From Candidatus Kaiserbacteria bacterium (GTDB taxonomy: Bacteria; Patescibacteriota; Minisyncoccia; Phycocordibacterales; JABMNX01), in the NCBI GenBank assembly GCA_016186705.1, contig JACPLB010000004.1:12381-76380 (forward strand): a stretch of DNA of 64,000 nt, in the 5' to 3' direction. The translations under genes and the position numbers were made by a program. This document shows, in pieces, positions 1 to 64,000 of this stretch (position 1 is the first letter of the stretch; each line of letters begins with the position of its first letter). Below the pieces are notes generated by a model. The model did no database searches. It was given only the letters and a program-made list of their open reading frames with translations, and was not told the DNA's origin.

Positions 1-180
1 GACAAACTTCGGGAGTATTGCCTCAATGACGTGAAGATAACAAAGGACATTTACGATTTTGTCCGCGCACACGGATTCATCCGTTTCAAGGACGTCTCCG
101 AAATGAAGGAGGTAAAGCTCGACGCGTCAGAATGGGAAGCTGAAAAAAACGTTTCGATGACCCGCTCTCTCCCCTTTTGA
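1..180 (+). CDS. 3' end (partial) of a DEDDy-type 3'-5' exonuclease domain protein; the ORF runs in from beyond the window and ends at TGA 178-180
   Basis: Frame-1 translation ...LREYCLNDVKITKDIYDFVRAHGF... resembles the Exo III motif (Y-x3-D) of DnaQ/RNase D/PolA-type exonucleases. The fragment holds only 59 codons. Confidence 0.35.
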   Translation, partial: DKLREYCLNDVKITKDIYDFVRAHGFIRFKDVSEMKEVKLDASEWEAEKNVSMTRSLPF

Positions 181-184
181 ACTC

Positions 185-1012
185 CTAGGCGAGAGCGGCG
201 AAAATCAGGAGCGCGAGAATAACCCTATATACAACAAACACATTGAGTGTGTGATTCTTGAGGTAGAGCACCATAAAATGTATCGCAAAAAAACCAGTCA
301 CGAGCGCAGTAAAAGCGCCTATAAAAAGAGGTACCCCGAGTTCAATAAGGGCGCCACTTGAGCCGAGTTCAAGCAGTTTCTTCATGCCGGAGCCGAATAT
401 AATCGGGAAACCAAGTATAAACCCGAATCGCGTTGCTTCAACACGGGAGAGCCCCAGAAGGAGACCTCCCGCGATACTCGACCCTGACCGCGACATCCCC
501 GGGATGAGCGCGAGCGTTTGAAACATTCCTATCCAAAATCCGCGCCGCACGTTCAATTCACGATGACCTGTGGAAAGTCGCTCTGCAACCCAGAAAAGAG
601 CGGCTCCGAAAAGGAGCATCCATGCAACGAGCTCCGCACTTCGAAACGACGTTTGCATCACATCTTCAAGCAAGAGCCCGAAGATTACCGCCGGAACGGT
701 GCCGAGAGCGAGCGCACCAATGAATATTTTGTCTTTTGAGGAAATGTCGGAGCCTCGCACCCAGTTAAACGCGGCGTGTGCCATATCCAGAAATTCGCGC
801 CGAAAATAAATGAGAATGGCGATTGACGTCGCGAGCTGGAGCACCGCGTCCACGGAGAGACCGAACTCGGTCGGAAGTCCGAGCACTTCGCGGGCGATAA
901 TGAGGTGGCCTGAAGAAGAAATGGGAAGGAATTCCGTCAGCCCCTGTACCGCGCCAAGAATAAGTCCCGAAATAATGTCCATATCTATCGCATTATGCAA
1001 AATATGATACAC
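185..1012 (-). CDS. uppP: Undecaprenyl-diphosphate phosphatase (BacA/UppP)
   Basis: 275-aa polytopic membrane protein with the characteristic motifs ...LPISSSGHL... and ...PGMSRSGSSI..., and the typical length. Confidence 0.9.
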   Translation of the reverse strand: MYHILHNAIDMDIISGLILGAVQGLTEFLPISSSGHLIIAREVLGLPTEFGLSVDAVLQLATSIAILIYFRREFLDMAHAAFNWVRGSDISSKDKIFIGALALGTVPAVIFGLLLEDVMQTSFRSAELVAWMLLFGAALFWVAERLSTGHRELNVRRGFWIGMFQTLALIPGMSRSGSSIAGGLLLGLSRVEATRFGFILGFPIIFGSGMKKLLELGSSGALIELGVPLFIGAFTALVTGFFAIHFMVLYLKNHTLNVFVVYRVILALLIFAALA

Positions 1013-1042
1013 TAATCATACCTTAGATAACCCTAAAAACAC

Positions 1043-1762
1043 ATGGAAGGAGGCAAAAAATTTACCATCCCCGTAGCAATCGTCATTGCGGGAGCGTTAA
1101 TTGCCGGAGCGCTCTACATGACAAACCGCCCGGAGACGCAAGCGCCGCAAGGAACGATAAGCGGGCGTCCTCAAGTCTCTCCCGTCTCTTCCGACGACCA
1201 TATTCTTGGCAATCCAAACGCAAAAGTCGTCGTCGTCGAGTACTCGGATTTCGAGTGCCCGTTCTGTAAAAATTTTCACAGCGTCATGCACAGTATCATT
1301 AACGAATACGGGGCGCGGGGCGACGTTGCGTGGGTATACCGTCACTTCCCGATAGCCCAGCTTCACTCAAAAGCGCAAAAAGAAGCCGAGGCGTCGGAGT
1401 GCGCGGCGGAGCTCGGAGGCAATGAGGGATTTTGGAACTACGCAGACCGTCTGTTTCAGATAACGCCTTCAAACAATGGCCTTGACCTTGCTCAACTTCC
1501 GAGAATTGCTACAGATGTTGGGCTAGACGCAGCCGCGTTTCAGTCCTGCCTCGACAGCGGACGGTACGCGGAAAAAGTGGAACGACAGCTCAAAGAAGTC
1601 ATTGCCGCAGGTGGACGAGGTACTCCACACAATGTCGTTATTGTGGGCACGGAACAGGCGCCTATAGAAGGTGCACAGCCCCTTGAGGCGATGCGGCGCG
1701 TTATTGAAACCCTCCTTAATGGCTCCGGGCACGAGGGGGTGCCTATCGTACCGACGCTTTAA
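1043..1762 (+). CDS. DsbA-family thioredoxin-fold thiol:disulfide oxidoreductase, membrane-anchored
   Basis: N-terminal TM helix, CPFC active-site motif (EYSDFECPFCKNFH) and DsbA-like length. Confidence 0.8.
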   Translation: MEGGKKFTIPVAIVIAGALIAGALYMTNRPETQAPQGTISGRPQVSPVSSDDHILGNPNAKVVVVEYSDFECPFCKNFHSVMHSIINEYGARGDVAWVYRHFPIAQLHSKAQKEAEASECAAELGGNEGFWNYADRLFQITPSNNGLDLAQLPRIATDVGLDAAAFQSCLDSGRYAEKVERQLKEVIAAGGRGTPHNVVIVGTEQAPIEGAQPLEAMRRVIETLLNGSGHEGVPIVPTL

Positions 1763-1826
1763 AACGGCTTTGTTGAGGCACAAAAAACGCCACATCTATG
1801 TGGGTTATTTACGTGCGATGCCGATG

Positions 1827-2642
1827 TTACTCTCCCACAAGTCCGAGACGGTAAATATCAAAAGAGTTCTCCCCCTCAAACATGTCTGAAGGGTTCGGAA
1901 GGTACAGTCGGCGGCGGGTAATTTCTTTCGTCGCATCATTAATGAGCTTGCGGAAGAGAACGAATTCTTCCGCACAGTCTTCAAAATTGATGATGTATCG
2001 GCGCATCTGGGACGAGCCGTCTTTGTTTCTTGATTTTTTGCATTCGTACACGACAAACCGCCGCACTGGTTTTTTAAACGCTTCACGGACGGTGTAATAG
2101 TTAAACATTGCCTGGAGTATGAAGAGTGTTTTCCCTCTCCCGTAGGAGCTCCATGAATCAACGAACTTGTGGTCAATGATGTCAATCGCATTTTGGTCAA
2201 TGCGAGATTGGACAACGAGGTCGGACACGGCTTTGAGCGGAAGCGGAAGCCCTTTTATCTTCGCGAGCGCGTTTATTTCAACTCCAAGCACTTTATGGCG
2301 AGGTGGACGAGCAAGGTAAAATGAAATCGCCTGCTGGTATCCGCGCTCCATACCCGCCCGCTTCATTTTTTTTGCCCGTTTTGACTGCGCTTTCCCAAAA
2401 TTAATCTCAATATCCTGTATGTTTTTAAGGTAGTTAAGTCCAGAAAGAATTGCTTCTTCTTTTGCCACTCCCTTATAAAAATGTTCAAGTGCCACGTGCC
2501 CCGCCCTGCCAATAAAGGACGACGGCGAGGATGGAGTATCGTAGACCCCTTCAACATAGCGTTTGTACCACGCCAAGGGATTCCGCAGAAACGCCATAAG
2601 GGACGAGTAGCTCCAGTGCTCGATGGGAGGTTTCCGTTTCAT
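1827..2642 (-). CDS. PD-(D/E)XK nuclease superfamily protein (Cas4/RecB-like PDDEXK_1 fold, no Fe-S Cys cluster)
   Basis: Begins MKRKPPIEHWSYSSLMAFLRNPLAWYKRYVEG (typical N-terminus of PDDEXK_1 nucleases); IDIIDHK (D-x-K) and QAMFNYY (QxxxY) motifs. The ATG at 2642 was confirmed in the sequence; the ORF track extends further upstream, but that extension carries no start codon with matching features. Confidence 0.6.
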   Translation of the reverse strand: MKRKPPIEHWSYSSLMAFLRNPLAWYKRYVEGVYDTPSSPSSFIGRAGHVALEHFYKGVAKEEAILSGLNYLKNIQDIEINFGKAQSKRAKKMKRAGMERGYQQAISFYLARPPRHKVLGVEINALAKIKGLPLPLKAVSDLVVQSRIDQNAIDIIDHKFVDSWSSYGRGKTLFILQAMFNYYTVREAFKKPVRRFVVYECKKSRNKDGSSQMRRYIINFEDCAEEFVLFRKLINDATKEITRRRLYLPNPSDMFEGENSFDIYRLGLVGE

Positions 2643-2694
2643 TACGCAAAGTATATCCCATGAGATACAGCAGCGAAATGCCGTTTTCTTTCGG

Positions 2695-2734
2695 ACACCT
2701 ATTCTAATGTTCTTAAGAACATTAGAATAGGTGT
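2695..2734. repeat. 40-bp perfect palindrome acacctattctaatgttctt|aagaacattagaataggtgt
   Basis: Each half is the exact reverse complement of the other, checked base by base. It lies between the rpoD stop (2836) and the nuclease ATG (2642). No adjacent T-run, so it is not a classical intrinsic terminator. Confidence 0.9.
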
Positions 2735-2835
2735 AAGCGGACATGTAAACTGACACAGCCGGCTCTCTTGACCTCCTTTTGTTTAGTGAGTTAAAACTAA
2801 AATCTAAAACCTGACAGCTACAAGCTACAAGCCGT

Positions 2836-4107
2836 TTAATAGTTCTTAAGCTGGCTCGCGCGTTCGTGCTGGCGGATTTTCTCAAGTGCCTTTGCTTCAA
2901 TCTGACGGATGCGTTCGCGCGTGACGCCAAATTCCTTCCCCACCTCCTCGAGCGTGTGGTAGATGCCGCTCTCGAGCCCGTGCCTCATTTCAAGAATTTT
3001 CCGCTCTTTCGGAGAAAGTTCGTCAAGAATCTCCCGCACCTGGTCCGCGAGAATGCGGCGTGCGGAGAGCTGGTCAGGCGAGAGAATTTTATCGTCTGGG
3101 ATAAAATCGCCGAGCGTGGATTTATCATCCCCTTCGTCGCCCACGGGACTTTCAAGCGAGACGGTGTCCTGGTTGATTTTTTCAATATTGTGGATTTTTT
3201 CTACGTCAAGCCCCATCTCCGCGGCAATTTCTTCCGGAAGCGGGTCACGCCCGAGGTCCTGGCTCAACTGACGTACTTTCTGCTTATATTTCGCAATCGT
3301 CTCAACCATGTGAACCGGGATGCGAATCGTGCGCGATTGGTCGGCAAGCGCACGCGTAATCGCCTGCCGAATCCACCACGTCGCGTAGGTTGAGAACTTA
3401 TAGCCCTTTGTGTAATCAAACTTATCAACCGCCTTGAAAAGTCCGATGTTCCCCTCCTGGATGAGATCAAGGAGCGTCAAATCAGGGCTCCGCCCGACAT
3501 ACTTTTTCGCAATGGAGACAACGAGACGCAGGTTTGCGCGGGCGAGAAGATTCACCGCCTCCTGGTCGCCTTCGGTAATGCGCTTTGCAAGTTCGCGCTC
3601 CTGCACACCCGTCAGAAGCGGGTATTGTCCGATTTCCCGCAAATACATCTGAATCGAGTCGTACCCTCCGTCCTGCCGTCGATACAGATTTTTCTTGTCG
3701 AGCATGTCCTCTTCGGTTCCGCTTTCAAGAAGCCCTCCGCCCTCAAGCACATCAATGCTTGCGGTGTTGAAACGTTCGTACATATCTTCAAGAAAAAGGA
3801 AATCTTCCTCAATGTGCGGGAACTCTTTGAGAATCTGGTAGTACGTGACGTACCCGCGCTCACGTCCGCGCGCGAGGAGCTGCTCGGCTTTTTGTTCCCG
3901 TGCTTTGCTTTTCCTACCCGAAAGTCCTTTCTCCGAGACTGTCGGTGATTTTTGCATCGACTTCTTCACACCCTTTCGAAGAGTTCTCACTATCGGACCT
4001 TTTTTCTTCGTAGGTTCTCTTTTTTGCCACGCGCGCTTCTTCTTCGGTCTCCGTACCGTTTTCTTGACGCGAACATTTTTAACCGCCTTTTTCCTTTTAC
4101 TTCTCAT
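2836..4107 (-). CDS. rpoD: RNA polymerase sigma-70 factor RpoD, with a Lys/Arg-rich N-terminal extension
   Basis: Regions 2-4 are recognisable ([40 protein letters not shown]; C-terminal [23 protein letters not shown]). It follows dnaG in the classic operon. Confidence 0.95.
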
Positions 4108-4133
4108 ACTAAAACAGTGTTACACGTATAATG

Positions 4134-5861
4134 CTATGCGCCAAGAAATAATTTGAGTTTCTCGGCTATCTCCTTACTTTTTGTGAGTAGCCGGGACGAT
4201 GTCTCCCTATCCTCTCCGGTCTCGGCTTTGCGAAGCGCCGCAATTGTTTCTTCAAGTTCTTTTTGCGTCTCGCGATACGAAAGATAGCGAAGCAAGTCGT
4301 CCACGTCTTCTTTTAGCAAATGTTCTTCTTCATAGAGAAGTTCCGTTTTAAATATATACTGCTCTTTTTCCTTCTCCGCTTTCACACGGAGACTCTCCAG
4401 CGCTTTTTCTCCAATCGCGTTCTTCAGGGCATCCTTGAGAGTCGGAATATCGATGATGGGCTTTTTAAGAGACTCTTGCCAAAGTATGATATGAACGAGT
4501 TTATTTTCGGGAGTGTCACGCGGAGGTATCTTTTCCTTTTTACCTTCTCCGACACGAGATGTCGGCTCCCTAAGTTCATTCCTCAGACGCTCCATACTTG
4601 CTTTAATGACATCTTCGGAGACTCCGACTTCCCGCGCGACCAGCTGTATGAAGTGTTCCCGGTCAATGGCGCTTTTAATTTCAGCAAGAAACGGCAGGAC
4701 TTTTTTCTCCACCTCAAGTTTAAATTTCCTGTCATCGTAGCCGAAGGTCCGCAACTGCGCGAGAGAGAACTCAACAATATGCACCGATTTTTTTATCGCT
4801 TCCTTCCACTTCCGCGGGTCGGCACGCACAAGCTCCGCAGGGTCAACACCCAAAGGGAGGGCGGCAATTTTTACGTCCATACCGAGAGAGAGCGCGAGTG
4901 ACGCACTTCGACCCGCGGACGCGACACCCGCTCTGTCCGCGTCAAACGCCATGACGATATTTTTCGACAGCCGGTTGAGAAGCGTGAGCTGTTCTCTCGT
5001 GAGCGCGGTTCCCGAGACGCCGACCGTATTCGGATAGCCCGCCTGGTGAGCGAGGACAACATCCATCTGTCCCTCAACAAGTATTGAAAAATTGAATTTC
5101 TTAATCGCTCCTTTGGCAATGTCGTACCCGTAGAGAATCCGCGATTTGTTGTACAAGGGTGTCTCGGGGCTATTGATATACTTTGCCGGTACGACGCCGT
5201 CTTTACCCGAGACTTCGGGAAAAATCCTCCCTGAAAAGGCGACAGTGCGTCCCGCACTGTCGCGGATTGGGAACATAATTCTTCCGCGGAACGTGTCGTA
5301 ATGGCGCGCGCCTTCCTTGTGTTCCGCTTTTTTTATCAAACCAGCGTCAAGGAGCTCACGCTCCCCATAGCCGTCTTTCTTCAGATGGTCGTAGAGGTTC
5401 CTCCATTCAGACTCCGCGTAACCGATGGAAAATCGGAGCATTGTCTCATCGCTCACTCCCCGCCCTTGTAAGTACAGCATGACATCTGGATGTCTTTTTA
5501 TTTCATGCCGGTAGAACGCGTCTGCCTTCTTCAGCATGTCGTAGAGCCGCTCGCGCTTGTCACGGGTGTCTTTACTTTCACGCACAAGTTCCACGCCGGC
5601 CTTCTCGGCGAGAATCTTCAGCGCCCCGCTAAAGTCAACTCCTTCCATTTTTTCAACGAACGTGAATATATCTCCGCCCTGGCTTGTCGAGAAACAGTAG
5701 TACATATCGCGCTCCGGCGAAACGAAAAACGACGGAGTTTTTTCGTTGCTAAACGGCGAAAGTCCTTTGTAATTCTTGCCCGCCTTATGAAGCTTCACGT
5801 ACGAAGAAACGACGTCGATAATGCCCAGCCGTTCTTTTATTTGCTCGACAGGTGATGACAT
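4134..5861 (-). CDS. dnaG: DNA primase DnaG
   Basis: N-terminal CHC2 zinc-finger region (...YYCFSTSQGGDIFTF...), Toprim domain (LVEGQMDVV) and position upstream of rpoD. Confidence 0.9.
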   Translation of the reverse strand: MSSPVEQIKERLGIIDVVSSYVKLHKAGKNYKGLSPFSNEKTPSFFVSPERDMYYCFSTSQGGDIFTFVEKMEGVDFSGALKILAEKAGVELVRESKDTRDKRERLYDMLKKADAFYRHEIKRHPDVMLYLQGRGVSDETMLRFSIGYAESEWRNLYDHLKKDGYGERELLDAGLIKKAEHKEGARHYDTFRGRIMFPIRDSAGRTVAFSGRIFPEVSGKDGVVPAKYINSPETPLYNKSRILYGYDIAKGAIKKFNFSILVEGQMDVVLAHQAGYPNTVGVSGTALTREQLTLLNRLSKNIVMAFDADRAGVASAGRSASLALSLGMDVKIAALPLGVDPAELVRADPRKWKEAIKKSVHIVEFSLAQLRTFGYDDRKFKLEVEKKVLPFLAEIKSAIDREHFIQLVAREVGVSEDVIKASMERLRNELREPTSRVGEGKKEKIPPRDTPENKLVHIILWQESLKKPIIDIPTLKDALKNAIGEKALESLRVKAEKEKEQYIFKTELLYEEEHLLKEDVDDLLRYLSYRETQKELEETIAALRKAETGEDRETSSRLLTKSKEIAEKLKLFLGA

Positions 5862-5985
5862 AAGAAGTTTTATGATATCTCCGCCCCGCAGGTAGAGTAG
5901 CGGAAGCGAGGTTCTGAACTGTCGCGGTTCCGCACGAGGGAGTATATGTTATATAGTAGTGCGCAAAGAATTTTGCGCAAACGCA

Positions 5986-8900
5986 TTACCCCTCTGCCTC
6001 CGATGCTGCTTTTATTTCTTCCTGAAGTTTCTTGATGAGTTCTTCTTTCGGGCTTCCTTTAAAACCGGTCCCCGCAGGAATTAAGCGCCCAATGATGACG
6101 TTCTCCTTGAGTCCCTTGAGTTTGTCGACGCTCCCGCGCACTGCCGCGTTAATGAGAATGCGGGTCGTATTTTGAAACGAAGCCGCTGAAAGGAAACTTT
6201 TCCGAGAGAGGGACACTTCGGTAATACCCAACACAAGCGGTTCTGCAACAGCAGGGGTCTTTCCTGCGTCTTTCAAACGCTTGTTTTCCTCCAAAAGTTC
6301 CGCCTCTTCGACGACATCTCCCACGGCGTACGAAGAATCCTCCTGACTCTTTATCTTTCGACGAGAGAACATCTGCTTGACAATGACTTCAATGTGCTTT
6401 CGCGAGATAGTAACCCCTTGAAGCTCGTAAATCTTTGTCGCTTCGTTAATTATATACGCTTGCGCTATTTCTTTGCCGGCATACTTGAAAAGCTCAGCGA
6501 TATTGACAGAGCCGTCAGTCATAAATTGGCCTTTCTTGACGGAGTCCCCCTCTACAACTGTGGGTGTTCGCAGGAAATGGACGGGGTACTCAGTGTCCTT
6601 CTTTTTCGCGCTTTTCCCACCTTCGTCGGGTACAAGCACGATGACTTTCTCTTTGCCTTCTTGGCGAATGTCCGTCACCGTACCCGAGAGATGGGCAACT
6701 ATTGCGGCGTTCTTCGGCATGCGTTTTTCAAAGACTTCTTCAACGCGAGGCAAACCGTGTGTAATGTCTCCGCCCGCCGACGCAATACCTCCCGCATGAA
6801 ACGTGCGCATTGTAAGCTGGGTTCCGGGCTCGCCAATCGCTTGCGCGGCAATAGTTCCGACAGCCTCACCGATGTCAACAATTTCGCTCTTTGACATATC
6901 AGTGCCATAACAGGTGCGGCATATGCCGTGCGCCGTCTTGCACGTCATTGGAGAGCGCACAAATACTTCTTCAGCCCCGCCTTCTTCAATCTCTCGTGCC
7001 TCTTTCTGTAAAATAAGGTCACCTCTTTTATAGAGCACCGCGCCCTTTTTATCTTTTACCGATTCCGCAAGGTAGCGACCGACAATGTCGCGAGCGATTG
7101 AAACCTGGATGCCGGACGCGCTCTGTCTTGTAATTCGAACGCTTTCTTTTGTTTTACAATCGTCCTCGGAGATAATGGCGTCTTGTGCAACGTCAAAAAG
7201 CCGCCGCGTAAGGTATCCCGCTTTTGCGGTCTGAAGCGCGGTGTCGGTCAATCCCTTCCTTGAGCCGTGAGTCGTAATGAAATATTCAATCGGCGAGAGC
7301 CCTTCTTTCATTGACGCGATAATCGGGAATTCGATTGTCTCTCCCCGAGGGTTCTGGATAAGTCCCTTCATGCCCGCCATTTGATTAAGCTGACTTACGG
7401 AACCCCGGGCGCCGGAGATGAGCATGTCATGAACAGACCCCTTTGAGTCCAAAGACGCCGGAAGGAGCGCTTCAATCTTGTTTTTTGCTTCAAGCCATAT
7501 CCCGACAGACATGCGATGCCGCTCCCCTCGTGAAAGCAGTCCTTCATTATATTGGGAAATGATGTCGGCGTTTTTCTTTTTCGCTTCGGCAACAATCTCT
7601 TTTTTCTCTTTGGGAATGACCAGGTCAGAGAGACTCCATGTAATACCCGAGGAGGTCGCGTATTTGAAGCCGAATTCTTTTATCTTATTGAGAATATCGG
7701 GAATCTGCGCAAGCCCGTACCGTTCAATCAGACTGTCGACAAGTTTTGCCATTTTCTTGTTCGTCATTTCATCATTGATAAACGGATAGTCGCTCGGCAG
7801 AACGCTGTTAAAAAGCAACCGCCCGACGGACGTTTCAAAAACGCTTCCTTTGAATCCCTTGTATTTTTTACTGTCCGTTGGAAGCACTTTTACGCGCGCC
7901 CGAAATCCAACTTCCCCGAAATCATACGCCGTAATGGCGCTATTCGGAGTAGAAAAATGCTTGCCTTCTCCACGTTCTCCAGAGACTATTTTCGTCATCC
8001 AGTAGCATCCGAGAATGATGTCTTGCCGAGGATTCGTTACCACTTCGCCGCTTCCGGGCTTGAGTACGTTGTGATTCGCGGACATGATTTTTTCCGCTTC
8101 AAGCTGTGCCTCTTCCGAGAGCGGCACGTGCACTGCCATTTGGTCGCCGTCAAAGTCAGCGTTGAACGCGGAGCAGACAAGAGGATGAATCTGAATGGCG
8201 TTTCCTTCAATGAGAATCGGCCGAAACGCCTGGATGCCCTGGCGGTGCAAGGTCGGGGCGCGGTTGAGAAGTACGTGTTTGTCCTGAATGACTTCTTCAA
8301 GGATTGCCCAGACTTCAGGAATGCCGTCGTCAATCAAACGCCCCGCACCCCTGATGTTGTACGCGAGTTCTTTTTCAAGAAGTTTGGAGATAACGAACGG
8401 GCGGAAAAGTTCAAGCGCCATATGTTTTGGCAATCCGCATTCGTCAAGTTTCAGGTGCGGGCCGACGACAATGACGGAACGTCCGGAATAATCGACTCGT
8501 TTCCCCAAAAGGTTTCCGCGGAAATATCCCTGTTTCCCCTTTAGGTAATCGGAAAGCGACTTGAGCGGACGACGTTGTGATTGGCTCATCGCGGAAAAGG
8601 CGGTATTGCCATGCCGTATTGAATTATCCAAAAGCGCGTCAACCGCCTCCTGGAGAATTCTCTTTTCATTGCGCAAAATGACGTCAGGCGCCTGGATATC
8701 CTTGAGTTTCTTCAAGCGATTGTTTCGATTGATGACCCTCCGGTATAGGTCGTTGACGTCGGATGATGCATGGCGACCTCCTTCGAGCGCAACCATTGGC
8801 CGGAGCATGGGCGGAATAACCGGAAGGCGCACGAGAAACATCCATTCCGGACGCACTTTTGCGCGTATCATTGAGGAGATGAGAGAGAGGCGTTTGTTGA

Positions 8901-9651
8901 GTTTCACCTTCTCCACCGCGCCCGCTTTTTCTTTTTGTTCTTCAAGCGTCTTTGCGAGTTTCCCGAGGTCAAGATTCTTAAACAAATTGTAAATTGCTTC
9001 GGCGCCGATTTCCGCTTCAAAGAGGCCCCCAAATCTCACCGAAAAAGTGTGATATGCGACTTCGTCAAGGACACCCCCCTCGGTAACACTTTCAATGTCA
9101 CGTTTTGTCTGTACTAAAAGCTCTTTGAGTTTCGTCTTTGTCTTTGAATCGGTTGCCGCTTTTACTTTCGTTTTATACTCGGTATCGAGCTCTTTGAGAA
9201 GCCGGGTCTTTTCCTCTCGGCTGACTTTTGTAATGATGTAGCCGGCAAAGTAGATGACCTTCTCAATCTCGCCCGCCGAGAGCCCAAGAATGAGCGCGAT
9301 ACGCGACGGAATACTGCGGAGAAACCAGATGTGCGACACCGGCGTCGCAAGTTCAATGTGCCCCATTCGGTCGCGGCGAACAATTGAGCGCGTCACTTCG
9401 ACTCCGCATTTCTCGCAGACGATGCCTTTAAAGCGAATTCCACGGTACTTTCCGCAGTAACATTCAAAATCCTTCTCGGGACCAAAAATCTTTTCGTCAA
9501 AGAGACCGTTTTTCTCGGCTCGCTGGGTGCGATAATTGATAGTCTCGGGCTTTGTCACTTCTCCGTGCGACCAATCCAAAATCCGCTCAGGAGACGCGAG
9601 TTTAAGCGTAATCATGTCAAAATACTGGTTTGTGTGGGAGTCCCTCTTCAT
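5986..9651 (-). CDS. rpoC: DNA-directed RNA polymerase subunit beta' (RpoC)
   Basis: Conserved LASPERILDWSHGEVTKPETINYRT, zinc-binding CxxC...CxxC, NADFDGDQM catalytic motif. The ATG at 9651 lies 1 nt after the rpoB TAA; the ORF-track start at 9693 would overlap rpoB. Confidence 0.95.
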   Translation of the reverse strand: MKRDSHTNQYFDMITLKLASPERILDWSHGEVTKPETINYRTQRAEKNGLFDEKIFGPEKDFECYCGKYRGIRFKGIVCEKCGVEVTRSIVRRDRMGHIELATPVSHIWFLRSIPSRIALILGLSAGEIEKVIYFAGYIITKVSREEKTRLLKELDTEYKTKVKAATDSKTKTKLKELLVQTKRDIESVTEGGVLDEVAYHTFSVRFGGLFEAEIGAEAIYNLFKNLDLGKLAKTLEEQKEKAGAVEKVKLNKRLSLISSMIRAKVRPEWMFLVRLPVIPPMLRPMVALEGGRHASSDVNDLYRRVINRNNRLKKLKDIQAPDVILRNEKRILQEAVDALLDNSIRHGNTAFSAMSQSQRRPLKSLSDYLKGKQGYFRGNLLGKRVDYSGRSVIVVGPHLKLDECGLPKHMALELFRPFVISKLLEKELAYNIRGAGRLIDDGIPEVWAILEEVIQDKHVLLNRAPTLHRQGIQAFRPILIEGNAIQIHPLVCSAFNADFDGDQMAVHVPLSEEAQLEAEKIMSANHNVLKPGSGEVVTNPRQDIILGCYWMTKIVSGERGEGKHFSTPNSAITAYDFGEVGFRARVKVLPTDSKKYKGFKGSVFETSVGRLLFNSVLPSDYPFINDEMTNKKMAKLVDSLIERYGLAQIPDILNKIKEFGFKYATSSGITWSLSDLVIPKEKKEIVAEAKKKNADIISQYNEGLLSRGERHRMSVGIWLEAKNKIEALLPASLDSKGSVHDMLISGARGSVSQLNQMAGMKGLIQNPRGETIEFPIIASMKEGLSPIEYFITTHGSRKGLTDTALQTAKAGYLTRRLFDVAQDAIISEDDCKTKESVRITRQSASGIQVSIARDIVGRYLAESVKDKKGAVLYKRGDLILQKEAREIEEGGAEEVFVRSPMTCKTAHGICRTCYGTDMSKSEIVDIGEAVGTIAAQAIGEPGTQLTMRTFHAGGIASAGGDITHGLPRVEEVFEKRMPKNAAIVAHLSGTVTDIRQEGKEKVIVLVPDEGGKSAKKKDTEYPVHFLRTPTVVEGDSVKKGQFMTDGSVNIAELFKYAGKEIAQAYIINEATKIYELQGVTISRKHIEVIVKQMFSRRKIKSQEDSSYAVGDVVEEAELLEENKRLKDAGKTPAVAEPLVLGITEVSLSRKSFLSAASFQNTTRILINAAVRGSVDKLKGLKENVIIGRLIPAGTGFKGSPKEELIKKLQEEIKAASEAEG

Positions 9652-9652
9652 G

Positions 9653-12600
9653 TTATTCTTCGCGTCCGTTATCGTTTTTAAGTTCAATATCAAGAGAAAG
9701 CCCGCGCAAGTGTTTGAGAAGCACGCTAAACGACGCCGGTGTGTGCGGGTGACTGATGCGCTCCGCTTTCACAATCGAATCAAAAGCCGCGGAACGTCCG
9801 ATAATATCGTCTGATTTGATGGTGAGTATTTCCCGAAGCGTGTACGCAACGCCGTACCCGAGGAGCGCCCAGACTTCCATCTCACCGAACCGCTGTCCGC
9901 CAGCTTGCGCTTTTCCGCCAAGGGGCTGCTGCGTAATCAAGGAGTACGGACCGATGGAGCGCATGTGGATCTTGTCTTCAACCATATGGTGAAGTTTGAG
10001 AATATACATGTAGCCGACGGCAATATTCTGACTGAATGATTCCCCAGTACGGCCGTCATACAGTTTGATTTTTCCATCTTTACTGAAACCAGCACTCTCG
10101 AGTTCTTTTTCGATTTCTTCTCCCGTCGCGCCGGCAAATGGAGGGACAATCGCCTGGTACTTAAGCGTGTGCGCCGCAAGCCCGAGGTGCATTTCGAGAA
10201 TTTGCCCGAGGTTCATGCGGCTCGGAACGCCAAGCGGCGTGAGAATGACGTCAATCGGCTCCCCGTCTTCAGAATACGGCATGTCCGCTTCGGGCAAGAT
10301 GCGCGAAATGACTCCTTTGTTGCCGTGCCGCCCCGCCATTTTATCTCCGACTGATACGTTCCGCAGTTGCGCCACTTCAACATGGATGCGCTTAATGATG
10401 CCGGAATCAAGATCATCTCCATTGTCGCGTGAAAATACCTTTATACCGACGACACGACCGCGCTTGCCTCCCTCGACGCGAAGCGATGTGTCTTTCACAT
10501 CTTTCGCCTTCTCGCCGAAAATCGAACGCAAGAGGCGTTCTTCCGGGGTAAGTTGTGTTTCCCCTTTTGGCGTTACTTTCCCCACCAATATGTCTCCCGG
10601 ACGGACTTCCGCGCCGATGCGAACGATACCGTCTTCATCGAGATTTCTGAGTTTCGCTTCTCCAACGTTCGGTATGTCGTGCGTCGTTACCTCGGGACCG
10701 AGTTTCGTATCACGAACGCTCACGCTGAATTCCTCCACGTGGATGCTCGTAAACTTGCTGTCTTTCACCAACCGTTCAGAAATGATGATTGCGTCCTCGT
10801 AGTTCGCTCCCGACCATGACATGAAGGCGACTCGGACATTCTGCCCCAATGCGACTTGTCCTCGGTCGCTTGATGAATTATCCGCAAGGAGCGCCCCCTT
10901 TTTAACTTTGTCTCCGACAGAGACAGTTGGCCGATGATGAAAGACTGAAAAATCATTTGTCCGGAGGAAATTCACGAGCGGGTACTCTTTCTTCTCACCC
11001 TTGGTGTTTTTAACGATAATCTTTCGCGCATCAACATATGTTACTTCTCCGGCGTCTTTCGCAAAGACTAGCCTGCCGGAATCACGAGCGACATGTGTTT
11101 CAATGCCGGTCGCAACGAGAGGCGCCTGCGGAATGATGCACGGTGTCGCCTGTTTTTGCATGTTTGAGCCCATGAGTGCCCGGTTCGCGTCATCGTGCTC
11201 AAGAAACGGAATCATAGACGGCGCAATGGAGAACGCCTGATTTGTGGCAACGTCAATAAATTCAATTTCCTCGCGCGCTACCATTGTCGGCTCTCCAGCG
11301 ACACGAACCTCTACCGTCGCTTCGCGTATAACCCCGTTTTCATCATACGGTGTCGCGGCGTGCGCGATTTTCCGGCGTTCTTCTTCAAGGGCGTTGAGGT
11401 GCACGATTTCACCGGTAACCTTTCCATCTTTTACTTTCACATACGGAGTTTCAATAATTCCAAATTCGTTAATCCGCGCGTGTGTCGCGAGGTGAAGGAT
11501 AAGACCGATGTTCGGACCTTCCGGCGTATGAATCGGACAGAGACGCCCATAATGGCTCGGGTGTACGTCGCGCACTTCAAAGCCAGCGCGCTCGCGCGTC
11601 AGCCCTCCCGGTCCGAGCGCTGAAAGCGTTCGAAGATGTTCTATCTCGGAGAGAATATTCTGCTGTCCCATGAACTGGGAGAGCTGGTTTGTCGTAAAGA
11701 ATTCCTTGATTGCGGCCTGGAACGGACGAGGATTGATGAACTGTATTGGAAGCGTCGTTTCCGCCTCGACGGTGGACATGCGGTCTTGGATATTTCGCTT
11801 CATGCGAGACATACCAACCCGAATCTTCTGCTGAAGAAGCTCGCCGATATAGCGCACGCGGCGAAAACCGAGGTGGTCAATGTCGTCCGCAATCGCTCCT
11901 TGCGTGTTATTCAGCGTAATGATGTTTGAGACAATAAGCACGATATCGTCAAGCGAAATCGTGCGCCGTTCAAGCTCCCGCGCGTCAACCGACATGCCGA
12001 AGCGCTGGTTAAAATGCCGGCGGCCAACTTTTGAGAGGTCGTATCTTTCCTTACTGAAAATTGACGCAATGTGGTCTTTGGCATTCTGTGCTGTCGCCAA
12101 ATCCCCGTCTCGCAAACGTCTATGAATTTCTATAAACGCTCCGTCAACCGTTGTCGCAATATCTTTCCCAAGAGTGGTTTCGAGAACTTTCTTGGCGTTG
12201 GAGTTCTGTTTAAAAAGGTCGAACATGTCCTTGTCGAACGTCGCTCCCATGATGCGCAAGAGTGACGTGACTGGGAATTTTCGCTTGCGGTCAATTTTTA
12301 CATAAACAGCCCCATCAGCTTCGCTTTCAATCTCAACCCATGCCCCGCGAGCCGGTATAATCTTCGCGCCAAAATACTGTTTGCCCCGAAGCTCTTTTGT
12401 GCCGAAAAAGACGCCGAATGAGCGGGCGAGTTGAGGGACAATGACCCGCTCAACACCATTAATGATGAACGTGCCGTGGTCAGTCATCATGGGGAAATCA
12501 GCAAGGAAAATCTCCTGTTCTTTCGAACCGCCGATTGTTTTATTTTTTAACGTTACCGTTGCCCGAAGCGGCGCTTCATAGGTAAGCATATTTTTCTTGA

Positions 12601-12826
12601 CGATATACTCATTATGCTTCGGTTCGCCAAGCTCTATTTTTGAAAATTCAAGGTCGAATTTTTTTTCAGAATAATCCTTAATTGGTGAAAACTCTTTGAA
12701 AATTTCTTTAATGCCTTCTTTGACAAGCCACTCAAAAGAGCCAAGTTGCGCCTCGATAAAATGAGGGTATTCGACGGGCGATTCTTTGAATCGACCGAAT
12801 ACTTTCTTTTCTTGTTTGTGTAGCAT
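9653..12826 (-). CDS. rpoB: DNA-directed RNA polymerase subunit beta (RpoB)
   Basis: 1057-aa protein with canonical rpoB blocks (GEMEVWALLGYGVAYTLRE, rifampicin-cluster region); sits immediately upstream of rpoC. Confidence 0.95.
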   Translation of the reverse strand: MLHKQEKKVFGRFKESPVEYPHFIEAQLGSFEWLVKEGIKEIFKEFSPIKDYSEKKFDLEFSKIELGEPKHNEYIVKKNMLTYEAPLRATVTLKNKTIGGSKEQEIFLADFPMMTDHGTFIINGVERVIVPQLARSFGVFFGTKELRGKQYFGAKIIPARGAWVEIESEADGAVYVKIDRKRKFPVTSLLRIMGATFDKDMFDLFKQNSNAKKVLETTLGKDIATTVDGAFIEIHRRLRDGDLATAQNAKDHIASIFSKERYDLSKVGRRHFNQRFGMSVDARELERRTISLDDIVLIVSNIITLNNTQGAIADDIDHLGFRRVRYIGELLQQKIRVGMSRMKRNIQDRMSTVEAETTLPIQFINPRPFQAAIKEFFTTNQLSQFMGQQNILSEIEHLRTLSALGPGGLTRERAGFEVRDVHPSHYGRLCPIHTPEGPNIGLILHLATHARINEFGIIETPYVKVKDGKVTGEIVHLNALEEERRKIAHAATPYDENGVIREATVEVRVAGEPTMVAREEIEFIDVATNQAFSIAPSMIPFLEHDDANRALMGSNMQKQATPCIIPQAPLVATGIETHVARDSGRLVFAKDAGEVTYVDARKIIVKNTKGEKKEYPLVNFLRTNDFSVFHHRPTVSVGDKVKKGALLADNSSSDRGQVALGQNVRVAFMSWSGANYEDAIIISERLVKDSKFTSIHVEEFSVSVRDTKLGPEVTTHDIPNVGEAKLRNLDEDGIVRIGAEVRPGDILVGKVTPKGETQLTPEERLLRSIFGEKAKDVKDTSLRVEGGKRGRVVGIKVFSRDNGDDLDSGIIKRIHVEVAQLRNVSVGDKMAGRHGNKGVISRILPEADMPYSEDGEPIDVILTPLGVPSRMNLGQILEMHLGLAAHTLKYQAIVPPFAGATGEEIEKELESAGFSKDGKIKLYDGRTGESFSQNIAVGYMYILKLHHMVEDKIHMRSIGPYSLITQQPLGGKAQAGGQRFGEMEVWALLGYGVAYTLREILTIKSDDIIGRSAAFDSIVKAERISHPHTPASFSVLLKHLRGLSLDIELKNDNGREE

Positions 12827-13094
12827 TGGAAAAAAGAAATTACAACACGAAGATAGACTTCATCGCTGAAGTTTATCTCGATGACGCAGACAATGTATTA
12901 AGTTGAACTATAAAACATGCGTACTAATATGCCCTTAGTACTTAGTACGACACTTATTGTATGAAAACGGGCTTCCGTTACTCAATCTTTCGGTACAAAG
13001 TATCCAAACAAGTGTACGCGAAAGGACGTTTATTGTCAAGAACCCTCCTATGTATACCTGTGTATATCAAATTGTCCGGACTTTTTTCAAATAC

Positions 13095-13739
13095 CTATGA
13101 GGATTTTTTCTTTTTCCACTCCTCAATATTCTTATGATGCCCCGAAAGCAGTACTTTCGGAACGCGATACTTCTTTCTTTTATGCACAAACACTTCGGGA
13201 CGCGTGTACACTTCCCTTCCGCTTACGCGCTCTTCCTCAAGCGACTCGAATGTGCCGAGCACTCCGGGAATCTGGCGAGATATCACGTCAATGAGAACCG
13301 CCGCGGGCAACTCCCCGCCGGTAAGCACGTACGGCCCGATTGAAATACTCTTTGCCTTCAGGATGCGCGCCACCCGCGCATCAATGCCCTCATAGTGTCC
13401 GCACAAAAAGACAATGTGCCTGTATTTCTTCGCGTATGCCCGCGCCCGCGCATTGGTAAATAAGTTACCTCCAGGAGAAAAGAAGATAACAAGGGCGTCC
13501 TTCTTTCCCCGGAGCGCATTTTCCGCCGCTTTTAAGAGCGATTCCGCTTCAAGCACCATTCCCGGACCCCCGCCGTACGGTTTTCGGTCAACGCGGCGAT
13601 GCTTATCCTTGGTGAAATCTCGTGGATTATAGAAAGTCACCGATATTTTCTTATCCCGCCGAGCCCGTCCGATAATTGAGGAATTTATGTACGCCTCAAT
13701 GCTTTCGGGAAAAAGTGTGATGATGTGAAAATGAGTCAT
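13095..13739 (-). CDS. trmD: tRNA (guanine37-N1)-methyltransferase TrmD
   Basis: MTHFHIITLFPE..., SPOUT-fold motifs (YGGGPGMV, FLCGHYEGID), in an rpsP/KH/trmD neighbourhood. Confidence 0.9.
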   Translation of the reverse strand: MTHFHIITLFPESIEAYINSSIIGRARRDKKISVTFYNPRDFTKDKHRRVDRKPYGGGPGMVLEAESLLKAAENALRGKKDALVIFFSPGGNLFTNARARAYAKKYRHIVFLCGHYEGIDARVARILKAKSISIGPYVLTGGELPAAVLIDVISRQIPGVLGTFESLEEERVSGREVYTRPEVFVHKRKKYRVPKVLLSGHHKNIEEWKKKKSS

Positions 13740-13846
13740 TGATCAGGGTTTAGTCTGTAGCTGTTAGCTTATAGAAAAATGATAAAACGCACAACATCGC
13801 GGAAAACCGCGAAGTTGTGAACTAAACCTTAACGTTCAGGGTTACC

Positions 13847-14170
13847 TTACAGCTTCAAATTTTCCATCACCTCATCAACTGATTTTGTTGTGTCGCGCGA
13901 AGACGCATCTCGCCTGCCTTCTCCTCCCGCCGGTTCATTTATTTTAAGATTGACACGGGCGTCATTCTTCATGCCGACGACGCGAAGGAGCGTGCGGATT
14001 GCCTTTGCGGTGTTACCCGAGCGTCCGATGATTTTTCCCATGTCATCCGGATGTACGTCGAGCGTCAAAAGCACCCCCATCTCGTCAACGACGCGATTAA
14101 TTTTTACGTTGTCAGGATTATCGACGAGCATCTTCACAACATACTCCAGAAATTCTCTGTCTCGTTCCAT
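13847..14170 (-). CDS. KH-domain RNA-binding protein (YlqC/KhpA-like, UPF0109)
   Basis: KIIGRSGNTAKAIRTL GxxG KH motif; small (107 aa); lies between rpsP and trmD as in many bacteria. Confidence 0.75.
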   Translation of the reverse strand: MERDREFLEYVVKMLVDNPDNVKINRVVDEMGVLLTLDVHPDDMGKIIGRSGNTAKAIRTLLRVVGMKNDARVNLKINEPAGGEGRRDASSRDTTKSVDEVMENLKL

Positions 14171-14330
14171 ACGTCTGTACCGCTAGTCTGTTAATACATC
14201 TCGAACGGGAAGTCCGATATGCCATCTTCTACTATGTGAAAATAAAATTACTCCGTCAACCCCCGTGAATGGAGAGCTTTTGTGGAGAAGGTGCGGAAAA
14301 CCGTACAAGTTAAAAGTACCCGCAGAATGT

Positions 14331-14783
14331 TTATTTTTTCACCTCTTTCTCTTTTTCAGCTGTTTGAATACTTTCCCGTGGAGACTCCGCGGTCTCTACC
14401 GGTTTTTGTTCTTTCTCTGAAACGCTTTCCGTCGAAGCGGCCACCGTAGATGTTTCTGCCATTTCTCCGGCTTTTATTACCGTTTTCGCCATATCATTCC
14501 CCTTCACAACGGGGGACTTCCGAGGCAGAACATTGATTTTCTTTCCTTCAATAATCTTTTGGCTTACCAAGAGATTGTGAACCGTATCGGATACCTGAGC
14601 ACCTTTCCCCATCCAATGCACAATACGCTCGCCTTCAAGTGAAAGGGTATTGAGGCGCGGATTGTAATTGCCGAGTACTTCAATGGATTTTCCTGCCTGT
14701 GGCCCGCGTGCATGTTCCGTAACGATAACGCGGTACGATGGGTCATTCTTCCGCCCGATTCGTGCCAGTCTGATTTTTAACAT
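14331..14783 (-). CDS. rpsP: 30S ribosomal protein S16, with a C-terminal low-complexity extension
   Basis: MLKIRLARIGRKNDPSYRVIV matches the S16 N-terminus. The ATG at 14783 was verified; the ORF track began 12 codons upstream. Confidence 0.9.
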   Translation of the reverse strand: MLKIRLARIGRKNDPSYRVIVTEHARGPQAGKSIEVLGNYNPRLNTLSLEGERIVHWMGKGAQVSDTVHNLLVSQKIIEGKKINVLPRKSPVVKGNDMAKTVIKAGEMAETSTVAASTESVSEKEQKPVETAESPRESIQTAEKEKEVKK

Positions 14784-14854
14784 GAGCATAAATGTACCAG
14801 AACTCCGCTGTAGCGTCAATAAAGCGTCACCGTGCTATACTCTCTCCTACATTC

Positions 14855-16825
14855 ATGAAGGCAAAAAAGGGAAGCGAACCGAAAAAAAAGAGACACGAGC
14901 GGACGCGAACGGAAGGAATTATCAGCGTTACTTCGCGCGGAGTGGGATATCTCCCCGTTGAGGGGTTTGAGGAGGATATTGAAATCCCGAGAGAACTTCT
15001 CAATACGGCTCTCAATCGGGATACCGTTGAGGTGCTCATTCATCCAAAACGACAGGGGGTGCGAGCGCAAGGAGAAGTTGTGCGCGTCATCTCGCGCGCA
15101 CGCACGGAGTTTGTCGGAGTGCTCAAAGAAGAAAACGGTTTTTACTATCTTGTCCCCGACGACCGGCGCATGTACGCTGACATCCTGATACCGAAAACGG
15201 CAGAGGACTCCGAGAAACGTACCTCTGGAGACGTAAAAGTATTGGTTCGTCTGGTTAAATGGGACGACCCTCGAAAAGACCCTGAAGGGAAAATCCTCAA
15301 GGTTATCGGAAAAAAAGGCGAACACGAGACGGAAATGCAGGCAATCGTCCTTGCGCACAATTTTGACACTGACTTTCCGACGGAAGTTGAAAAAGAAGCC
15401 GAACAGATTAAAAAACAGAAAATAGTGAGTGCGGAAGAAGCCGCGAAACGAAGAGATATGCGCGCCGTCACAACGTTTACCATAGACCCCGCGAACGCGA
15501 AAGATTTTGACGATGCCCTTTCGATACGGAGCATCGATGAGAACACGACAGAAGTCGGCATTCACATCGCTGACGTTACACATTATGTTCGCCCGAGAAG
15601 CGCGATTGATAAAGAGGCACAGGAGCGCGGCACGTCCATTTACCTTGTTGACCGCACCATTCAAATGCTTCCGGAAGCACTCTCAAACGACGTGTGCAGT
15701 CTTAACCCAAATGAAGACAAGCTCACATTTTCAGCGATTTTTGAGCTTGATAGAGACGGCACTGTGAAAAAACGCTGGTTTGGACGAACCGTCATCAATT
15801 CTAACAAGCGTTTCACCTATGAAGAGGCGCAAAAATCGCTTGACTTGGGAAATGGGCCATTTTCGAATGAATTAAAGATTCTTGAAGTCCTCGCGCGGAA
15901 ACTCCGCGGAAAGCGGTTCAGAGAGGGGTCTATCGCCTTTGAAACGGATGAGGTGGTGTTTGAACTTGACGAGCGCAACAGACCGACCGGCGTCAAGGTA
16001 AAAGAGCGGCTTGAGACGATGCTTTTGATTGAGGATTTCATGCTCCTCGCGAATCGCGAGGTTGCAAAATTTTTGTACGACCACTCTACAAAACATGGCG
16101 TTCGCGACACAGTCCTGATTTACCGTATCCATGATGTACCCGATGAAGATAAAATCGAAGAGCTTGCCGTATTTCTGCGCGCCATAGGGTACGATTTGAA
16201 AGTCCGTAAGGGCATGGTGGACTCAAAAGACATCAACCGCCTCCTTAAGGACATCAAGGGAAAACCGGAAGAGCGCCTTATTCAGACCGCGACCATTCGT
16301 TCAATGGCAAAGGCGATTTATTCAACGAAAAATATCGGGCATTTTTCACTTTCCTTCCGATACTACACTCACTTTACTTCCCCCATCAGGCGCTATCCGG
16401 ACATGATGGTGCATCGTATTCTGGGAAGCCATCTCGATAACTCAAAAATACCGGAGTCCGAGCTTAACGTATACCGGCGGCTCGCGATTGAATCATCCCA
16501 ACGCGAAGTTGAAGCGGCTTCGGCAGAGCGTGATTCAATAAAATACAAGCAGGTGGAGTACATGAAGAACCATATCGGTGAAGTATTTGACGGTGTCATT
16601 ACCGGAGTTACGGATTTCGGCGTGTTTGTGGAAGAAACAAAAACAAAAGCCGAGGGTATGATTCGCTTGCGTGATTTGGCGGACGATTATTATATGTTTG
16701 AGAAAAAGAAATACGCGCTCGTGGGGAAAAAAAAGAAAAAGGTCTATCAGCTTGGTGATACGTTGAAAATAAAGCTCATTGAAGCAAACCTCGACCAGAA
16801 GACCATTACTTGGAAACCTGCATAA
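14855..16825 (+). CDS. rnr: Ribonuclease R (RNB-family 3'-5' exoribonuclease with C-terminal S1 domain)
   Basis: N-terminal cold-shock-like region, RNB domain (...IDPANAKDFDDALS...), C-terminal S1 (GEVFDGVITGVTDFGVFVE). The ATG at 14855 is preferred because the start at 14792 would lie 8 nt from the divergent rpsP start. Confidence 0.85.
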   Translation: MKAKKGSEPKKKRHERTRTEGIISVTSRGVGYLPVEGFEEDIEIPRELLNTALNRDTVEVLIHPKRQGVRAQGEVVRVISRARTEFVGVLKEENGFYYLVPDDRRMYADILIPKTAEDSEKRTSGDVKVLVRLVKWDDPRKDPEGKILKVIGKKGEHETEMQAIVLAHNFDTDFPTEVEKEAEQIKKQKIVSAEEAAKRRDMRAVTTFTIDPANAKDFDDALSIRSIDENTTEVGIHIADVTHYVRPRSAIDKEAQERGTSIYLVDRTIQMLPEALSNDVCSLNPNEDKLTFSAIFELDRDGTVKKRWFGRTVINSNKRFTYEEAQKSLDLGNGPFSNELKILEVLARKLRGKRFREGSIAFETDEVVFELDERNRPTGVKVKERLETMLLIEDFMLLANREVAKFLYDHSTKHGVRDTVLIYRIHDVPDEDKIEELAVFLRAIGYDLKVRKGMVDSKDINRLLKDIKGKPEERLIQTATIRSMAKAIYSTKNIGHFSLSFRYYTHFTSPIRRYPDMMVHRILGSHLDNSKIPESELNVYRRLAIESSQREVEAASAERDSIKYKQVEYMKNHIGEVFDGVITGVTDFGVFVEETKTKAEGMIRLRDLADDYYMFEKKKYALVGKKKKKVYQLGDTLKIKLIEANLDQKTITWKPA

Positions 16826-16938
16826 AACAGCTTTTAGTTTTTAGGTTCTAGCTTTTAGGGTACGCTCCGACCCATCAAGTCCATCTGCGTCAAATAATAC
16901 TGCTTTGTAATTCCCGTCTTTCATAGCACTTCTGTTGC

Positions 16939-17385
16939 TTATTGACCAGCCCGCAGGAAATCTATTAATTTACGAGTTCCTTCTCGCGGGTATACATTTT
17001 CCATTTTTTTAATCTCATTCAGTCCAAGCCAGACAATATGATACTGATTTTGCTCGTTCATTCTTTCTTTTTCGGGACCACTTATCTCTGGAATACCAGA
17101 GTGTGCCTCAATCAAGAAGTAGTGTTCATCTCGATTCCCTTTGTGGGTAGTAATATGAGAAGGAATACTAAGATTTTTTATAGAGAAAATGAACTTATAC
17201 TTTATAACATCCAGATTCAATTCCTCCTTTACCTCTCTTGCAAGGGCCATTTCTACTTCTTCTCCCTCGTCAGCTCCTCCGCCAGGAAATATATAATAAT
17301 CCCGGTCTGGTTTTATACGCCTTATCAACAAGATTTTGTCGCCTTGCAAAATCACTGCTGAAGCTCTCTGTCTTCTACTTTCCAT
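16939..17385 (-). CDS. NUDIX hydrolase
   Basis: Nudix box GGGADEGEEVEMALAREVKEELNL (Gx5Ex7REUxEExGU); 148 aa. Confidence 0.8.
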   Translation of the reverse strand: MESRRQRASAVILQGDKILLIRRIKPDRDYYIFPGGGADEGEEVEMALAREVKEELNLDVIKYKFIFSIKNLSIPSHITTHKGNRDEHYFLIEAHSGIPEISGPEKERMNEQNQYHIVWLGLNEIKKMENVYPREGTRKLIDFLRAGQ

Positions 17386-17392
17386 GGCACTT

Positions 17393-17962
17393 CTACGCCT
17401 TTTTACCTATCCTATGCAACTTTCTATCTTCTAATTTCCTGCACTCTCTATTTATTCTTCTTTCATTTTCATCTAAGCTCGATAAACCATATTTCTTTCT
17501 TCTCTTATCTACATTTCTTTTATTTTTGATTGGGAATGACTTAAATTCTTCTTTTTCGCTCTTTCTGGTAAATTGTGTTCCGAAAACTTGTGGTTTCTTC
17601 TCATGAACTAAAATTCTGTCAGTTAAATAAGCGATATCGGCCGGGTTTATTTCTTTTTTATCCTTTTTGTATATTTCGTTTAGCGTCGCTAAAACTTTTT
17701 TCTGAAACCTCAAATCGTGATCTGCGTGCTGAATTAGAAGCCAAGCTCCATGAGATGCTTTCTTGCCTACTAAAGATATCATCGGAAAACCATATTGTTT
17801 CATAACTCTTTTTAGCCACGTCGTATTCCTCTTATCAACTCTCTTGTCCCATCTAACTTTTCCAGCAATAAATCGTTTCCGCATCATTTGATCTATTCTG
17901 ACTCGCCCTAAAATATCTCTTGCTAATTTTTTGTTAATCATTGTTCTTATGACCCATGACAC
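17393..17962 (-). CDS. Hypothetical basic protein (unknown function) between two NUDIX genes
   Basis: 189-aa ORF, Lys/Arg-rich, central conserved-looking block ...GKKASHGAWLLIQHADHDLRFQKK... The family is not recognised; it lies in AT-rich DNA. Confidence 0.4.
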   Translation of the reverse strand: MSWVIRTMINKKLARDILGRVRIDQMMRKRFIAGKVRWDKRVDKRNTTWLKRVMKQYGFPMISLVGKKASHGAWLLIQHADHDLRFQKKVLATLNEIYKKDKKEINPADIAYLTDRILVHEKKPQVFGTQFTRKSEKEEFKSFPIKNKRNVDKRRKKYGLSSLDENERRINRECRKLEDRKLHRIGKKA

Positions 17963-17965
17963 TTC

Positions 17966-18409
17966 TTATTCTTCTTTCTGTTTCCATACAGATATAACGT
18001 TTTTAGCATACTCAGAAATTTGCGGTAAGTCATTTGAAGGAAACCACATGGCTTCTAAAATTTCACCTTTATCTATCTCGAACTTTTCATTCTCACTTCT
18101 GGCTTTAAAAACTGTGACTCGGTCTCGTTTATATTCACTCGTGGTTAAAAACTCACCAATCCGATTCAACTCTTCAACATTAATTCCAACTTCCTCTTTA
18201 ACTTCCCTTTTTATTGCATCTTCTAAAGTTTCTCCTGTGTGAATTCCCCCTCCGGGAAATGTCCAGAATTTGTGACCATACGTGTTCCTGATCATTAAAA
18301 TTTTACTATTGTGTTGTATGACACATTTCACTCCTCTGGTTTTTGGACGAAAGATAAACCAGTATAAGCGCTGAATGGGGTTGACGAGTTTATATATTAT
18401 CTTTTTCAT
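17966..18409 (-). CDS. NUDIX hydrolase (second copy)
   Basis: Nudix box GGGIHTGETLEDAIKREVKEEVGI; 147 aa. Confidence 0.8.
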   Translation of the reverse strand: MKKIIYKLVNPIQRLYWFIFRPKTRGVKCVIQHNSKILMIRNTYGHKFWTFPGGGIHTGETLEDAIKREVKEEVGINVEELNRIGEFLTTSEYKRDRVTVFKARSENEKFEIDKGEILEAMWFPSNDLPQISEYAKNVISVWKQKEE

Positions 18410-18995
18410 AATTTGTTACATTCTGGACTAATTCTGGAAATTCCTCCCCAAGAAAATGTCCCCGGTCTGAAAATTCAACGACTTTTGCGCTCGGCAAGGA
18501 TACTTTATACTTCCCTGCCGCAGAAAACGGCACAACGTCGTCATCGTGAGAGTGGTAGATAACAATGTCTTTTGTTTGTTTTTCAATATTTGATAAGTCT
18601 TTCGGTAACTCAAACCAACCTGGTTCCCCGAAACAGCCAGCGACAAGATGAAGCGAGAGAATGCGACGAGGAAATGTGTTCTCCGAAAGATATTTCGCAA
18701 GAAAGTTTGCGCCAAGCGAGTGTCCTATTAAAACAACTTCATTGTCAAAAAACTGGAAATGTCGCTCAAACCATATTTTCCATTCGTTGTATTTCGCGTT
18801 TTGTTTTGACGGCATCTGGATGGAGAGTACCTGAAAATCGTCGCCGAGCCGCTCGGAGAGAGTTTTCGACCAACGCTTCGGCGCTTCTCCGCGCGGGTCG
18901 ACGATGACATCGGTCGTCTTAAGGTACGTCAGGTACTCTTCGTAGGTGCTCCACCCTTCTCCGCCGTGTATGTAAATAACCTGAAGTTTATTCAT
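18390..18995 (-). CDS. Alpha/beta-fold serine hydrolase (YdeN-like)
   Basis: MNKLQVIYIHGG..., nucleophile elbow GHSLGA, Asp/His downstream (HSHDDDVVP, GHF). The ATG at 18995 was verified. The 3' end overlaps the second NUDIX gene by 20 nt. Confidence 0.7.
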   Translation of the reverse strand: MNKLQVIYIHGGEGWSTYEEYLTYLKTTDVIVDPRGEAPKRWSKTLSERLGDDFQVLSIQMPSKQNAKYNEWKIWFERHFQFFDNEVVLIGHSLGANFLAKYLSENTFPRRILSLHLVAGCFGEPGWFELPKDLSNIEKQTKDIVIYHSHDDDVVPFSAAGKYKVSLPSAKVVEFSDRGHFLGEEFPELVQNVTNYEKDNI

Positions 18996-18996
18996 T

Positions 18997-21240
18997 CTAC
19001 TTGGCGACCTGTACCGCCTCTTCAAATTTAACCGACAACAATTTTGACATACCGTCCGACCCCATGGTGACACCGTAAAGCACTCCCGCGATAGACATTG
19101 TTTCCCGGTTATGCGTAATCAAGATTAACTGCGTTTTTTTGGCAAGGTCTTTTACCATCGCGCTGTACTTACGCGAATTTGCCTCGTCAAGCGCCGCATC
19201 CGTCTCGTCGAGTACTAGAAAAGGAGGTGGGTTAACTTGCGACATCGCGAAGAGAAGCGCGATTGAGGTAAGCGCCCGCTCCCCTCCTGAGAGCATCTGA
19301 AGCCCTTTGATTTTCTTCCGGGGGAGCGACACGAGGATGTCTATTCCCGTTTCCACTTCTTCATTTCCGTTTTCGGACAGGGTTTCGTCGCCCTGCTCCT
19401 CAATTTCAAAGTCCGTGTGTTTCTCTTTTTTCTGTTCAAATACCTTAAGTGACGCAGTTCCTCCTCCAAAAAGAAGCGCAAAAAAATGCTGAAATTCTTT
19501 GTTAATTTTTTTGACTCCTTCTTCAAATTTAACGGCGAGCTTCTCATCAAGCTCTGCAATGAGGCGTTTCAGAGTCTCCGCAGACCGTTCAAGGTCGGCA
19601 ACTTCTTTTTCAAGAAATTGGTCGCGTTCATGCACTTCCTGATATTCTTTCAGCACGTCGTCCCCCGAACCTCCTCCGAATTCCTCGACGCGAATTTTGA
19701 TTTTCTCGATTGCGCGTCTCCGCTCCTCCTGTTTTTCTCGTGCCTCTTGAAGCACTTCTTCATTTGCAATACCAACTGACGAGTACCCCAAGATGTCCCG
19801 TCCCGCGAGCGCCGCACCCTCTTCCATATCTCGCCTGAATTCCTCTTCTACATGCCGCAATATCTTTTCGTCGCGCAAAAGGCCGTCAAGGACCCCTTCA
19901 ACCTTGCTCTTTTCCGTAGTGATGCGAAACACGTCTCGCTCGGCGTCCCTGCCTTCATCTTTTGAAAGTTCGATTTCTTCCTGAAGTTTTTTATATACAC
20001 GTGCAGTTTCTTTTTCCTTCTCTTCGACATCTCTAAATCGGACATCAAGTCCGGACTTCTCGGCTTTCAGCTTTTCCACCGGAGCGGTATCTTCACGAGA
20101 AGTGCCTTCTTGTGAATACTTATGAATAAAAGAAACAAGGAGTGTCCTGATTTTTTTAAACCCCTCTTTCACAGCCGATATGGCGGCGCTTCTTTCCGCT
20201 TCATCAAGCGCTCTTTCAATATCGCCTGCAAGAGCCCGGGCATCGGAGAGCGGAATACCAACTTCTCTACTCCGGGTAGGGTGCTTTTCCGCAAATGAAA
20301 TTTGACCTTCAAGGCGGCCTATCTCTCGTGAGAGTTCTTCGCGCTCCGAACGTATTAGAGAGAGTTTTTTCTCCGCATCAAGAATTTCCTTCCCGCGATT
20401 ATTCGGCGTTGTCGCTTTCTCAAGGACAGCACGAGCCTTTTTCAATTCATTCTCAAGTTGCAAGAGTGCCGTGCGCGGTTTCTCTCTTTTCGACTCAATA
20501 TCCTTTCTGGTATACGTGATGTACAGTTCCTCCCGTTTAAGATATTCACGCAAAAGCTTCTTCAGTTCCCCGCGAAGCCGTTCCGATTTCTCGAGCTTTT
20601 CGACTTGCTTCTTCAGGAAGCGCACGTGCGGAGCAATTTCCTTCCGAAGAGAAGCGACGTGTGCGACATTTTCGGCGGTGTGCTCAAGCTTACGCTGGCT
20701 CTCTTTTTTCTTGTACTGAAAAATTTTAAGACCGAGGGCGTCTTCTATCATCTCCCGACGTTCCCTAATGCTCGCAGAGAGCAAAACATCGGCTTCCCCC
20801 TGCGAAATAATATGATGCCCCGTTGAGCCGATATTCGCATGTGCAAGGAGCTCTACGATGTCTTTCAAGCGCACCCGAGTTCCGTTTATCAGGTAGTCAT
20901 TGATGCCATCACGATATACCACGCGTTCAATCACCACTTCGTCAAAATCAATGTCAAAAAGCCGTGATTCGCCAACCGGAAAATTATTAAAAGTCGCTTT
21001 CACTGAAGCCCGATTGGCTCGTGGGGCCGACTGCGACCCGCCCCACATAAGGTCTTCTCCGCGCTTCCCGCGCATAGATTTAAAGGACTGTTCACCTAAG
21101 ACAAATCTGAACGCTTCCGCGATATTTGATTTCCCCGAGCCATTCGGACCGACGATTCCGGCAATCGGTGACGCAAACGAAAGCTCGCTCTTTTTCGCAA
21201 ATGATTTAAACCCCGAAAGTTCAATTCCTTTGAGATACAT
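18997..21240 (-). CDS. smc: SMC-family chromosome-segregation ATPase, unusually short (747 aa) with no recognisable hinge
   Basis: N-terminal Walker A (GPNGSGKSN), long coiled-coil middle, C-terminal ABC signature LSGGERALTSIALLFA and Walker B LVLDETDAALD. Confidence 0.8.
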   Translation of the reverse strand: MYLKGIELSGFKSFAKKSELSFASPIAGIVGPNGSGKSNIAEAFRFVLGEQSFKSMRGKRGEDLMWGGSQSAPRANRASVKATFNNFPVGESRLFDIDFDEVVIERVVYRDGINDYLINGTRVRLKDIVELLAHANIGSTGHHIISQGEADVLLSASIRERREMIEDALGLKIFQYKKKESQRKLEHTAENVAHVASLRKEIAPHVRFLKKQVEKLEKSERLRGELKKLLREYLKREELYITYTRKDIESKREKPRTALLQLENELKKARAVLEKATTPNNRGKEILDAEKKLSLIRSEREELSREIGRLEGQISFAEKHPTRSREVGIPLSDARALAGDIERALDEAERSAAISAVKEGFKKIRTLLVSFIHKYSQEGTSREDTAPVEKLKAEKSGLDVRFRDVEEKEKETARVYKKLQEEIELSKDEGRDAERDVFRITTEKSKVEGVLDGLLRDEKILRHVEEEFRRDMEEGAALAGRDILGYSSVGIANEEVLQEAREKQEERRRAIEKIKIRVEEFGGGSGDDVLKEYQEVHERDQFLEKEVADLERSAETLKRLIAELDEKLAVKFEEGVKKINKEFQHFFALLFGGGTASLKVFEQKKEKHTDFEIEEQGDETLSENGNEEVETGIDILVSLPRKKIKGLQMLSGGERALTSIALLFAMSQVNPPPFLVLDETDAALDEANSRKYSAMVKDLAKKTQLILITHNRETMSIAGVLYGVTMGSDGMSKLLSVKFEEAVQVAK

Positions 21241-21301
21241 GAGATATAGCTTACAGCTTTTAGCTTAGAGCTTCCAGTCAAGATTTCCCGTTTGGTTTCG
21301 C

Positions 21302-21994
21302 TTACCACCCCTTCACTTTAAGCGCGTTCTGTGCCGCCTCTTGTTCCGCTTCTTGTTTTGAAGACCCTTTTCCTGACGCAACAAGTTCCGCGTTCAGATA
21401 CACGCCAACGACGAATTCTTTGTTGTGGTCAGGTCCTTTCTCCTCAATAAGCTCGTATCGCGGAGTAATACCCGTATTTTCCTGGGCTCTTTCCTGAAAA
21501 TTGCTTTTCGCGTCCTGCCAGAGACGTTGGGAGACAATGTCTTCAGTCAAGTCAAACAAGCTGTCTGCAATGAATTTTTGCGCCGCGTCATACCCTTGGT
21601 CGAGATAGAGTGCCCCGACAATTGATTCAAACGTGTTCGCGAGGATATATTGACGGGCGCGTCCCGTATCCTGTGCTTCACCCTTTGAAAGAAGGAGGTA
21701 GTCATTTATGCCAAGTTTGAGCGATGCATCTCCGAGCGTATTTGTATTAACGAGCGCAGCGCGGTACGCAGTTAAATCTCCTTCAGTCTTTTCGGGATAT
21801 TTCTTGAAGAGGAAATCAGTTACGGCAAGTTCAAGAACCGCGTCCCCGAGAAATTCGAGCCGCTCATTATGCTCGAGTCCCGTTTCTTTGTGTTCATTAA
21901 TGTACGAGCGGTGCGTAAACGCCTGCCGGAGGAGGTTCTTGTCGTTGAATGAGACGCCGAGCGTCGCTTCAAAATCTGAAATAGTGCGTTCCAT
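21302..21994 (-). CDS. rnc: Ribonuclease III
   Basis: RNase III signature ERLEFLGDAVLELAV, C-terminal dsRBD. Confidence 0.9.
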   Translation of the reverse strand: MERTISDFEATLGVSFNDKNLLRQAFTHRSYINEHKETGLEHNERLEFLGDAVLELAVTDFLFKKYPEKTEGDLTAYRAALVNTNTLGDASLKLGINDYLLLSKGEAQDTGRARQYILANTFESIVGALYLDQGYDAAQKFIADSLFDLTEDIVSQRLWQDAKSNFQERAQENTGITPRYELIEEKGPDHNKEFVVGVYLNAELVASGKGSSKQEAEQEAAQNALKVKGW

Positions 21995-21999
21995 ATGGG

Positions 22000-22911
22000 T
22001 TATGCGTCTTTTTTTACCAATTGGTTAATCGCGTTTGTAATCACCGGAAGAATGTCGTCATAGAAATTAAGGTCAAGAATACTTGAGAGTTTGAACCACT
22101 TCGCGTCGTCAAGCCCGCCCTTACCCTCCGGAAGCGCGATATCTTTAAACGGAGCCTTGGCAAGGTAGTAGATAACCTGTTTGCGTATTTTCCCTTTCTC
22201 CGGCTGAGTCGCCACATACTCGTTCATGCCGAGTTTTTCACCTACATCGACATCAAGACCGAGTTCTTCCTTAATTCCGCGCCTGATACCCTTTTTGATT
22301 TCTTCATTCTCTTGTATATGCCCTTTCGAGAGCGTCCAGTGACCGAACACGTCGTGCACCAACGCAAGGTACGTTTCATTTTTGTCCACAGAATACACGA
22401 CTGCACCGCCGAGACGTTCAATCGGCATATCTTCATACGCGATTTCCTTTCGCCTTTTTTTCTTGGAGACCTCGTTCTTTCCCGGTTCGCCAAGCTCTTT
22501 ATACACCGCACCTAATACACCGTTTACAAATCGACCGCTGTTATCGCCGCCGAATGTTTTTGCGAGCTCAATAGCTTCGTTGATAGCGACTTTTGCGGGG
22601 ACTTCCTCGCGGTCTGCAAACAGGAGTTCGGCGAGTCCAAGGCGGAGAATATTCCTATCTACGACTGATATCTTTTCAATCGGCCATTCCGGCGCTGCTT
22701 TTTCGATAATATCGTCAATGTCGGGCTGTTTCGCGATGACAGTGTTGAGAAGCTGTCTCATAAATGAAACGTCGCTCACACCAGGAGCGAATTCCTTAAC
22801 GTTTCGCGACAGCACTTCTTCAAGGTCGGTCTTCTTGTTTTTTACACTGTCAAAATCGTACTCAAAGAGAGTTTGAAGAACAATACTTCTCGACAAGTGC
22901 CTGTTTGCCAT
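22000..22911 (-). CDS. nusB: NusB-domain / NUDIX-hydrolase fusion protein
   Basis: Residues 1-140 match NusB (RHLSRSIVLQTLFEYDF, DRNILRLGLAELLF, VAINEAIELAKTFGGDNSGRFVNGVLGAV). A Lys-rich linker follows. Residues ~160-303 are a NUDIX domain with box GHIQENEEIKKGIRRGIKEELGL. Confidence 0.8.
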   Translation of the reverse strand: MANRHLSRSIVLQTLFEYDFDSVKNKKTDLEEVLSRNVKEFAPGVSDVSFMRQLLNTVIAKQPDIDDIIEKAAPEWPIEKISVVDRNILRLGLAELLFADREEVPAKVAINEAIELAKTFGGDNSGRFVNGVLGAVYKELGEPGKNEVSKKKRRKEIAYEDMPIERLGGAVVYSVDKNETYLALVHDVFGHWTLSKGHIQENEEIKKGIRRGIKEELGLDVDVGEKLGMNEYVATQPEKGKIRKQVIYYLAKAPFKDIALPEGKGGLDDAKWFKLSSILDLNFYDDILPVITNAINQLVKKDA

Positions 22912-22961
22912 ATGAAAATAAAACTGTAAAAGAACTCTCTAATCGAACACGTCTCAAAAAA

Positions 22962-23264
22962 TTATTTCTTTGAGAGTCCTTCAGGGGAAAGCGGCTTCAC
23001 TTCTTCCGTTTCCGCCTCCGTCTTCCGCGATTCCTCCGCACTGCGTCCGCGCTCCTTCGCTTTCTGCTTCTCCGCCTTCTTAGCCGCCTTCAAGGCAACG
23101 TCAATGACCAAGCGGCCGCGATAGTGCCCGCACTCCGAACACATACGATGACGAAGGTGCTTTGCGCCGCAATGTGAGCACGTCGAAACACGCGGCTCTT
23201 CGAGTCCGTGATGACTCCGGCGATTGCCGGTGTGCGACCTATTGCTTCGCATTCGTACTGTCAT
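22962..23264 (-). CDS. rpmF: 50S ribosomal protein L32 with a ~40-aa charged C-terminal extension
   Basis: RRSHHGL...CSHCGAKHLRHRMCSECGHYRGRLV matches L32 (zinc-ribbon form). It is 100 aa against the usual ~57. Confidence 0.85.
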   Translation of the reverse strand: MTVRMRSNRSHTGNRRSHHGLEEPRVSTCSHCGAKHLRHRMCSECGHYRGRLVIDVALKAAKKAEKQKAKERGRSAEESRKTEAETEEVKPLSPEGLSKK

Positions 23265-23383
23265 ACCCGATGATTATACAAATTCCTCTCTAAAAAGCAA
23301 CAGAATGTTGCGCGTGAAAGACGTGGAAACTAAAAGGCGACGCTTTCGCGCCGCCCTCCCTGTTTGAACACCGGAAATTTTTC

Positions 23384-23698
23384 TTACGCTGCCCTGGACT
23401 GAAGCCTGAGCGAGCTCCGGAGTCTGTGTTCTATCCTGTTCGATATGACGTCAATGTCCTCTCGGACGAGAGAGAAACGTTTGCAGGCACCCTTAGGCGT
23501 CCAGCAATTAAGGGAACACTGACCGTTCTCCGAGCGTGAGCAAAATGCACAAATAGTGCCCTTGGGCACTTTTTTTGTACCCCCCGCCGACAGAATGTCG
23601 AGAATCTCCTCCGGTTTTTCGTACGTTAGTGCGACAAGTTGGTCATCCCCCCGATAGAAAGGATTGCCGTTTGTCTTCCTTGAAGGCACGTCATCCAT
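23384..23698 (-). CDS. DUF177/YceD-like protein (possibly N-terminally shortened)
   Basis: Conserved position directly upstream of rpmF. C-terminal Cys pattern CAFCSRSENGQCSLNC resembles the YceD CxxC..G.C..LN.C region. No in-frame ATG/GTG/TTG exists upstream of 23698 before the rnhB stop. Confidence 0.5.
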   Translation of the reverse strand: MDDVPSRKTNGNPFYRGDDQLVALTYEKPEEILDILSAGGTKKVPKGTICAFCSRSENGQCSLNCWTPKGACKRFSLVREDIDVISNRIEHRLRSSLRLQSRAA

Positions 23699-23770
23699 TG
23701 TAGACCCCCACAGGTTAGAAGTTGCGACAGAACAAAACCTTCTACAGAGTAACGCTAAACATGCCCGTTG

Positions 23771-24349
23771 TCAAATCTTCAAAAAACTTTTCCTGTGGAG
23801 AACGCACGAGCCGTGCACGCGGAGACGTGCGTAGTGTTTTCTGGTTCCGTACCCCTTATGCGCGTCAAAGCCGTAGTGGGGATATTTCTTTCCAAGTGTC
23901 GACATTTTTCTATCGCGTGTGACTTTCGCGATAATAGACGCAAGCGCTATTACATGCTCTTTTTCATCCCCTTTTACAATCGTTCTCTGGTATACAAATC
24001 TTTGCGGCGCCGCAAGCCCCCCATCAAGAAGAACGAGACATGTGCGTGGATTAATACCTAACCTGGCAATGGAGCGATGGAGAGCGCGCCGTATCGCATA
24101 CATAATCCCCTTTTCATCAATGACGCGGCTGCTTACCGACGAAGTGGTATAGTGTACTTTTCTCATCTTCCGTATTCGGGAAAACCACAGATTCCTCTGT
24201 TTCGGCGTAAGCTTCTTTGAATCCTTTACTCCTTTGAAATGCCTCCTGCCAAGCGTCCGAGGAATGCAGACTGCCCCCACCGTCACAGGACCTGCAATCG
24301 GGCCGCGCCCGACTTCATCTATGCCGATAATATAGCGGTGCGTTTTCAT
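23771..24349 (-). CDS. rnhB: Ribonuclease HII
   Basis: MKTHRYIIGIDEVGRGPIAGPV (RNase HII DEDD N-terminal motif). The ATG at 24349 was verified; the ORF-track start was an upstream TTG. Confidence 0.9.
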   Translation of the reverse strand: MKTHRYIIGIDEVGRGPIAGPVTVGAVCIPRTLGRRHFKGVKDSKKLTPKQRNLWFSRIRKMRKVHYTTSSVSSRVIDEKGIMYAIRRALHRSIARLGINPRTCLVLLDGGLAAPQRFVYQRTIVKGDEKEHVIALASIIAKVTRDRKMSTLGKKYPHYGFDAHKGYGTRKHYARLRVHGSCVLHRKSFLKI

Positions 24350-24439
24350 TTTCGTTTGACGCTTATTGTATAACAAAGTCGCACGAACATCATCGTGTTC
24401 GGGAATGATATACTGAAGGCATTACATTTTATTGAACAT

Positions 24440-27400
24440 ATGACCAGAAAGTTCATACATCTCCACACTCATTCTCATTTCTCCCTTCTCCAGGCGCTTC
24501 CGAAAATACCGGAGCTTGTTGCGGCGGCAAAAAAAGACGGGATGACGGCGCTTGCTCTTACTGACAACGGAAATCTCTACGGCGCGATCCAGTTCTATAA
24601 AAGATGCAGGGACGAGGGCGTAAAGCCGATTATTGGCATTGACGCGTACGTCGCGGCGCGCACGCGCCGCGATAAGGAGGCACGGGTTGATAATCGCTCC
24701 GCGCGGCTTGTTCTTCTCGCAAAAAACGAACGGGGTTATCGGAATCTGATACAGCTTGTTACGAAATCTTTCTTAGAGGGATTTTATTACAAACCGCGCA
24801 TTGACCGCGAGCTCATTGAATCATACAAAGACAATCTTATTGCTATTATCCCGTCGTTTTCCGGAGAAACATCGCATGCGCTCAAAAACAACAATGCAAA
24901 AAAGGCGCAGGAAGCGCTTCTGTGGTACCAGAGCGTATTCGGAACGAATCTTTTCTTGGAAATTACCCATCATCCGGAAATTGAAGGCCATGAGGAGCTC
25001 ATGGAAAAAATAAAGAAACTTTCAGAGGAGTGCGAGATTCCTCTTGTCGCAGCACATGATGTGTACTACATCAATACCGAAGACCGTCTGGCGCGCGAGA
25101 CAATGCAGAAGATTCAAACCGGGACAGAGCTTACCGAAGAGAGAGAACACAGCAAAGACGATTTCTCTTTTATTTCACAAGAGAGGGCGCTTGAGTACTT
25201 TAAGGATACCCCTGAAGCACTTTTAAATACCGTAAACATTGCGGGAATGTGCGATATAAAGCTGAAACTCGGCACATGGGTGTTCCCTGAAGTTGACACG
25301 GCCGGACATACGACGCATGACGACGCGCTGAGAGAACTTGCCGAGAGCGGCATCAAGCGGCGAGGACTCAAAAAAACAAAAGAAATAACGGAACGGCTTG
25401 AGTATGAGCTCGGCATTATTAAAGCAAAAGGGTACGCGCCGTATTTTCTTGTTGTGGCAGACCTCCTCAATTACGCCCACAAAAAAGAGATTCTTACGAC
25501 AATCCGCGGTTCGGTGGCGGGGTCATTAGTTACTTACCTCTCCGGAATTACCACTGTCAATCCTCTCGAGTACAAACTTCCGTTTGAACGATTCCTGAAT
25601 CCGGAACGGCCGTCGGCACCCGATATCGACATGGACTTTGCCGACAATCGCCGAGACGAAGTCATCCAGTACGCAAAAGAAAAGTACGGCGAGGATAAGG
25701 TTGCCCAAATCGGCACATTCGGAACGATGATGGCGCGCGGTGTCGTGCGCGATGTTGCGCGCGCGCTCGGACACGCGTATGCTCTCGGCGACCGAATCGC
25801 AAAGCTCATTCCTTTCGGCTCTCAAGGGTTTCCCATGACTATCAAGCGGGCGTTTGAGCTTATCCCCGAACTCAAGGAGCTGTACCAAAAGGAAAAAGAG
25901 GTAAAGGAGGTCATCGACCTTGGAAAAAAAATAGAGGGTAGAGCGCGGCATATTTCCATCCATGCCGCCGGAGTCGTTATTGCTCCCCGCCCACTCACTG
26001 ATTTTGTCCCCCTTCAGTACGACCCGAAAGGAGGAAAAATTATCACGCAGTACGACATGCACGCCGTTGAAGACGCGGGGCTCTTGAAATTCGATTTCCT
26101 CGGGCTTAAAAACCTTGCCATCCTCGCTGATGTGGTAGAGCGCGTAAAGGCAATTTATAACATTGACATCGATATCGAACGCATACCGTTTGACGACAAA
26201 AAAACATTCGAAATGCTCGCGCGCGGAGAGACGATGGGGCTTTTTCAGCTCAACGGTTCCGGTATGACACACTTCCTTAAGGAACTGAAACCGACGTCAA
26301 TCTATGACATTAACGCGATGGTGGCGCTCTATCGGCCAGGACCGATGGAGTCCATTCCGTCATACATTGAGCGAAAGCATAATCCAAAGCTTGTTGATTA
26401 TCTCGACCCCCGCATGAAAGACATCCTTTCCCAGTCCTATGGCGTTATTACGTACCAGGACGACGTGCTTCTCATCGCAATTCACATTGCGGGCTACTCG
26501 TGGCTCGCGGCAGACACGCTCCGGAAAGCCATGGGGAAAAAGATTCCCGCAGTGATGGAAGCGGAAAAGGAAAAACTCATTAAGGGTGCCATTGAGCACG
26601 GTATGACGGAAGAGAAAGCGGAGAGACTGTGGAAACTTATTGAGCCGTTCGCGGCATACGGATTCAATAAAGCCCACGCTGCAAGTTACGGACGTGTCGC
26701 GTATCAGACCGCGTACATGAAAGCGCATTACCCCGTCGAGTACATGTCGGCAGTGCTCTCGGCGGATTCCGGCGATGTCGAGAAGATTTCGGAATCAATT
26801 ATCGAGTGTGTACGCATGGGAATTGATGTGCTCCCGCCTGACATTAACGAAAGCTTCGGATATTTTTCCGTCGTTCCCGCGAAAAATCCAAAAAATGTGA
26901 AAATTCGTTTCGGACTCTATTCCATCAAGAATTTCGGTGAAGGAATCGCTCAAAGCATTATTGACGAGAGAAAGAAAAATGGGGCATATGCCTCAATTGC
27001 CAACTTCCTTGAACGCGCGCAGAACAAGAATCTGAATCGAAAGACGCTTGAAGCGCTTATCAAGTCAGGAGCACTTGACCAGTTTGAGGAGCGCGGAGCA
27101 ATGCTTCAGAGCATTGAATCGCTTCTTGCCTACTCGCGGGAGTCCGGCGAAACACGCGGCAACCAAGACTCTCTTTTCGGTGAAGCGGGCGAGAGACATG
27201 ATACGCTCACACTCCCCAAAACAGAGCCTGTGGATCTCTCGCAGAAGCTTATGTGGGAAAAGGAACTGCTTGGCCTCTATGTGTCCGGACATCCTCTTCA
27301 GAAATTCAAACATATGCTTGAAAAGCAGCGCGACATTGAAAAGACTAAAAAAGAACTTCGAGAAGGCATGCCCGCAGTCGTATACGGAATTATTGAGGAG

Positions 27401-27610
27401 GCGCGACCAATTCTGACCAAGAAAGGAGAGCAAATGTCATTTGTGCGAATTGCCGATTTCAGCGGAAACATAGAAGTTGTTATATTCCCAAAGCTTTACG
27501 CACAGCACAAAGAATTCCTTTCTCCCGAAAAATGTATCGGGGTCAAAGGGCGGCTCTCCGCACGAAACGGCGAAGTCGGCATTGTCGCGGAAGCTCTGAA
27601 AGCATTGTGA
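24440..27610 (+). CDS. dnaE: DNA polymerase III alpha subunit (DnaE), compact form
   Basis: PHP domain at the N-terminus (MTRKFIHLHTHSHFS), polymerase core motifs (GLLKFDFLGL, SGHPL), OB-fold C-terminus. The ATG at 24440 is preferred over the upstream GTG at 24395 on N-terminal homology. Confidence 0.9.
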   Translation: MTRKFIHLHTHSHFSLLQALPKIPELVAAAKKDGMTALALTDNGNLYGAIQFYKRCRDEGVKPIIGIDAYVAARTRRDKEARVDNRSARLVLLAKNERGYRNLIQLVTKSFLEGFYYKPRIDRELIESYKDNLIAIIPSFSGETSHALKNNNAKKAQEALLWYQSVFGTNLFLEITHHPEIEGHEELMEKIKKLSEECEIPLVAAHDVYYINTEDRLARETMQKIQTGTELTEEREHSKDDFSFISQERALEYFKDTPEALLNTVNIAGMCDIKLKLGTWVFPEVDTAGHTTHDDALRELAESGIKRRGLKKTKEITERLEYELGIIKAKGYAPYFLVVADLLNYAHKKEILTTIRGSVAGSLVTYLSGITTVNPLEYKLPFERFLNPERPSAPDIDMDFADNRRDEVIQYAKEKYGEDKVAQIGTFGTMMARGVVRDVARALGHAYALGDRIAKLIPFGSQGFPMTIKRAFELIPELKELYQKEKEVKEVIDLGKKIEGRARHISIHAAGVVIAPRPLTDFVPLQYDPKGGKIITQYDMHAVEDAGLLKFDFLGLKNLAILADVVERVKAIYNIDIDIERIPFDDKKTFEMLARGETMGLFQLNGSGMTHFLKELKPTSIYDINAMVALYRPGPMESIPSYIERKHNPKLVDYLDPRMKDILSQSYGVITYQDDVLLIAIHIAGYSWLAADTLRKAMGKKIPAVMEAEKEKLIKGAIEHGMTEEKAERLWKLIEPFAAYGFNKAHAASYGRVAYQTAYMKAHYPVEYMSAVLSADSGDVEKISESIIECVRMGIDVLPPDINESFGYFSVVPAKNPKNVKIRFGLYSIKNFGEGIAQSIIDERKKNGAYASIANFLERAQNKNLNRKTLEALIKSGALDQFEERGAMLQSIESLLAYSRESGETRGNQDSLFGEAGERHDTLTLPKTEPVDLSQKLMWEKELLGLYVSGHPLQKFKHMLEKQRDIEKTKKELREGMPAVVYGIIEEARPILTKKGEQMSFVRIADFSGNIEVVIFPKLYAQHKEFLSPEKCIGVKGRLSARNGEVGIVAEALKAL

Positions 27611-27688
27611 AAAGATAATTGCATGATTGCAAGATGACCGGCATTATGGAATATTTAAAAACATTGAAGAAGGTAGTATAGTCCTATA

Positions 27689-28924
27689 ATGAATAAAAAT
27701 ACGCCTCAAGAACTCCAGGACCACGACCACCGCAAAATCGGGAAGGAACTTGACCTTTTCACGTTCTCCGACCTTGTGGGTTCGGGGCTTCCACTGTGGA
27801 CTCCACGCGGAACGCTCATCCGGCAAGAACTTGACCGTTATGTATGGGAACTTCGCGCGCGCTATGGTTATGAACGCGTCACCATCCCTCACATTACAAA
27901 GCGAGACCTCTATGAAACATCGGGGCATTGGGGAAAGTTTGGAGATGATTTGTTCAAATTTTCTTCGCGAGAAGGGCGCGAGTACGCACTCAAGCCAATG
28001 AACTGTCCACATCACACGCAGATATTTGCGCGCCGACCGATGAGTTATCGTGAGATGCCGCAAAGATACGCCGAAACAACGATGGTATACCGAGACGAGC
28101 AATCCGGAGAACTCGGAGGATTGACGCGCGTCCTATCGATTACTCAAGACGATAGCCATGTTTTCTGCAGGACACCCCAGATAAAAGAAGAGTTTATGCA
28201 CATTTGGGATATTGTTGACACGTTTTACCGAACATTCGGTTTTACTCTCAATGTACGGCTTTCTTTCCATAACCCGAACACCCCTGAAAAATATATAGGG
28301 ACTCCGGAGGTGTGGAAAAATGCTGAGAATGCGCTCCGCGAGATAGCGAGGGAGCGCGGCGCAGATTCTATTGAAGTGTTGGGAGAGGCGGCATTATATG
28401 GTCCAAAACTTGATTTCATGGCAACCGACTCAATTGGAAGAAAGCACCAAGTCGCAACCATTCAACTCGACCTTAATCTTCCAGAGCGTTTTGACCTGAC
28501 GTGCATAAACGAACGAGGAGAGCGAGAGCGTATAGCCATCATTCACAGCGCCATTATGGGATCTATTGAGAGATTTACCGCCGTTTTGCTAGAGCATCTT
28601 AAAGGAGCCTTTCCGCTCTGGCTCTCGCCGGTGCAGGTCGTGGTTCTTCCTATCACCGAAAAACACATCGGGTATGCGCGCGAAGTCACAGAGGCACTGA
28701 AGAGCAAGAGACTCCGTGTTGACATTGACGACAGTTCGGAGACGCTTGGGAAAAAAATACGTTTAGTTAAACTAGAGAAAACTCCTTATTTCGTGGTTAT
28801 CGGGGACGAAGAAGTGGAGAGTAAACGAGTGACGCTTGAGAGCCGCGATAGCGGTAAGATAGGCGCAATCGCCCTTGACGCACTCATTGAACGGCTTGCG
28901 GCAGAAGTTGAATCAAAAAAATAA
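27689..28924 (+). CDS. thrS: Threonyl-tRNA synthetase, catalytic plus anticodon-binding domains only (no N-terminal TGS/editing domains)
   Basis: Begins at the class II catalytic core (HRKIGKELDLF...; motif 2/3 regions; HSAIMGSIERF). The C-terminal anticodon-binding domain is present. It is 411 aa against ~640 for canonical bacterial ThrRS. Confidence 0.85.
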   Translation: MNKNTPQELQDHDHRKIGKELDLFTFSDLVGSGLPLWTPRGTLIRQELDRYVWELRARYGYERVTIPHITKRDLYETSGHWGKFGDDLFKFSSREGREYALKPMNCPHHTQIFARRPMSYREMPQRYAETTMVYRDEQSGELGGLTRVLSITQDDSHVFCRTPQIKEEFMHIWDIVDTFYRTFGFTLNVRLSFHNPNTPEKYIGTPEVWKNAENALREIARERGADSIEVLGEAALYGPKLDFMATDSIGRKHQVATIQLDLNLPERFDLTCINERGERERIAIIHSAIMGSIERFTAVLLEHLKGAFPLWLSPVQVVVLPITEKHIGYAREVTEALKSKRLRVDIDDSSETLGKKIRLVKLEKTPYFVVIGDEEVESKRVTLESRDSGKIGAIALDALIERLAAEVESKK

Positions 28925-28929
28925 CACCG

Positions 28930-30348
28930 CTAAGTTCTCCTCCTCTCTCGCGCGTACTCCACGGCGCGCAGGAGTGCCATCTTCGCGCTCGTGTGTTGCG
29001 TGAGATAATTCTGGTCAATGCCTGTTGAGAGAATATGAATCAGTCGCTCAATATCTTTGTTGTTCCACCTTTCAAAACTATCTTCAATAGACTCGTCGCT
29101 CAATGTCTCATTCTCGCCGATGCGGCGGCAGTAGAGACGGTCAAGTTCGCAGAGCATGCGCACCAACACTTCCGGCATGTCCTGCTTCTCTGCTTTATAC
29201 GCCTGCATGATGTCGAGCACCCGATTGGTATCTCCATGAACGACAGCTTTAATCAACTGGGCGGACGAAGATTCTCCTGTTTCCGTTCTTGTTTCTTTCC
29301 CTTCAACACCCGCCCGTAGCGCACCGAGCGTGGGAGCAGGACGCGAAACAAAAGTCTCCCTTTCCGAAACGGCACTATTCACGTTTGATGAACGTTTCAG
29401 TTCAAGTCGAGGCGAAGTGCCGTCAGGTCCGGTTTCGAGTATCAGCGTGTCGCTTGCGTAAGACATTCCCTTATCTGGAGCACCATTTTCGAGCGGAGAG
29501 GTGAGCATGTCGGATAGTGCATTGTCAAAGCTGTCGTTATTGTCAGGGACATATTCAGCATGCTTCTCCTCATGTACTCGGACTGTTTCTCCCGCACTAA
29601 ACACATGCTTTAAAGTATAGAAAAGCTTTGCACCGAACTTTCGAGTAAGTAAAAGGTATGCCAAAAAACCGCTCCAGAGCATGAGCACAAGCCAGTAAAG
29701 ACCCGTAACAATCGGGCCCGCTTTAAAGCCGGTATACGGAATCTGGCTTAAGGTAATAAACGCAAGCGGCTGTTCGGAAACTCCCGGAAGAGAATCTACA
29801 GAGACGCTCGGGGCATTAAGACCTCCCGCTCCGCCGGTGCCTCCCGGGCCGCCGGACGAACCGCTATCACCGGAACTGTCGCCTCCTGAATCCCCTCCTC
29901 CGTCACCTGCATCGCCCGCATCTCCTGCATCACCTGCGTCGCCTCCTGCGTCGCCGCTACCTCCACCTGCGCCTCCAGAGCCGCCACTACCTCCACCAGG
30001 AGCACCCGCGCCGGAATCACCGGAAGAGTCGCCTCCCCCATCACCTGCTCCTGCACCGTCGCCGGCAGAGTCTCCTCCAGAGTCCCCTCCTGAGTCACCA
30101 CCTGAATCTCCTCCTGAATCCCCTCCAGAGTCACCGCCGGAATCTCCACCCGAATCACCCTGAGCAAATACATGATTGATGCTGAAACCAATCGGCTTGT
30201 GATTTTGAATTAATTTATAGTCAGGGGTTGTGTGAAAAAAAGAAAAAAAGAAAACAACAGAAGAAATGGAAACGGCAACAATCTTACGAAGGAATCGTCT
30301 CATGAGCAATGAAATGTTTTTTTGAGTTTTTTTAATATGCTGAGACAT
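28930..30348 (-). CDS. Bitopic membrane protein: signal peptide, Gly/Asp/Ser-repeat (GDSGG)n extracellular region, an LPXTG-like IPYTG motif followed by a TM helix and basic residues, then a ~250-aa cytoplasmic domain
   Basis: N-terminal hydrophobic signal (…VAVSISSVVFFFSFF…AQ), more than 25 GDSGG/GDAGD repeats, ...QIPYTGFKAGPIVTGLYWLVLMLWSGFLAYLLLTRKFG..., long C-terminal soluble domain. The ATG at 30348 was verified. Confidence 0.6.
   Translation of the reverse strand: MSQHIKKTQKNISLLMRRFLRKIVAVSISSVVFFFSFFHTTPDYKLIQNHKPIGFSINHVFAQGDSGGDSGGDSGGDSGGDSGGDSGGDSGGDSAGDGAGAGDGGGDSSGDSGAGAPGGGSGGSGGAGGGSGDAGGDAGDAGDAGDAGDGGGDSGGDSSGDSGSSGGPGGTGGAGGLNAPSVSVDSLPGVSEQPLAFITLSQIPYTGFKAGPIVTGLYWLVLMLWSGFLAYLLLTRKFGAKLFYTLKHVFSAGETVRVHEEKHAEYVPDNNDSFDNALSDMLTSPLENGAPDKGMSYASDTLILETGPDGTSPRLELKRSSNVNSAVSERETFVSRPAPTLGALRAGVEGKETRTETGESSSAQLIKAVVHGDTNRVLDIMQAYKAEKQDMPEVLVRMLCELDRLYCRRIGENETLSDESIEDSFERWNNKDIERLIHILSTGIDQNYLTQHTSAKMALLRAVEYARERRRT
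29820..30170. repeat. Tandem 15-nt coding repeats (e.g. gagtcaccacctgaatctcctcc, minus-strand GDSGG units) inside the gene above
   Basis: Visible 15-bp periodicity in the sequence. The opposite-strand ORF (29837..30163, P/E/S-rich) is the mirror reading of the same repeats. Confidence 0.75.
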
Positions 30349-30360
30349 ATTATTTGTATA

Positions 30361-30403
30361 AAAAGTGTTGGAACACGGCTCACACGCGAGCCGCGTTCCA
30401 CAC
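30361..30403 (-). terminator. Rho-independent terminator after the sortase/lipoprotein operon
   Basis: Minus-strand RNA gives GUGUGGAACGCGGCUC-GCGUGU-GAGCCGUGUUCCAACAC followed by UUUUUA. This is an inverted repeat with one mismatch. Confidence 0.5.
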
Positions 30404-30420
30404 TTTAAGCGATGCCGTCG

Positions 30421-31032
30421 CTAGCTTTGCGGCGGCACCTTTGTGTTCAACCGAGTCGCGGGGTATTTCGGTTTCCCCTGCGAATCGATGTCTTCGCCCG
30501 GCTTGGTGAAATATTTTTCGCTCGGATTATTGTACTCGAGTTTCACCCCCGGCTTTGAAGACCAGATCTTGACGAAGTGTTTGCTCGTCAGAGCGTCTTG
30601 CGACACCCAGAGCGTCCCTTCGCCATTGTGCGTCCGGAGGACGGGATTTATTTCCCCGTTTTGCGAGGATGTTTCTTCGCGCTTCGTGACTTCGCCAGTC
30701 TTCGTGGTGCCGAAAAGCACGACGCGCATATTCGGCTTGAGTCCCCGAAGCCCCACGGTAATGGGAAATTCGCCGACGTGGAGCGCCCCTTCCTTGTAGA
30801 GACTTTGACGAATATCGTCCCTGCTGTTGCTGCTCCCCCAAACCATGCCTTGGGCTGGTCCGACGTTCTGCCAGACGCAGAGCTTATAGGCGATGAAACC
30901 CTCGCGAGCCTCACCTTGAGAACATTTGTCGGCACGTACGATAGAATCAACCGCCGTCGCGCATGCACCGAGGGTGAGCAATCCCGCCAGAAGTACGCTG
31001 AAGAGCGGTGTCAGGTTGAGGACACGCTTCAT
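30421..31032 (-). CDS. Lipoprotein of unknown function (lipobox LTLGAC)
   Basis: MKRVLNLTPLFSVLLAGLLTLGACATAV has signal peptidase II features. The ATG at 31032 was verified and forms an ATGA overlap with the upstream gene. Confidence 0.6.
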   Translation of the reverse strand: MKRVLNLTPLFSVLLAGLLTLGACATAVDSIVRADKCSQGEAREGFIAYKLCVWQNVGPAQGMVWGSSNSRDDIRQSLYKEGALHVGEFPITVGLRGLKPNMRVVLFGTTKTGEVTKREETSSQNGEINPVLRTHNGEGTLWVSQDALTSKHFVKIWSSKPGVKLEYNNPSEKYFTKPGEDIDSQGKPKYPATRLNTKVPPQS

Positions 31033-31688
31033 GACGCTCCTCCTGTCTTTGCCGTCCTCAGCGCCCAATTCACGCAACGCTCGGGTTTCACGAGGATGTA
31101 CTTAACGTTCTCGTGAACGAAAACGTACTCGCGCGTTGACGCCCCCTCTTGGAAAGCGACTTCAACACAGCGTTTGAGCTTTTTCTTTTTGTCCTTGCCG
31201 CCACGTCCGTAGACCATGACGTCAAGTGTGTCCCCCTTCTTAAGCGAGCCGCTTGTGCCGCTGTCTGCCTTCGCGAGCTCGAGAAGTTTCTTTGCCACCT
31301 CATCGGGAAGCTTCATTTCTTTCTTGATGAGGTCCATCGCGTCAGAGAGGCCTTCCGGGTCCTTATTTGTCGGGTCGAACCACGGATCGTGCCCGTAGCT
31401 CTTCCAGACGAACGGACAGGATTGCGGTTTCTCCGCGCCGGGTGTCGTGACTGTTTTGACCGCACTGTCCGAAAACTCGACAGGCGGCGGTCCGTCTTTA
31501 CCCGACGGAAGGTGTTCCGTCGAGGCGGAACGCCACGGTTGCGCGTCCCCTTTGCCGTTAACCGAGAAGTCTGGGCAATTGCCGACGCATGTGCCGGCAA
31601 CGGAATTGTTGCCGGCGAACGAACACGCGCCAAGCGTGAACGAAGCCGCAACCATGAAAGCAAGCGCTTTCAGAGTACTCTGGACCAT
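31029..31688 (-). CDS. Lipoprotein of unknown function (lipobox FTLGAC)
   Basis: MVQSTLKALAFMVAASFTLGACSF...; Cys-containing N-terminal region (CVGNCPDF), Lys-rich C-terminus. Confidence 0.6.
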   Translation of the reverse strand: MVQSTLKALAFMVAASFTLGACSFAGNNSVAGTCVGNCPDFSVNGKGDAQPWRSASTEHLPSGKDGPPPVEFSDSAVKTVTTPGAEKPQSCPFVWKSYGHDPWFDPTNKDPEGLSDAMDLIKKEMKLPDEVAKKLLELAKADSGTSGSLKKGDTLDVMVYGRGGKDKKKKLKRCVEVAFQEGASTREYVFVHENVKYILVKPERCVNWALRTAKTGGAS

Positions 31689-31780
31689 TGTGATGTCCTT
31701 TCTTGTCTGTTGGGTTGGCCAGGTTACGTGTTAAAGAACTAACGAACACTCCCTACTTAGAGAGTTATCTGCTAACGAAA

Positions 31781-32437
31781 TTATATCGCAAGCACATAAC
31801 TCCCCGCGTAATCCGCTTCAACCACGTACCGTTCGCTCTCCGCGCCGAACGAATTGCAGGTTGAGAGCGTCAGTTTTCTCACACCGCGCCGGATGTCAAC
31901 CTTAATCTCGTCTGCTTCCGCAAGCGTTACGCTCGTAACGCGATACACATATCGTGTATTCTCTGAGTCAACAAATATCTCGTCTCTGTACGCAAGTTTG
32001 CCGAGATTGTTAAATGTTTGATAATTTTTGTTTATAACGTTCGGCAGAAAGCTCGAGTGCCCAAAGAGGAAAATGTTCGCGTCCTCTTCTAACGTTCCTG
32101 TACCCGGGTAATGCACCGCTCCACGGCTCAGTGCCCGGTCAAGCACTTCAATGTCGCGGCTTTCGGGATTTTCAACACGAGCGTCTATGCCAACTTTCGG
32201 GATCGTAATCCGAACAGGCTCTCCTAATTCCCCATGTTGCACAACCTCGGATGTTTCGGCATACGCGCTTGTTACCGGCGTGTGTGCGGATGTAGGAGTG
32301 TACTCGGGAACAAATCCAATCAAGAAGAGAATTAAGAATGACAAAAAGAACATGAGCAGAAATAAATACAGGAACTCCCACTTCTGCTTAAACAGAATAG
32401 TCGCGTGTGTTGTGAAGCTAGAGCCGTTACGTATCAT
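31781..32437 (-). CDS. Sortase-family transpeptidase
   Basis: N-terminal TM anchor; catalytic His (LFGHSS), TLSTC cysteine motif (TLxTC) and conserved Arg downstream. Confidence 0.8.
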   Translation of the reverse strand: MIRNGSSFTTHATILFKQKWEFLYLFLLMFFLSFLILFLIGFVPEYTPTSAHTPVTSAYAETSEVVQHGELGEPVRITIPKVGIDARVENPESRDIEVLDRALSRGAVHYPGTGTLEEDANIFLFGHSSFLPNVINKNYQTFNNLGKLAYRDEIFVDSENTRYVYRVTSVTLAEADEIKVDIRRGVRKLTLSTCNSFGAESERYVVEADYAGSYVLAI

Positions 32438-32551
32438 GTCTCTGGGCTGTACCTTTGTACACTACGTTTGTAGATTTGTCAAATTGCGAGTTTTCTTCTT
32501 TTTACTACCTACACGATATCATAGACGACACGTTGACATTTTTATTTTCAT

Positions 32552-33586
32552 GTGCTACACCTATCGGGTATGAATCATCCGGGAGAACAAGTAAAAGAAA
32601 TCGCCATCCGCAGCTTGGCGGTAGTTGGCTTTCTCGCCGTACTCTCTCTCGGGCTCTGGGGAACGGTTCAAGTCGTCAGATTGACGCCAGCCATCTTTTC
32701 TTCCCTTGCAGCTGTTACGACAACGCTCACATCGGTGTTCATCCCCCGGCATGAGGAAATTACTATCAATACTCCGGATTCTCTTATCCTTACCGGCAAT
32801 GTTTTTGAATTGACGTGGTCCTACCGCAACAAGCCTGTGAACGTTCTGTACACGTTCAGCTACGCATGCGAGGAAGGATTTTCTTTTGAACTGTCAAACA
32901 ACGGCGGGGTGTATGAAGCGGTACCGTGCGATGCTCCGTTCTCTTTTACAAGCGATACCGACGTGCTCCGTCTTATTCCCCTCTCAAAGGACAAGAGACT
33001 CATCGAAGTACCGGTAATTATTTCTTCGGTGCGCGAGAGCGGAGATATTGCGGCGTCGCGGGAGCTCACGTTAACCATTGCTAACGAATTCTCTTCCGAA
33101 AGCGGCTCAACGAAAAGTACAGGGGCGGGACAGGCTGCTTCTGTTGCCGCAGGAGAACGCACTGACACGATTTTTCCCATCACTGACAGCAGGACGACAT
33201 CAAATCCGCTCGGAGAGCCGGATCTTACTGTGAGCGCTCTAAGAATCGGCATTATCAATAGTGAAAACGAGTTTGTGCCGGCAGATTCAGTACGCGTGAG
33301 TGACCGCGCTGCCGTTCGATTTGAAGTAAGCAATATTGGCACAAAAACATCTGACAACTGGACTTTTAACGCCGTACTCCCGACATTTCCCATGCATATT
33401 TTCCATTCAACGTCCCAACAGACACTCGCGCCGGGAGAGAGAATTGAATTTACGCTTGGATTTGACCAACTCAACAAAAACCTCTCCGAAGGAGTTGTGA
33501 CGATTAACGTCGACCCGACATACAGCATCAAGGAAGCCAGTGAAGAGAACAATGTTAGGCAAATAACCTTTGTGATTTCCAAATAA
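32552..33586 (+). CDS. Membrane-anchored surface protein with a C-terminal CARDB-like domain
   Basis: N-terminal TM (AVVGFLAVLSLGLWG). The C-terminus reads PDLTVSALRIG...VRFEVSNIGTKTSDNWTFNAVL...LAPGERIEFT...TINVDPTYSIKEASEENNV, the CARDB pattern. A GTG at 32552 or the ATG at 32570 could be the start. Confidence 0.6.
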   Translation: MLHLSGMNHPGEQVKEIAIRSLAVVGFLAVLSLGLWGTVQVVRLTPAIFSSLAAVTTTLTSVFIPRHEEITINTPDSLILTGNVFELTWSYRNKPVNVLYTFSYACEEGFSFELSNNGGVYEAVPCDAPFSFTSDTDVLRLIPLSKDKRLIEVPVIISSVRESGDIAASRELTLTIANEFSSESGSTKSTGAGQAASVAAGERTDTIFPITDSRTTSNPLGEPDLTVSALRIGIINSENEFVPADSVRVSDRAAVRFEVSNIGTKTSDNWTFNAVLPTFPMHIFHSTSQQTLAPGERIEFTLGFDQLNKNLSEGVVTINVDPTYSIKEASEENNVRQITFVISK

Positions 33587-33602
33587 GGCGCGATTTTCTG
33601 CT

Positions 33603-35696
33603 TTAAATATCGAGATTCGCTTGCTTCGCGTTTGACTGGATGAACGACTTACGTGACGCGACGTCGGTTCCCATAAGAGTGTCGAAGATAGTATTCGCTT
33701 CCTCGGCGTCTTCTATCGTTACCCGCTTCAAGACGCGGCGCGCCGGATCCATGGTCGTCTCCCACAGCTCTTCAGGATTCATCTCGCCAAGCCCTTTGTA
33801 TCGCTGGATATGAGTCCGAGGCGCCGTTGTTTTCTTTTCGACATCAGCGCTGTCGCCAGTATCCTCTTCAACTTCTACGCCGCTTGAAACCTCGTCAATG
33901 GGGAGCTCTTCTTTTCCGAGAAGTTTTATTTTATCGTCATCGGAGTACGCGTAAAATACCTCTCGTCCCTTTTTAATTTTATAGAGTGGCGGCTGAGCGA
34001 TATACAGATACCCTCCGTCAATAACAGGACGAAAGTAACGATAAAAAAGAGTGAGGAGAAGGGTACGGATGTGCGCGCCGTCGACATCCGCGTCCGTAGC
34101 GATAATAACTTTATGATATCGAAGTTTTGTAATATCAAATGTGTCGCCGATGGCAGTGCCAAGCGCGACAACCAAAGCTTTTATCTCGTTTGACGAGAGC
34201 ATTTTGTCGAGACGTGCACGCTCAACATTGAGAATTTTCCCGCGGAGCGGGAGAATTGCTTGTGTGCGACGGTCCCGCCCCTGTTTTGATGAGCCGCCGG
34301 CGGAATCCCCCTCGACAATGAAAAGTTCCGATTCTTCGGCGCTTTTCGTCTGACAATCCGCGAGTTTGCCGGGAAGCGTCATGCCGTCAAGAGCGCCCTT
34401 GCGCAATACGCTGTCTTTTGCCGCCTTCGCCGCCTTTCGCGCCTTGAGAGCGAGTACTGCCTTTGCGAGAATCATTTTTGCGTCATCCGGATGCTCTTCA
34501 AGAAATGCCCCAAATGCTTCGCTAAAGACGCTCTCGACTGCGCCGCGCGCCTCGACGCTTCCCAGTTTCCCCTTCGTTTGACCTTCAAATTGGATCTCCG
34601 CCATTTTTATCAACACAACCGCGGTCAGCCCTTCAAGCACGTCTTCTCCGGTAAACGCTTCCCCGTTACCTTTTGCTCCGCCATTTCTTTTCGTGTAGCT
34701 GTTGAGAGTGCGGGTAAGCGCGGTTTTAAAGCCGGTGACATGTGTGCCCCCTTCCGCATTATAGACATTGTTTGCAAACGCAGAGATTCGTGAAGATATA
34801 TCGTCAACGTATTGGAGAGCAATTTCAACGGAAACGCCGTCCGCTTCTTTCTCAATGTAAAAAATATTTTTATGAACCGGTTTCTGGTGCCGATTTTGAA
34901 ACTTTACGAGCGAGAGAAGCCCTCCTTCAAAATAAAACGACATTGACGGACATTCAATGTCAAGGGCTTTAAGGAAGAGGGTATTGTCTTCATCAAAGGT
35001 CTTCTCTGATGCGCGTATATCAAGAATTGTGATGCGCAGTCCCTTGACGAGATACGCTTGCTGGCGAAAGTGGGAGATTATTTTATTCCAGTCAAAAATA
35101 ATTTCCTTGAAAACCGCAGGGTCCGGCTCAAAAGTAATGACGGTTCCGGTTTTATCTGACGCTTTTACTTTTTTGACTTTCGCTTTGGTTTTTCCGCCGT
35201 CAGCATACTCTTGCAGATACATACCGCCGTCCCGATGTACAATCGCTTTCACGTGCTTTGAGAGCGCGTTCACCACGGAAACACCGACTCCGTGAAGACC
35301 TCCGGAAACTTTATATCCTTCTCCGCCGAATTTCGCGCCGGAGTGGAGCGTCGTCATCACCGTCTCAAGCGCCGACACTTTTGTTTTCTTGTGCGTGTCA
35401 ACCGGAATGCCGCGCCCATTGTCGGCAACGCGAACCCGATTTCCCTGAAGAAGCGCGACTTCAATATGATTGGCAAATCCTCCCATCGCCTCGTCCCGAG
35501 AATTGTCAAATACTTCCCACACGAGATGATGCAAGCCATCGAGACCGGTTGTCCCGATGTACATGCCGGGGCGTCTACGGACGGCTTCAAGCCCCTCAAG
35601 CACCGTAATGTCCTCGGCTTTGTAACTGCCTTTATTTTTCACTTTATTTTTCGTAAGAGTGCTCTTTTTTGCTTTCTTTTCAGCCATTTTTTGCAA
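33603..35696 (-). CDS. gyrB: DNA gyrase subunit B (type IIA topoisomerase ATPase subunit)
   Basis: GHKL ATPase motifs (EVFDNSRDEA, DNGRGIP, GLHGVG), Toprim (EGDSAGGS) and C-terminal tail. Confidence 0.9.
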   Translation of the reverse strand: MQKMAEKKAKKSTLTKNKVKNKGSYKAEDITVLEGLEAVRRRPGMYIGTTGLDGLHHLVWEVFDNSRDEAMGGFANHIEVALLQGNRVRVADNGRGIPVDTHKKTKVSALETVMTTLHSGAKFGGEGYKVSGGLHGVGVSVVNALSKHVKAIVHRDGGMYLQEYADGGKTKAKVKKVKASDKTGTVITFEPDPAVFKEIIFDWNKIISHFRQQAYLVKGLRITILDIRASEKTFDEDNTLFLKALDIECPSMSFYFEGGLLSLVKFQNRHQKPVHKNIFYIEKEADGVSVEIALQYVDDISSRISAFANNVYNAEGGTHVTGFKTALTRTLNSYTKRNGGAKGNGEAFTGEDVLEGLTAVVLIKMAEIQFEGQTKGKLGSVEARGAVESVFSEAFGAFLEEHPDDAKMILAKAVLALKARKAAKAAKDSVLRKGALDGMTLPGKLADCQTKSAEESELFIVEGDSAGGSSKQGRDRRTQAILPLRGKILNVERARLDKMLSSNEIKALVVALGTAIGDTFDITKLRYHKVIIATDADVDGAHIRTLLLTLFYRYFRPVIDGGYLYIAQPPLYKIKKGREVFYAYSDDDKIKLLGKEELPIDEVSSGVEVEEDTGDSADVEKKTTAPRTHIQRYKGLGEMNPEELWETTMDPARRVLKRVTIEDAEEANTIFDTLMGTDVASRKSFIQSNAKQANLDI

Positions 35697-35830
35697 AAAA
35701 ATTAAAAAGAGGAGGGTGTCCTCAGTGCTCTAAGTATAACAAAAAACACACCCGAAATAAAGGAGTTTTGCTTGCCTGTTTCGGCAGACAGGTGAATTGA
35801 GGAAGTCAAAATAGCTATGTTTAAAGCCGT

Positions 35831-35856
35831 GAAAAACGCCACATACCGCCTGTGGC
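35831..35856 (-). terminator. Rho-independent terminator downstream of pheST
   Basis: Minus-strand RNA gives GCCACAGGCGGUAUGUGGC hairpin (6-bp stem) followed by GUUUUU, 27 nt after the pheT stop. Confidence 0.5.
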
Positions 35857-35882
35857 ATTTTTATCCCCCGCTCACTCCGCGC

Positions 35883-38216
35883 TTATCGGACTTCAAACCC
35901 TTTGTTTTGATGAAGCGACGTAGTTACGCTCTCCATAATTTCATTTACTTCCTTGTCGGAAAGTGTCTTTTCACTGGATTGAAATACCAACTGAAACGCG
36001 TAAGAGACGCGCTTGTCTTTCTTGTATTCGTCAAAAAACGATATGCGTACGAGAAGATTCCCCGCATGCTCTTTTATGCGGCTTTCAAGTTCCTGTGCAT
36101 CCACTTCTTCAGGCGCCCATACGGCAATGTCCCGAAGGACAAACGGGTAGATCGAGAATGGGCGGTACGAGAAGCCTTCGTGCTCAAAAATGTCTTCATA
36201 AAACGTCGGTTCGGGAAGTGCGTCGAGCACTACGTCAAGATTACACTCACATACACCGCCTGACCATACGCCTCCTAAGACAATCCCGAGTTCTGATGAG
36301 AGAGCTTGTACGGCTTTTTCCGCATTTTCTTTTGCGCTCGAGCCGATACATAGAGCTGTATATTCTTTCAGGTGCTCCGTACTGCCCTTAAAAATCTTGC
36401 CGATTTCAAATAAGTTAACGTCGTTTACGCCGAAGAGCGGCAGATTTTTTTGATTGCGCGCAATACCCTCTTCCACTCCGTAGTGCAATCCATCGCGCAG
36501 AAATGATTTATCGCCGGCAAGCGGGTTTTCAATTTCTATCTGCCCAAAATTCCTCATTGAGTACGTATACACTTCTGTAAAGCCCCTGTCAGTAAGAAAG
36601 CGGCGAATTTTTTCTGCGTAATAGAAACTCTTGTTTATGTCCGGCTGTATGCTGTTTTGTTCCGGAATCAGAGCGGGAATATTTTGATACCCGTAGATTC
36701 TCCCGATTTCTTCAATAAGGTCTTCTTTAACACGCACGTCCAAACGCTCAAATGGAATCTTAACGACATAGCGTTTTTTGTTGTCGGTCATCCGGCGGTA
36801 ACCGATAATGTCTTTATATTGCTTTGAATCTGATATTTTCTCTTCAACGACCATCCCCTGCTCGCGAGCGGCGTGTATCATGTTCTCTTCGCCGATATAT
36901 AACGCACAGTGGTCGACTCCTTCGGGCACTGCGGTGCCTTTCATGTATCCCACTGTCTCGTATCGTACAGCTCCCGTTTTGCTATTAAAGAAAATGAGGT
37001 CTCCTGGCTGGATATCTGAAGCACCAACGGGCATCCCGTATGCATACTGGTCAATTGATACACTCGGTAGCGCAACGCCGCCCTCAACAAAAAGATAATT
37101 GGTAAATGAGGAACAGCTGAATTGTTTTCCGTTGTCATATCGAATTGCCCCAATCGGCGTATATGGTATGCCCTTCAGAGAGGGGGCGAGCGAAAGCACT
37201 TTTTCAATCGGAGAGACCTTTTCATAAACATATCCAAGAGAAGTGAGTGTCTTTTCAATTTCTTTTGCTGTGATTGACGCACCAAGGAGTTGATTTACTT
37301 CGCTAAGCGACATTCCGACTTTATACTGCATGGTCATCCGTTTCGGATACGCATCAACGTATCCCTCGACGTCCCCTCCCGCGATTTCAAGTATGAGATT
37401 TACCGCTTCGGTAATGCCGTAGTAGGCAAGCTCCGGCGCAAGCTCGTTTTCAAAACGTATTGACGCGTCGGTGCGAATTTCAAAATGGCGCGACGTTTTG
37501 CGGATGCTTGTCGGATTAAAGTTCGCCGACTCAATAATAATATCTTCCGTTTTTTCATCAATGTCGGCTGTAACACCTCCCTTTACCCCGGCGATGCCGA
37601 GAGGAAGACCGGAGTGTCCGTCAGCAATAAGGAGATGGTCGGGAGAGAGTGTGTGCTCTTCCCCGGAAAGCAGAGTTATCGTCTCTCCCTTCTTTGCGCT
37701 GCGGACAATAATATGCATTCCATTTTCCTCCGCGAGCTTCCGCGCGTCAAACGCGTGGAGGGGTTGACCAAGAGAAAACATAACATAATTAGTCGCATCA
37801 ACGACATTGTTGATGGATTTTTGACCAATACTTAGAAGTCTCTCTTGAAGCCATTGCGGAGATGGAGCAATGCGCGCACCGCGGATAACCCCAGCCATGT
37901 AGCGGCGGCACATGAGCGGGTTTTCAACGGAGACCGAGAGCGTGCGTGACAAAGGAAGCTGTTTTTCCTTTTCGCGCATCACATCTTGCTTAAGCGGCAT
38001 GTTTAAAAGTACGGAGAGTTCTCGCGCAACACCGAGATGCGACAGACAGTCGTGTGTTCGATTCGGCAGAATGTCTATATCAAAGATAGTATCATCTCCG
38101 ATCTTCTCTACATGCTCCACTTCAAAAGCATGGAACGTGAGCGTGTCCGCGACCATCTCGGGAGACGGGAGTTCTTTTTCAAAATACGATTGCAGCCAGC
38201 GATAACTTGCTTTCAT
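35883..38216 (-). CDS. pheT: Phenylalanyl-tRNA synthetase beta subunit carrying a ~150-aa NlpC/P60-like insertion in the B5 domain
   Basis: B3/4, B5 (…LGYVYEKV // YVVKIPFERLDVRVKEDLIEEIGRIYGYQNIP) and C-terminal domains align with PheT. Residues ~341-495 instead read ...GKQFSCSSFTNYLF...GDLIFF...HCALYIGEENMIHAA..., matching NlpC/P60 Cys and His/His motifs. Confidence 0.9.
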   Translation of the reverse strand: MKASYRWLQSYFEKELPSPEMVADTLTFHAFEVEHVEKIGDDTIFDIDILPNRTHDCLSHLGVARELSVLLNMPLKQDVMREKEKQLPLSRTLSVSVENPLMCRRYMAGVIRGARIAPSPQWLQERLLSIGQKSINNVVDATNYVMFSLGQPLHAFDARKLAEENGMHIIVRSAKKGETITLLSGEEHTLSPDHLLIADGHSGLPLGIAGVKGGVTADIDEKTEDIIIESANFNPTSIRKTSRHFEIRTDASIRFENELAPELAYYGITEAVNLILEIAGGDVEGYVDAYPKRMTMQYKVGMSLSEVNQLLGASITAKEIEKTLTSLGYVYEKVSPIEKVLSLAPSLKGIPYTPIGAIRYDNGKQFSCSSFTNYLFVEGGVALPSVSIDQYAYGMPVGASDIQPGDLIFFNSKTGAVRYETVGYMKGTAVPEGVDHCALYIGEENMIHAAREQGMVVEEKISDSKQYKDIIGYRRMTDNKKRYVVKIPFERLDVRVKEDLIEEIGRIYGYQNIPALIPEQNSIQPDINKSFYYAEKIRRFLTDRGFTEVYTYSMRNFGQIEIENPLAGDKSFLRDGLHYGVEEGIARNQKNLPLFGVNDVNLFEIGKIFKGSTEHLKEYTALCIGSSAKENAEKAVQALSSELGIVLGGVWSGGVCECNLDVVLDALPEPTFYEDIFEHEGFSYRPFSIYPFVLRDIAVWAPEEVDAQELESRIKEHAGNLLVRISFFDEYKKDKRVSYAFQLVFQSSEKTLSDKEVNEIMESVTTSLHQNKGFEVR

Positions 38217-38222
38217 AAAAAA

Positions 38223-38981
38223 TCAGAATTGATTTATAAATCGCAAATCACCCGTATGGAAAAGTCGAGCGTCATCGATGCCGTATTTCAGCATGCCGAG
38301 CCGTTCAATGCCGGCGCCGAACGCGAATCCTTTCCACTCCCGTGGGTTAATTCCCGCGGATTCAAGGACTTTCGGATGCACCATGCCTGCCCCCATGATT
38401 TCAATCCATTTCCCCGAAAGGCGTTCCGGCGCATTCGTACCCGTTAAGCGCATGTCAACTTCAACTCCCGGCTCGACAAACGGGAAATAGCTCGGACGGA
38501 ACCTGATTTCAACGGCGCTTCTGAAGAACTTCTCGAAGAAAATTTTGAGTGTGCCGCGGAGGTGCGCGAGCGCGACATCCTTCCCCACCATAAGTCCTTC
38601 CAGTTGGTAAAACTGGGCTTCATGCGTCATGTCGGTTGCTTCGTGCCGATATACTTTCCCCGGTGCGATAATCCGAAAGGGCGGTGTGTGGGATTCCATA
38701 TAACGAATCTGTACGGGAGACGTATGCGTCCGGAGGAGGTGCTTTGCGCTGTGCGGCTTGAGCCAGAAAGTATCCCACATGTCGCGCGACGGATGGTCGG
38801 CGGGAATATTGAGGGCGTTAAAATTGTAGTGTTCGGTTTCAACTTCCGGTCCCTCCGCGAGCGCAAAGCCCATATCGTAAAAAATCGCGTTGATTTCGCG
38901 AATCATTCTTGTTATCGGATGAATGTGCTCCTTGGAAGAAGACGAGGTATTCTGCGTCGCCATAGGCATGATTATACGCAA
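38223..38981 (-). CDS. pheS: Phenylalanyl-tRNA synthetase alpha subunit (short, no N-terminal coiled-coil)
   Basis: Class II motifs (NIPADHPSRDMWDTF; FRPSYFPFVEPGVEVD; GAGMVHPKVL). It is 252 aa against ~330-350 for typical PheS. The start among M1/M5/M7 is ambiguous. Confidence 0.9.
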   Translation of the reverse strand: MRIIMPMATQNTSSSSKEHIHPITRMIREINAIFYDMGFALAEGPEVETEHYNFNALNIPADHPSRDMWDTFWLKPHSAKHLLRTHTSPVQIRYMESHTPPFRIIAPGKVYRHEATDMTHEAQFYQLEGLMVGKDVALAHLRGTLKIFFEKFFRSAVEIRFRPSYFPFVEPGVEVDMRLTGTNAPERLSGKWIEIMGAGMVHPKVLESAGINPREWKGFAFGAGIERLGMLKYGIDDARLFHTGDLRFINQF

Positions 38982-39003
38982 AAATAAGCCGCGACAAAAG
39001 GCG

Positions 39004-39882
39004 CTACAGCGCGACTCTGAATAAACGTTCCTCTCCCGTTATGAAAATAGCGTCTCCGAGAACGCGCACTCGAGCATCTTTCCCAAGGTAGAGCGGTTTT
39101 ATATTTCTTGGAATACGCGGGTCAATCTCGGTAACGTGAATTCCTTCAGGCGTTTTTATGACAACGAGTTCGTTTGAGTTCGGATAGAAATCAAAGAAAT
39201 CTATCGAAGTCTTGTTAATGCGAATCTCCTTGTCGCATCGGAGTCCTTCGCAAAAGTATGAGGGAGCATTCCCTCTATCGCTTACCCAGCGCGCGAATAC
39301 GCCGTCCCCCTCCCGCCACAAAACGATGTCTCCTTTCTTTTTTATATCCGTTATACGCCTCCCTTGCGTTGAGGTGGCGAAAATGCCCGGTATATCGTAG
39401 AGAGAAATACTCGTTGCTGTCGTGCTTGTAGCAAAAAGCGCCTGTATAGAAACGTATTCCTGATTCCCTACACTTCCATTTCTCTCCGCACTCACGGGAA
39501 GAATGTCTTCAAGAGGAACCTCCTGCGGAAGAATGAACGCTGACGCCTCAACGACATGCTGAGGCTTTACTTCAAGCACCTTCTCCCACTTGAGGAACCC
39601 GTCTTTCTCAACCGCAACGTGGTACACGCGAGGGGTGAGGTCCTGAAGAAAAAATCCGTTTTTGAGGATACTCGCTCTCTTTATGAATTTCCCGTTTAAG
39701 AAGAGACGCGCTCCCGGTTCATTGAGACCGATGTAAATGCCTCCGGTTTTGACGATGGTAAAATGTTCCCCCACTCGATAGCCGGCGGAGTAGAGTACTG
39801 TCACGGGAACAAGCACCACAAAGAGAAGTATGAGAAGCACCAAGTACGTTCTCCTGACATTTTTAGAAAGCGGTTTCATCAC
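39004..39882 (-). CDS. Membrane-anchored protein with a PEGA-like domain
   Basis: N-terminal TM (YLVLLILLFVVLVPVTVLY); segment GARLFLNGKFIKRAS...LTPRVYHVAVEKDGFLKWEKVLEV resembles PEGA repeats. Confidence 0.45.
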   Translation of the reverse strand: MMKPLSKNVRRTYLVLLILLFVVLVPVTVLYSAGYRVGEHFTIVKTGGIYIGLNEPGARLFLNGKFIKRASILKNGFFLQDLTPRVYHVAVEKDGFLKWEKVLEVKPQHVVEASAFILPQEVPLEDILPVSAERNGSVGNQEYVSIQALFATSTTATSISLYDIPGIFATSTQGRRITDIKKKGDIVLWREGDGVFARWVSDRGNAPSYFCEGLRCDKEIRINKTSIDFFDFYPNSNELVVIKTPEGIHVTEIDPRIPRNIKPLYLGKDARVRVLGDAIFITGEERLFRVAL

Positions 39883-40043
39883 AGACTACTATACCCCGTG
39901 AGATACATGACGCCAAACGGGCGCAGGTACTTTTTTATTGGCGATTCAACACAGGTTCAATACCTCGGGACTTGCCCCGCATTTTGCGGGGATTGCCCCG
40001 ATAAACCTTTACTATGCTATCCCGCCTGGCACGCCTTGAAATG

Positions 40044-41600
40044 TCAGTCTGCCAAAGACTTCGTGTATTTGGGAGTCACCCAAAAACCCATGTACTTTCC
40101 GAACATGAGCCGTGTCTGAGCGTCAAGACCCGGAATGGCGCTGAATACTATCATGGTAACGGGTACGAGTATCCATTGTGCCAGCATCCCGATATATTTT
40201 GTTCGGGCGTGATGCGCCGGTCGTTTTGGAAGGAGCGCGGTTGATATGATTGCGGAGACAATCAATCCGCCCATGGCGAGTGTGAGAAATGTCCGCGCGA
40301 CAATAGGAAGATTGTACGAAAGAATGGTCGTGCTGAATTCGCGTCCGCCGACGAGAAGCGGGAGCCAGCCGAGCGAGAAGAGTACTATCGGATGAGTCGC
40401 GAGCGACCAGAATCCTTCAATTTGCACCCACGCAAGGCGCAACTTCTTGAAAAAAGGAAATTTTTTGTTTTTTATCGAGTGATAGAGAATGTACGGAACG
40501 TTTTCAACGCCGTACGTCCAGCGCCTATTTTGCCTATAGATGTTTTTAAACGTCTGCCATGTTGTCTTGGCAAGATTCGCGTCCATTGAGACTGGGTACG
40601 AAATCGGCACCACGCGGTAATCCCCGTTGTGCGCGAAAAGCAGATTCCAATAAATGCGCGAGTCTTCGCTTACCATGTTGCGTTGCCAATAGCCGACTTC
40701 ATGGAGTGCCTTGAAACTAACCGCGTGCGACGAGAACGTGGCAAGTTTCTCCGGACGTTCCTGCTGTATCATCTGCCAAAATGTGCCTGACGTCGCGGCA
40801 ACTCTTGAAAATGACGGGGCTTCCCAAATATTGTTGTTGTAGAGCGGCACCGGCTGATATGACGCCTTATGGGGCTCTTCCGTGGTTAAGAAATACCACA
40901 TGAGGCATTCAAAATACTGCGGATAGACTATCGTGTCTATGTCAAATGCAGAAACAATCACGTCTTCGTAGGAAATGCCTTGAGGGTCAAGAATTCTGAC
41001 GCGAGCCGTTTCCGCCGCATGTGCGATATTCGACCCCTTGCCGGCTGTGTCGCCGGGAATATCTTTCGGGTGAACGGAGATGAGCATATGCCCAAATATC
41101 GGGTTGAATTTCTCAACAAGGCGCTCCGCAATGCGCCGTGCTTCATTCCCTGCTCTTTCTTCCGGAGCAAGAACGACAATCATGCGTTTTCTATTTCCAT
41201 TGACCTCTGAAAGCGCTTTGACTGTGCCGCGTACCGTCTCATAATTTTCTCTGTCATACGGGAGGAGCACAAGGTGCCAGAGGTAGTCGTGCTTCAATCG
41301 AGAGAGTAGGAGCGTCCAGTCGGTCTTTATATTATGGGTAAGGCGTCTCCAATTGTGCCGCACGTGAATGGAAAGGTACACGGTTTTCAGAAGCCAAAAC
41401 AAGGAAAAAGCAATAATGAGGTATGCCGCTGTCGCGGGAGCAAAGAACGAGAGGAAGACGACCCCGCCGAGAGTGAGCCAGGAAAGAAATCCGGGGAAAA
41501 TCTCAAAGAGGCGGTATACAATGCGGTCTGTGCCGTGTAACTCGTGTGCTTTCCCGACATGAAAATCGTGCGGCAGATACAGTTCCCCTGTTTTCTCCAT
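40044..41600 (-). CDS. Family-2 glycosyltransferase, polytopic membrane (processive synthase-like)
   Basis: D,D,D,QxxRW architecture (…SAFDIDT…, …EDSRIYWN…, QNRRWTYG) flanked by multiple TM helices. Confidence 0.8.
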   Translation of the reverse strand: MEKTGELYLPHDFHVGKAHELHGTDRIVYRLFEIFPGFLSWLTLGGVVFLSFFAPATAAYLIIAFSLFWLLKTVYLSIHVRHNWRRLTHNIKTDWTLLLSRLKHDYLWHLVLLPYDRENYETVRGTVKALSEVNGNRKRMIVVLAPEERAGNEARRIAERLVEKFNPIFGHMLISVHPKDIPGDTAGKGSNIAHAAETARVRILDPQGISYEDVIVSAFDIDTIVYPQYFECLMWYFLTTEEPHKASYQPVPLYNNNIWEAPSFSRVAATSGTFWQMIQQERPEKLATFSSHAVSFKALHEVGYWQRNMVSEDSRIYWNLLFAHNGDYRVVPISYPVSMDANLAKTTWQTFKNIYRQNRRWTYGVENVPYILYHSIKNKKFPFFKKLRLAWVQIEGFWSLATHPIVLFSLGWLPLLVGGREFSTTILSYNLPIVARTFLTLAMGGLIVSAIISTALLPKRPAHHARTKYIGMLAQWILVPVTMIVFSAIPGLDAQTRLMFGKYMGFWVTPKYTKSLAD

Positions 41601-41602
41601 GA

Positions 41603-41675
41603 GCCACCCGTCGGATTCGAACCGACGACCTACGGTTTACAAAACCGTTGCTCTACCAACTGAGCTAGGGTGGCG
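41603..41675 (-). tRNA. tRNA-Thr (anticodon UGU), CCA not encoded
   Basis: Reverse complement GCCACCCTAGCTCAGTTGGTAGAGCAACGGTTTTGTAAACCGTAGGTCGTCGGTTCGAATCCGACGGGTGGCT folds into a cloverleaf (7-bp acceptor, D arm GCTC/GAGC, anticodon stem ACGGT/ACCGT, loop TTTGTAA, T arm GTCGG/CCGAC). Confidence 0.8.
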
Positions 41676-41788
41676 TTACGCAGTTTTTAGCTGTTAGCTT
41701 TTAGCTTATATGGCTTAAGGTTATAGGACGTTAGGTGACAAGGATACGATTTTTCTTGAGTGCTCCTCTGCGCTCTGCAACCGTGCGC

Positions 41789-42181
41789 TTATTCTATAGC
41801 ATCTCTTGAAGGATTTTCAAGGTTGCGTTTGTGCTCTGAAACTTTTCTTAGAAATTCAGATTGGGTAACTCCTTTTTGTATATCCCGTTTGCCTCTCAAG
41901 TATTCAAGGAGCCGAATGACTCTTTTTTCTACCGCTTTAAGTACGCTGAGCATAAAGAGCGCGAGGCGATGCGCAACAGTATGATACATCCGTGCAAAAG
42001 CAAGGTGTCCGAACACCGGCATGCGTGTGCGTACATACGTTTGAACGCGACGTACAAATTCATCAAGACGTGCGCGTTGAATGTTGAAGAGCCGTGTTTC
42101 CTGTTGTATCTCCCACATACGGAAACCGACAAGTGAAACGACCCCTATGAGTGAAAAGAAGAAGATGCCCACGCTGAACAT
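41789..42181 (-). CDS. Hypothetical small membrane protein
   Basis: N-terminal TM (VGIFFFSLIGVVSLVGF), no recognisable family, coding-like composition. Confidence 0.3.
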   Translation of the reverse strand: MFSVGIFFFSLIGVVSLVGFRMWEIQQETRLFNIQRARLDEFVRRVQTYVRTRMPVFGHLAFARMYHTVAHRLALFMLSVLKAVEKRVIRLLEYLRGKRDIQKGVTQSEFLRKVSEHKRNLENPSRDAIE

Positions 42182-42193
42182 ACGCTGTTTAAT

Positions 42194-42667
42194 TTATAGA
42201 CTATAGCGGGAAAAGTGGGAAATTTTTATCCGTTCGCCGAATTTCTGCGTTGCTGATTCTATCAGGTCGTTTACCGTCAGATGTGGGTCTTTAATAAACT
42301 GCTGTGTAAGGAGCGCTTGGCCTTTGCTTTCTTCACCTGTCTCTTCCGGAGGCAGGGCCGCTACCTGCATCGCGATATCACGCGCGAGCGCCACGAACTC
42401 ATCGTTCTTCGCGACAAAATCAGTCTCGCATGAAAGCACGACAAGCGCTCCGACCTTCTTGGTGGTGTGGATGTACGCTTCAACAACGCCGGAGTTGAGC
42501 TCGCGATTTGATTTCTTTGCGGCGATATCGCCTCCTTTTTTGCGCAAGAGCACTTTTGCTTTCTCCATGTCTCCGTCCGCCTCCTCAAGCGCCGCCTTGC
42601 ACTGCATGACTGACACCCCAGTCAAGTCTCGCAGTGATTTAATCTGGTCCATTGTTGCCATGGTCAC
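42194..42667 (-). CDS. tsf: Elongation factor Ts (short form)
   Basis: N-terminal UBA-like motif (IKSLRDLTGVSVMQCKAALEEADGDMEKAKVLLRKKG); lies downstream of rpsB. Confidence 0.85.
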   Translation of the reverse strand: MTMATMDQIKSLRDLTGVSVMQCKAALEEADGDMEKAKVLLRKKGGDIAAKKSNRELNSGVVEAYIHTTKKVGALVVLSCETDFVAKNDEFVALARDIAMQVAALPPEETGEESKGQALLTQQFIKDPHLTVNDLIESATQKFGERIKISHFSRYSL

Positions 42668-42688
42668 TGTACAGAGAGAACACTACTA

Positions 42689-43450
42689 TTATTTTTCAGT
42701 TTCGTCTTTCTTTTCGAGAGCCGCACGCGGCACTGCCTTGTGTTTTTTATAGGCATCCGCGAGTGCATGCGTAAAAAAACCGATGCTTTGTGTTCCCGCA
42801 TCATTGGCAAAAATAGGATATTCCGCCGACCCAACATCGCAGTCGGAGTTCATGAGGGCAATGACCGGAATGTTCCTTTTTTTCGCTTCTTCAACGGGAA
42901 TGTGCTCGCGTTTTGTGTCTATCACAAAGAGCGCCGCCGGCAACTCTTTCATCGGAGTCAGACCTCCGAACGCGGCTTCAAGGGACGCGATTTCTCTGCC
43001 TAAAAGTAACTGCTCGCGTTTTGTGTATTTCCGCGCAAGTTCACCCTTTTCTCTTTCGCCAATGAGGGTTTCAAGGCGAGCGATACGTTTTTTAATTTCA
43101 TCAAAGTTAGTCAGAGTGCCGCCAATCCAGCGTCCGGCGACGTACGGCATATCAAGCGAGAGAGCGGTGTTTTTTACCATGTCCCGCGCTTCATTTTTCC
43201 CGGTAACAAAAAGAACCTGTTTTCCTTCTTTCGCGAGCGAAATGATGAATTCAATCGCCTCTTGAAGAAGCTTCTCCGTTTTTTCAAGGTCAAAGATTTC
43301 AACCTTATCCTTTACTCCAAAAATATACGGCTGTGCCGTCGGATGGCGCCGTGCTTTGCTGTACGCGAAATGCGCGCCTGCTTCAAACATGCGCTGAATG
43401 GTGCCGCTCCCGCTCATTTTTATTCCTGTGTCCATATCAATAGTACCCAA
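42689..43450 (-). CDS. rpsB: 30S ribosomal protein S2
   Basis: MLEAGAHFGH-like N-terminus (MFEAGAHFAYSKARRHP) and conserved rpsB-tsf order. Confidence 0.9.
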   Translation of the reverse strand: MGTIDMDTGIKMSGSGTIQRMFEAGAHFAYSKARRHPTAQPYIFGVKDKVEIFDLEKTEKLLQEAIEFIISLAKEGKQVLFVTGKNEARDMVKNTALSLDMPYVAGRWIGGTLTNFDEIKKRIARLETLIGEREKGELARKYTKREQLLLGREIASLEAAFGGLTPMKELPAALFVIDTKREHIPVEEAKKRNIPVIALMNSDCDVGSAEYPIFANDAGTQSIGFFTHALADAYKKHKAVPRAALEKKDETEK

Positions 43451-43494
43451 AGAGTTTAGCAGAAACGAGATGCTTCTGCAATATGATTTAAATG

Positions 43495-44466
43495 TCAGTT
43501 GCGAGTCTCCGCTTCCTCAAACGAAGTGAGAATCGTGGAGATGTCGCCTTCCAAGACACGACTAATGTTTGACCATGATTTCTTGAGGCGATGGTCGGTA
43601 ATGCGGTCTTGCGGAAAATTATACGTGCGGATTTTTTCCGAGCGGTCGGCGGTTTTTACCTGTTCGCGGCGCGCTTCCGTAGTTCGAGACATCTCTTTTT
43701 CCGCTTCAGCCTGCTCTAATTTCGCCTCCAAAATCGCAAGTGCCTTTTCGCGATTCTGCTTTTGACTTCGCTCGGATGTACACCTAACGTCAATGCCGGT
43801 AGGCCGGTGAATCACGCGCACCGCCGTTTCTACCTTATTCACGTTTTGTCCGCCCGCCCCGCCCGAACGCGAGAACTCAATGTCAATGTCGGCCGGATTA
43901 ATCTTAACTTTCTGCTTTTTCCGGATCGGGAGAATGACAATTGACGCCGTTGAGGTGTGTATGCGTCCGGATTTCTCCGTCTGGGGAATTCTCTGTACCC
44001 GATGCACGCCGGTTTCATGCCGAAGTTTTCGGAAAATATCTTTGCCCTTTATTTCCATTGACGCTTCTTTGTATCCATGGAGAGCGCTTTTTGATTCACT
44101 TAACACGCGCGGACTCCATCCTTCCATTTCCGCGTATCGTTTATACATTAAGAAGAGCTCTTCGGCAAAAAGTGCCGCTTCTTCTCCGCCCGCACCGGCG
44201 CGAACTTCGAGCACCACTTCGTTTGGAAACCGCTCTTCTTCCACGTCTGCTTTCGCGATTCGCTCCATTTCGCGTACAAGCTCTTCCTGCTGTTTTTTGA
44301 TTGACTGCAATTCTTCTTCCGCGAGATTTTTCATTGACGGGTCTTTTGACATAAGGTCGAGCATCTTCACCTCTTCTTCCCGCACACGCTCAAATTGCTC
44401 CACCAAAAAAGCGGTTTTTCTATTCTCGCGATAATCTTTAAGAGAGTCTTCGTGCATAGGATACAA
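43495..44466 (-). CDS. prfA: Peptide chain release factor 1
   Basis: GGQ motif ([25 protein letters not shown]) and the RF1-type tripeptide region RVQRIPQTE (PxT, not SPF). Confidence 0.8.
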
Positions 44467-44502
44467 CGCCCCGGCATCAAAGCAAAAGCTGAAAAGACGG
44501 AG

Positions 44503-44781
44503 TTATTTTTTTGCCCGTGGCGCTTTCTTTGCCGCAGCAGCTTTTTCGCGCGCCTTGAATTTCTCCACGCGACCCGCAGTGTCCATTATTTTTTCTTTGC
44601 CGGTATAGAACGGATGCGACGCGCTTGAGATTTCAACACTAAAGAGCGGGTATTCTTTGCCGTCAGTCCATTTTCCCGTCTCTTTCGTCTCTACCGTTGA
44701 GCCAATGAGAAAACGTTCCCCGCTCGAGTTGTCGTGGAATATGACTTTTCTATAATTTTCGGGATGAATACCTTTTTTCAT
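44503..44781 (-). CDS. rpmE: 50S ribosomal protein L31 (type B, no Zn-binding cysteines)
   Basis: [13 protein letters not shown]... N-terminus. The ATG at 44781 was verified; the ORF track began 26 codons upstream. Confidence 0.85.
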
Positions 44782-44894
44782 CTTCAGAAGAATATCAGAG
44801 AAATCAGGGGTTTGCAATTTTACGTGAGGCGGAATAAGATGACGAAAGCCTTGTAACAATCATCGTTTTTTTGTTTTTTACGTGGAGACGGACA

Positions 44895-45134
44895 ATGACA
44901 CAGGCATCAACCTTAATTGCCAACCTAGGACACGATGTTACTGTAGGACACTTCGTCCAGCTGAAGGAGCCTTCCAAAGACTCGACGGGATACGTTGACT
45001 TGCACAAAGGACAAGAGGGAATGGTCGTAAGCATCGATGCGACTGATAAAACCGCCCTCATTCGAATCCGAATGCAGGGCAGAATGAGTCACATGTACGT
45101 GCACGTTCCCCTGCAAAAATTATGCGCTTCTTGA
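44895..45134 (+). CDS. Hypothetical small protein (79 aa)
   Basis: SD-like GGAGA 6 nt upstream of the ATG at 44895. It is followed by a clear intrinsic terminator on the same strand. Confidence 0.4.
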   Translation: MTQASTLIANLGHDVTVGHFVQLKEPSKDSTGYVDLHKGQEGMVVSIDATDKTALIRIRMQGRMSHMYVHVPLQKLCAS

Positions 45135-45169
45135 CCAAGATTGGAAGCACATTTAAAAAATACACGTTC

Positions 45170-45199
45170 CCCCGCGCTCCGGCGCGGGGTCTTCGTTTT
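45170..45199 (+). terminator. Intrinsic terminator (likely bidirectional)
   Basis: CCCCGCGC-tccg-GCGCGGGG followed by TCTTCGTTTT on the plus strand. The reverse complement also follows the stop of the minus-strand gene that ends at 45198. Confidence 0.6.
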
Positions 45200-46589
45200 A
45201 GGCACTCTCAAGAACATTAATCAGTCCTTGGTATTTCCCCGCAAGTTCCATCACTTCGTCGCCGTAAAACGCATATGCTGGTTTCGTAGCATTCGTCCAT
45301 CCGGCAAAATAGCGAAGTGCCGCAAGCCGCTCGGATGAAAACGTTCCCCTGTCCGCTCCGTTATCCATCATGAGGAGTGCCGAGGCGATAAACGCCGTCC
45401 GCGGCTCCCATGGGTTTGGCGGATTTTGTCCGCTTGTTTTCGCGATGCGCGCCTCATAGAGCACCCATGTTGACGGAATAAACTGCGCGGGACCCATCGC
45501 GCCGCCGTAACCATAGGACGGTGGGCATGAGACGACTTGTCCATACGGGTTAATGCGGAGTTTTTCGGCAATACCGATGAAAATATCAACATCTCGGTCA
45601 GGTTTCATGACACCCTTGAAAACCCTTCCGGTATTAACCCCTTTGCCATCGCCTTTACTCGGCTCATTCGTCAGAACGCATTGTCCGACATTTTCTCCAA
45701 GATTTGATTCTTCCGCAATGACGCCGAGAATGACCGCCGGACGCACGCCCGTGATTGAAGACGCCTCAAGCGCGTACTTGTATGCCTCCGCAAACGGAAT
45801 GGCGGCAGTGCCGCGGAGCGTAAAGAGCTCCGCCTGAATTTCACCCGCCGAACGCTGCTTATCGTGGATAAGCCCCTGATACGCCGCTTCCTGGCCTTTT
45901 GTCGCCGTGAGGATTCTTTGTTTTTCGCGCTCTTGAGCTTCTATTTTCTGTTTTTCAAGCTCTTGAATCTTCCTCAGCTCTTCCTCGGCGGCACGGCGAT
46001 TTTCAAGCGCCTCTTTTTGCGCGTGTGTATCCGCTTTCGTAAGCTCAATTTCCCTGAATGAAACGTTAAGTCCGGCTTTTATGGCGTCAAAGTTATCGAG
46101 GTCCTGAAAGAAATCGGAGAGGTCCTGATTGCCCAAAATCACCTCCGCGAGAGAATAGTCGTCAATCTCATTTGTTCGGCGAATGAGCTGGGCGAGCGAT
46201 GATTTCTCGCGCAGGAGCTTCTGGTCAAGACTGCCGATAGTCTCTTGTTTTCCGCTGATATCCTGGGATATCCTCCTGATTTCAAGTTCGCGGGCGCGAA
46301 TGGAGAGTTTCGCCTTTTCGATGCCCGCGTCAAGAATCGCGACGTCGCGCTCCAAAGACACCCGCTCTTTCTGCTTGCCCTCAAGAAGAACCCTCTGCGC
46401 TTCGATTTCTTTTTCAATTTCCGCAAGTTCGGCTTCAAGCTGGGCGCGGCGTTGTGCTACCTGCTCGTCCGGTGACGTTTGGGCATAAAGAAGCAACGGC
46501 GCCGCTCCAACAAAAAGCAAAAGTGCGAGAATAAACGCGACAAGAAAAGCCTGTGGGCGTTGTACCGTCATTATGATGTAGTATAACAA
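45198..46589 (-). CDS. Secreted/membrane-anchored coiled-coil protein with a C-terminal lytic-transglycosylase-like (lysozyme-fold) domain
   Basis: N-terminal signal/TM, ~250-aa heptad-rich region (QRRAQLEAELAEIEKEIEAQ...), C-terminal ...AVILGVIAEESNLGEN... resembling an SLT catalytic Glu-Ser motif. Architecture is reminiscent of PcsB/EnvC-type divisome hydrolase regulators. Confidence 0.55.
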   Translation of the reverse strand: MLYYIIMTVQRPQAFLVAFILALLLFVGAAPLLLYAQTSPDEQVAQRRAQLEAELAEIEKEIEAQRVLLEGKQKERVSLERDVAILDAGIEKAKLSIRARELEIRRISQDISGKQETIGSLDQKLLREKSSLAQLIRRTNEIDDYSLAEVILGNQDLSDFFQDLDNFDAIKAGLNVSFREIELTKADTHAQKEALENRRAAEEELRKIQELEKQKIEAQEREKQRILTATKGQEAAYQGLIHDKQRSAGEIQAELFTLRGTAAIPFAEAYKYALEASSITGVRPAVILGVIAEESNLGENVGQCVLTNEPSKGDGKGVNTGRVFKGVMKPDRDVDIFIGIAEKLRINPYGQVVSCPPSYGYGGAMGPAQFIPSTWVLYEARIAKTSGQNPPNPWEPRTAFIASALLMMDNGADRGTFSSERLAALRYFAGWTNATKPAYAFYGDEVMELAGKYQGLINVLESA

Positions 46590-46627
46590 AACCTTTTCGA
46601 GGTGATGAATGAAAAGCTATTTTCTAC

Positions 46628-47320
46628 CTACTTTTTCTCCTTTTTCTCAATTTTTTGCTCAGCCGGAGAAACAGGCGCGTCAGCGGAAGACTCCGTCTCT
46701 TCTTCCTGTTTTCCTTTCTTTTCCACTTCAATATCCTCAATGGAAACCGGCTCCGGTACGATTTCCTCCTCTTCCTTCACTTCGTTGACAAGCGCGACTA
46801 CTTCGTCCGGGGTGCTTAATAAAACCACGCGTGCCGGAATCACGATGTCTTTTACAAAAATTTTACTTTCAAACGTAACGAGCGGAGACACGTCAACTTC
46901 AATGTGCCGCGGCAAATCTTTCGGAAGTACTTCAATTTTGATGTCATGAAGAACCTTGACGAGCACCCCACCTAATTCCTTTACTGCGGGCGAGACGCCG
47001 ATAAATTCAAGCGGTACTTCAACCGTCACTTTCTTGCCTTTTTCCATGACGTAAAAATCGGCATGCCGCGGTTCGCCCGTTATCGGGTCAAAGTCCACAT
47101 CGTAAATGAGGGCTTCTTTTGAAATACCGTCGCCCTTAAGTTCAATGACGGTTGACTCTCCGGCATTCCGCCAGATTTTCTTAAACGTATGAGTCTCAAC
47201 GGCGATGGGAGTCGATGTCTCCTTGGGACCATAAAATACCGCCGGCATTTCTTTGCCTTTTCGGAGTTCTTTAAGGGACTTTTTTCCCTTCCGTATCCGC
47301 ACCGCAAGTGTCTCTGTCAT
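46628..47320 (-). CDS. rplY: 50S ribosomal protein L25 / general stress protein Ctc, with an acidic/Lys-rich C-terminal tail
   Basis: MTETLAVRIRKGKKSLKELRKGKEMPAVFYG... The start at 47320 was verified by reading atgacagagaca on the minus strand. Confidence 0.85.
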   Translation of the reverse strand: MTETLAVRIRKGKKSLKELRKGKEMPAVFYGPKETSTPIAVETHTFKKIWRNAGESTVIELKGDGISKEALIYDVDFDPITGEPRHADFYVMEKGKKVTVEVPLEFIGVSPAVKELGGVLVKVLHDIKIEVLPKDLPRHIEVDVSPLVTFESKIFVKDIVIPARVVLLSTPDEVVALVNEVKEEEEIVPEPVSIEDIEVEKKGKQEEETESSADAPVSPAEQKIEKKEKK

Positions 47321-47418
47321 AGCGCTCAAGTATACGTGTTTTATGGATAAAATCAACAGAGAGCTTGCGGAACAAAGCAATTACCGGGATACTACAGTAA
47401 GAAAAGGAGGCGTCAGTT

Positions 47419-47619
47419 ATGAACATGAATGAGCGGGTGCAGATAGAAATTGCTCAAGAAAAGCGGGCCAACAAACAAAGTGATGTTGAAGCGGCAGCTG
47501 GATGGGTCATTTGGACAATTATCTATGTTTTGATCCTCCTGTGGGGAATCGTTATAACCATAACAACAGGAAGCTGGGAAGATTTTGGGAACAAAAATGC
47601 CGTTAACCCAAAAACCTAA
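47419..47619 (+). CDS. Small membrane protein (66 aa)
   Basis: Strong SD AAGGAGG 8 nt upstream of the ATG, one TM helix (WVIWTIIYVLILLWGIVITI), own terminator downstream. Confidence 0.5.
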   Translation: MNMNERVQIEIAQEKRANKQSDVEAAAGWVIWTIIYVLILLWGIVITITTGSWEDFGNKNAVNPKT

Positions 47620-47649
47620 TGAACCCCAGCTTCAACGTAAAAAACTTTC

Positions 47650-47678
47650 GCGGCCCGGTTGGGTCGCATTTTGTTTTT
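47650..47678 (+). terminator. Intrinsic terminator after the 66-aa gene
   Basis: GCGGCCC-ggtt-GGGTCGC hairpin followed by ATTTTGTTTTT. The T-run overlaps the stop codon of the convergent dehydrogenase gene. Confidence 0.55.
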
Positions 47679-48645
47679 ACCCAATAGTATGTTCCGGCTT
47701 CTTTCCGGAGAGAAAATCAACAATGCTCTCCGCGGCAATGTCAGCCATCTTTCCTCGTGTTTCTTCCGTCGCGGACGCGATATGCGGAGTTACGACGACA
47801 TTTTCAAGCTCGGAGAGTCCCGGAGCGAGTGCCGGTTCGTTTTCAAACACGTCAAGCGCCGCCCCTTTGATGACATTATTCCGAAGTGCTTCAACGAGAG
47901 CTTTTTCGTCAATAACCGGACCGCGAGAGGAATTAATGAGGTACGCGGTTTTTTTCATCATAGACAAGCGTTCTTTGTTTATCAAATGGCGAGTTGATTC
48001 AAGGAGCGGCACATGCACCGTTACAACGTCGGCAACGCGGAGCACTTCGTCAACAGTAGATTTGAATTCCGCCCCATATTCTTTTTCAAACGCTTCGTTT
48101 TTCTTGATGTCGTAATAACACAATGTCATTCCCAAACCGCGCGACGCGATATGCCCGACACGCGCTCCGATGCGGCCTGTACCGAGGATTCCGAGCGTCT
48201 TTCCTTTGAGGTCGGTACCGAGAAGCATCAACGGCGCCCACCCGTCATATTTCCGCGCGCGCATAAATCGGTCTCCTTCGGCAATGCGCGAAGTAATAGA
48301 AAGCATAAGGGCAATCGTGTGTTCCGCGACGGTATCGGTGAGCACGTCCGGCGTGTTCGTCACGGTAATGCCGCGCGCCCGCGCTTCTTTCATGTCTATG
48401 TTGTCGTATCCGACGGCGTAGTTCGCAAAAATCTTCGCGTTCGGTGCCGCATCAAAGACGTCTCCATCAACTGTGTCGGTAAGAAGGCACAGAATCGCGT
48501 CGTATGAGTCTTTTTGAAGCTTAGCGATAAGTTCATCTTTCGTGAGTACTCCGTCTTTCTCACTTACAACAACGCTGTAGCCGGCACGCTGAAGCAGTGT
48601 AATGCCTGATTCCGGAATTTTTCTGGTCACATACACTTTTTTCAT
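47677..48645 (-). CDS. D-isomer-specific 2-hydroxyacid dehydrogenase (glycerate/hydroxypyruvate/phosphoglycerate dehydrogenase family)
   Basis: NAD-binding GILGTGRIGARVG, catalytic Arg/Glu/His region (…SRGPVIDEKAL…, …TPHIASAT…). Confidence 0.8.
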   Translation of the reverse strand: MKKVYVTRKIPESGITLLQRAGYSVVVSEKDGVLTKDELIAKLQKDSYDAILCLLTDTVDGDVFDAAPNAKIFANYAVGYDNIDMKEARARGITVTNTPDVLTDTVAEHTIALMLSITSRIAEGDRFMRARKYDGWAPLMLLGTDLKGKTLGILGTGRIGARVGHIASRGLGMTLCYYDIKKNEAFEKEYGAEFKSTVDEVLRVADVVTVHVPLLESTRHLINKERLSMMKKTAYLINSSRGPVIDEKALVEALRNNVIKGAALDVFENEPALAPGLSELENVVVTPHIASATEETRGKMADIAAESIVDFLSGKKPEHTIG

Positions 48646-48663
48646 ACGCTCTCGTAAGCTACA

Positions 48664-49545
48664 TTACATATTATTAAAAAGACGCAACCGTTTCTCAACG
48701 ACTTTTGCCATATTTTCAACCCCTTTTTTCATGAGCCGATACGGCGCGATTTCGTCTTTGTCGTTCTCAAGCCCCCGTTCAATGCCTTCGCGATACGCAA
48801 GGCGAACCTCGGTATTGATATGAATAACGGAGATGCCCGCTGCAATTGCTTTTTTAAAGTCGTCATCCGGAATACCGGAGCCTCCATGAAGCACGAGCGG
48901 GATATTTGCCGCGGCACGAAGCGCCTTGATTCTTTCGATATTAAGGTGCGGATTTTTCGCGTGCTTCAGCATGCCGTGGATATTGCCGACCGCCGGCGCG
49001 ACCAAATCAACGCCAGTTTCTTTGACATATTGCGCCACTTCCTCCGGTTTTGTCAGCATATTTTCTCCGACTGAAACGCCCGCGGGGAGTTCGTTCAGGA
49101 GTTTTGATGAAGTGCCGATAAAACCGATCTCTCCTTCAATAAGAACGCTTTGCTCTCGGTTCATGGATTCTTTTTTGGCGTATGCAACTATTTTTTTCGT
49201 CTCCTGTATGTTCTCCTCAAACGGCAATTTTGTACCGTCAAAAATAACGGCATCATACCCGGTGTCAATCGCCTCTTTCGCTTTCTTGAGAGAATAGGTA
49301 TGGTCGGCGTTAATGAATATCGGGTAGTCAAATTCTTCCCGCAAGCTTTTCACCATCGCAACCGCCTGCTTTTGACCGATAAATTCTCTTTCTCCTTCGG
49401 ACGTACCGATGATGACCGGCACATTGAGCTTTCTCGCAGTGTCAAAGACGGCGCGAAGCGCCTCGGAATCGGAAATATTAAAGTGTCCGATGGCGACCTT
49501 TCGCGACTCGGCGTCTTTAATGCACTCTCGAAGCGTCTTTGCCAT
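48664..49545 (-). CDS. fba: Class II fructose-bisphosphate aldolase
   Basis: MAKTLRECIKDAESRKVAIGHFNISD..., Zn-binding His motifs (INADH, LHGGSG). The ATG at 49545 was verified; the ORF track extended 90 codons upstream with no similarity. Confidence 0.85.
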   Translation of the reverse strand: MAKTLRECIKDAESRKVAIGHFNISDSEALRAVFDTARKLNVPVIIGTSEGEREFIGQKQAVAMVKSLREEFDYPIFINADHTYSLKKAKEAIDTGYDAVIFDGTKLPFEENIQETKKIVAYAKKESMNREQSVLIEGEIGFIGTSSKLLNELPAGVSVGENMLTKPEEVAQYVKETGVDLVAPAVGNIHGMLKHAKNPHLNIERIKALRAAANIPLVLHGGSGIPDDDFKKAIAAGISVIHINTEVRLAYREGIERGLENDKDEIAPYRLMKKGVENMAKVVEKRLRLFNNM

Positions 49546-49582
49546 ACACACATAGTAACATGGCGTGGTAAGATGTGTTGAT

Positions 49583-50575
49583 ATGAAAGGGCTTGATTTT
49601 ATCGCCATAGGAGATATCACGACGGACGCGTTCATTCGGCTCAAAGACGCGCGGGTGAATTGCGATATTAACGATGAAAATTGCCAGCTGTGCGTTGATT
49701 TCGGAGCGAAGATTCCGTACGAATCAGTCACGGAAGTCCCGGCGGTTGGCAACAGCCCGAACGCCGCCGTCTCCGCACACAGACTTGGTCTCTCTTCGGC
49801 AATCGTTACTTCCATGGGAGACGACCCTAACGGGAAGAAGATGCTTAAGCGGCTCGAGAAAGAGAGCGTTGAGACGGAATTTGTTACTGTTGAAAAAGGA
49901 AAAGAATCAAACTATCACTATGTACTCCTCTACGAACACGAGCGGACGATTCTCGTCAAACACGAGGAGTACGCCTACCGGCTTCCCGAATTTGTAACGC
50001 CGCCGAAGTGGTTGTACCTTTCTTCTCTCGGCGAAAACTCGCTCCCGTACCATCATGCCATCGCGGAGTATATAAAAAACAATTCGGGCGTGAAACTTGC
50101 GTTTCAGCCGGGCACGTTTCAGATTAAACTCGGCACGGATGCTCTTAAAGATATTTACCAAGTCTCCGAGCTTTTCTTTTGCAACAAAGACGAATCGCGC
50201 ATGATTCTTAAAAGCGATTCGGACGACATAAAAGCGTTACTTTTGGGAATGCATGCCCTTGGTCCAAAGATGGTTGTCATTACGGACGGGCGTAAGGGAG
50301 CGTTCGCTTATGATGGAACGAATTTCTTACATGTGCCGATGTATCCAGACCCGAAACCGCCCGTTGATCGGACCGGCGCCGGCGACTCGTTCTCGTCAAC
50401 CGTGACGGCGATGCTCGCCTCAGGAATGCCTCTCTCCGACGCGCTCCTGCGAGGACCAGTAAACTCAATGTCAGTCGTTCAATACATCGGGGCACAGGAA
50501 GGGCTCCTCTCCCGCGACAAAATTGAAGAGTATCTCGCGAAAGCGCCAAAAGACTACAAAGCAGAAAGATTCTAA
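49583..50575 (+). CDS. PfkB-family carbohydrate kinase
   Basis: N-terminal GD-rich motif (IAIGDITTDAF) and C-terminal signature DRTGAGDSFSSTV (DTxGAGD). The ATG at 49583 was verified. Confidence 0.8.
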   Translation: MKGLDFIAIGDITTDAFIRLKDARVNCDINDENCQLCVDFGAKIPYESVTEVPAVGNSPNAAVSAHRLGLSSAIVTSMGDDPNGKKMLKRLEKESVETEFVTVEKGKESNYHYVLLYEHERTILVKHEEYAYRLPEFVTPPKWLYLSSLGENSLPYHHAIAEYIKNNSGVKLAFQPGTFQIKLGTDALKDIYQVSELFFCNKDESRMILKSDSDDIKALLLGMHALGPKMVVITDGRKGAFAYDGTNFLHVPMYPDPKPPVDRTGAGDSFSSTVTAMLASGMPLSDALLRGPVNSMSVVQYIGAQEGLLSRDKIEEYLAKAPKDYKAERF

Positions 50576-50652
50576 AATATCTTTGAAATAAGCCATGAAA
50601 AAACGCACCACCTACATGGGGCGTTTTCCTTTGTAGGTACTTACATAGAAGA

Positions 50653-50681
50653 TTGACAAAACTTTTATTTTATGTTACATT
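50653..50681 (+). promoter_or_regulatory. Sigma-70-like promoter TTGACA-17nt-TACATT
   Basis: TTGACA at 50653-50658 and TACATT at 50676-50681 with exact 17-nt spacing, ~45 nt upstream of the small gene at 50725. Confidence 0.45.
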
Positions 50682-50724
50682 GCATACAGAATCACCAGCC
50701 AGAGACCACAAGGAGGTATTGGCC

Positions 50725-50949
50725 ATGGTAGCAACAGTTCGAGATGTAGGCAGTGCGTTGGTTATCACTGTAGTCTTTGCCGTCACAGGTATTGTCGTTA
50801 CCTACGCGCTCGGGCATATCTGGTTTGGGCCCTTCGATCTCTCCCCCAATACCACCGCCGAGGGTTTGAGTGTCGTTGGAGGGTTGATGGGAGGCGGACT
50901 TCTAGGGACCCTCGTCTGGTGGCTCTTGAAAAATCACGACGGGAAATGA
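50725..50949 (+). CDS. Small two-TM membrane protein (74 aa)
   Basis: SD AGGAGG 8 nt upstream of the ATG, two hydrophobic helices, promoter upstream and terminator downstream. Confidence 0.5.
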   Translation: MVATVRDVGSALVITVVFAVTGIVVTYALGHIWFGPFDLSPNTTAEGLSVVGGLMGGGLLGTLVWWLLKNHDGK

Positions 50950-50966
50950 GGAAGAGAACAAAGGTA

Positions 50967-51006
50967 ACGGCGGAGCTATGTTCCAAGCTCCGCCGTTAAA
51001 GTTTTT
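50967..51006 (+). terminator. Intrinsic terminator (likely bidirectional with cfa)
   Basis: CGGCGGAGC-tatgttccaa-GCTCCGCCG followed by TTAAAGTTTTT. Confidence 0.55.
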
Positions 51007-51021
51007 AATATTGAGCGTAAT

Positions 51022-52131
51022 TTACCTCACTGATTGATACCCGCCTCGGACTCCTTTTTTTGAGAGTACAATTTGCCAGAGCTGATTTTTCCGCGAACGG
51101 AACGACCCCGCGGACGCGAGAAGATAGTATGTCCACATGCGGTAGAACCGCTCTCCGTATTTCTTTTTAAGTTCCGGCCACGCAATATCAAAATTTTTAA
51201 ACCACGCCATAAGCGTCTTGTCGTAATCAGCTCCGAAATTGTGCCAGTCCTCCATTACAAATACTCCCTCAATGGACTTCCCTATTTGCTTCACGGACGG
51301 CAACATGCCTCCGGGAAAAATATACTTTTCAATCCATGGGTCGGTCGTCCATACCGAACGATTGCTTCCGATAGTGTGAAGCAGAAACAATCCGCCGTCT
51401 TTTAGATTCTGACGCATAACTTTCATATACTCGCGATAATTTTTATAGCCGACATGCTCAAACATCCCAAGAGACACGATGTGGTCAAATTGCTCGTTAA
51501 CGTCCCGGTAGTCGGAGAGACGTATGTCAACCGAAAGCCCCTTTGTATTCTCTTCCGCGAGTTTCTTTTGCTCTTTTGAAACGGTAATGCCGACGACTTC
51601 CGCTCCGTATTTCTCCGCGGCAAACTTTGCGAAACTTCCCCATCCGCACCCGACGTCAAGAACTCGCTGACCCCTCTGTACGTTGAGTTTTCTGCAGACT
51701 AAATCAAGTTTCGCCTCCTGCGCTTCATTAAGGGTTATCGCGTCTTTCCAATACCCGCTCGTGTACACCATCCGCGTATCAAGCATCCGCATATAGAGGT
51801 CGTTGCCGACATCGTAATGCCTTTCGCCGACTCTGAAAGCCCGGGAGGTACTTTGGAGGTTAAGCAATCGGGCTCGTGCAATATGCAACAGAAGCGGTAG
51901 TGTAATGAGCTTCCGGTTAAGCTCTACCGAAAATATTCTGTCAAAAAATGCGTCAAGTTCCTTGGCGTCCCACCATTCGTCCATGTAGCTTTCCCCGAGC
52001 TCAAGCGAGCCGCCGGCAAACACGCGGCGATAAAATCGTTCGTCATGAACTTGTATATCCCACGGATTTTTCCCATTTATCTCAACACTCGCAATGGCAA
52101 GGAGTTCTTGCGCTTTCTTCTTTGAAGACAT
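51022..52131 (-). CDS. cfa: Cyclopropane-fatty-acyl-phospholipid synthase family SAM-dependent methyltransferase
   Basis: SAM motif VLDVGCGWGSFAKFAAEKYGAEVVGITVS and the CMAS-family C-terminal region. Confidence 0.8.
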   Translation of the reverse strand: MSSKKKAQELLAIASVEINGKNPWDIQVHDERFYRRVFAGGSLELGESYMDEWWDAKELDAFFDRIFSVELNRKLITLPLLLHIARARLLNLQSTSRAFRVGERHYDVGNDLYMRMLDTRMVYTSGYWKDAITLNEAQEAKLDLVCRKLNVQRGQRVLDVGCGWGSFAKFAAEKYGAEVVGITVSKEQKKLAEENTKGLSVDIRLSDYRDVNEQFDHIVSLGMFEHVGYKNYREYMKVMRQNLKDGGLFLLHTIGSNRSVWTTDPWIEKYIFPGGMLPSVKQIGKSIEGVFVMEDWHNFGADYDKTLMAWFKNFDIAWPELKKKYGERFYRMWTYYLLASAGSFRSRKNQLWQIVLSKKGVRGGYQSVR

Positions 52132-52137
52132 ATCTGC

Positions 52138-53136
52138 TTACGGACCTTTTCGCTGTATGACTCTTTTAACCGCGTCTTTGATGTGGGGGACTCCCATGCC
52201 GTAGTGCTCAACAAGTTCGTCCGGCTCGCCGGACTGCCCGAATGAGTCGTTGACGCCGACAAACTCAATTGGTACGGGATATTTTTGCGCGAGCACTTCC
52301 GCGACTGCTGAGCCCATGCCGCCCATAATCTGATGTTCCTCAATGGTAACCACCGCGTCGCTTTGTTGTGCGCACCGTACGACCGCTTCTTTATCCATCG
52401 GTTTTATGGTGTGGTTATTGAGTACGAGAACTCTAATACCCTCTTCGCTGAGCTCCTTCGCCGCAACGAGTGCTTTATAGAGGAGGGGTCCGCACGCGAC
52501 AATCGTCGCTTCTGGTTTTTTTGCTTTCCATACAAGTTCCGCCTTTCCGATTTCAAACGGGGAATTTTTCGTGGTAAAAACCGGCGTATTAGAGCGCGCA
52601 AATCGCAGGTACACCGGACCATTAATACTAACCGAAGCGATAGTTGCTTTCCTCGCTTCTTCAACGTCAGACGGATAGACAACCGTCATGTTCGGTTGAA
52701 CGCGCATGAGCGCGATGTCTTCAAGCTGTTGGTGCGTCGCGCCGTCGGGACCCACCGAAACACCCGCGTGCATGCCGCAGATTTTGACGGGCAGATTATT
52801 GAGGGATATGGTCGTCCGGATTTGCTCATTGTTCCGTCCCGGCGAGAATGCCGCGTATGAGGTAATAAAGGGGATTTTTCCGTAATTTGCCAATCCCGCT
52901 CCCACGGTCGCGAGATTTTGCTCCGCAACGCCGAGTTCTATGTATCGTTCAGGAAATTTCTCCTGAAACCACAGGGCGCGCGTTGACTCGGCAAGGTCGG
53001 CGCAGAGAACCACCACCCGCTCGTCTTTCTCTCCCGCCTCAACAACGCCTTTTCCGAATCCATCGCGCGTTGACGCACTCTCAAGCTTTTCTAAACCAAA
53101 CCAGTGTTCTACAATTTTTGCGTCTTTCTGTATCAT
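52138..53136 (-). CDS. Transketolase, C-terminal (pyrimidine-binding plus C-terminal domain) subunit
   Basis: …ELGVAEQNLATVGAGLANYGKIPF… and …GPDGATHQQLEDIALMR…, typical of the C-terminal half of split transketolases. Confidence 0.9.
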   Translation of the reverse strand: MIQKDAKIVEHWFGLEKLESASTRDGFGKGVVEAGEKDERVVVLCADLAESTRALWFQEKFPERYIELGVAEQNLATVGAGLANYGKIPFITSYAAFSPGRNNEQIRTTISLNNLPVKICGMHAGVSVGPDGATHQQLEDIALMRVQPNMTVVYPSDVEEARKATIASVSINGPVYLRFARSNTPVFTTKNSPFEIGKAELVWKAKKPEATIVACGPLLYKALVAAKELSEEGIRVLVLNNHTIKPMDKEAVVRCAQQSDAVVTIEEHQIMGGMGSAVAEVLAQKYPVPIEFVGVNDSFGQSGEPDELVEHYGMGVPHIKDAVKRVIQRKGP

Positions 53137-53294
53137 GTATTTTCGTTTAAATGAGGATTACTGTCTGGAAGGGACTTCGCAGGTCTCGCGGGTATGGTGT
53201 CCCGCCTCTCGCGGGATGAGCGAGACCGAGACTTGAGAGCGGGCTCTCGCCGGGAGCCCGACTCGTACCCTGAAGAGAGTATTCCGAGCCTCAA
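53137..53294. other. GC-rich, highly self-complementary 158-nt spacer between the two transketolase subunit genes (candidate structured RNA or regulatory element)
   Basis: Nested inverted repeats ggtctcgc...gcgagacc, cccgc-ctct-gcggg and cgggctc-tcgccgg-gagcccg; local GC is far above that of the flanking genes. Confidence 0.35.
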
Positions 53295-54155
53295 TCATAA
53301 GTCCCCGCATGTTATTTTCCCCCCGAGTGTGCGAAGCTCCGAGAGAAATCGCTTTGCTTCCTCCGGCTTCGGCGGCTTCCCGTGCCAGGTATAGTCAAAT
53401 TCAATCTCTTTAATTCCTTTTCCCGGAATCGTATGAGCAATGATGACTGTCGGCTTTTCATAAATCGCTTTTGCTTCTTCAACGGCGTCAACAAACGCTT
53501 CAATGTTGTGCCCGTCAACTTCAAGGACGTGCCAATTGAACGCCTCGTACTTGTCTTTGAGGGGTTCAAGAGGCATCACGTCTTCCGTCATGCCGTTTAT
53601 CTGGATGTTGTTTCGGTCAATGACCGCCGTCAGATTTGAGAGCTTGTTTTTCCCCGCAAACATCGCGGACTCCCACGTGTTCCCCGCCTCCTGCTCGCCG
53701 TCTGACATGAGGCAATAGACGCGGAAGGTTTTTTTGTCCATCCGTGCGCCATAGGCGATGCCCGCCGCTTGCCCCAACCCTGAACCCAAAGGGCCGGATG
53801 TCGTTTCAACCCCCGGAAGTCTCTCCCGCTCCGGATGCCCTTGGAGCCGCGAGCCAAACTTTCGGAGTGTCTTTGTTTCTTTTATGGGGAAATACCCCGC
53901 GTGCGCCATCGCGGCGTAGCGGATGGGCGTGATGTGTCCGTTTGAGAGAATCAGGCGGTCACGCTTTTCCCAGAAGGGGTTTTTCGGATTGTGGTTGAGA
54001 ATATGAAAATAAAAAGCGGTGAAGATATCCGCCATACCCAAGGGACCCGCGGTGTGTCCCGAACCGGCTTCCGTGAGCATTTCAATCAAAGTCGTGCGAA
54101 TTTCATTTGCCTTCACCTCAAGTTCACAGACTTTTGATTCGCTGATGTTTGCCAT
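53295..54155 (-). CDS. Transketolase, N-terminal (thiamine-diphosphate-binding) subunit
   Basis: …GSGHTAGPLGMADI…, …GHPE…, GDGEQEAGNTWE (TPP-binding GDG motif). The ATG at 54155 was verified. Confidence 0.9.
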   Translation of the reverse strand: MANISESKVCELEVKANEIRTTLIEMLTEAGSGHTAGPLGMADIFTAFYFHILNHNPKNPFWEKRDRLILSNGHITPIRYAAMAHAGYFPIKETKTLRKFGSRLQGHPERERLPGVETTSGPLGSGLGQAAGIAYGARMDKKTFRVYCLMSDGEQEAGNTWESAMFAGKNKLSNLTAVIDRNNIQINGMTEDVMPLEPLKDKYEAFNWHVLEVDGHNIEAFVDAVEEAKAIYEKPTVIIAHTIPGKGIKEIEFDYTWHGKPPKPEEAKRFLSELRTLGGKITCGDL

Positions 54156-54156
54156 G

Positions 54157-54348
54157 TTACTCCCCGAGAATCGTTGTGAGCCGCTCCGTAATGCTCTCGG
54201 CAAGGTCTTTGTGCTTCGTCGTCTCCGCGAAAAGCTTGAGCGCCGAACGCGCTTCTGTGTCCCTAAACGAAAGAATGAGCTTGTCGGGGGCAAGGTCCGG
54301 GTATTTGTCGGACTGGAATTGACCTCTGTTGTTTATGTGTTTTGCCAT
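54157..54348 (-). CDS. Hypothetical small protein (63 aa) immediately upstream of the transketolase genes
   Basis: Compact ORF whose TAA lies 1 nt before the transketolase ATG; no family recognised. Confidence 0.3.
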   Translation of the reverse strand: MAKHINNRGQFQSDKYPDLAPDKLILSFRDTEARSALKLFAETTKHKDLAESITERLTTILGE

Positions 54349-54351
54349 ACG

Positions 54352-55053
54352 TTATGAAAGGTGCGCAAATGTTGTAATCGTTCGACCAATATCCGTGCTT
54401 GTAAAGATGGCTGAACCGGACACGAGCCGCGTCGCGCCCGCGCGGACGAGCGCGGGCGCCGTTTCCATATTTACTCCGCCGTCAACGCTTATTATAAGGT
54501 GCGGGTGGAGGTGCCGCAAACTCTTGATTTTTTCGAGTACTCGTTTGTCAAACGGCTGTCCTTGGTAGCCGATTTTTTCAATGCCCATAAGCTGTACGAA
54601 ATCAATGTCGTGGATGTAGGGCTCAAGCGTCTCATTCGGCGTCGCGGTAGAAAGCGCGAGTCCGCGTTCAGTATGACAGATTCCCTCTTCGCTTTCGCGT
54701 GAGCACTCTTTCTCAATGCGTGAAATAATGTCGTGAATACTGTTCGTGCTCTCAATGTGAATGATAATCCGCCGTACTTGAAGAGCCATCCACTCCTGAA
54801 CAACTTTTTCCGGACGAGCAACCATCAAATCAACCTCGTATTCAATCTCGTCCCAGTACGGCAGACTTCCCTGTCGCACGCAGTCTTGAAATTCTTTTGT
54901 GCCAGAAGCGGTATACGGCCAGCTTTTCTCCGGCACGAATTCCCCGTCCATGACGTCAATTTGGACAAGCGGCACGAGCCCTTTTACCCGCGCAACTTTT
55001 CCGCGCAAGTCCTTAAGATTCTCTGGCATAATTGCCGGAATTATTTCGACCAT
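54352..55053 (-). CDS. rpe: Ribulose-phosphate 3-epimerase (TIM-barrel)
   Basis: …IPAIMPENL…VQIDVMDGEFVP… and …ISVDGGVN…, resembling RPE metal-binding and phosphate-binding motifs, in a pentose-phosphate gene cluster. Confidence 0.7.
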   Translation of the reverse strand: MVEIIPAIMPENLKDLRGKVARVKGLVPLVQIDVMDGEFVPEKSWPYTASGTKEFQDCVRQGSLPYWDEIEYEVDLMVARPEKVVQEWMALQVRRIIIHIESTNSIHDIISRIEKECSRESEEGICHTERGLALSTATPNETLEPYIHDIDFVQLMGIEKIGYQGQPFDKRVLEKIKSLRHLHPHLIISVDGGVNMETAPALVRAGATRLVSGSAIFTSTDIGRTITTFAHLS

Positions 55054-55055
55054 AG

Positions 55056-55514
55056 TTATCTGAAATTATCTTTTTCAATGCGAGATATTTTTTCAAGCCT
55101 TCGTACATGCCGCTCTTCCCCGCTAAAAGGAGTTGTGAGAAAAATTTTGACAATGTTTTTTATTTCTTCAATCGACATAACGTCAGCAGCAATGGTGATA
55201 ACATTGATATCGTCGTTTACCCGCGCGTGCCGTGCGGACTCGGGCGAGTACGCGATTGTCGCTCGCACACTTTTTACTTTATTGGCAACGACATCCATCC
55301 CTATGCCGGAACCGCAGAGAAAAACTCCCCGATATTCGAGAGGGTTCTCGGCGACCTTGAGCGCCCCATTATACGCAAAATCAGGGTAGTCATCATGTGG
55401 GTCGTGTGTGGACGCGCCCATGTCGCCGATGTCATACCCTCCCTCTTCTAGATGTTTCTTAAGCGCTTCTTTGAGTGTAAAACCGCGATGGTCTGCCGCG
55501 AGTATGACTTTCAT
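55056..55514 (-). CDS. rpiB: Ribose-5-phosphate isomerase B
   Basis: MKVILAADHRGFTLKEALKKHLEEGGYDIGDMG... and a C-terminal Cys-containing RpiB/LacAB fold. Confidence 0.85.
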   Translation of the reverse strand: MKVILAADHRGFTLKEALKKHLEEGGYDIGDMGASTHDPHDDYPDFAYNGALKVAENPLEYRGVFLCGSGIGMDVVANKVKSVRATIAYSPESARHARVNDDINVITIAADVMSIEEIKNIVKIFLTTPFSGEERHVRRLEKISRIEKDNFR

Positions 55515-55519
55515 TTCGT

Positions 55520-56542
55520 TTAGAGATAGTTGGCTGATATTTCAACGTGCTCTAGGAGCGCATTCGCGTACCCCATTTCGTTGTCGTACCACGAGAGCAC
55601 TTTGACGAGATTTTCCCCGACGACTCGCGTAAACGAGAGGTCTGCAATGGACGCGTAGGGACTGCCGATAATATCAGATGAGACAATCGGCTCGGTGGTA
55701 ACTGAAAAGACTCTTTTCCAACGGACTTCTTTTGACGCTTTTGTGAGAATGTCATTTATCTCTTCCGCCGTAACAGCGCGTTTCGCGATAAATGTCACAT
55801 CAACAATTGAGCCCACAACGACCGGCACGCGAATCGCGATGCCGTCAAACTTTCCTTCCAAAGACGTTATCGCTTTCGTCGTCGCAATGGCGGCGCCGGT
55901 TGTTGACGGAATAATGTTGTGCGCCGCCGCCCTCCCCTTCCTGAAGTCCTTCGTCGCTGGTCCGTCCACAAGACTCTGGGACGCAGTATAGCCGTGCACG
56001 GTATTAAGAAGCGCCTTTTCAATGCCAACTGCCTCGTCAAGAATCTGCATGAGAGGACTTCCGGCGTTTGTTGTGCACGATGCGTTTGAACTGATATCGC
56101 ATACTTTGAGTTTTTCTTCGTTCACCCCTATCAATACTGTCGCGCCGACAATGCCCTGTGGAGGCGCGTCTTTTACCGGAGCTGAGATAACGACACGTTT
56201 TGCGCCCGCATCAAGATGCACCTTAGATTTTTCATAACTGTCAAAGACACCGGTTGATTCAAGAACAATGTCTATGCCAAGTTTTTTCCATGGAAGCTTT
56301 GACGGGTCGCGTTCTTGCAGAAACGTAACATTCCGTCCGTTCACAACAAGTGCGCCCTTCTCTGTGTGTATGTCAAAATCACTTTTACCATACACGGAAT
56401 CATACTGGAGTAAGTATGCAAGATTCTCTAGATTCCCGAGATCGTTTATCGCGACGACTTCTATCGCTGTGCTCCCCTCGGCAAGCTTAAAAAACGCTCT
56501 CCCGATTCTTCCGAACCCGTTAATCGCAATCTTCTTTTTCAT
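55520..56542 (-). CDS. gap: Glyceraldehyde-3-phosphate dehydrogenase
   Basis: MKKKIAINGFGRIGR..., catalytic SNASCTTN motif, 340 aa. Confidence 0.9.
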   Translation of the reverse strand: MKKKIAINGFGRIGRAFFKLAEGSTAIEVVAINDLGNLENLAYLLQYDSVYGKSDFDIHTEKGALVVNGRNVTFLQERDPSKLPWKKLGIDIVLESTGVFDSYEKSKVHLDAGAKRVVISAPVKDAPPQGIVGATVLIGVNEEKLKVCDISSNASCTTNAGSPLMQILDEAVGIEKALLNTVHGYTASQSLVDGPATKDFRKGRAAAHNIIPSTTGAAIATTKAITSLEGKFDGIAIRVPVVVGSIVDVTFIAKRAVTAEEINDILTKASKEVRWKRVFSVTTEPIVSSDIIGSPYASIADLSFTRVVGENLVKVLSWYDNEMGYANALLEHVEISANYL

Positions 56543-56688
56543 ATAATCTTTATTATATCATTTTCTTGAAATATTCGATGTATACTTGCTTATCCTCAAA
56601 AACTTGACAAAGTCTTTAAACCTTAGAGATTAAGGAGAAAAAGGTATATAGTCAAAACAGTATTAAAATATATCGTTTTTCAGAGTCT

Positions 56689-57645
56689 ATGACAGTGTTA
56701 AGGAACAAGAATAAAAGCGGACAAGATATTGTTTACGGATGGGGCAAATGGAGTTCCAAAGATTCTAGGGACCCTCTTCCTGACTTTAGTAATGATTTTT
56801 GGATTAAATTAAAGCCTGTAAAGCGTAAGGTTGAAAATCTAAAAGAGGAATTATTGCTTTACGCCGAGAAATTCAGGGAAATCTTAAAGAAAAGATACAT
56901 TTTTGTCCTGATGAGCGGAGGTCTTGACGGGGAGATTATTGCAAGAACATTTCTGGAGTTAAAAATCCCCTTTACGGCCTTTATATGCGAGTTTACTGAC
57001 TTTTCAAATAAGCACGATATAGATTATGCGAAAAGATTCTGCGACAAGTTCAATGTTGACAAGTACATCTACAGAATGAACAGCGCGGAATTTTATGAAG
57101 AGATTGTTAAAACCCAAAGAAAGGGTGTTATCTTTAATATTTTGGTTGTCCACCAGGTGTATGAAATAGCGTCTTACATCATCAAATCATTGAATGGCTA
57201 TTGCATAAGCACTTTGGGATCCTCTGTTTCATCGTCCACAATAATCAGCCATAATAAGGGAGATCATTTTTTTCATTTTCTCTCGGACAGCTACAAGCTA
57301 AGAACTTTGCTGAGAGGCTTTTATGACCATTTCACCAGCAGTGAGCTGTTACTGGCAAATATCGGCGATGAAATAGCACTAAAAAATTATAAAAAGATAA
57401 CTAATAATGAGGAGGCGATAGAATTGAGAAATAAAATTTATTCTCATTACTACCCTGATTTAGAAAAACGCCCGAAGTATCACGGCTGGGAACATGAAAA
57501 AAGAATACAGTTCATATTCAGAAAAAGGGTTAGGGATGTTTATCCACTGCTTTATCCAGAACACAGGTTTCAGGAATTTAAATTAGGCTACGAACGCGCT
57601 CTTGAATTATTGGGACGAAAAACAATCAAAGATGGAGACAATTGA
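56689..57645 (+). CDS. PP-loop (adenine-nucleotide alpha-hydrolase) ATP-pyrophosphatase family protein of unknown specificity
   Basis: …RYIFVLMSGGLDGEIIARTF… matches the SGGxD(S/G) PP-loop of the QueC/Asn-synthetase/TilS/argininosuccinate-synthase superfamily. The gene and its flanks are markedly AT-rich relative to neighbours. Confidence 0.5.
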   Translation: MTVLRNKNKSGQDIVYGWGKWSSKDSRDPLPDFSNDFWIKLKPVKRKVENLKEELLLYAEKFREILKKRYIFVLMSGGLDGEIIARTFLELKIPFTAFICEFTDFSNKHDIDYAKRFCDKFNVDKYIYRMNSAEFYEEIVKTQRKGVIFNILVVHQVYEIASYIIKSLNGYCISTLGSSVSSSTIISHNKGDHFFHFLSDSYKLRTLLRGFYDHFTSSELLLANIGDEIALKNYKKITNNEEAIELRNKIYSHYYPDLEKRPKYHGWEHEKRIQFIFRKRVRDVYPLLYPEHRFQEFKLGYERALELLGRKTIKDGDN

Positions 57646-57841
57646 CAAAACCGACAAATCTCCGATTCCGCGCTGCAACTACTGCGGCGAATGGAAATGG
57701 GACAAAGGGCTCACCACAAAAGATATAATCCACAGTGTCAAGGATTTAAAAACTGGAGAATGCCAAATCGTCAAGTCTATTTTTACCGTTTGTAAAGACA
57801 GGCAATGCGGGGAATGCCTTGAATTGGCTTACAAATACTAA
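57632..57841 (+). CDS. Small Cys-rich (CxxC...C...C...CxxC) protein, Zn-ribbon-like
   Basis: METIDKTDKSPIPRCNYCGEWKWDKG...CQIVKSIFTVCKDRQCGEC... It overlaps the 3' end of the PP-loop gene. An alternative start at 57602 is possible. Confidence 0.35.
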   Translation: METIDKTDKSPIPRCNYCGEWKWDKGLTTKDIIHSVKDLKTGECQIVKSIFTVCKDRQCGECLELAYKY

Positions 57842-57900
57842 ACAAGGTTTCGTAGAGGTTTTTAAAAACGACGTTTTTAGACTCTTAATCTATCTAAAAA

Positions 57901-58854
57901 TTACACGACCTGAACAAGAGTAGATACCCCATTTCCGCCTGACGGACCTGTAGAACCAGAGGAACCTCCGGGACTTCCACCGGCTCCGCCACCTCCCCCT
58001 GCTCCTCCCGCAACAGATACGGAACCGCTGTTTGATAAAGTGCCTTTATAAAGTAATATAACACGTCCACCTCCTGCCCCGCCGCCGCCATTGCCGCCAC
58101 CGCCTCCCTGACAATCTCCCCCTCCGCTTGCGTTTTCTCCGTTACCTCCCCCTCCGCCGTCTCCTCCGATAGCAGAAATGATACCACTTGCGCCTATTGT
58201 CAGATTGCCTCCAACAATAAGAATTAATGCACCTCCTCTTGCCGTTGAGCCTGCACCTCCCGAACCGCCCTGACCAACTGTGCAACCAGATTCTGGTCCT
58301 CCACCTCCTCCGGCGGCGCCATTGCCTCCCGCACCTCCTGTTCCCCCTCCTCCGGCAGTGCCAGCACTTCCTCCTCCACCGCCTCCAGTCTGGTCTGTAA
58401 CTCCACTTGCTCCGCTTGCCGCGCCTGGCTGCGCTGATCGGTATTTTGAAAAAGTTCCCGTTGGAACTCCCGTGGTCGGCTGATTTGATTCGCTTGGAAA
58501 TAAAGTGTCCGCCGCTGCTCCGTTATTTGCTCCGGGGTCGACAAACCGCGAGACATCAATATCTTCTGCAGTATAAGATACCCCCAAGCCGTTCATGTGC
58601 AATGTCCCGTTGATGGTGCAATTTCCCTTCACGTAAATCAACATGGCTGCGCACGCAGAGCCGGAAGTTAAATTTACTCCGGAATTGATTATCAGAGAAT
58701 TATAATTTTTTAGAGCGACATTGCTTACAGGTGCGATTGTTGTATTCGTGGAAATCGTCACATCACCGTCACTGCCATCCCCAAAATAATTTTCTATCGA
58801 ACCCCCACCGGCGGCGCCGAGGAGTGTTTTGAATGACGTTCCAAAGGGAGACAT
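57901..58854 (-). CDS. Glycine-rich repeat protein (N-terminal ~150-aa domain plus long GGxGG/GGNG solenoid-like repeats), no signal peptide
   Basis: …IENYFGDGSDGDVTISTNTTI… N-terminal domain, then >150 aa of Gly-rich repeats separated by short hydrophobic beta-like blocks (ALILIVGGNLTIG…, RVILLYKGTLSN…). Confidence 0.55.
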   Translation of the reverse strand: MSPFGTSFKTLLGAAGGGSIENYFGDGSDGDVTISTNTTIAPVSNVALKNYNSLIINSGVNLTSGSACAAMLIYVKGNCTINGTLHMNGLGVSYTAEDIDVSRFVDPGANNGAAADTLFPSESNQPTTGVPTGTFSKYRSAQPGAASGASGVTDQTGGGGGGSAGTAGGGGTGGAGGNGAAGGGGGPESGCTVGQGGSGGAGSTARGGALILIVGGNLTIGASGIISAIGGDGGGGGNGENASGGGDCQGGGGGNGGGGAGGGRVILLYKGTLSNSGSVSVAGGAGGGGGAGGSPGGSSGSTGPSGGNGVSTLVQVV

Positions 58855-58873
58855 GGGAGATCTGTAAAGTTAT

Positions 58874-59233
58874 CTAGCTCATATTGAGACCTGCGGCAAA
58901 TCCATACCAAATGGTACCGCCGTCTATCGTAACAAAAGTGAGGATGTCAACGCCGGCGGCAGTCAAGGTTGGGGCTGTTCCTCCTGCCCAATCAACTGAC
59001 GCCGGCCAGTTGACCGTTTGCGACCCGCCGTTTGTGAGAATAAGGGTAAAACTTCCTGCCGTGCCCGACGCGGGAGCGCCGGAAAAAGTAAACGTTGTGG
59101 TAGACGTGTCTATTGTTCCTGTAACAACATTTCCGAGGGCAATATTAATATCTTGAGTACCGCCTCCGATTGAACCAATTGCATTTACGCTCTCGGCGCG
59201 CACAATGATTGGAGATGTAAACTTAATTGCCAT
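58874..59233 (-). CDS. Hypothetical Thr/Gly-rich beta-strand protein
   Basis: MAIKFTSPIIVRAES...TFTFSGAPASGTAGSFTLILTNGG...TIWYGFAAGLNMS. An earlier ATG at 59254 is also possible. It is co-directional with and tightly spaced to its neighbours. Confidence 0.4.
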   Translation of the reverse strand: MAIKFTSPIIVRAESVNAIGSIGGGTQDINIALGNVVTGTIDTSTTTFTFSGAPASGTAGSFTLILTNGGSQTVNWPASVDWAGGTAPTLTAAGVDILTFVTIDGGTIWYGFAAGLNMS

Positions 59234-59489
59234 AGTATAAATCCTTTTTATCAATACTTAAAACCTCTTCTCCTTTTTTGTTATACAATTTTAATTCTGA
59301 GTCGCTCTCAACAACCTTGAAATATTTAAGCATCTTAATGTCGAGTGTTTCTTTTTTATTGAAGAAACTAAGGTACGGGGCAAGAATGTTTCCAAGAACA
59401 AAAGAAACCGATCCAAAAAGCAGAATTTTTAAAAAGTTTCTTCTTTCTCCCGAGATGGGTGGTATATTCTTACGTTTTCCTGTCTCCAT
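59223..59489 (-). CDS. Small protein with a twin-arginine (Tat) signal peptide
   Basis: …SGERRNFLKILLFGSVSFVLGNILA… matches S/T-R-R-x-F-L-K followed by an h-region and AxA-like site. The mature part is ~55 aa. It lies directly downstream of tatA. Confidence 0.5.
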   Translation of the reverse strand: METGKRKNIPPISGERRNFLKILLFGSVSFVLGNILAPYLSFFNKKETLDIKMLKYFKVVESDSELKLYNKKGEEVLSIDKKDLYYGN

Positions 59490-59538
59490 ACGTATGTACT
59501 TACGCGTTCAAGTCAGCAAAGCAGACTCTCGCCAACAC

Positions 59539-59730
59539 CTATTGATGGGACGGTGTGTCTGAATTTTTATCATCTGCCAGCTCCGTTTCAATTTCTTTTT
59601 TCCCTTTTTTGAATTCCCCACTGAATCTTCCTAAACTGCGGGCAAATTCCGTTATCTTCTTGCCGCCAAAAAACAAAATGCCAATGGCAAGTACGATAAT
59701 TAAGATTTCCGGCAATCCAAGTCCAAACAT
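59539..59730 (-). CDS. tatA: Sec-independent protein translocase TatA/E
   Basis: MFGLGLPEILIIVLAIGILFFGGKKITEFARSLG is the canonical TatA TM plus amphipathic helix. Confidence 0.85.
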   Translation of the reverse strand: MFGLGLPEILIIVLAIGILFFGGKKITEFARSLGRFSGEFKKGKKEIETELADDKNSDTPSHQ

Positions 59731-59740
59731 ATATTAAGTG

Positions 59741-60490
59741 TTATTTACTGATAATAATTCCGACCAAATATAAAGTGACAAGGGGCAGGGACAAGAATGC
59801 CATTGAGACTCCGCTTCCATCCGGTGTTATGATGGCGGAAAATAGTAAAAATGATATGAGTGCGTACCGCCACTGTTTTTTCCAGAAATGTTCGGGCGTT
59901 AATCCTATGCGGCTTAAGAGAAACATAAACACCGGCAATAAAAATGATACGCCAGTGACAATAACGATTGAAAAGACAAGACTGATGAATTCGGGTACGG
60001 AGAAGAGCAAGGTGGCTCCGATTGCTGATGCATAGGTATACAGAAAAGAGAGCGTCGGCGGAATAATAACAGTGTAAGCAAAAAATGCTCCGAGAAGAAA
60101 CAAAAGCATTGACGGAAAGAGTGTCATGCTCAATAATTTCCGTTCATGAAGATGTAGTGCCGGTATCATATAAGTGGTTATTTTGTACAAAAAATACGGG
60201 AGTGTGAGAAGCAGTGACAATAGTGTGGCAATCAGCGCCTGTGATACAAATGCGCTTATGGGGTTGGTAACCACAAGCTCAACATTGTCAGGCATCAGAT
60301 CATTCTTCATCTTCTCAAAAAGAATTGCTGAAAAAGACTGCTTGTCCGGGACGGGAAACGGGAACAAAATACCGCCGATTTTGACATTCGTAAACCCGAA
60401 GAAAAAGAAAAAGGCGGAAAGTAAAAGAATGCTGATGCCCAAGTGAAGTATGGCGCTTCTCAGTGTGCGCCATTCAGTTGCGAATGCCAT
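59741..60490 (-). CDS. tatC: Sec-independent protein translocase TatC
   Basis: Six-TM protein with the TatC signature …LTPEHFWKKQWRYALISFLLFSAIITPDGSGVSMAFLSLP…. Confidence 0.85.
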   Translation of the reverse strand: MAFATEWRTLRSAILHLGISILLLSAFFFFFGFTNVKIGGILFPFPVPDKQSFSAILFEKMKNDLMPDNVELVVTNPISAFVSQALIATLLSLLLTLPYFLYKITTYMIPALHLHERKLLSMTLFPSMLLFLLGAFFAYTVIIPPTLSFLYTYASAIGATLLFSVPEFISLVFSIVIVTGVSFLLPVFMFLLSRIGLTPEHFWKKQWRYALISFLLFSAIITPDGSGVSMAFLSLPLVTLYLVGIIISK

Positions 60491-60652
60491 ACATGCTTGC
60501 TTAAAGCAGATTGCGCAAATCCCCGCACACGGCAGGGGTGTTAATTATTGCATTGTTTCGCATCTGTGAATATATTATACGACAGCGATAGCCCCTTTTC
60601 CAAACAACGAAGTGTGGATAAGACGCAACTGCTGTATTATCGGTTTATATAT

Positions 60653-60994
60653 TTAGACCTCTTTTTTCCAAAATTGATGTAGTATCTTGCACGGTTCAAT
60701 AATGCGAGGGTCTCTCACCGTATAATACATATTTCTTCCATCCCGCCGCACCTTTACTAGATAATGTGCGCGGAGGATGGCTAAATGCTGGGAAAGGTTT
60801 GCTTTGCGAATCTTAAGGGCCTTTCGGAGTTCTTCAACTGTTAATTCCCTCTTTTTAAGAATATTTAGAATTTCAAGGCGTTTATGATTGGCTAAAATTC
60901 TGTAAATTAAGGCGTTCCTTTCGTACGTTTCTTGCGGAAATGGAGAAAGGTGTTTTATGGCACGTATACTGTTTCGTTTTTTTGCTTTTTTCAT
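60653..60994 (-). CDS. ArsR/SmtB-family HTH transcriptional regulator
   Basis: …LANHKRLEILNILKKRELTVEELRKALKIRKANLSQHLAILRAHYLVKVRRDGRNMYY… (winged HTH of the ArsR family). Confidence 0.8.
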   Translation of the reverse strand: MKKAKKRNSIRAIKHLSPFPQETYERNALIYRILANHKRLEILNILKKRELTVEELRKALKIRKANLSQHLAILRAHYLVKVRRDGRNMYYTVRDPRIIEPCKILHQFWKKEV

Positions 60995-61006
60995 ATCATT
61001 GCTTCA

Positions 61007-61531
61007 TTACGCCTTATTGCGGACAAAAAGGAATGCCAGCAATCCGCCGAGAAAGAAGCTGAGGAGGGAAAGAAACAAAGTGTTTCCGAAGGAGGAGCCC
61101 TCCCCTTTGAGAATCTCAAGAGGGAACGTTACTTCTGTTAGCGCTTCTTCATCTCTCTGAAATCGGACGGAAACAGTGTATATCCCTTCTTCCGGAAACG
61201 TGTAGAGCACTCCGATCGGGCCGAATTCAGGGCGATGAATGCCGCTTGCAAAGACGGTCCTCTTTTCTTTTTCGATACGAAGCCATACGTCGGAGAATTC
61301 TATCGGTACTCCGCTCTTCTCGTCATATATGGCGAAGTCAAGACGCATGGACTCGCCGGAAGCGATCGTTGGGGGGTCGTAGGCGATATCAACTTGGTAA
61401 CCGTCTACGACCTCTTCATACGATTGTCCAAAACCATGTCCAAAAGCTATGAATGGAAGTGTGAACAAAAACACTGCGACAAAAACGGAGACGTGGTAAC
61501 GAAAACATACTGTATGCACTAGGGAAAACAT
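61007..61531 (-). CDS. Secreted, C-terminally membrane-anchored protein with a predicted N-terminal His after signal cleavage (possible metal-binding Ig-like domain)
   Basis: Signal peptide MFSLVHTVCFRYHVSVFVAVFLFTLPFIAFG|HGFGQ..., beta-rich middle, C-terminal TM (LFLSLLSFFLGGLLAFLFV). The ATG at 61531 was verified. It lies next to the ArsR regulator. Confidence 0.45.
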   Translation of the reverse strand: MFSLVHTVCFRYHVSVFVAVFLFTLPFIAFGHGFGQSYEEVVDGYQVDIAYDPPTIASGESMRLDFAIYDEKSGVPIEFSDVWLRIEKEKRTVFASGIHRPEFGPIGVLYTFPEEGIYTVSVRFQRDEEALTEVTFPLEILKGEGSSFGNTLFLSLLSFFLGGLLAFLFVRNKA

Positions 61532-61618
61532 TTCTAGAAAATTATTGTGTACAGTATACCACAATGAAACAAGCGCCTCCTTTACATGAGATGTACCCTC
61601 TCTAGAACGCAGGTGTCT

Positions 61619-62752
61619 TTATTGAGATTCAGTTGTCGTTGCGGTTTCTTCTGTACTCGACGGAGTCGAGCTTTCAGGAGAGGCGTTTTCAGAATCAAGA
61701 GTGGTTTCCGTTGTTGTTGCAGATTCGTCTGAAACCGGGGTCGTTGATGCGGTTGAAGTAATTCCGGTGCCGACAATTACAGTGCGCTCCGCAGTGCCGG
61801 TATTCCCCGCCTGGTCGGTCGCGCTGTAGGTAATGATATGCGTTCCGTCAGATGACGTATCGACATTGACATTCGTTACATCTGCACCGTTGACTTTAAA
61901 GTGAATGCCGAGATTGTCACTTACATTGTCCGTTACGACTGCTCCAAGGTCAACGTATGATGAGCCGACAGAAATTTCCGCAGGATTATTTCCGTTAACG
62001 GTGATGACCGGCGGCGCGGTATCTGAAGAAGAAGTCACAGTCGAAGCGGTTTGGGTATCGCTCTCGGCAAGCAATTCTCGCACCGCCTCCTCTACAATCT
62101 GCCTTATCTCTTCTCTGCTTGGGGCGGGAGGTGTCGTTGCTACCGCCTCCTCTTGAGGAGGGACTTCGGCGACATGGGGAGGAGAAACTCCCGCCGCGAC
62201 TGGCGGTTTCTCTTCAGAGATAACCGGGACATATCCTTCGAAAATTTCCTCTTTCGGGCTTAACAGCTTCCCAACAAGACCGGAGTATTCCGTCGTTGCG
62301 ATTTTCTGCGTCACCCCCTTATTTCTCTCTACCGTCTGCGCTTCCCTAAAATACGAGAGTTTCGCATCGACAACTTGTCCGAGCTGTTCTGCAACATATC
62401 GCCCTAAGTCACGCCTCCCAAGCGCTACCTTTGACACAGTGAGCACTTCTTTTACCGTGTCGTTTTTCCAGACGTAATCTTTAACGGCAATCGTATTGTA
62501 CGTGTATGTAACATAGTATGAAGTATTGTCTTCTTCAACCGAGACGACCCGGAGCTCCGGATCAAAGGTGTCTATATTCGCAGAGACAATAAAACTATTG
62601 TCAACTGAACGCACAATTGTTTGACTTGAGAGAACCGCGTCGCGGGCGTCAGGACTTGCCGCAAATGCCGCGCCGGCGCCGAGGAAAATAACCCCAAATA
62701 TAATTGGAACCGCGTTATGGTATGTAATGAAATGTATAAGCTTCTGAAGCAT
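61619..62752 (-). CDS. Secreted protein with an Ig-like (HYR/DUF5011-like) domain and Ser/Thr-rich C-terminus
   Basis: Signal peptide (…IIFGVIFLGAGAAFAAS); …DNLGIHFKVNGADVTNVNVDTSSDGTHIITYSATDQAGNTGTAERTVIV…; C-terminal TSTASTTPVSDESATTTETT low-complexity tail. Confidence 0.55.
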   Translation of the reverse strand: MLQKLIHFITYHNAVPIIFGVIFLGAGAAFAASPDARDAVLSSQTIVRSVDNSFIVSANIDTFDPELRVVSVEEDNTSYYVTYTYNTIAVKDYVWKNDTVKEVLTVSKVALGRRDLGRYVAEQLGQVVDAKLSYFREAQTVERNKGVTQKIATTEYSGLVGKLLSPKEEIFEGYVPVISEEKPPVAAGVSPPHVAEVPPQEEAVATTPPAPSREEIRQIVEEAVRELLAESDTQTASTVTSSSDTAPPVITVNGNNPAEISVGSSYVDLGAVVTDNVSDNLGIHFKVNGADVTNVNVDTSSDGTHIITYSATDQAGNTGTAERTVIVGTGITSTASTTPVSDESATTTETTLDSENASPESSTPSSTEETATTTESQ

Positions 62753-62820
62753 GTATTACAACATCTTCATTATATAATACTAGTAGAGAACACCCAAAAT
62801 GTCTCAATATACTATATACA

Positions 62821-63063
62821 CTATTCAAGAAAACCCCCGCAACTAACGAAAAGAAGGGTGTTTTTATTGTTTTGTATGTGACTCCCTAGGACGCACGCGT
62901 TATCACGGGCACTCTCTGCGACAGTGATTGCTCTTGTGGAATAGACTGATTTGATAATCAAGCTATATAAGAGGGACGAGACGCCGATGACGCCAAGGAC
63001 AAACAAAGAAATGATTTTGAATTCCCTTGATATTTTCATGTTAAGACATATATATCTTATCAT
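62821..63063 (-). CDS. Possible small membrane protein (weak)
   Basis: One TM (IISLFVLGVIGVSSLLYSLII); AT-rich region; no further support. Confidence 0.2.
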   Translation of the reverse strand: MIRYICLNMKISREFKIISLFVLGVIGVSSLLYSLIIKSVYSTRAITVAESARDNACVLGSHIQNNKNTLLFVSCGGFLE

Positions 63064-63157
63064 AAGGCACGGCGTGATTGCATATGTCGTTATACACCTA
63101 TACCTTTATGGATATTCATCTTACCGTGAATATAAATCTGCCGTATCGAGTTTTATC

Positions 63158-63973
63158 TTATATTCTTCTTAATTTGACTGTTTTTATGCAGTGTTCAAAA
63201 CTGCCTGTTATTTCAATCTTTAAGGGTAAAAACAGCCCTTCAGCGACAAGATTGGCGTATGTCTTGCTTGGTGTTACAAAGAGTCTTTTCGAAATTTCAT
63301 CACGAAGAAATTCTTTTCGGTCTTTTTTGTCAAGAAATGCTGGTGTCCCTACGACTTTCAACGTAAGCTCACCTACAAGTGTGTCCGAAAGAGCAATCTC
63401 TCGAGCTTCCCCGCGATAATCTTTTACATATCGGGAAAGTTCACTCATAACTCGTTCGAATTCTTCTCGGAGAAATGTCGCACCGAGAAATTTAATAAAA
63501 TCAAAGTTCTTCCGTCCGAGCAACTCAAACGTGATCGGATTCCCGCACGCGCATTTGGTATTTAGGAAGCGAACGGCGTCTCCGGTTGCATACCGGTTGA
63601 CATACACCGACGGACCGAGATGGTACGAGACAAGGAGCTCCCCGACACCGTCACTGTCGAGATTGACATTCTCGAGAGTCACCCTTCCGTGCGGGTGATA
63701 CTGATTCCTCAAAAGATAGCCGCATGGCTTCCCGGATATGCAGCCGATTTCCGCTGAAGCATAGTGATTTTCTAGTGTGGCATTTGGAAGTTTGTGTCTC
63801 AAGAAAGATTCTTGCACCTCGCTCAATGCTTCGCCAGAGAAACTTACCGCGCGTATATCACGCAATATTTTGGTATCGTGAATAAAAGAAAGCGCGCGAA
63901 CCACAAAAGAAGGAAAGCCGCACAACCCTTCCGGTTTAAAATCACGAAAAATATCATTGAGGTCGGGGCGCAA
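63158..63973 (-). CDS. PaaK/coenzyme-F390-synthetase-like adenylate-forming enzyme, C-terminal portion (N-terminus probably beyond the window edge)
   Basis: …VSFSGEAL…, …YASAEIGCIS…, C-terminal regulatory-domain-like region. The ORF approaches the window boundary, so the true start is uncertain. Confidence 0.45.
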   Translation of the reverse strand: MRPDLNDIFRDFKPEGLCGFPSFVVRALSFIHDTKILRDIRAVSFSGEALSEVQESFLRHKLPNATLENHYASAEIGCISGKPCGYLLRNQYHPHGRVTLENVNLDSDGVGELLVSYHLGPSVYVNRYATGDAVRFLNTKCACGNPITFELLGRKNFDFIKFLGATFLREEFERVMSELSRYVKDYRGEAREIALSDTLVGELTLKVVGTPAFLDKKDRKEFLRDEISKRLFVTPSKTYANLVAEGLFLPLKIEITGSFEHCIKTVKLRRI

Positions 63974-64000
63974 ATCTCGACTGTCTACGGCAAGTACCGT

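Follow-up and report, generated by a model that had tools for sequence, protein, structure and literature searches.

A conserved Parcubacteria operon joins a predicted minimal Tat translocase to a small twin-arginine protein and phage tail-fibre modules

This analysis concerns the twin-arginine (Tat) translocase genes of a member of the Kaiserbacteria, a CPR lineage with a tiny genome, and the genes packed behind them. Genomes usually retain Tat for the export of redox enzymes that contain cofactors, and CPR bacteria are not known to have such enzymes. The initial annotation of this locus had called Tat systems uncommon in reduced genomes, a view that did not hold for this group: TatA and TatC have been reported in several CPR classes, and Tat is not especially rare there (PMC9166423). 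The locus lies in a stretch of 64,000 nucleotides from a Candidatus Kaiserbacteria contig (JACPLB010000004.1), referred to here as the window, in which five minus-strand genes at positions 57901-60490 form what we call the cassette. Its genes and their neighbours are as follows.

59741-60490, minus strand: tatC, 249 aa (Pfam TatC, E 2.4e-41)
59539-59730, minus strand: tatA, 63 aa (Pfam TatA_B_E, E 3.8e-11)
59223-59489, minus strand: RR protein, 88 aa, with RRNFLK at residues 16-21
58874-59233, minus strand: 119-aa "socket" protein, all-beta, a C-terminal domain of phage tail fibres (PHROG matches)
57901-58854, minus strand: 317-aa Gly-rich protein, with a "plug" peptide, a YFGDGSDG domain and a Gly-rich C-terminal half
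60653-60994, minus strand: ArsR regulator (NCBIfam NF033788 and Pfam HTH_5)
60574-60603, minus strand: promoter-like site in the ArsR-tatC spacer, TTGGAA-18-TATAAT
56689-57645, plus strand: 318-aa AsnB/PP-loop-like protein (weak Asn_synthase match)
57602-57841, plus strand: 79-aa Cys-rich protein, overlapping the end of the 318-aa gene

All five open reading frames are present on the minus strand and are as tightly packed as had been described, with spacings, from tatC to the Gly-rich gene, of 10 nt, 49 nt, an 11-nt overlap and 19 nt. Inside the cassette, we found no terminator-like site on the coding strand and no promoter-like site scoring above 9/12; the promoter scan returned one strong site, with 10/12 matches, in the spacer between the ArsR gene and tatC. 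The TATAAT -10 box of this site is invariant, and the ATATTCACAGATnCGAAAC block that follows it is conserved, at four loci (the window and the homologous loci L002, L011 and L022), and an upstream TTATC[CA]ACA box is conserved too. The ArsR gene reported just upstream of the cassette is indeed there, and its product is an ArsR/SmtB-type winged-helix protein that scores 76.5 bits against NF033788, above the NCBIfam cut-off of 55, and also matches Pfam HTH_5. Such a gene likewise precedes the cassette in L001/L002, L011 and L022. By inspection of the translation, the helix 3 stretch of the window protein reads LEILNIL, with no CVC metal-binding motif and no Cys pair. The operon may be expressed from the conserved promoter-like site adjoining the regulator gene.

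The first gene product matches Pfam PF00902 at 142 bits against a gathering score of 25.1 and aligns with solved TatC structures at E 7e-20; it scores below the NCBIfam equivalog cut-offs, which marks it as a divergent member of the family. Glu-116 in its HLHERK motif corresponds to E. coli Glu-103 and aligns with KHERR of solved TatC, the HER motif being conserved, and Glu-6 in ATEWR was matched to E. coli Glu-15 by eye only, as the alignment does not extend to the N-terminus. TatA, whose gene begins 10 nt after tatC, matches Pfam PF02416 at 42.5 bits against a gathering score of 21, and NCBIfam models of the tatAE type as well. In the minimal TatAC systems of Gram-positive bacteria, TatA can supply the TatB function. 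By family membership, the pair is predicted to be a minimal TatAC translocase and would transport folded proteins. The cassette TatCs of L011, L023 and L025 match that of the window at 1e-62 to 1e-76, and the TatC of L009 does so at only 3e-13; on these scores, the cassette TatC is a subfamily of its own, which travels with the RR protein.

The RR protein carries E-R-R-N-F-L-K at residues 15-21, which conforms to the S/T-R-R-x-F-L-K consensus and contains a perfect RRNFLK motif. In an alignment of 39 family members, which are 27-43% identical to the window protein apart from one relative at 70%, Arg-16, Arg-17 and Lys-21 are conserved at 90% or more; because this conservation persists despite the low identity of the family members, the motif is not a chance match, and the textbook Tat motif claimed for this protein is confirmed. 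The family conserves the entire signal region, not the RR pair alone. Its h-region is Gly-rich (FGGGAFVLG), with a best 12-residue Kyte-Doolittle mean of 2.29, from residue 22, in the window protein. There is no A-x-A site in the sequence, the family consensus at that place being LGKIxGPS, and the window protein has Asn-34 where most family members have Lys. The AF2 model (pLDDT 82.6) has a continuous helix over residues 14-43 and strands over residues 50-80; the mature part is a four-strand beta-meander of ~30 residues, for which a fold search returned generic single beta-propeller blades only. The sole Pfam match is the Rieske TM_PetC anchor, at 28 bits and below the threshold of 37.1. Like Rieske proteins with their uncleaved Tat signal anchor, the RR protein has an N-terminal RR followed by a long helix able to serve as a membrane anchor, in agreement with the modelled helix 14-43; however, it has neither a Rieske domain nor cluster ligands. 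A profile search gave 127 representative clusters, all of 62-148 aa and all with full-length matches. We conclude that the RR protein is the founding member of an unannotated and previously undescribed family, as delineated by profile, and we predict that it is a Tat substrate, its signal acting as a cleaved peptide or as an anchor. Within the 64-kb window, a crude scan for motifs of this kind gave no second textbook Tat signal.

The RR gene directly follows tatC-tatA at six of seven loci (the window, L001/2, L011, L023, L025 and L107), all of them CPR/Parcubacteria-type, and it occurs in none of the roughly 90 phage or viral loci scanned (L008, L010, L014-L018 and L027-L106); a profile of its C-terminal domain found nothing among phage fibre proteins. 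In L025, the RR gene is followed by a gene for a Sec-type surface protein, and in L022, it lies directly after the ArsR gene on a 2-kb contig. Neither locus has fibre genes, and the link of the RR protein to Tat is therefore closer than its link to the fibre. The six-of-seven linkage, the co-variation with a distinct TatC subfamily, the tiny mature part and the conservation of the whole signal region would also fit an RR protein that acts as an accessory subunit or regulator of TatAC, for example, as a signal-peptide-like subunit that stays bound permanently, or as an organiser of the membrane. We consider this quite improbable, because the conserved full S/T-RR-x-F-L-K consensus is a hallmark of substrates, because the TatA that is present could itself provide the TatB function and because we know of no Tat component with this architecture.

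The gene after that of the RR protein had been described as encoding a 120-aa Thr/Gly-rich beta-protein. It is Thr/Gly-rich (16% Thr and 15% Gly) and all-beta; its length differs slightly, translation giving 119 aa if it starts at the ATG shared with relatives and 126 aa if it starts at a TTG further upstream. The protein matches PHROG tail-fibre families 24774, 9017 and 7760 at 5e-14 to 1e-12 and has more than 1800 homologues, the top 120 of which, the self-match aside, are 71-86% identical to it. It has at least 590 viral-contig matches at 64-85% identity. In phages, the homologue search places this socket domain at the C-terminus of 188-208-aa proteins; socket-bearing phage proteins overall span 129-904 aa, and the window protein is the domain alone. 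Pfam PF26209 (Phage_phiTE_241_C) did not match the socket protein at E <= 0.1; this family appears in the precomputed annotation of the socket homologues in L107 and, weakly, L023, and a fresh Pfam scan of the L023 homologue gave no family at E <= 0.01. The AF2 model (pLDDT 87.6, all-beta) had 199 matches in BFVD at E <= 1e-3, the best of which (TM 0.7-0.85) are named tail fibre, collagen-like or tropism determinant, and its best PDB match was weak (a phage capsid spike, E 1e-3). We conclude that the 119-aa protein is the highly conserved domain found at the C-terminus of phage tail fibres and that it has neither their shaft nor the part by which they attach to the virion. A complete phage tail fibre was also considered and is ruled out, as the domain stands alone and there are no virion genes nearby.

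The last gene of the cassette, the third after tatA, encodes a protein with 30% Gly overall and 45% after residue 150, which gave no match among Pfam families or PDB sequences beyond low-complexity ones. Its residues 1 to about 16-17 (MSPFGTSFKTLLGAAG) form the conserved peptide that we term plug; a phage-type YFGDGSDG domain and the Gly-rich C-terminal half follow. Its homologues in L008 (55% identity), L010 and L086/L089 belong to phage tail modules, in which they come immediately behind the fibre gene. The suggestion that the two repeat proteins are fibre-like was thus correct, both being phage tail-fibre tip modules, and so was the statement that they lack signal peptides: over the first ~50 residues, their best 12-residue Kyte-Doolittle mean is at most 1.15, compared with 2.3 for the RR protein. 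No N-terminal hydrophobic segment was found on socket or third-gene products, including those of L011, L023 and L107.

The plug peptide is common to the third genes of L001, L011 and L107 despite unrelated bodies, with a CPR consensus of MSPFGxSF[KR]TxLGxAG. Where viral loci have a readable ORF downstream of the socket-bearing fibre gene, this ORF starts MP[LI]G in 54 of 77, compared with 58 of 859 among all ORFs of those loci; by this measure, the plug peptide is a specific mark of the position downstream of a socket-bearing fibre gene. In relatives, the Gly-rich protein is replaced by a SPRY/DUF7483 protein or a 224-aa protein with the same peptide kept; the third protein of L011 has 819 aa and PHROG matches to a phage virion-protein family (2e-176) and a tail-fibre family (1e-87), and that of L023 has 1236 aa. 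Downstream genes that are absent or variable in close relatives had been named as evidence against a functional cassette. The third gene does vary, but its variants are alternative phage fibre proteins with the same N-terminal peptide, so the variation looks like cassette swapping, not loss of function.

The 318-aa gene, which is convergent on the Gly-rich gene, also neighbours it in L009 and L004 and has a homologue (5e-39) inside the tail-fibre module of phage L008; it is likely an accessory gene of the Gly-rich module. The 79-aa gene has a homologue in L009 (9.5e-47), again paired with a 318-aa homologue, and the AT-rich convergent island noted downstream of the cassette therefore holds genes that travel with the Gly-rich gene. 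In L009, the Gly-rich module lies beside a different TatA-TatC type, at a contig end. Both downstream proteins and the 318-aa gene are closest to phage tail modules, as would be expected if the region were a decaying prophage or tailocin-like element that neighbours the tat genes by chance. We regard such an element as exceedingly improbable: genes for a capsid, terminase, tube, sheath, baseplate or integrase do not occur near the cassette, the flanks are housekeeping genes (gatB, GAPDH, rpiB and rpe) and flanking ORFs have no PHROG matches. Further, the arrangement is kept across divergent genomes, and in L107, the cassette occupies the same gatB...GAPDH-rpiB-rpe chromosomal site as in the window. 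Prophage identity as such is ruled out by the housekeeping flanks without PHROG matches.

The order tatC-tatA-RR-socket-type-large protein is found in the window, L001, L011, L023 and L107, five divergent CPR genomes across which RR-protein identity drops to 33-41%, and the idea of a conserved cassette, not of chance neighbours, is thereby upheld. In all five, the socket gene is unchanged in position and orientation, and it either overlaps the RR gene or is separated from it by 8-43 nt. In a neighbour-joining tree, CPR socket sequences group by CPR lineage, and the gene behaves as if vertically inherited. The CPR sockets are consistently trimmed to the socket domain and share a CPR-specific N-terminal strand, MAIKFT[ST]PI.V. 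IS200/IS605 transposases adjoin the cassette in L001 and L023. The GC content of the fibre genes exceeds that of the tat and RR genes in four of four genomes checked, a difference that can be explained by amino-acid composition (Gly/Ala/Thr-rich compared with Phe/Ile/Leu-rich).

Two further explanations have to be weighed against this arrangement. Tat and the RR protein could be a self-contained pair, with the RR protein a real, and perhaps the only, client with a membrane function of its own and the downstream site a landing pad for phage fibre genes whose products are neither exported nor in contact with the RR protein. The RR genes of L025 and L022 without fibre genes, the swapping of the third gene among close relatives, the adjoining transposases and the GC difference would suit such independent neighbours; yet the socket gene is fixed in place despite the divergence of the RR protein, its phylogeny follows CPR lineages, the sockets are consistently trimmed and the GC gap has a compositional explanation, and we think this reading unlikely. 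Alternatively, the fibre genes could be an intracellular anti-phage decoy, in which shaft-less socket and plug proteins titrate or mis-cap the fibre parts of infecting phages that have this highly conserved socket/plug system too, and so give non-infectious progeny, with Tat a mere neighbour. At 83-85% identity, phage sockets resemble the CPR socket as closely as some of its CPR homologues do, and the lack of a virion-attachment part in the CPR socket and of signal peptides on both fibre proteins would fit a decoy. However, a decoy does not account for the conserved placement of these genes in one operon with Tat and the RR protein, a PADLOC search gave no defence-family match, and the socket-module matches in INPHARED are weak and confined to Roseobacter and Pseudomonas phages; we consider it very improbable.

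Our best reading is that the cassette is a conserved Parcubacteria/Kaiserbacteria operon of a minimal TatC-TatA pair, a dedicated client and phage-derived cargo, and, taken whole with the export step, we give it slightly less than an even chance. On this reading, which we put forward tentatively, the RR protein of a dedicated, ArsR-controlled Tat cassette would carry a phage-type fibre tip, already folded, to the cell surface or anchor it there. Tat suggests itself as the route because phage fibre proteins are made for folding inside the cytoplasm and lack signal peptides. The plug peptide would dock the third protein onto the socket domain, and the N-terminal strand MAIKFT[ST]PI.V of the socket would bind the RR beta domain in the cytoplasm. 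Guided by the one RR signal, the complex would then cross the membrane through Tat in its folded state, with the partner proteins as hitch-hikers, and it would be tethered through an uncleaved signal anchor or, if the signal is cleaved, released. The result would be an exchangeable binding device of the phage type, whose most plausible use is to attach the cell to a host cell. Four observations argue against this reading. The RR beta domain has only about 30 residues and gave generic matches in the fold search; the third proteins of 819 aa (L011) and 1236 aa (L023), as trimers if phage-like, would exceed any known Tat cargo; L025 and L022 have the RR gene without fibre genes; and in L009, the Gly-rich module adjoins a TatA-TatC of another type. 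A broader proposal, that minimal-genome Parcubacteria keep Tat mainly to display interchangeable phage-derived receptor-binding proteins, with a mini-RR carrier, a socket and plug-in binders swapped by recombination with the phage gene pool, seems to us rather doubtful.

Several known systems resemble the cassette in part. The phoD-tatAd-tatCd operon of Bacillus subtilis is a substrate-dedicated minimal TatAC operon and, like the cassette, combines TatA and TatC with their own twin-arginine client and a specific regulator; however, its client PhoD is an enzyme of 60 kDa, compared with a protein of 62-148 aa with a mature domain of ~30 residues in the cassette family, the gene order differs and the cassette adds signal-less phage fibre genes. 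Hydrogenase-2 HybOC and DmsAB are complexes that use Tat in hitch-hiker fashion. A natural precedent with three subunits is PaoABC of E. coli (PMC4273604). As in these complexes, the RR signal is on one subunit only and the signal-less partners are encoded next to it, and the proposed complex would, like them, be exported fully folded. However, PaoABC, HybOC and DmsAB are cofactor redox enzymes with the signal on a full-size catalytic or electron-transfer subunit, whereas here a minimal protein is the presumed carrier of a viral adhesion module. The cassette also resembles modular phage fibre and tailspike systems, where interchangeable receptor-binding proteins fit one conserved attachment module: a highly conserved socket domain precedes a gene with a short conserved N-terminal peptide and a variable body, as at 54 of the 77 viral loci; unlike in those systems, the CPR socket lacks the shaft and the virion-attachment part, there is no virion and the pair lies inside a tat operon, and docking is suggested by conservation. 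Finally, as in tailocins and extracellular contractile injection systems, phage receptor-binding modules appear to have been domesticated by the cell, but in those systems the tube, sheath and baseplate are retained, and release occurs through lysis or through mechanisms dedicated to it, whereas here there is a fibre tip only and a Tat route is proposed.

Independently of the CPR, the analysis brings out a new unannotated Tat-signal family of 127 clusters and a very widespread socket/plug fibre architecture in phages, with at least 590 viral contig matches at 64-85% identity. An operon that pairs Tat with a dedicated mini-substrate is a concrete answer to the purpose of Tat in CPR genomes, and if the fibre tip is exported, the cassette would be the first instance in which Tat serves to display receptor-binding modules of phages. 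How CPR bacteria recognize and bind their hosts is largely unexplained, type IV pili being the only mechanism tested so far (bioRxiv 10.1101/2024.11.25.624915), and the cassette may bear on that question. If the fibre tip is exported, the system would be naturally modular, with a constant carrier, a constant socket and exchangeable binders, and of interest in surface display and in the sequence-based prediction of CPR host range. On the broader proposal, bacteria thought to live attached to other cells would have borrowed the host-recognition hardware of phages.

The five co-directional minus-strand ORFs that the initial annotation had claimed at 57901-60490 are all present there in the ORF table, with the following layout:

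59741-60490, minus strand: tatC (Pfam TatC, E 2.4e-41)
59539-59730, minus strand: tatA (Pfam TatA, E 3.8e-11)
59223-59489, minus strand: 88-aa twin-arginine mini-protein (RR protein), E-R-R-N-F-L-K at residues 15-21, hydrophobic stretch after
From the ATG at 59233, minus strand: 119-aa protein (socket), start common to relatives, 11-nt overlap with the 88-aa ORF
19 nt after the 119-aa ORF, minus strand: 317-aa protein, Gly 30% overall and 45% beyond residue 150

The textbook Tat motif ascribed to the RR protein (E-R-R-N-F-L-K, then a hydrophobic stretch) was confirmed, as was the ArsR/SmtB-type regulator upstream of the cassette. Neither of the last two proteins, described as lacking signal peptides, has an N-terminal hydrophobic segment, and the set of cassette proteins holds a single signal peptide. 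The sole other Tat-type signal candidate in the window, a weak one, is an ORF at 30421-31077 on the minus strand, in which an RR pair precedes a lipoprotein-like signal (DRRSVMKRVL...LLTLGAC). We considered whether a programmed frameshift joins the RR and 119-aa ORFs and rejected this because the 11-nt overlap is not conserved, relatives having gaps of 8-43 nt; an apparent TatC-TatA fusion in L001, the locus of a relative, was likewise discarded, since a run of N had produced it. Further, the tat, RR and arsR genes (window 59223-60994) are AT-rich (GC 0.32-0.43), whereas the fibre genes (window 57901-59233) are GC-rich (0.51-0.54; window mean 0.48), a contrast also seen in the relatives' loci L011, L023 and L107. 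The pattern probably follows from amino-acid composition, and we therefore set aside low GC as a sign of a horizontally acquired island.

From tatC to the end of the 317-aa gene, the coding strand has no terminator-like site, and no promoter-like site scores above 9/12; a promoter-like site with 10/12 matches lies in the ArsR-tatC spacer. The TATAAT box and the ATATTCACAGATnCGAAAC block that follows it are conserved in the window, L002, L011 and L022, the spacers with the conserved non-coding blocks being located as follows:

Window 60491-60652, minus strand: spacer
L002 874-1016: spacer
L011 6547-6713: spacer
L022 1331-1438: spacer

The conserved blocks are TTATC[CA]ACA upstream, then TATAATATATTCACAGATnCGAAAC; TTATC[CA]ACA may serve as the operator of ArsR or as the -35 region. 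A search of the leader against Rfam revealed no riboswitch or other RNA element. Overall, the cassette is a conserved operon, apparently with a single promoter.

The RR family is not represented in Pfam or NCBIfam, and the sole library match of the RR protein, below threshold, is to the Rieske TM_PetC anchor. A word-index search with the 88-aa protein returned only itself and one relative, and from pattern scans of GTDB genomes and JGI metagenomes, run with an alignment of three sequences, the sole genuine gain was L011, a locus already known; two further matches, in Buchnera and in a DnaN containing KLYDQKGEEVLSIDKKDI, were spurious. A profile (HMM) search of 1.8 billion representative proteins, however, yielded 127 clusters, all of 62-148 aa and matching end to end, so that the family is visible only by full HMM search and not by word or pattern searches. 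One member comes from Candidatus Yonathbacteria and bears the UniRef label [quoted passage not shown] and nothing more. In the alignment, a conserved RRxFLK motif is followed by an h-region rich in Gly (FGGGAFVLG), in most cases by a Lys and then GPS, and by a C-terminal block, F+NFRVVE..KEL.FYD..G.EIL.I.K, which is the end of the protein. The AF2 model (pLDDT 82.6) predicts a helix at 14-43 and a four-strand beta-meander at 50-80, the fold of which resembles generic propeller blades only. We noted that the metagenome DnaN sliding clamp (L021 295-1401) is identical to the RR protein C-terminus at 15/18 positions of the matching stretch and scores 20.5 bits with the C-terminal profile, a likeness that is probably due to chance after pattern selection. 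The family HMM had no match in about 90 phage and viral loci scanned, and no homology of the RR C-terminal domain to the shaft segment of phage fibres was found.

We read the genomic context of the RR gene at seven distinct loci. The order tatC-tatA-RR gene occurs in the window, L001/L002, L011, L107, L023 and L025, and on the 2-kb contig L022 the RR gene immediately follows ArsR. The TatCs of the cassettes form one subfamily (mutual matches of 1e-62 or better), from which the TatC of L009, a relative with the Gly-rich module, is distant (3e-13). We conclude that the RR family is real, unannotated and tied to tatC-tatA, as a Tat-consensus mini-protein with a specific TatAC.

The socket protein matches PHROG tail-fibre families at about 1e-13, and a protein search returned more than 1800 homologues, the best 120 of which (self-match excluded) are 71-86% identical and 116-209 aa long. 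On phage contigs, the domain forms the C-terminus of 188-208-aa proteins within structural modules, those of an SU10-like podophage (L014-16) and of L017, and an IMG/VR scan gave at least 590 confirmed matches at 64-85% identity. The AF2 model of the socket is all-beta (pLDDT 87.6) and matches 199 predicted viral structures (best TM 0.7-0.85), many of them named tail fibre, collagen-like or tropism determinant; the best solved-structure match, a weak one, is a phage capsid spike, and searching PDB sequences with the 119-aa and 317-aa proteins yielded either no match or Gly-linker artefacts only. In CPR (Patescibacteria-type bacteria with tiny genomes), the socket proteins begin exactly at the domain (MAIKFT[ST]PI.V). 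We conclude that the 119-aa protein is the tip domain of phage tail fibres and lacks the fibre itself, including the shaft. The fibre genes could also be read as encoding a decoy inside the cell that spoils the assembly of phage fibres, which we judge distinctly improbable; in PADLOC, no defence model matches the cassette proteins, and only a generic HTH was reported. In a neighbour-joining tree, the CPR sockets form two clades matching CPR lineages: those of the window, L001 and L011 fall within the phage radiation, sharing 83-85% identity with phage copies, and for those of L023 and L107 this identity is about 60%. These lineage-following clades suggest an old acquisition with vertical maintenance and not repeated recent insertion.

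The 317-aa protein has homologues in phage tail modules: one, 55% identical, in the phage locus L008, where its gene follows tape-measure, DUF1833, NlpC/P60 and GpJ genes, another on a contig (L010) that also carries terminase and capsid genes, and others encoded immediately after a socket-bearing fibre gene (L086, L089). As third gene of the cassette, L001 and L011 instead have one for an 819-aa SPRY/DUF7483 protein (phage virion-protein PHROG, 2e-176; tail-fibre PHROG, 1e-87); the third-gene product is a LamG/SPRY/DUF7483 protein of 1236 aa in L023 and an unrelated one of 224 aa in L107. Despite their unrelated bodies, these products share one starting peptide (plug):

Window: MSPFGTSFKTLLGAAG
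L011: MSPLGTSFRSLLGAAG
L001: MSPFATSFRTLLGAAG
L107: MSPFGSSFRTILGTAG
L023: MPLGAEFRGLLGTAG

In 80 IMG/VR loci (L027-L106), the ORF downstream of the fibre gene was readable in 77, and in 54 of these it starts with MP[LI]G..K.AL.G.AG, the stop codon of the fibre gene usually overlapping its start codon; of the 859 ORFs that reach 100 aa in those loci, only 58 start with MP[LI]G. We also observed that the fibre proteins of this arrangement end in a domain of about 107 aa that is 64-85% identical across different phage types, and that the gene after the fibre gene starts with MPLGAxKxALxGxAG and continues into many unrelated bodies. Two examples of this two-gene architecture are:

L014 8001-9238
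L086 2560-4039

The third-gene products are interchangeable plug-bearing phage proteins. These comparisons define an architecture that is very widespread in phages, in which a conserved socket domain and a conserved plug peptide are combined with a variable body, and which the CPR cassette has copied; because of this pattern, we infer that the plug peptide would dock on the socket. INPHARED phages gave three weak matches to the socket/plug module (<60% identity), and the system is therefore not nameable from a characterised phage.

Two plus-strand genes converge on the Gly-rich gene:

56689-57645, plus strand: 318-aa AsnB/PP-loop-like protein
57602-57841, plus strand: 79-aa Cys-rich protein, overlapping the 318-aa gene

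Both are conserved in L009 beside a Gly-rich protein 83% identical to that of the window, together with a 2OG-Fe(II) oxygenase and an Asp/Arg hydroxylase, and a homologue of the 318-aa protein lies within the tail-fibre module of phage L008 (10140-10973). Probably the two genes arrived together with the Gly-rich gene and have an accessory or modifying role; they may encode enzymes modifying the Gly-rich fibre protein. The L009 contig ends within the socket gene; a second TatA-TatC pair (L009 4170-5009) lies a few kb away in the opposite gene order, its TatC being the distant one. The cassette is not flanked by phage genes: none of seven flanking ORFs matches a PHROG, its neighbours to one side in the window are GAPDH, rpiB and rpe, and the L107 cassette is placed between gatB and GAPDH-rpiB-rpe. 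That the cassette, with its phage-type fibre genes, is a prophage remnant is in our view scarcely credible. IS200/IS605-type Y1 transposase genes adjoin the cassette in L001 (4157-4843) and L023 (11694-12365), which may have to do with rearrangement of the surrounding region. The cassette is repeatedly found near a gene for a Sec-type surface protein that carries a bacterial Ig-like domain:

Window 61619-62752, minus strand: upstream
L023 12479-13870: downstream
L025 7374-8150: downstream

Phage fibre proteins carry no signals and reach their folded state in the cytoplasm, and CPR genomes are not known to encode the usual cofactor-bearing Tat clients; for these reasons, Tat is a plausible route for the cassette products. 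By analogy with the natural ternary Tat hitch-hiking of PaoABC (PMC4273604), the RR protein would carry or anchor the folded socket/plug complex outside the cell via Tat, making this a dedicated Tat cassette; this is the best-supported reading, to which we give slightly less than an even chance. Counting against it, L025 and L022 are without fibre genes, and some third proteins are very large. Two alternatives have to be weighed: that the genes are independent neighbours at a recombination hotspot, which is unlikely given the same gene order at several loci, and that the RR protein, tied as it is to its TatAC, is a Tat accessory subunit, which we regard as quite improbable. The dedicated Tat cassette can be likened to the substrate-dedicated TatAC operon phoD-tatAdCd of B. 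subtilis combined with a hitch-hiker complex, and its RR protein to a Rieske-type signal anchor; it differs from hitch-hiker complexes in that its presumed cargo is viral and not a redox enzyme, and it belongs to none of these three families. We found no description of this tat/RR/fibre cassette in the literature. Tat systems had been called uncommon in reduced genomes, but in CPR Tat as such is no rarity (PMC9166423). As a tentative suggestion, possible rather than probable, the cassette may provide these bacteria with Tat-displayed, swappable phage receptor-binding proteins that are used for attachment.
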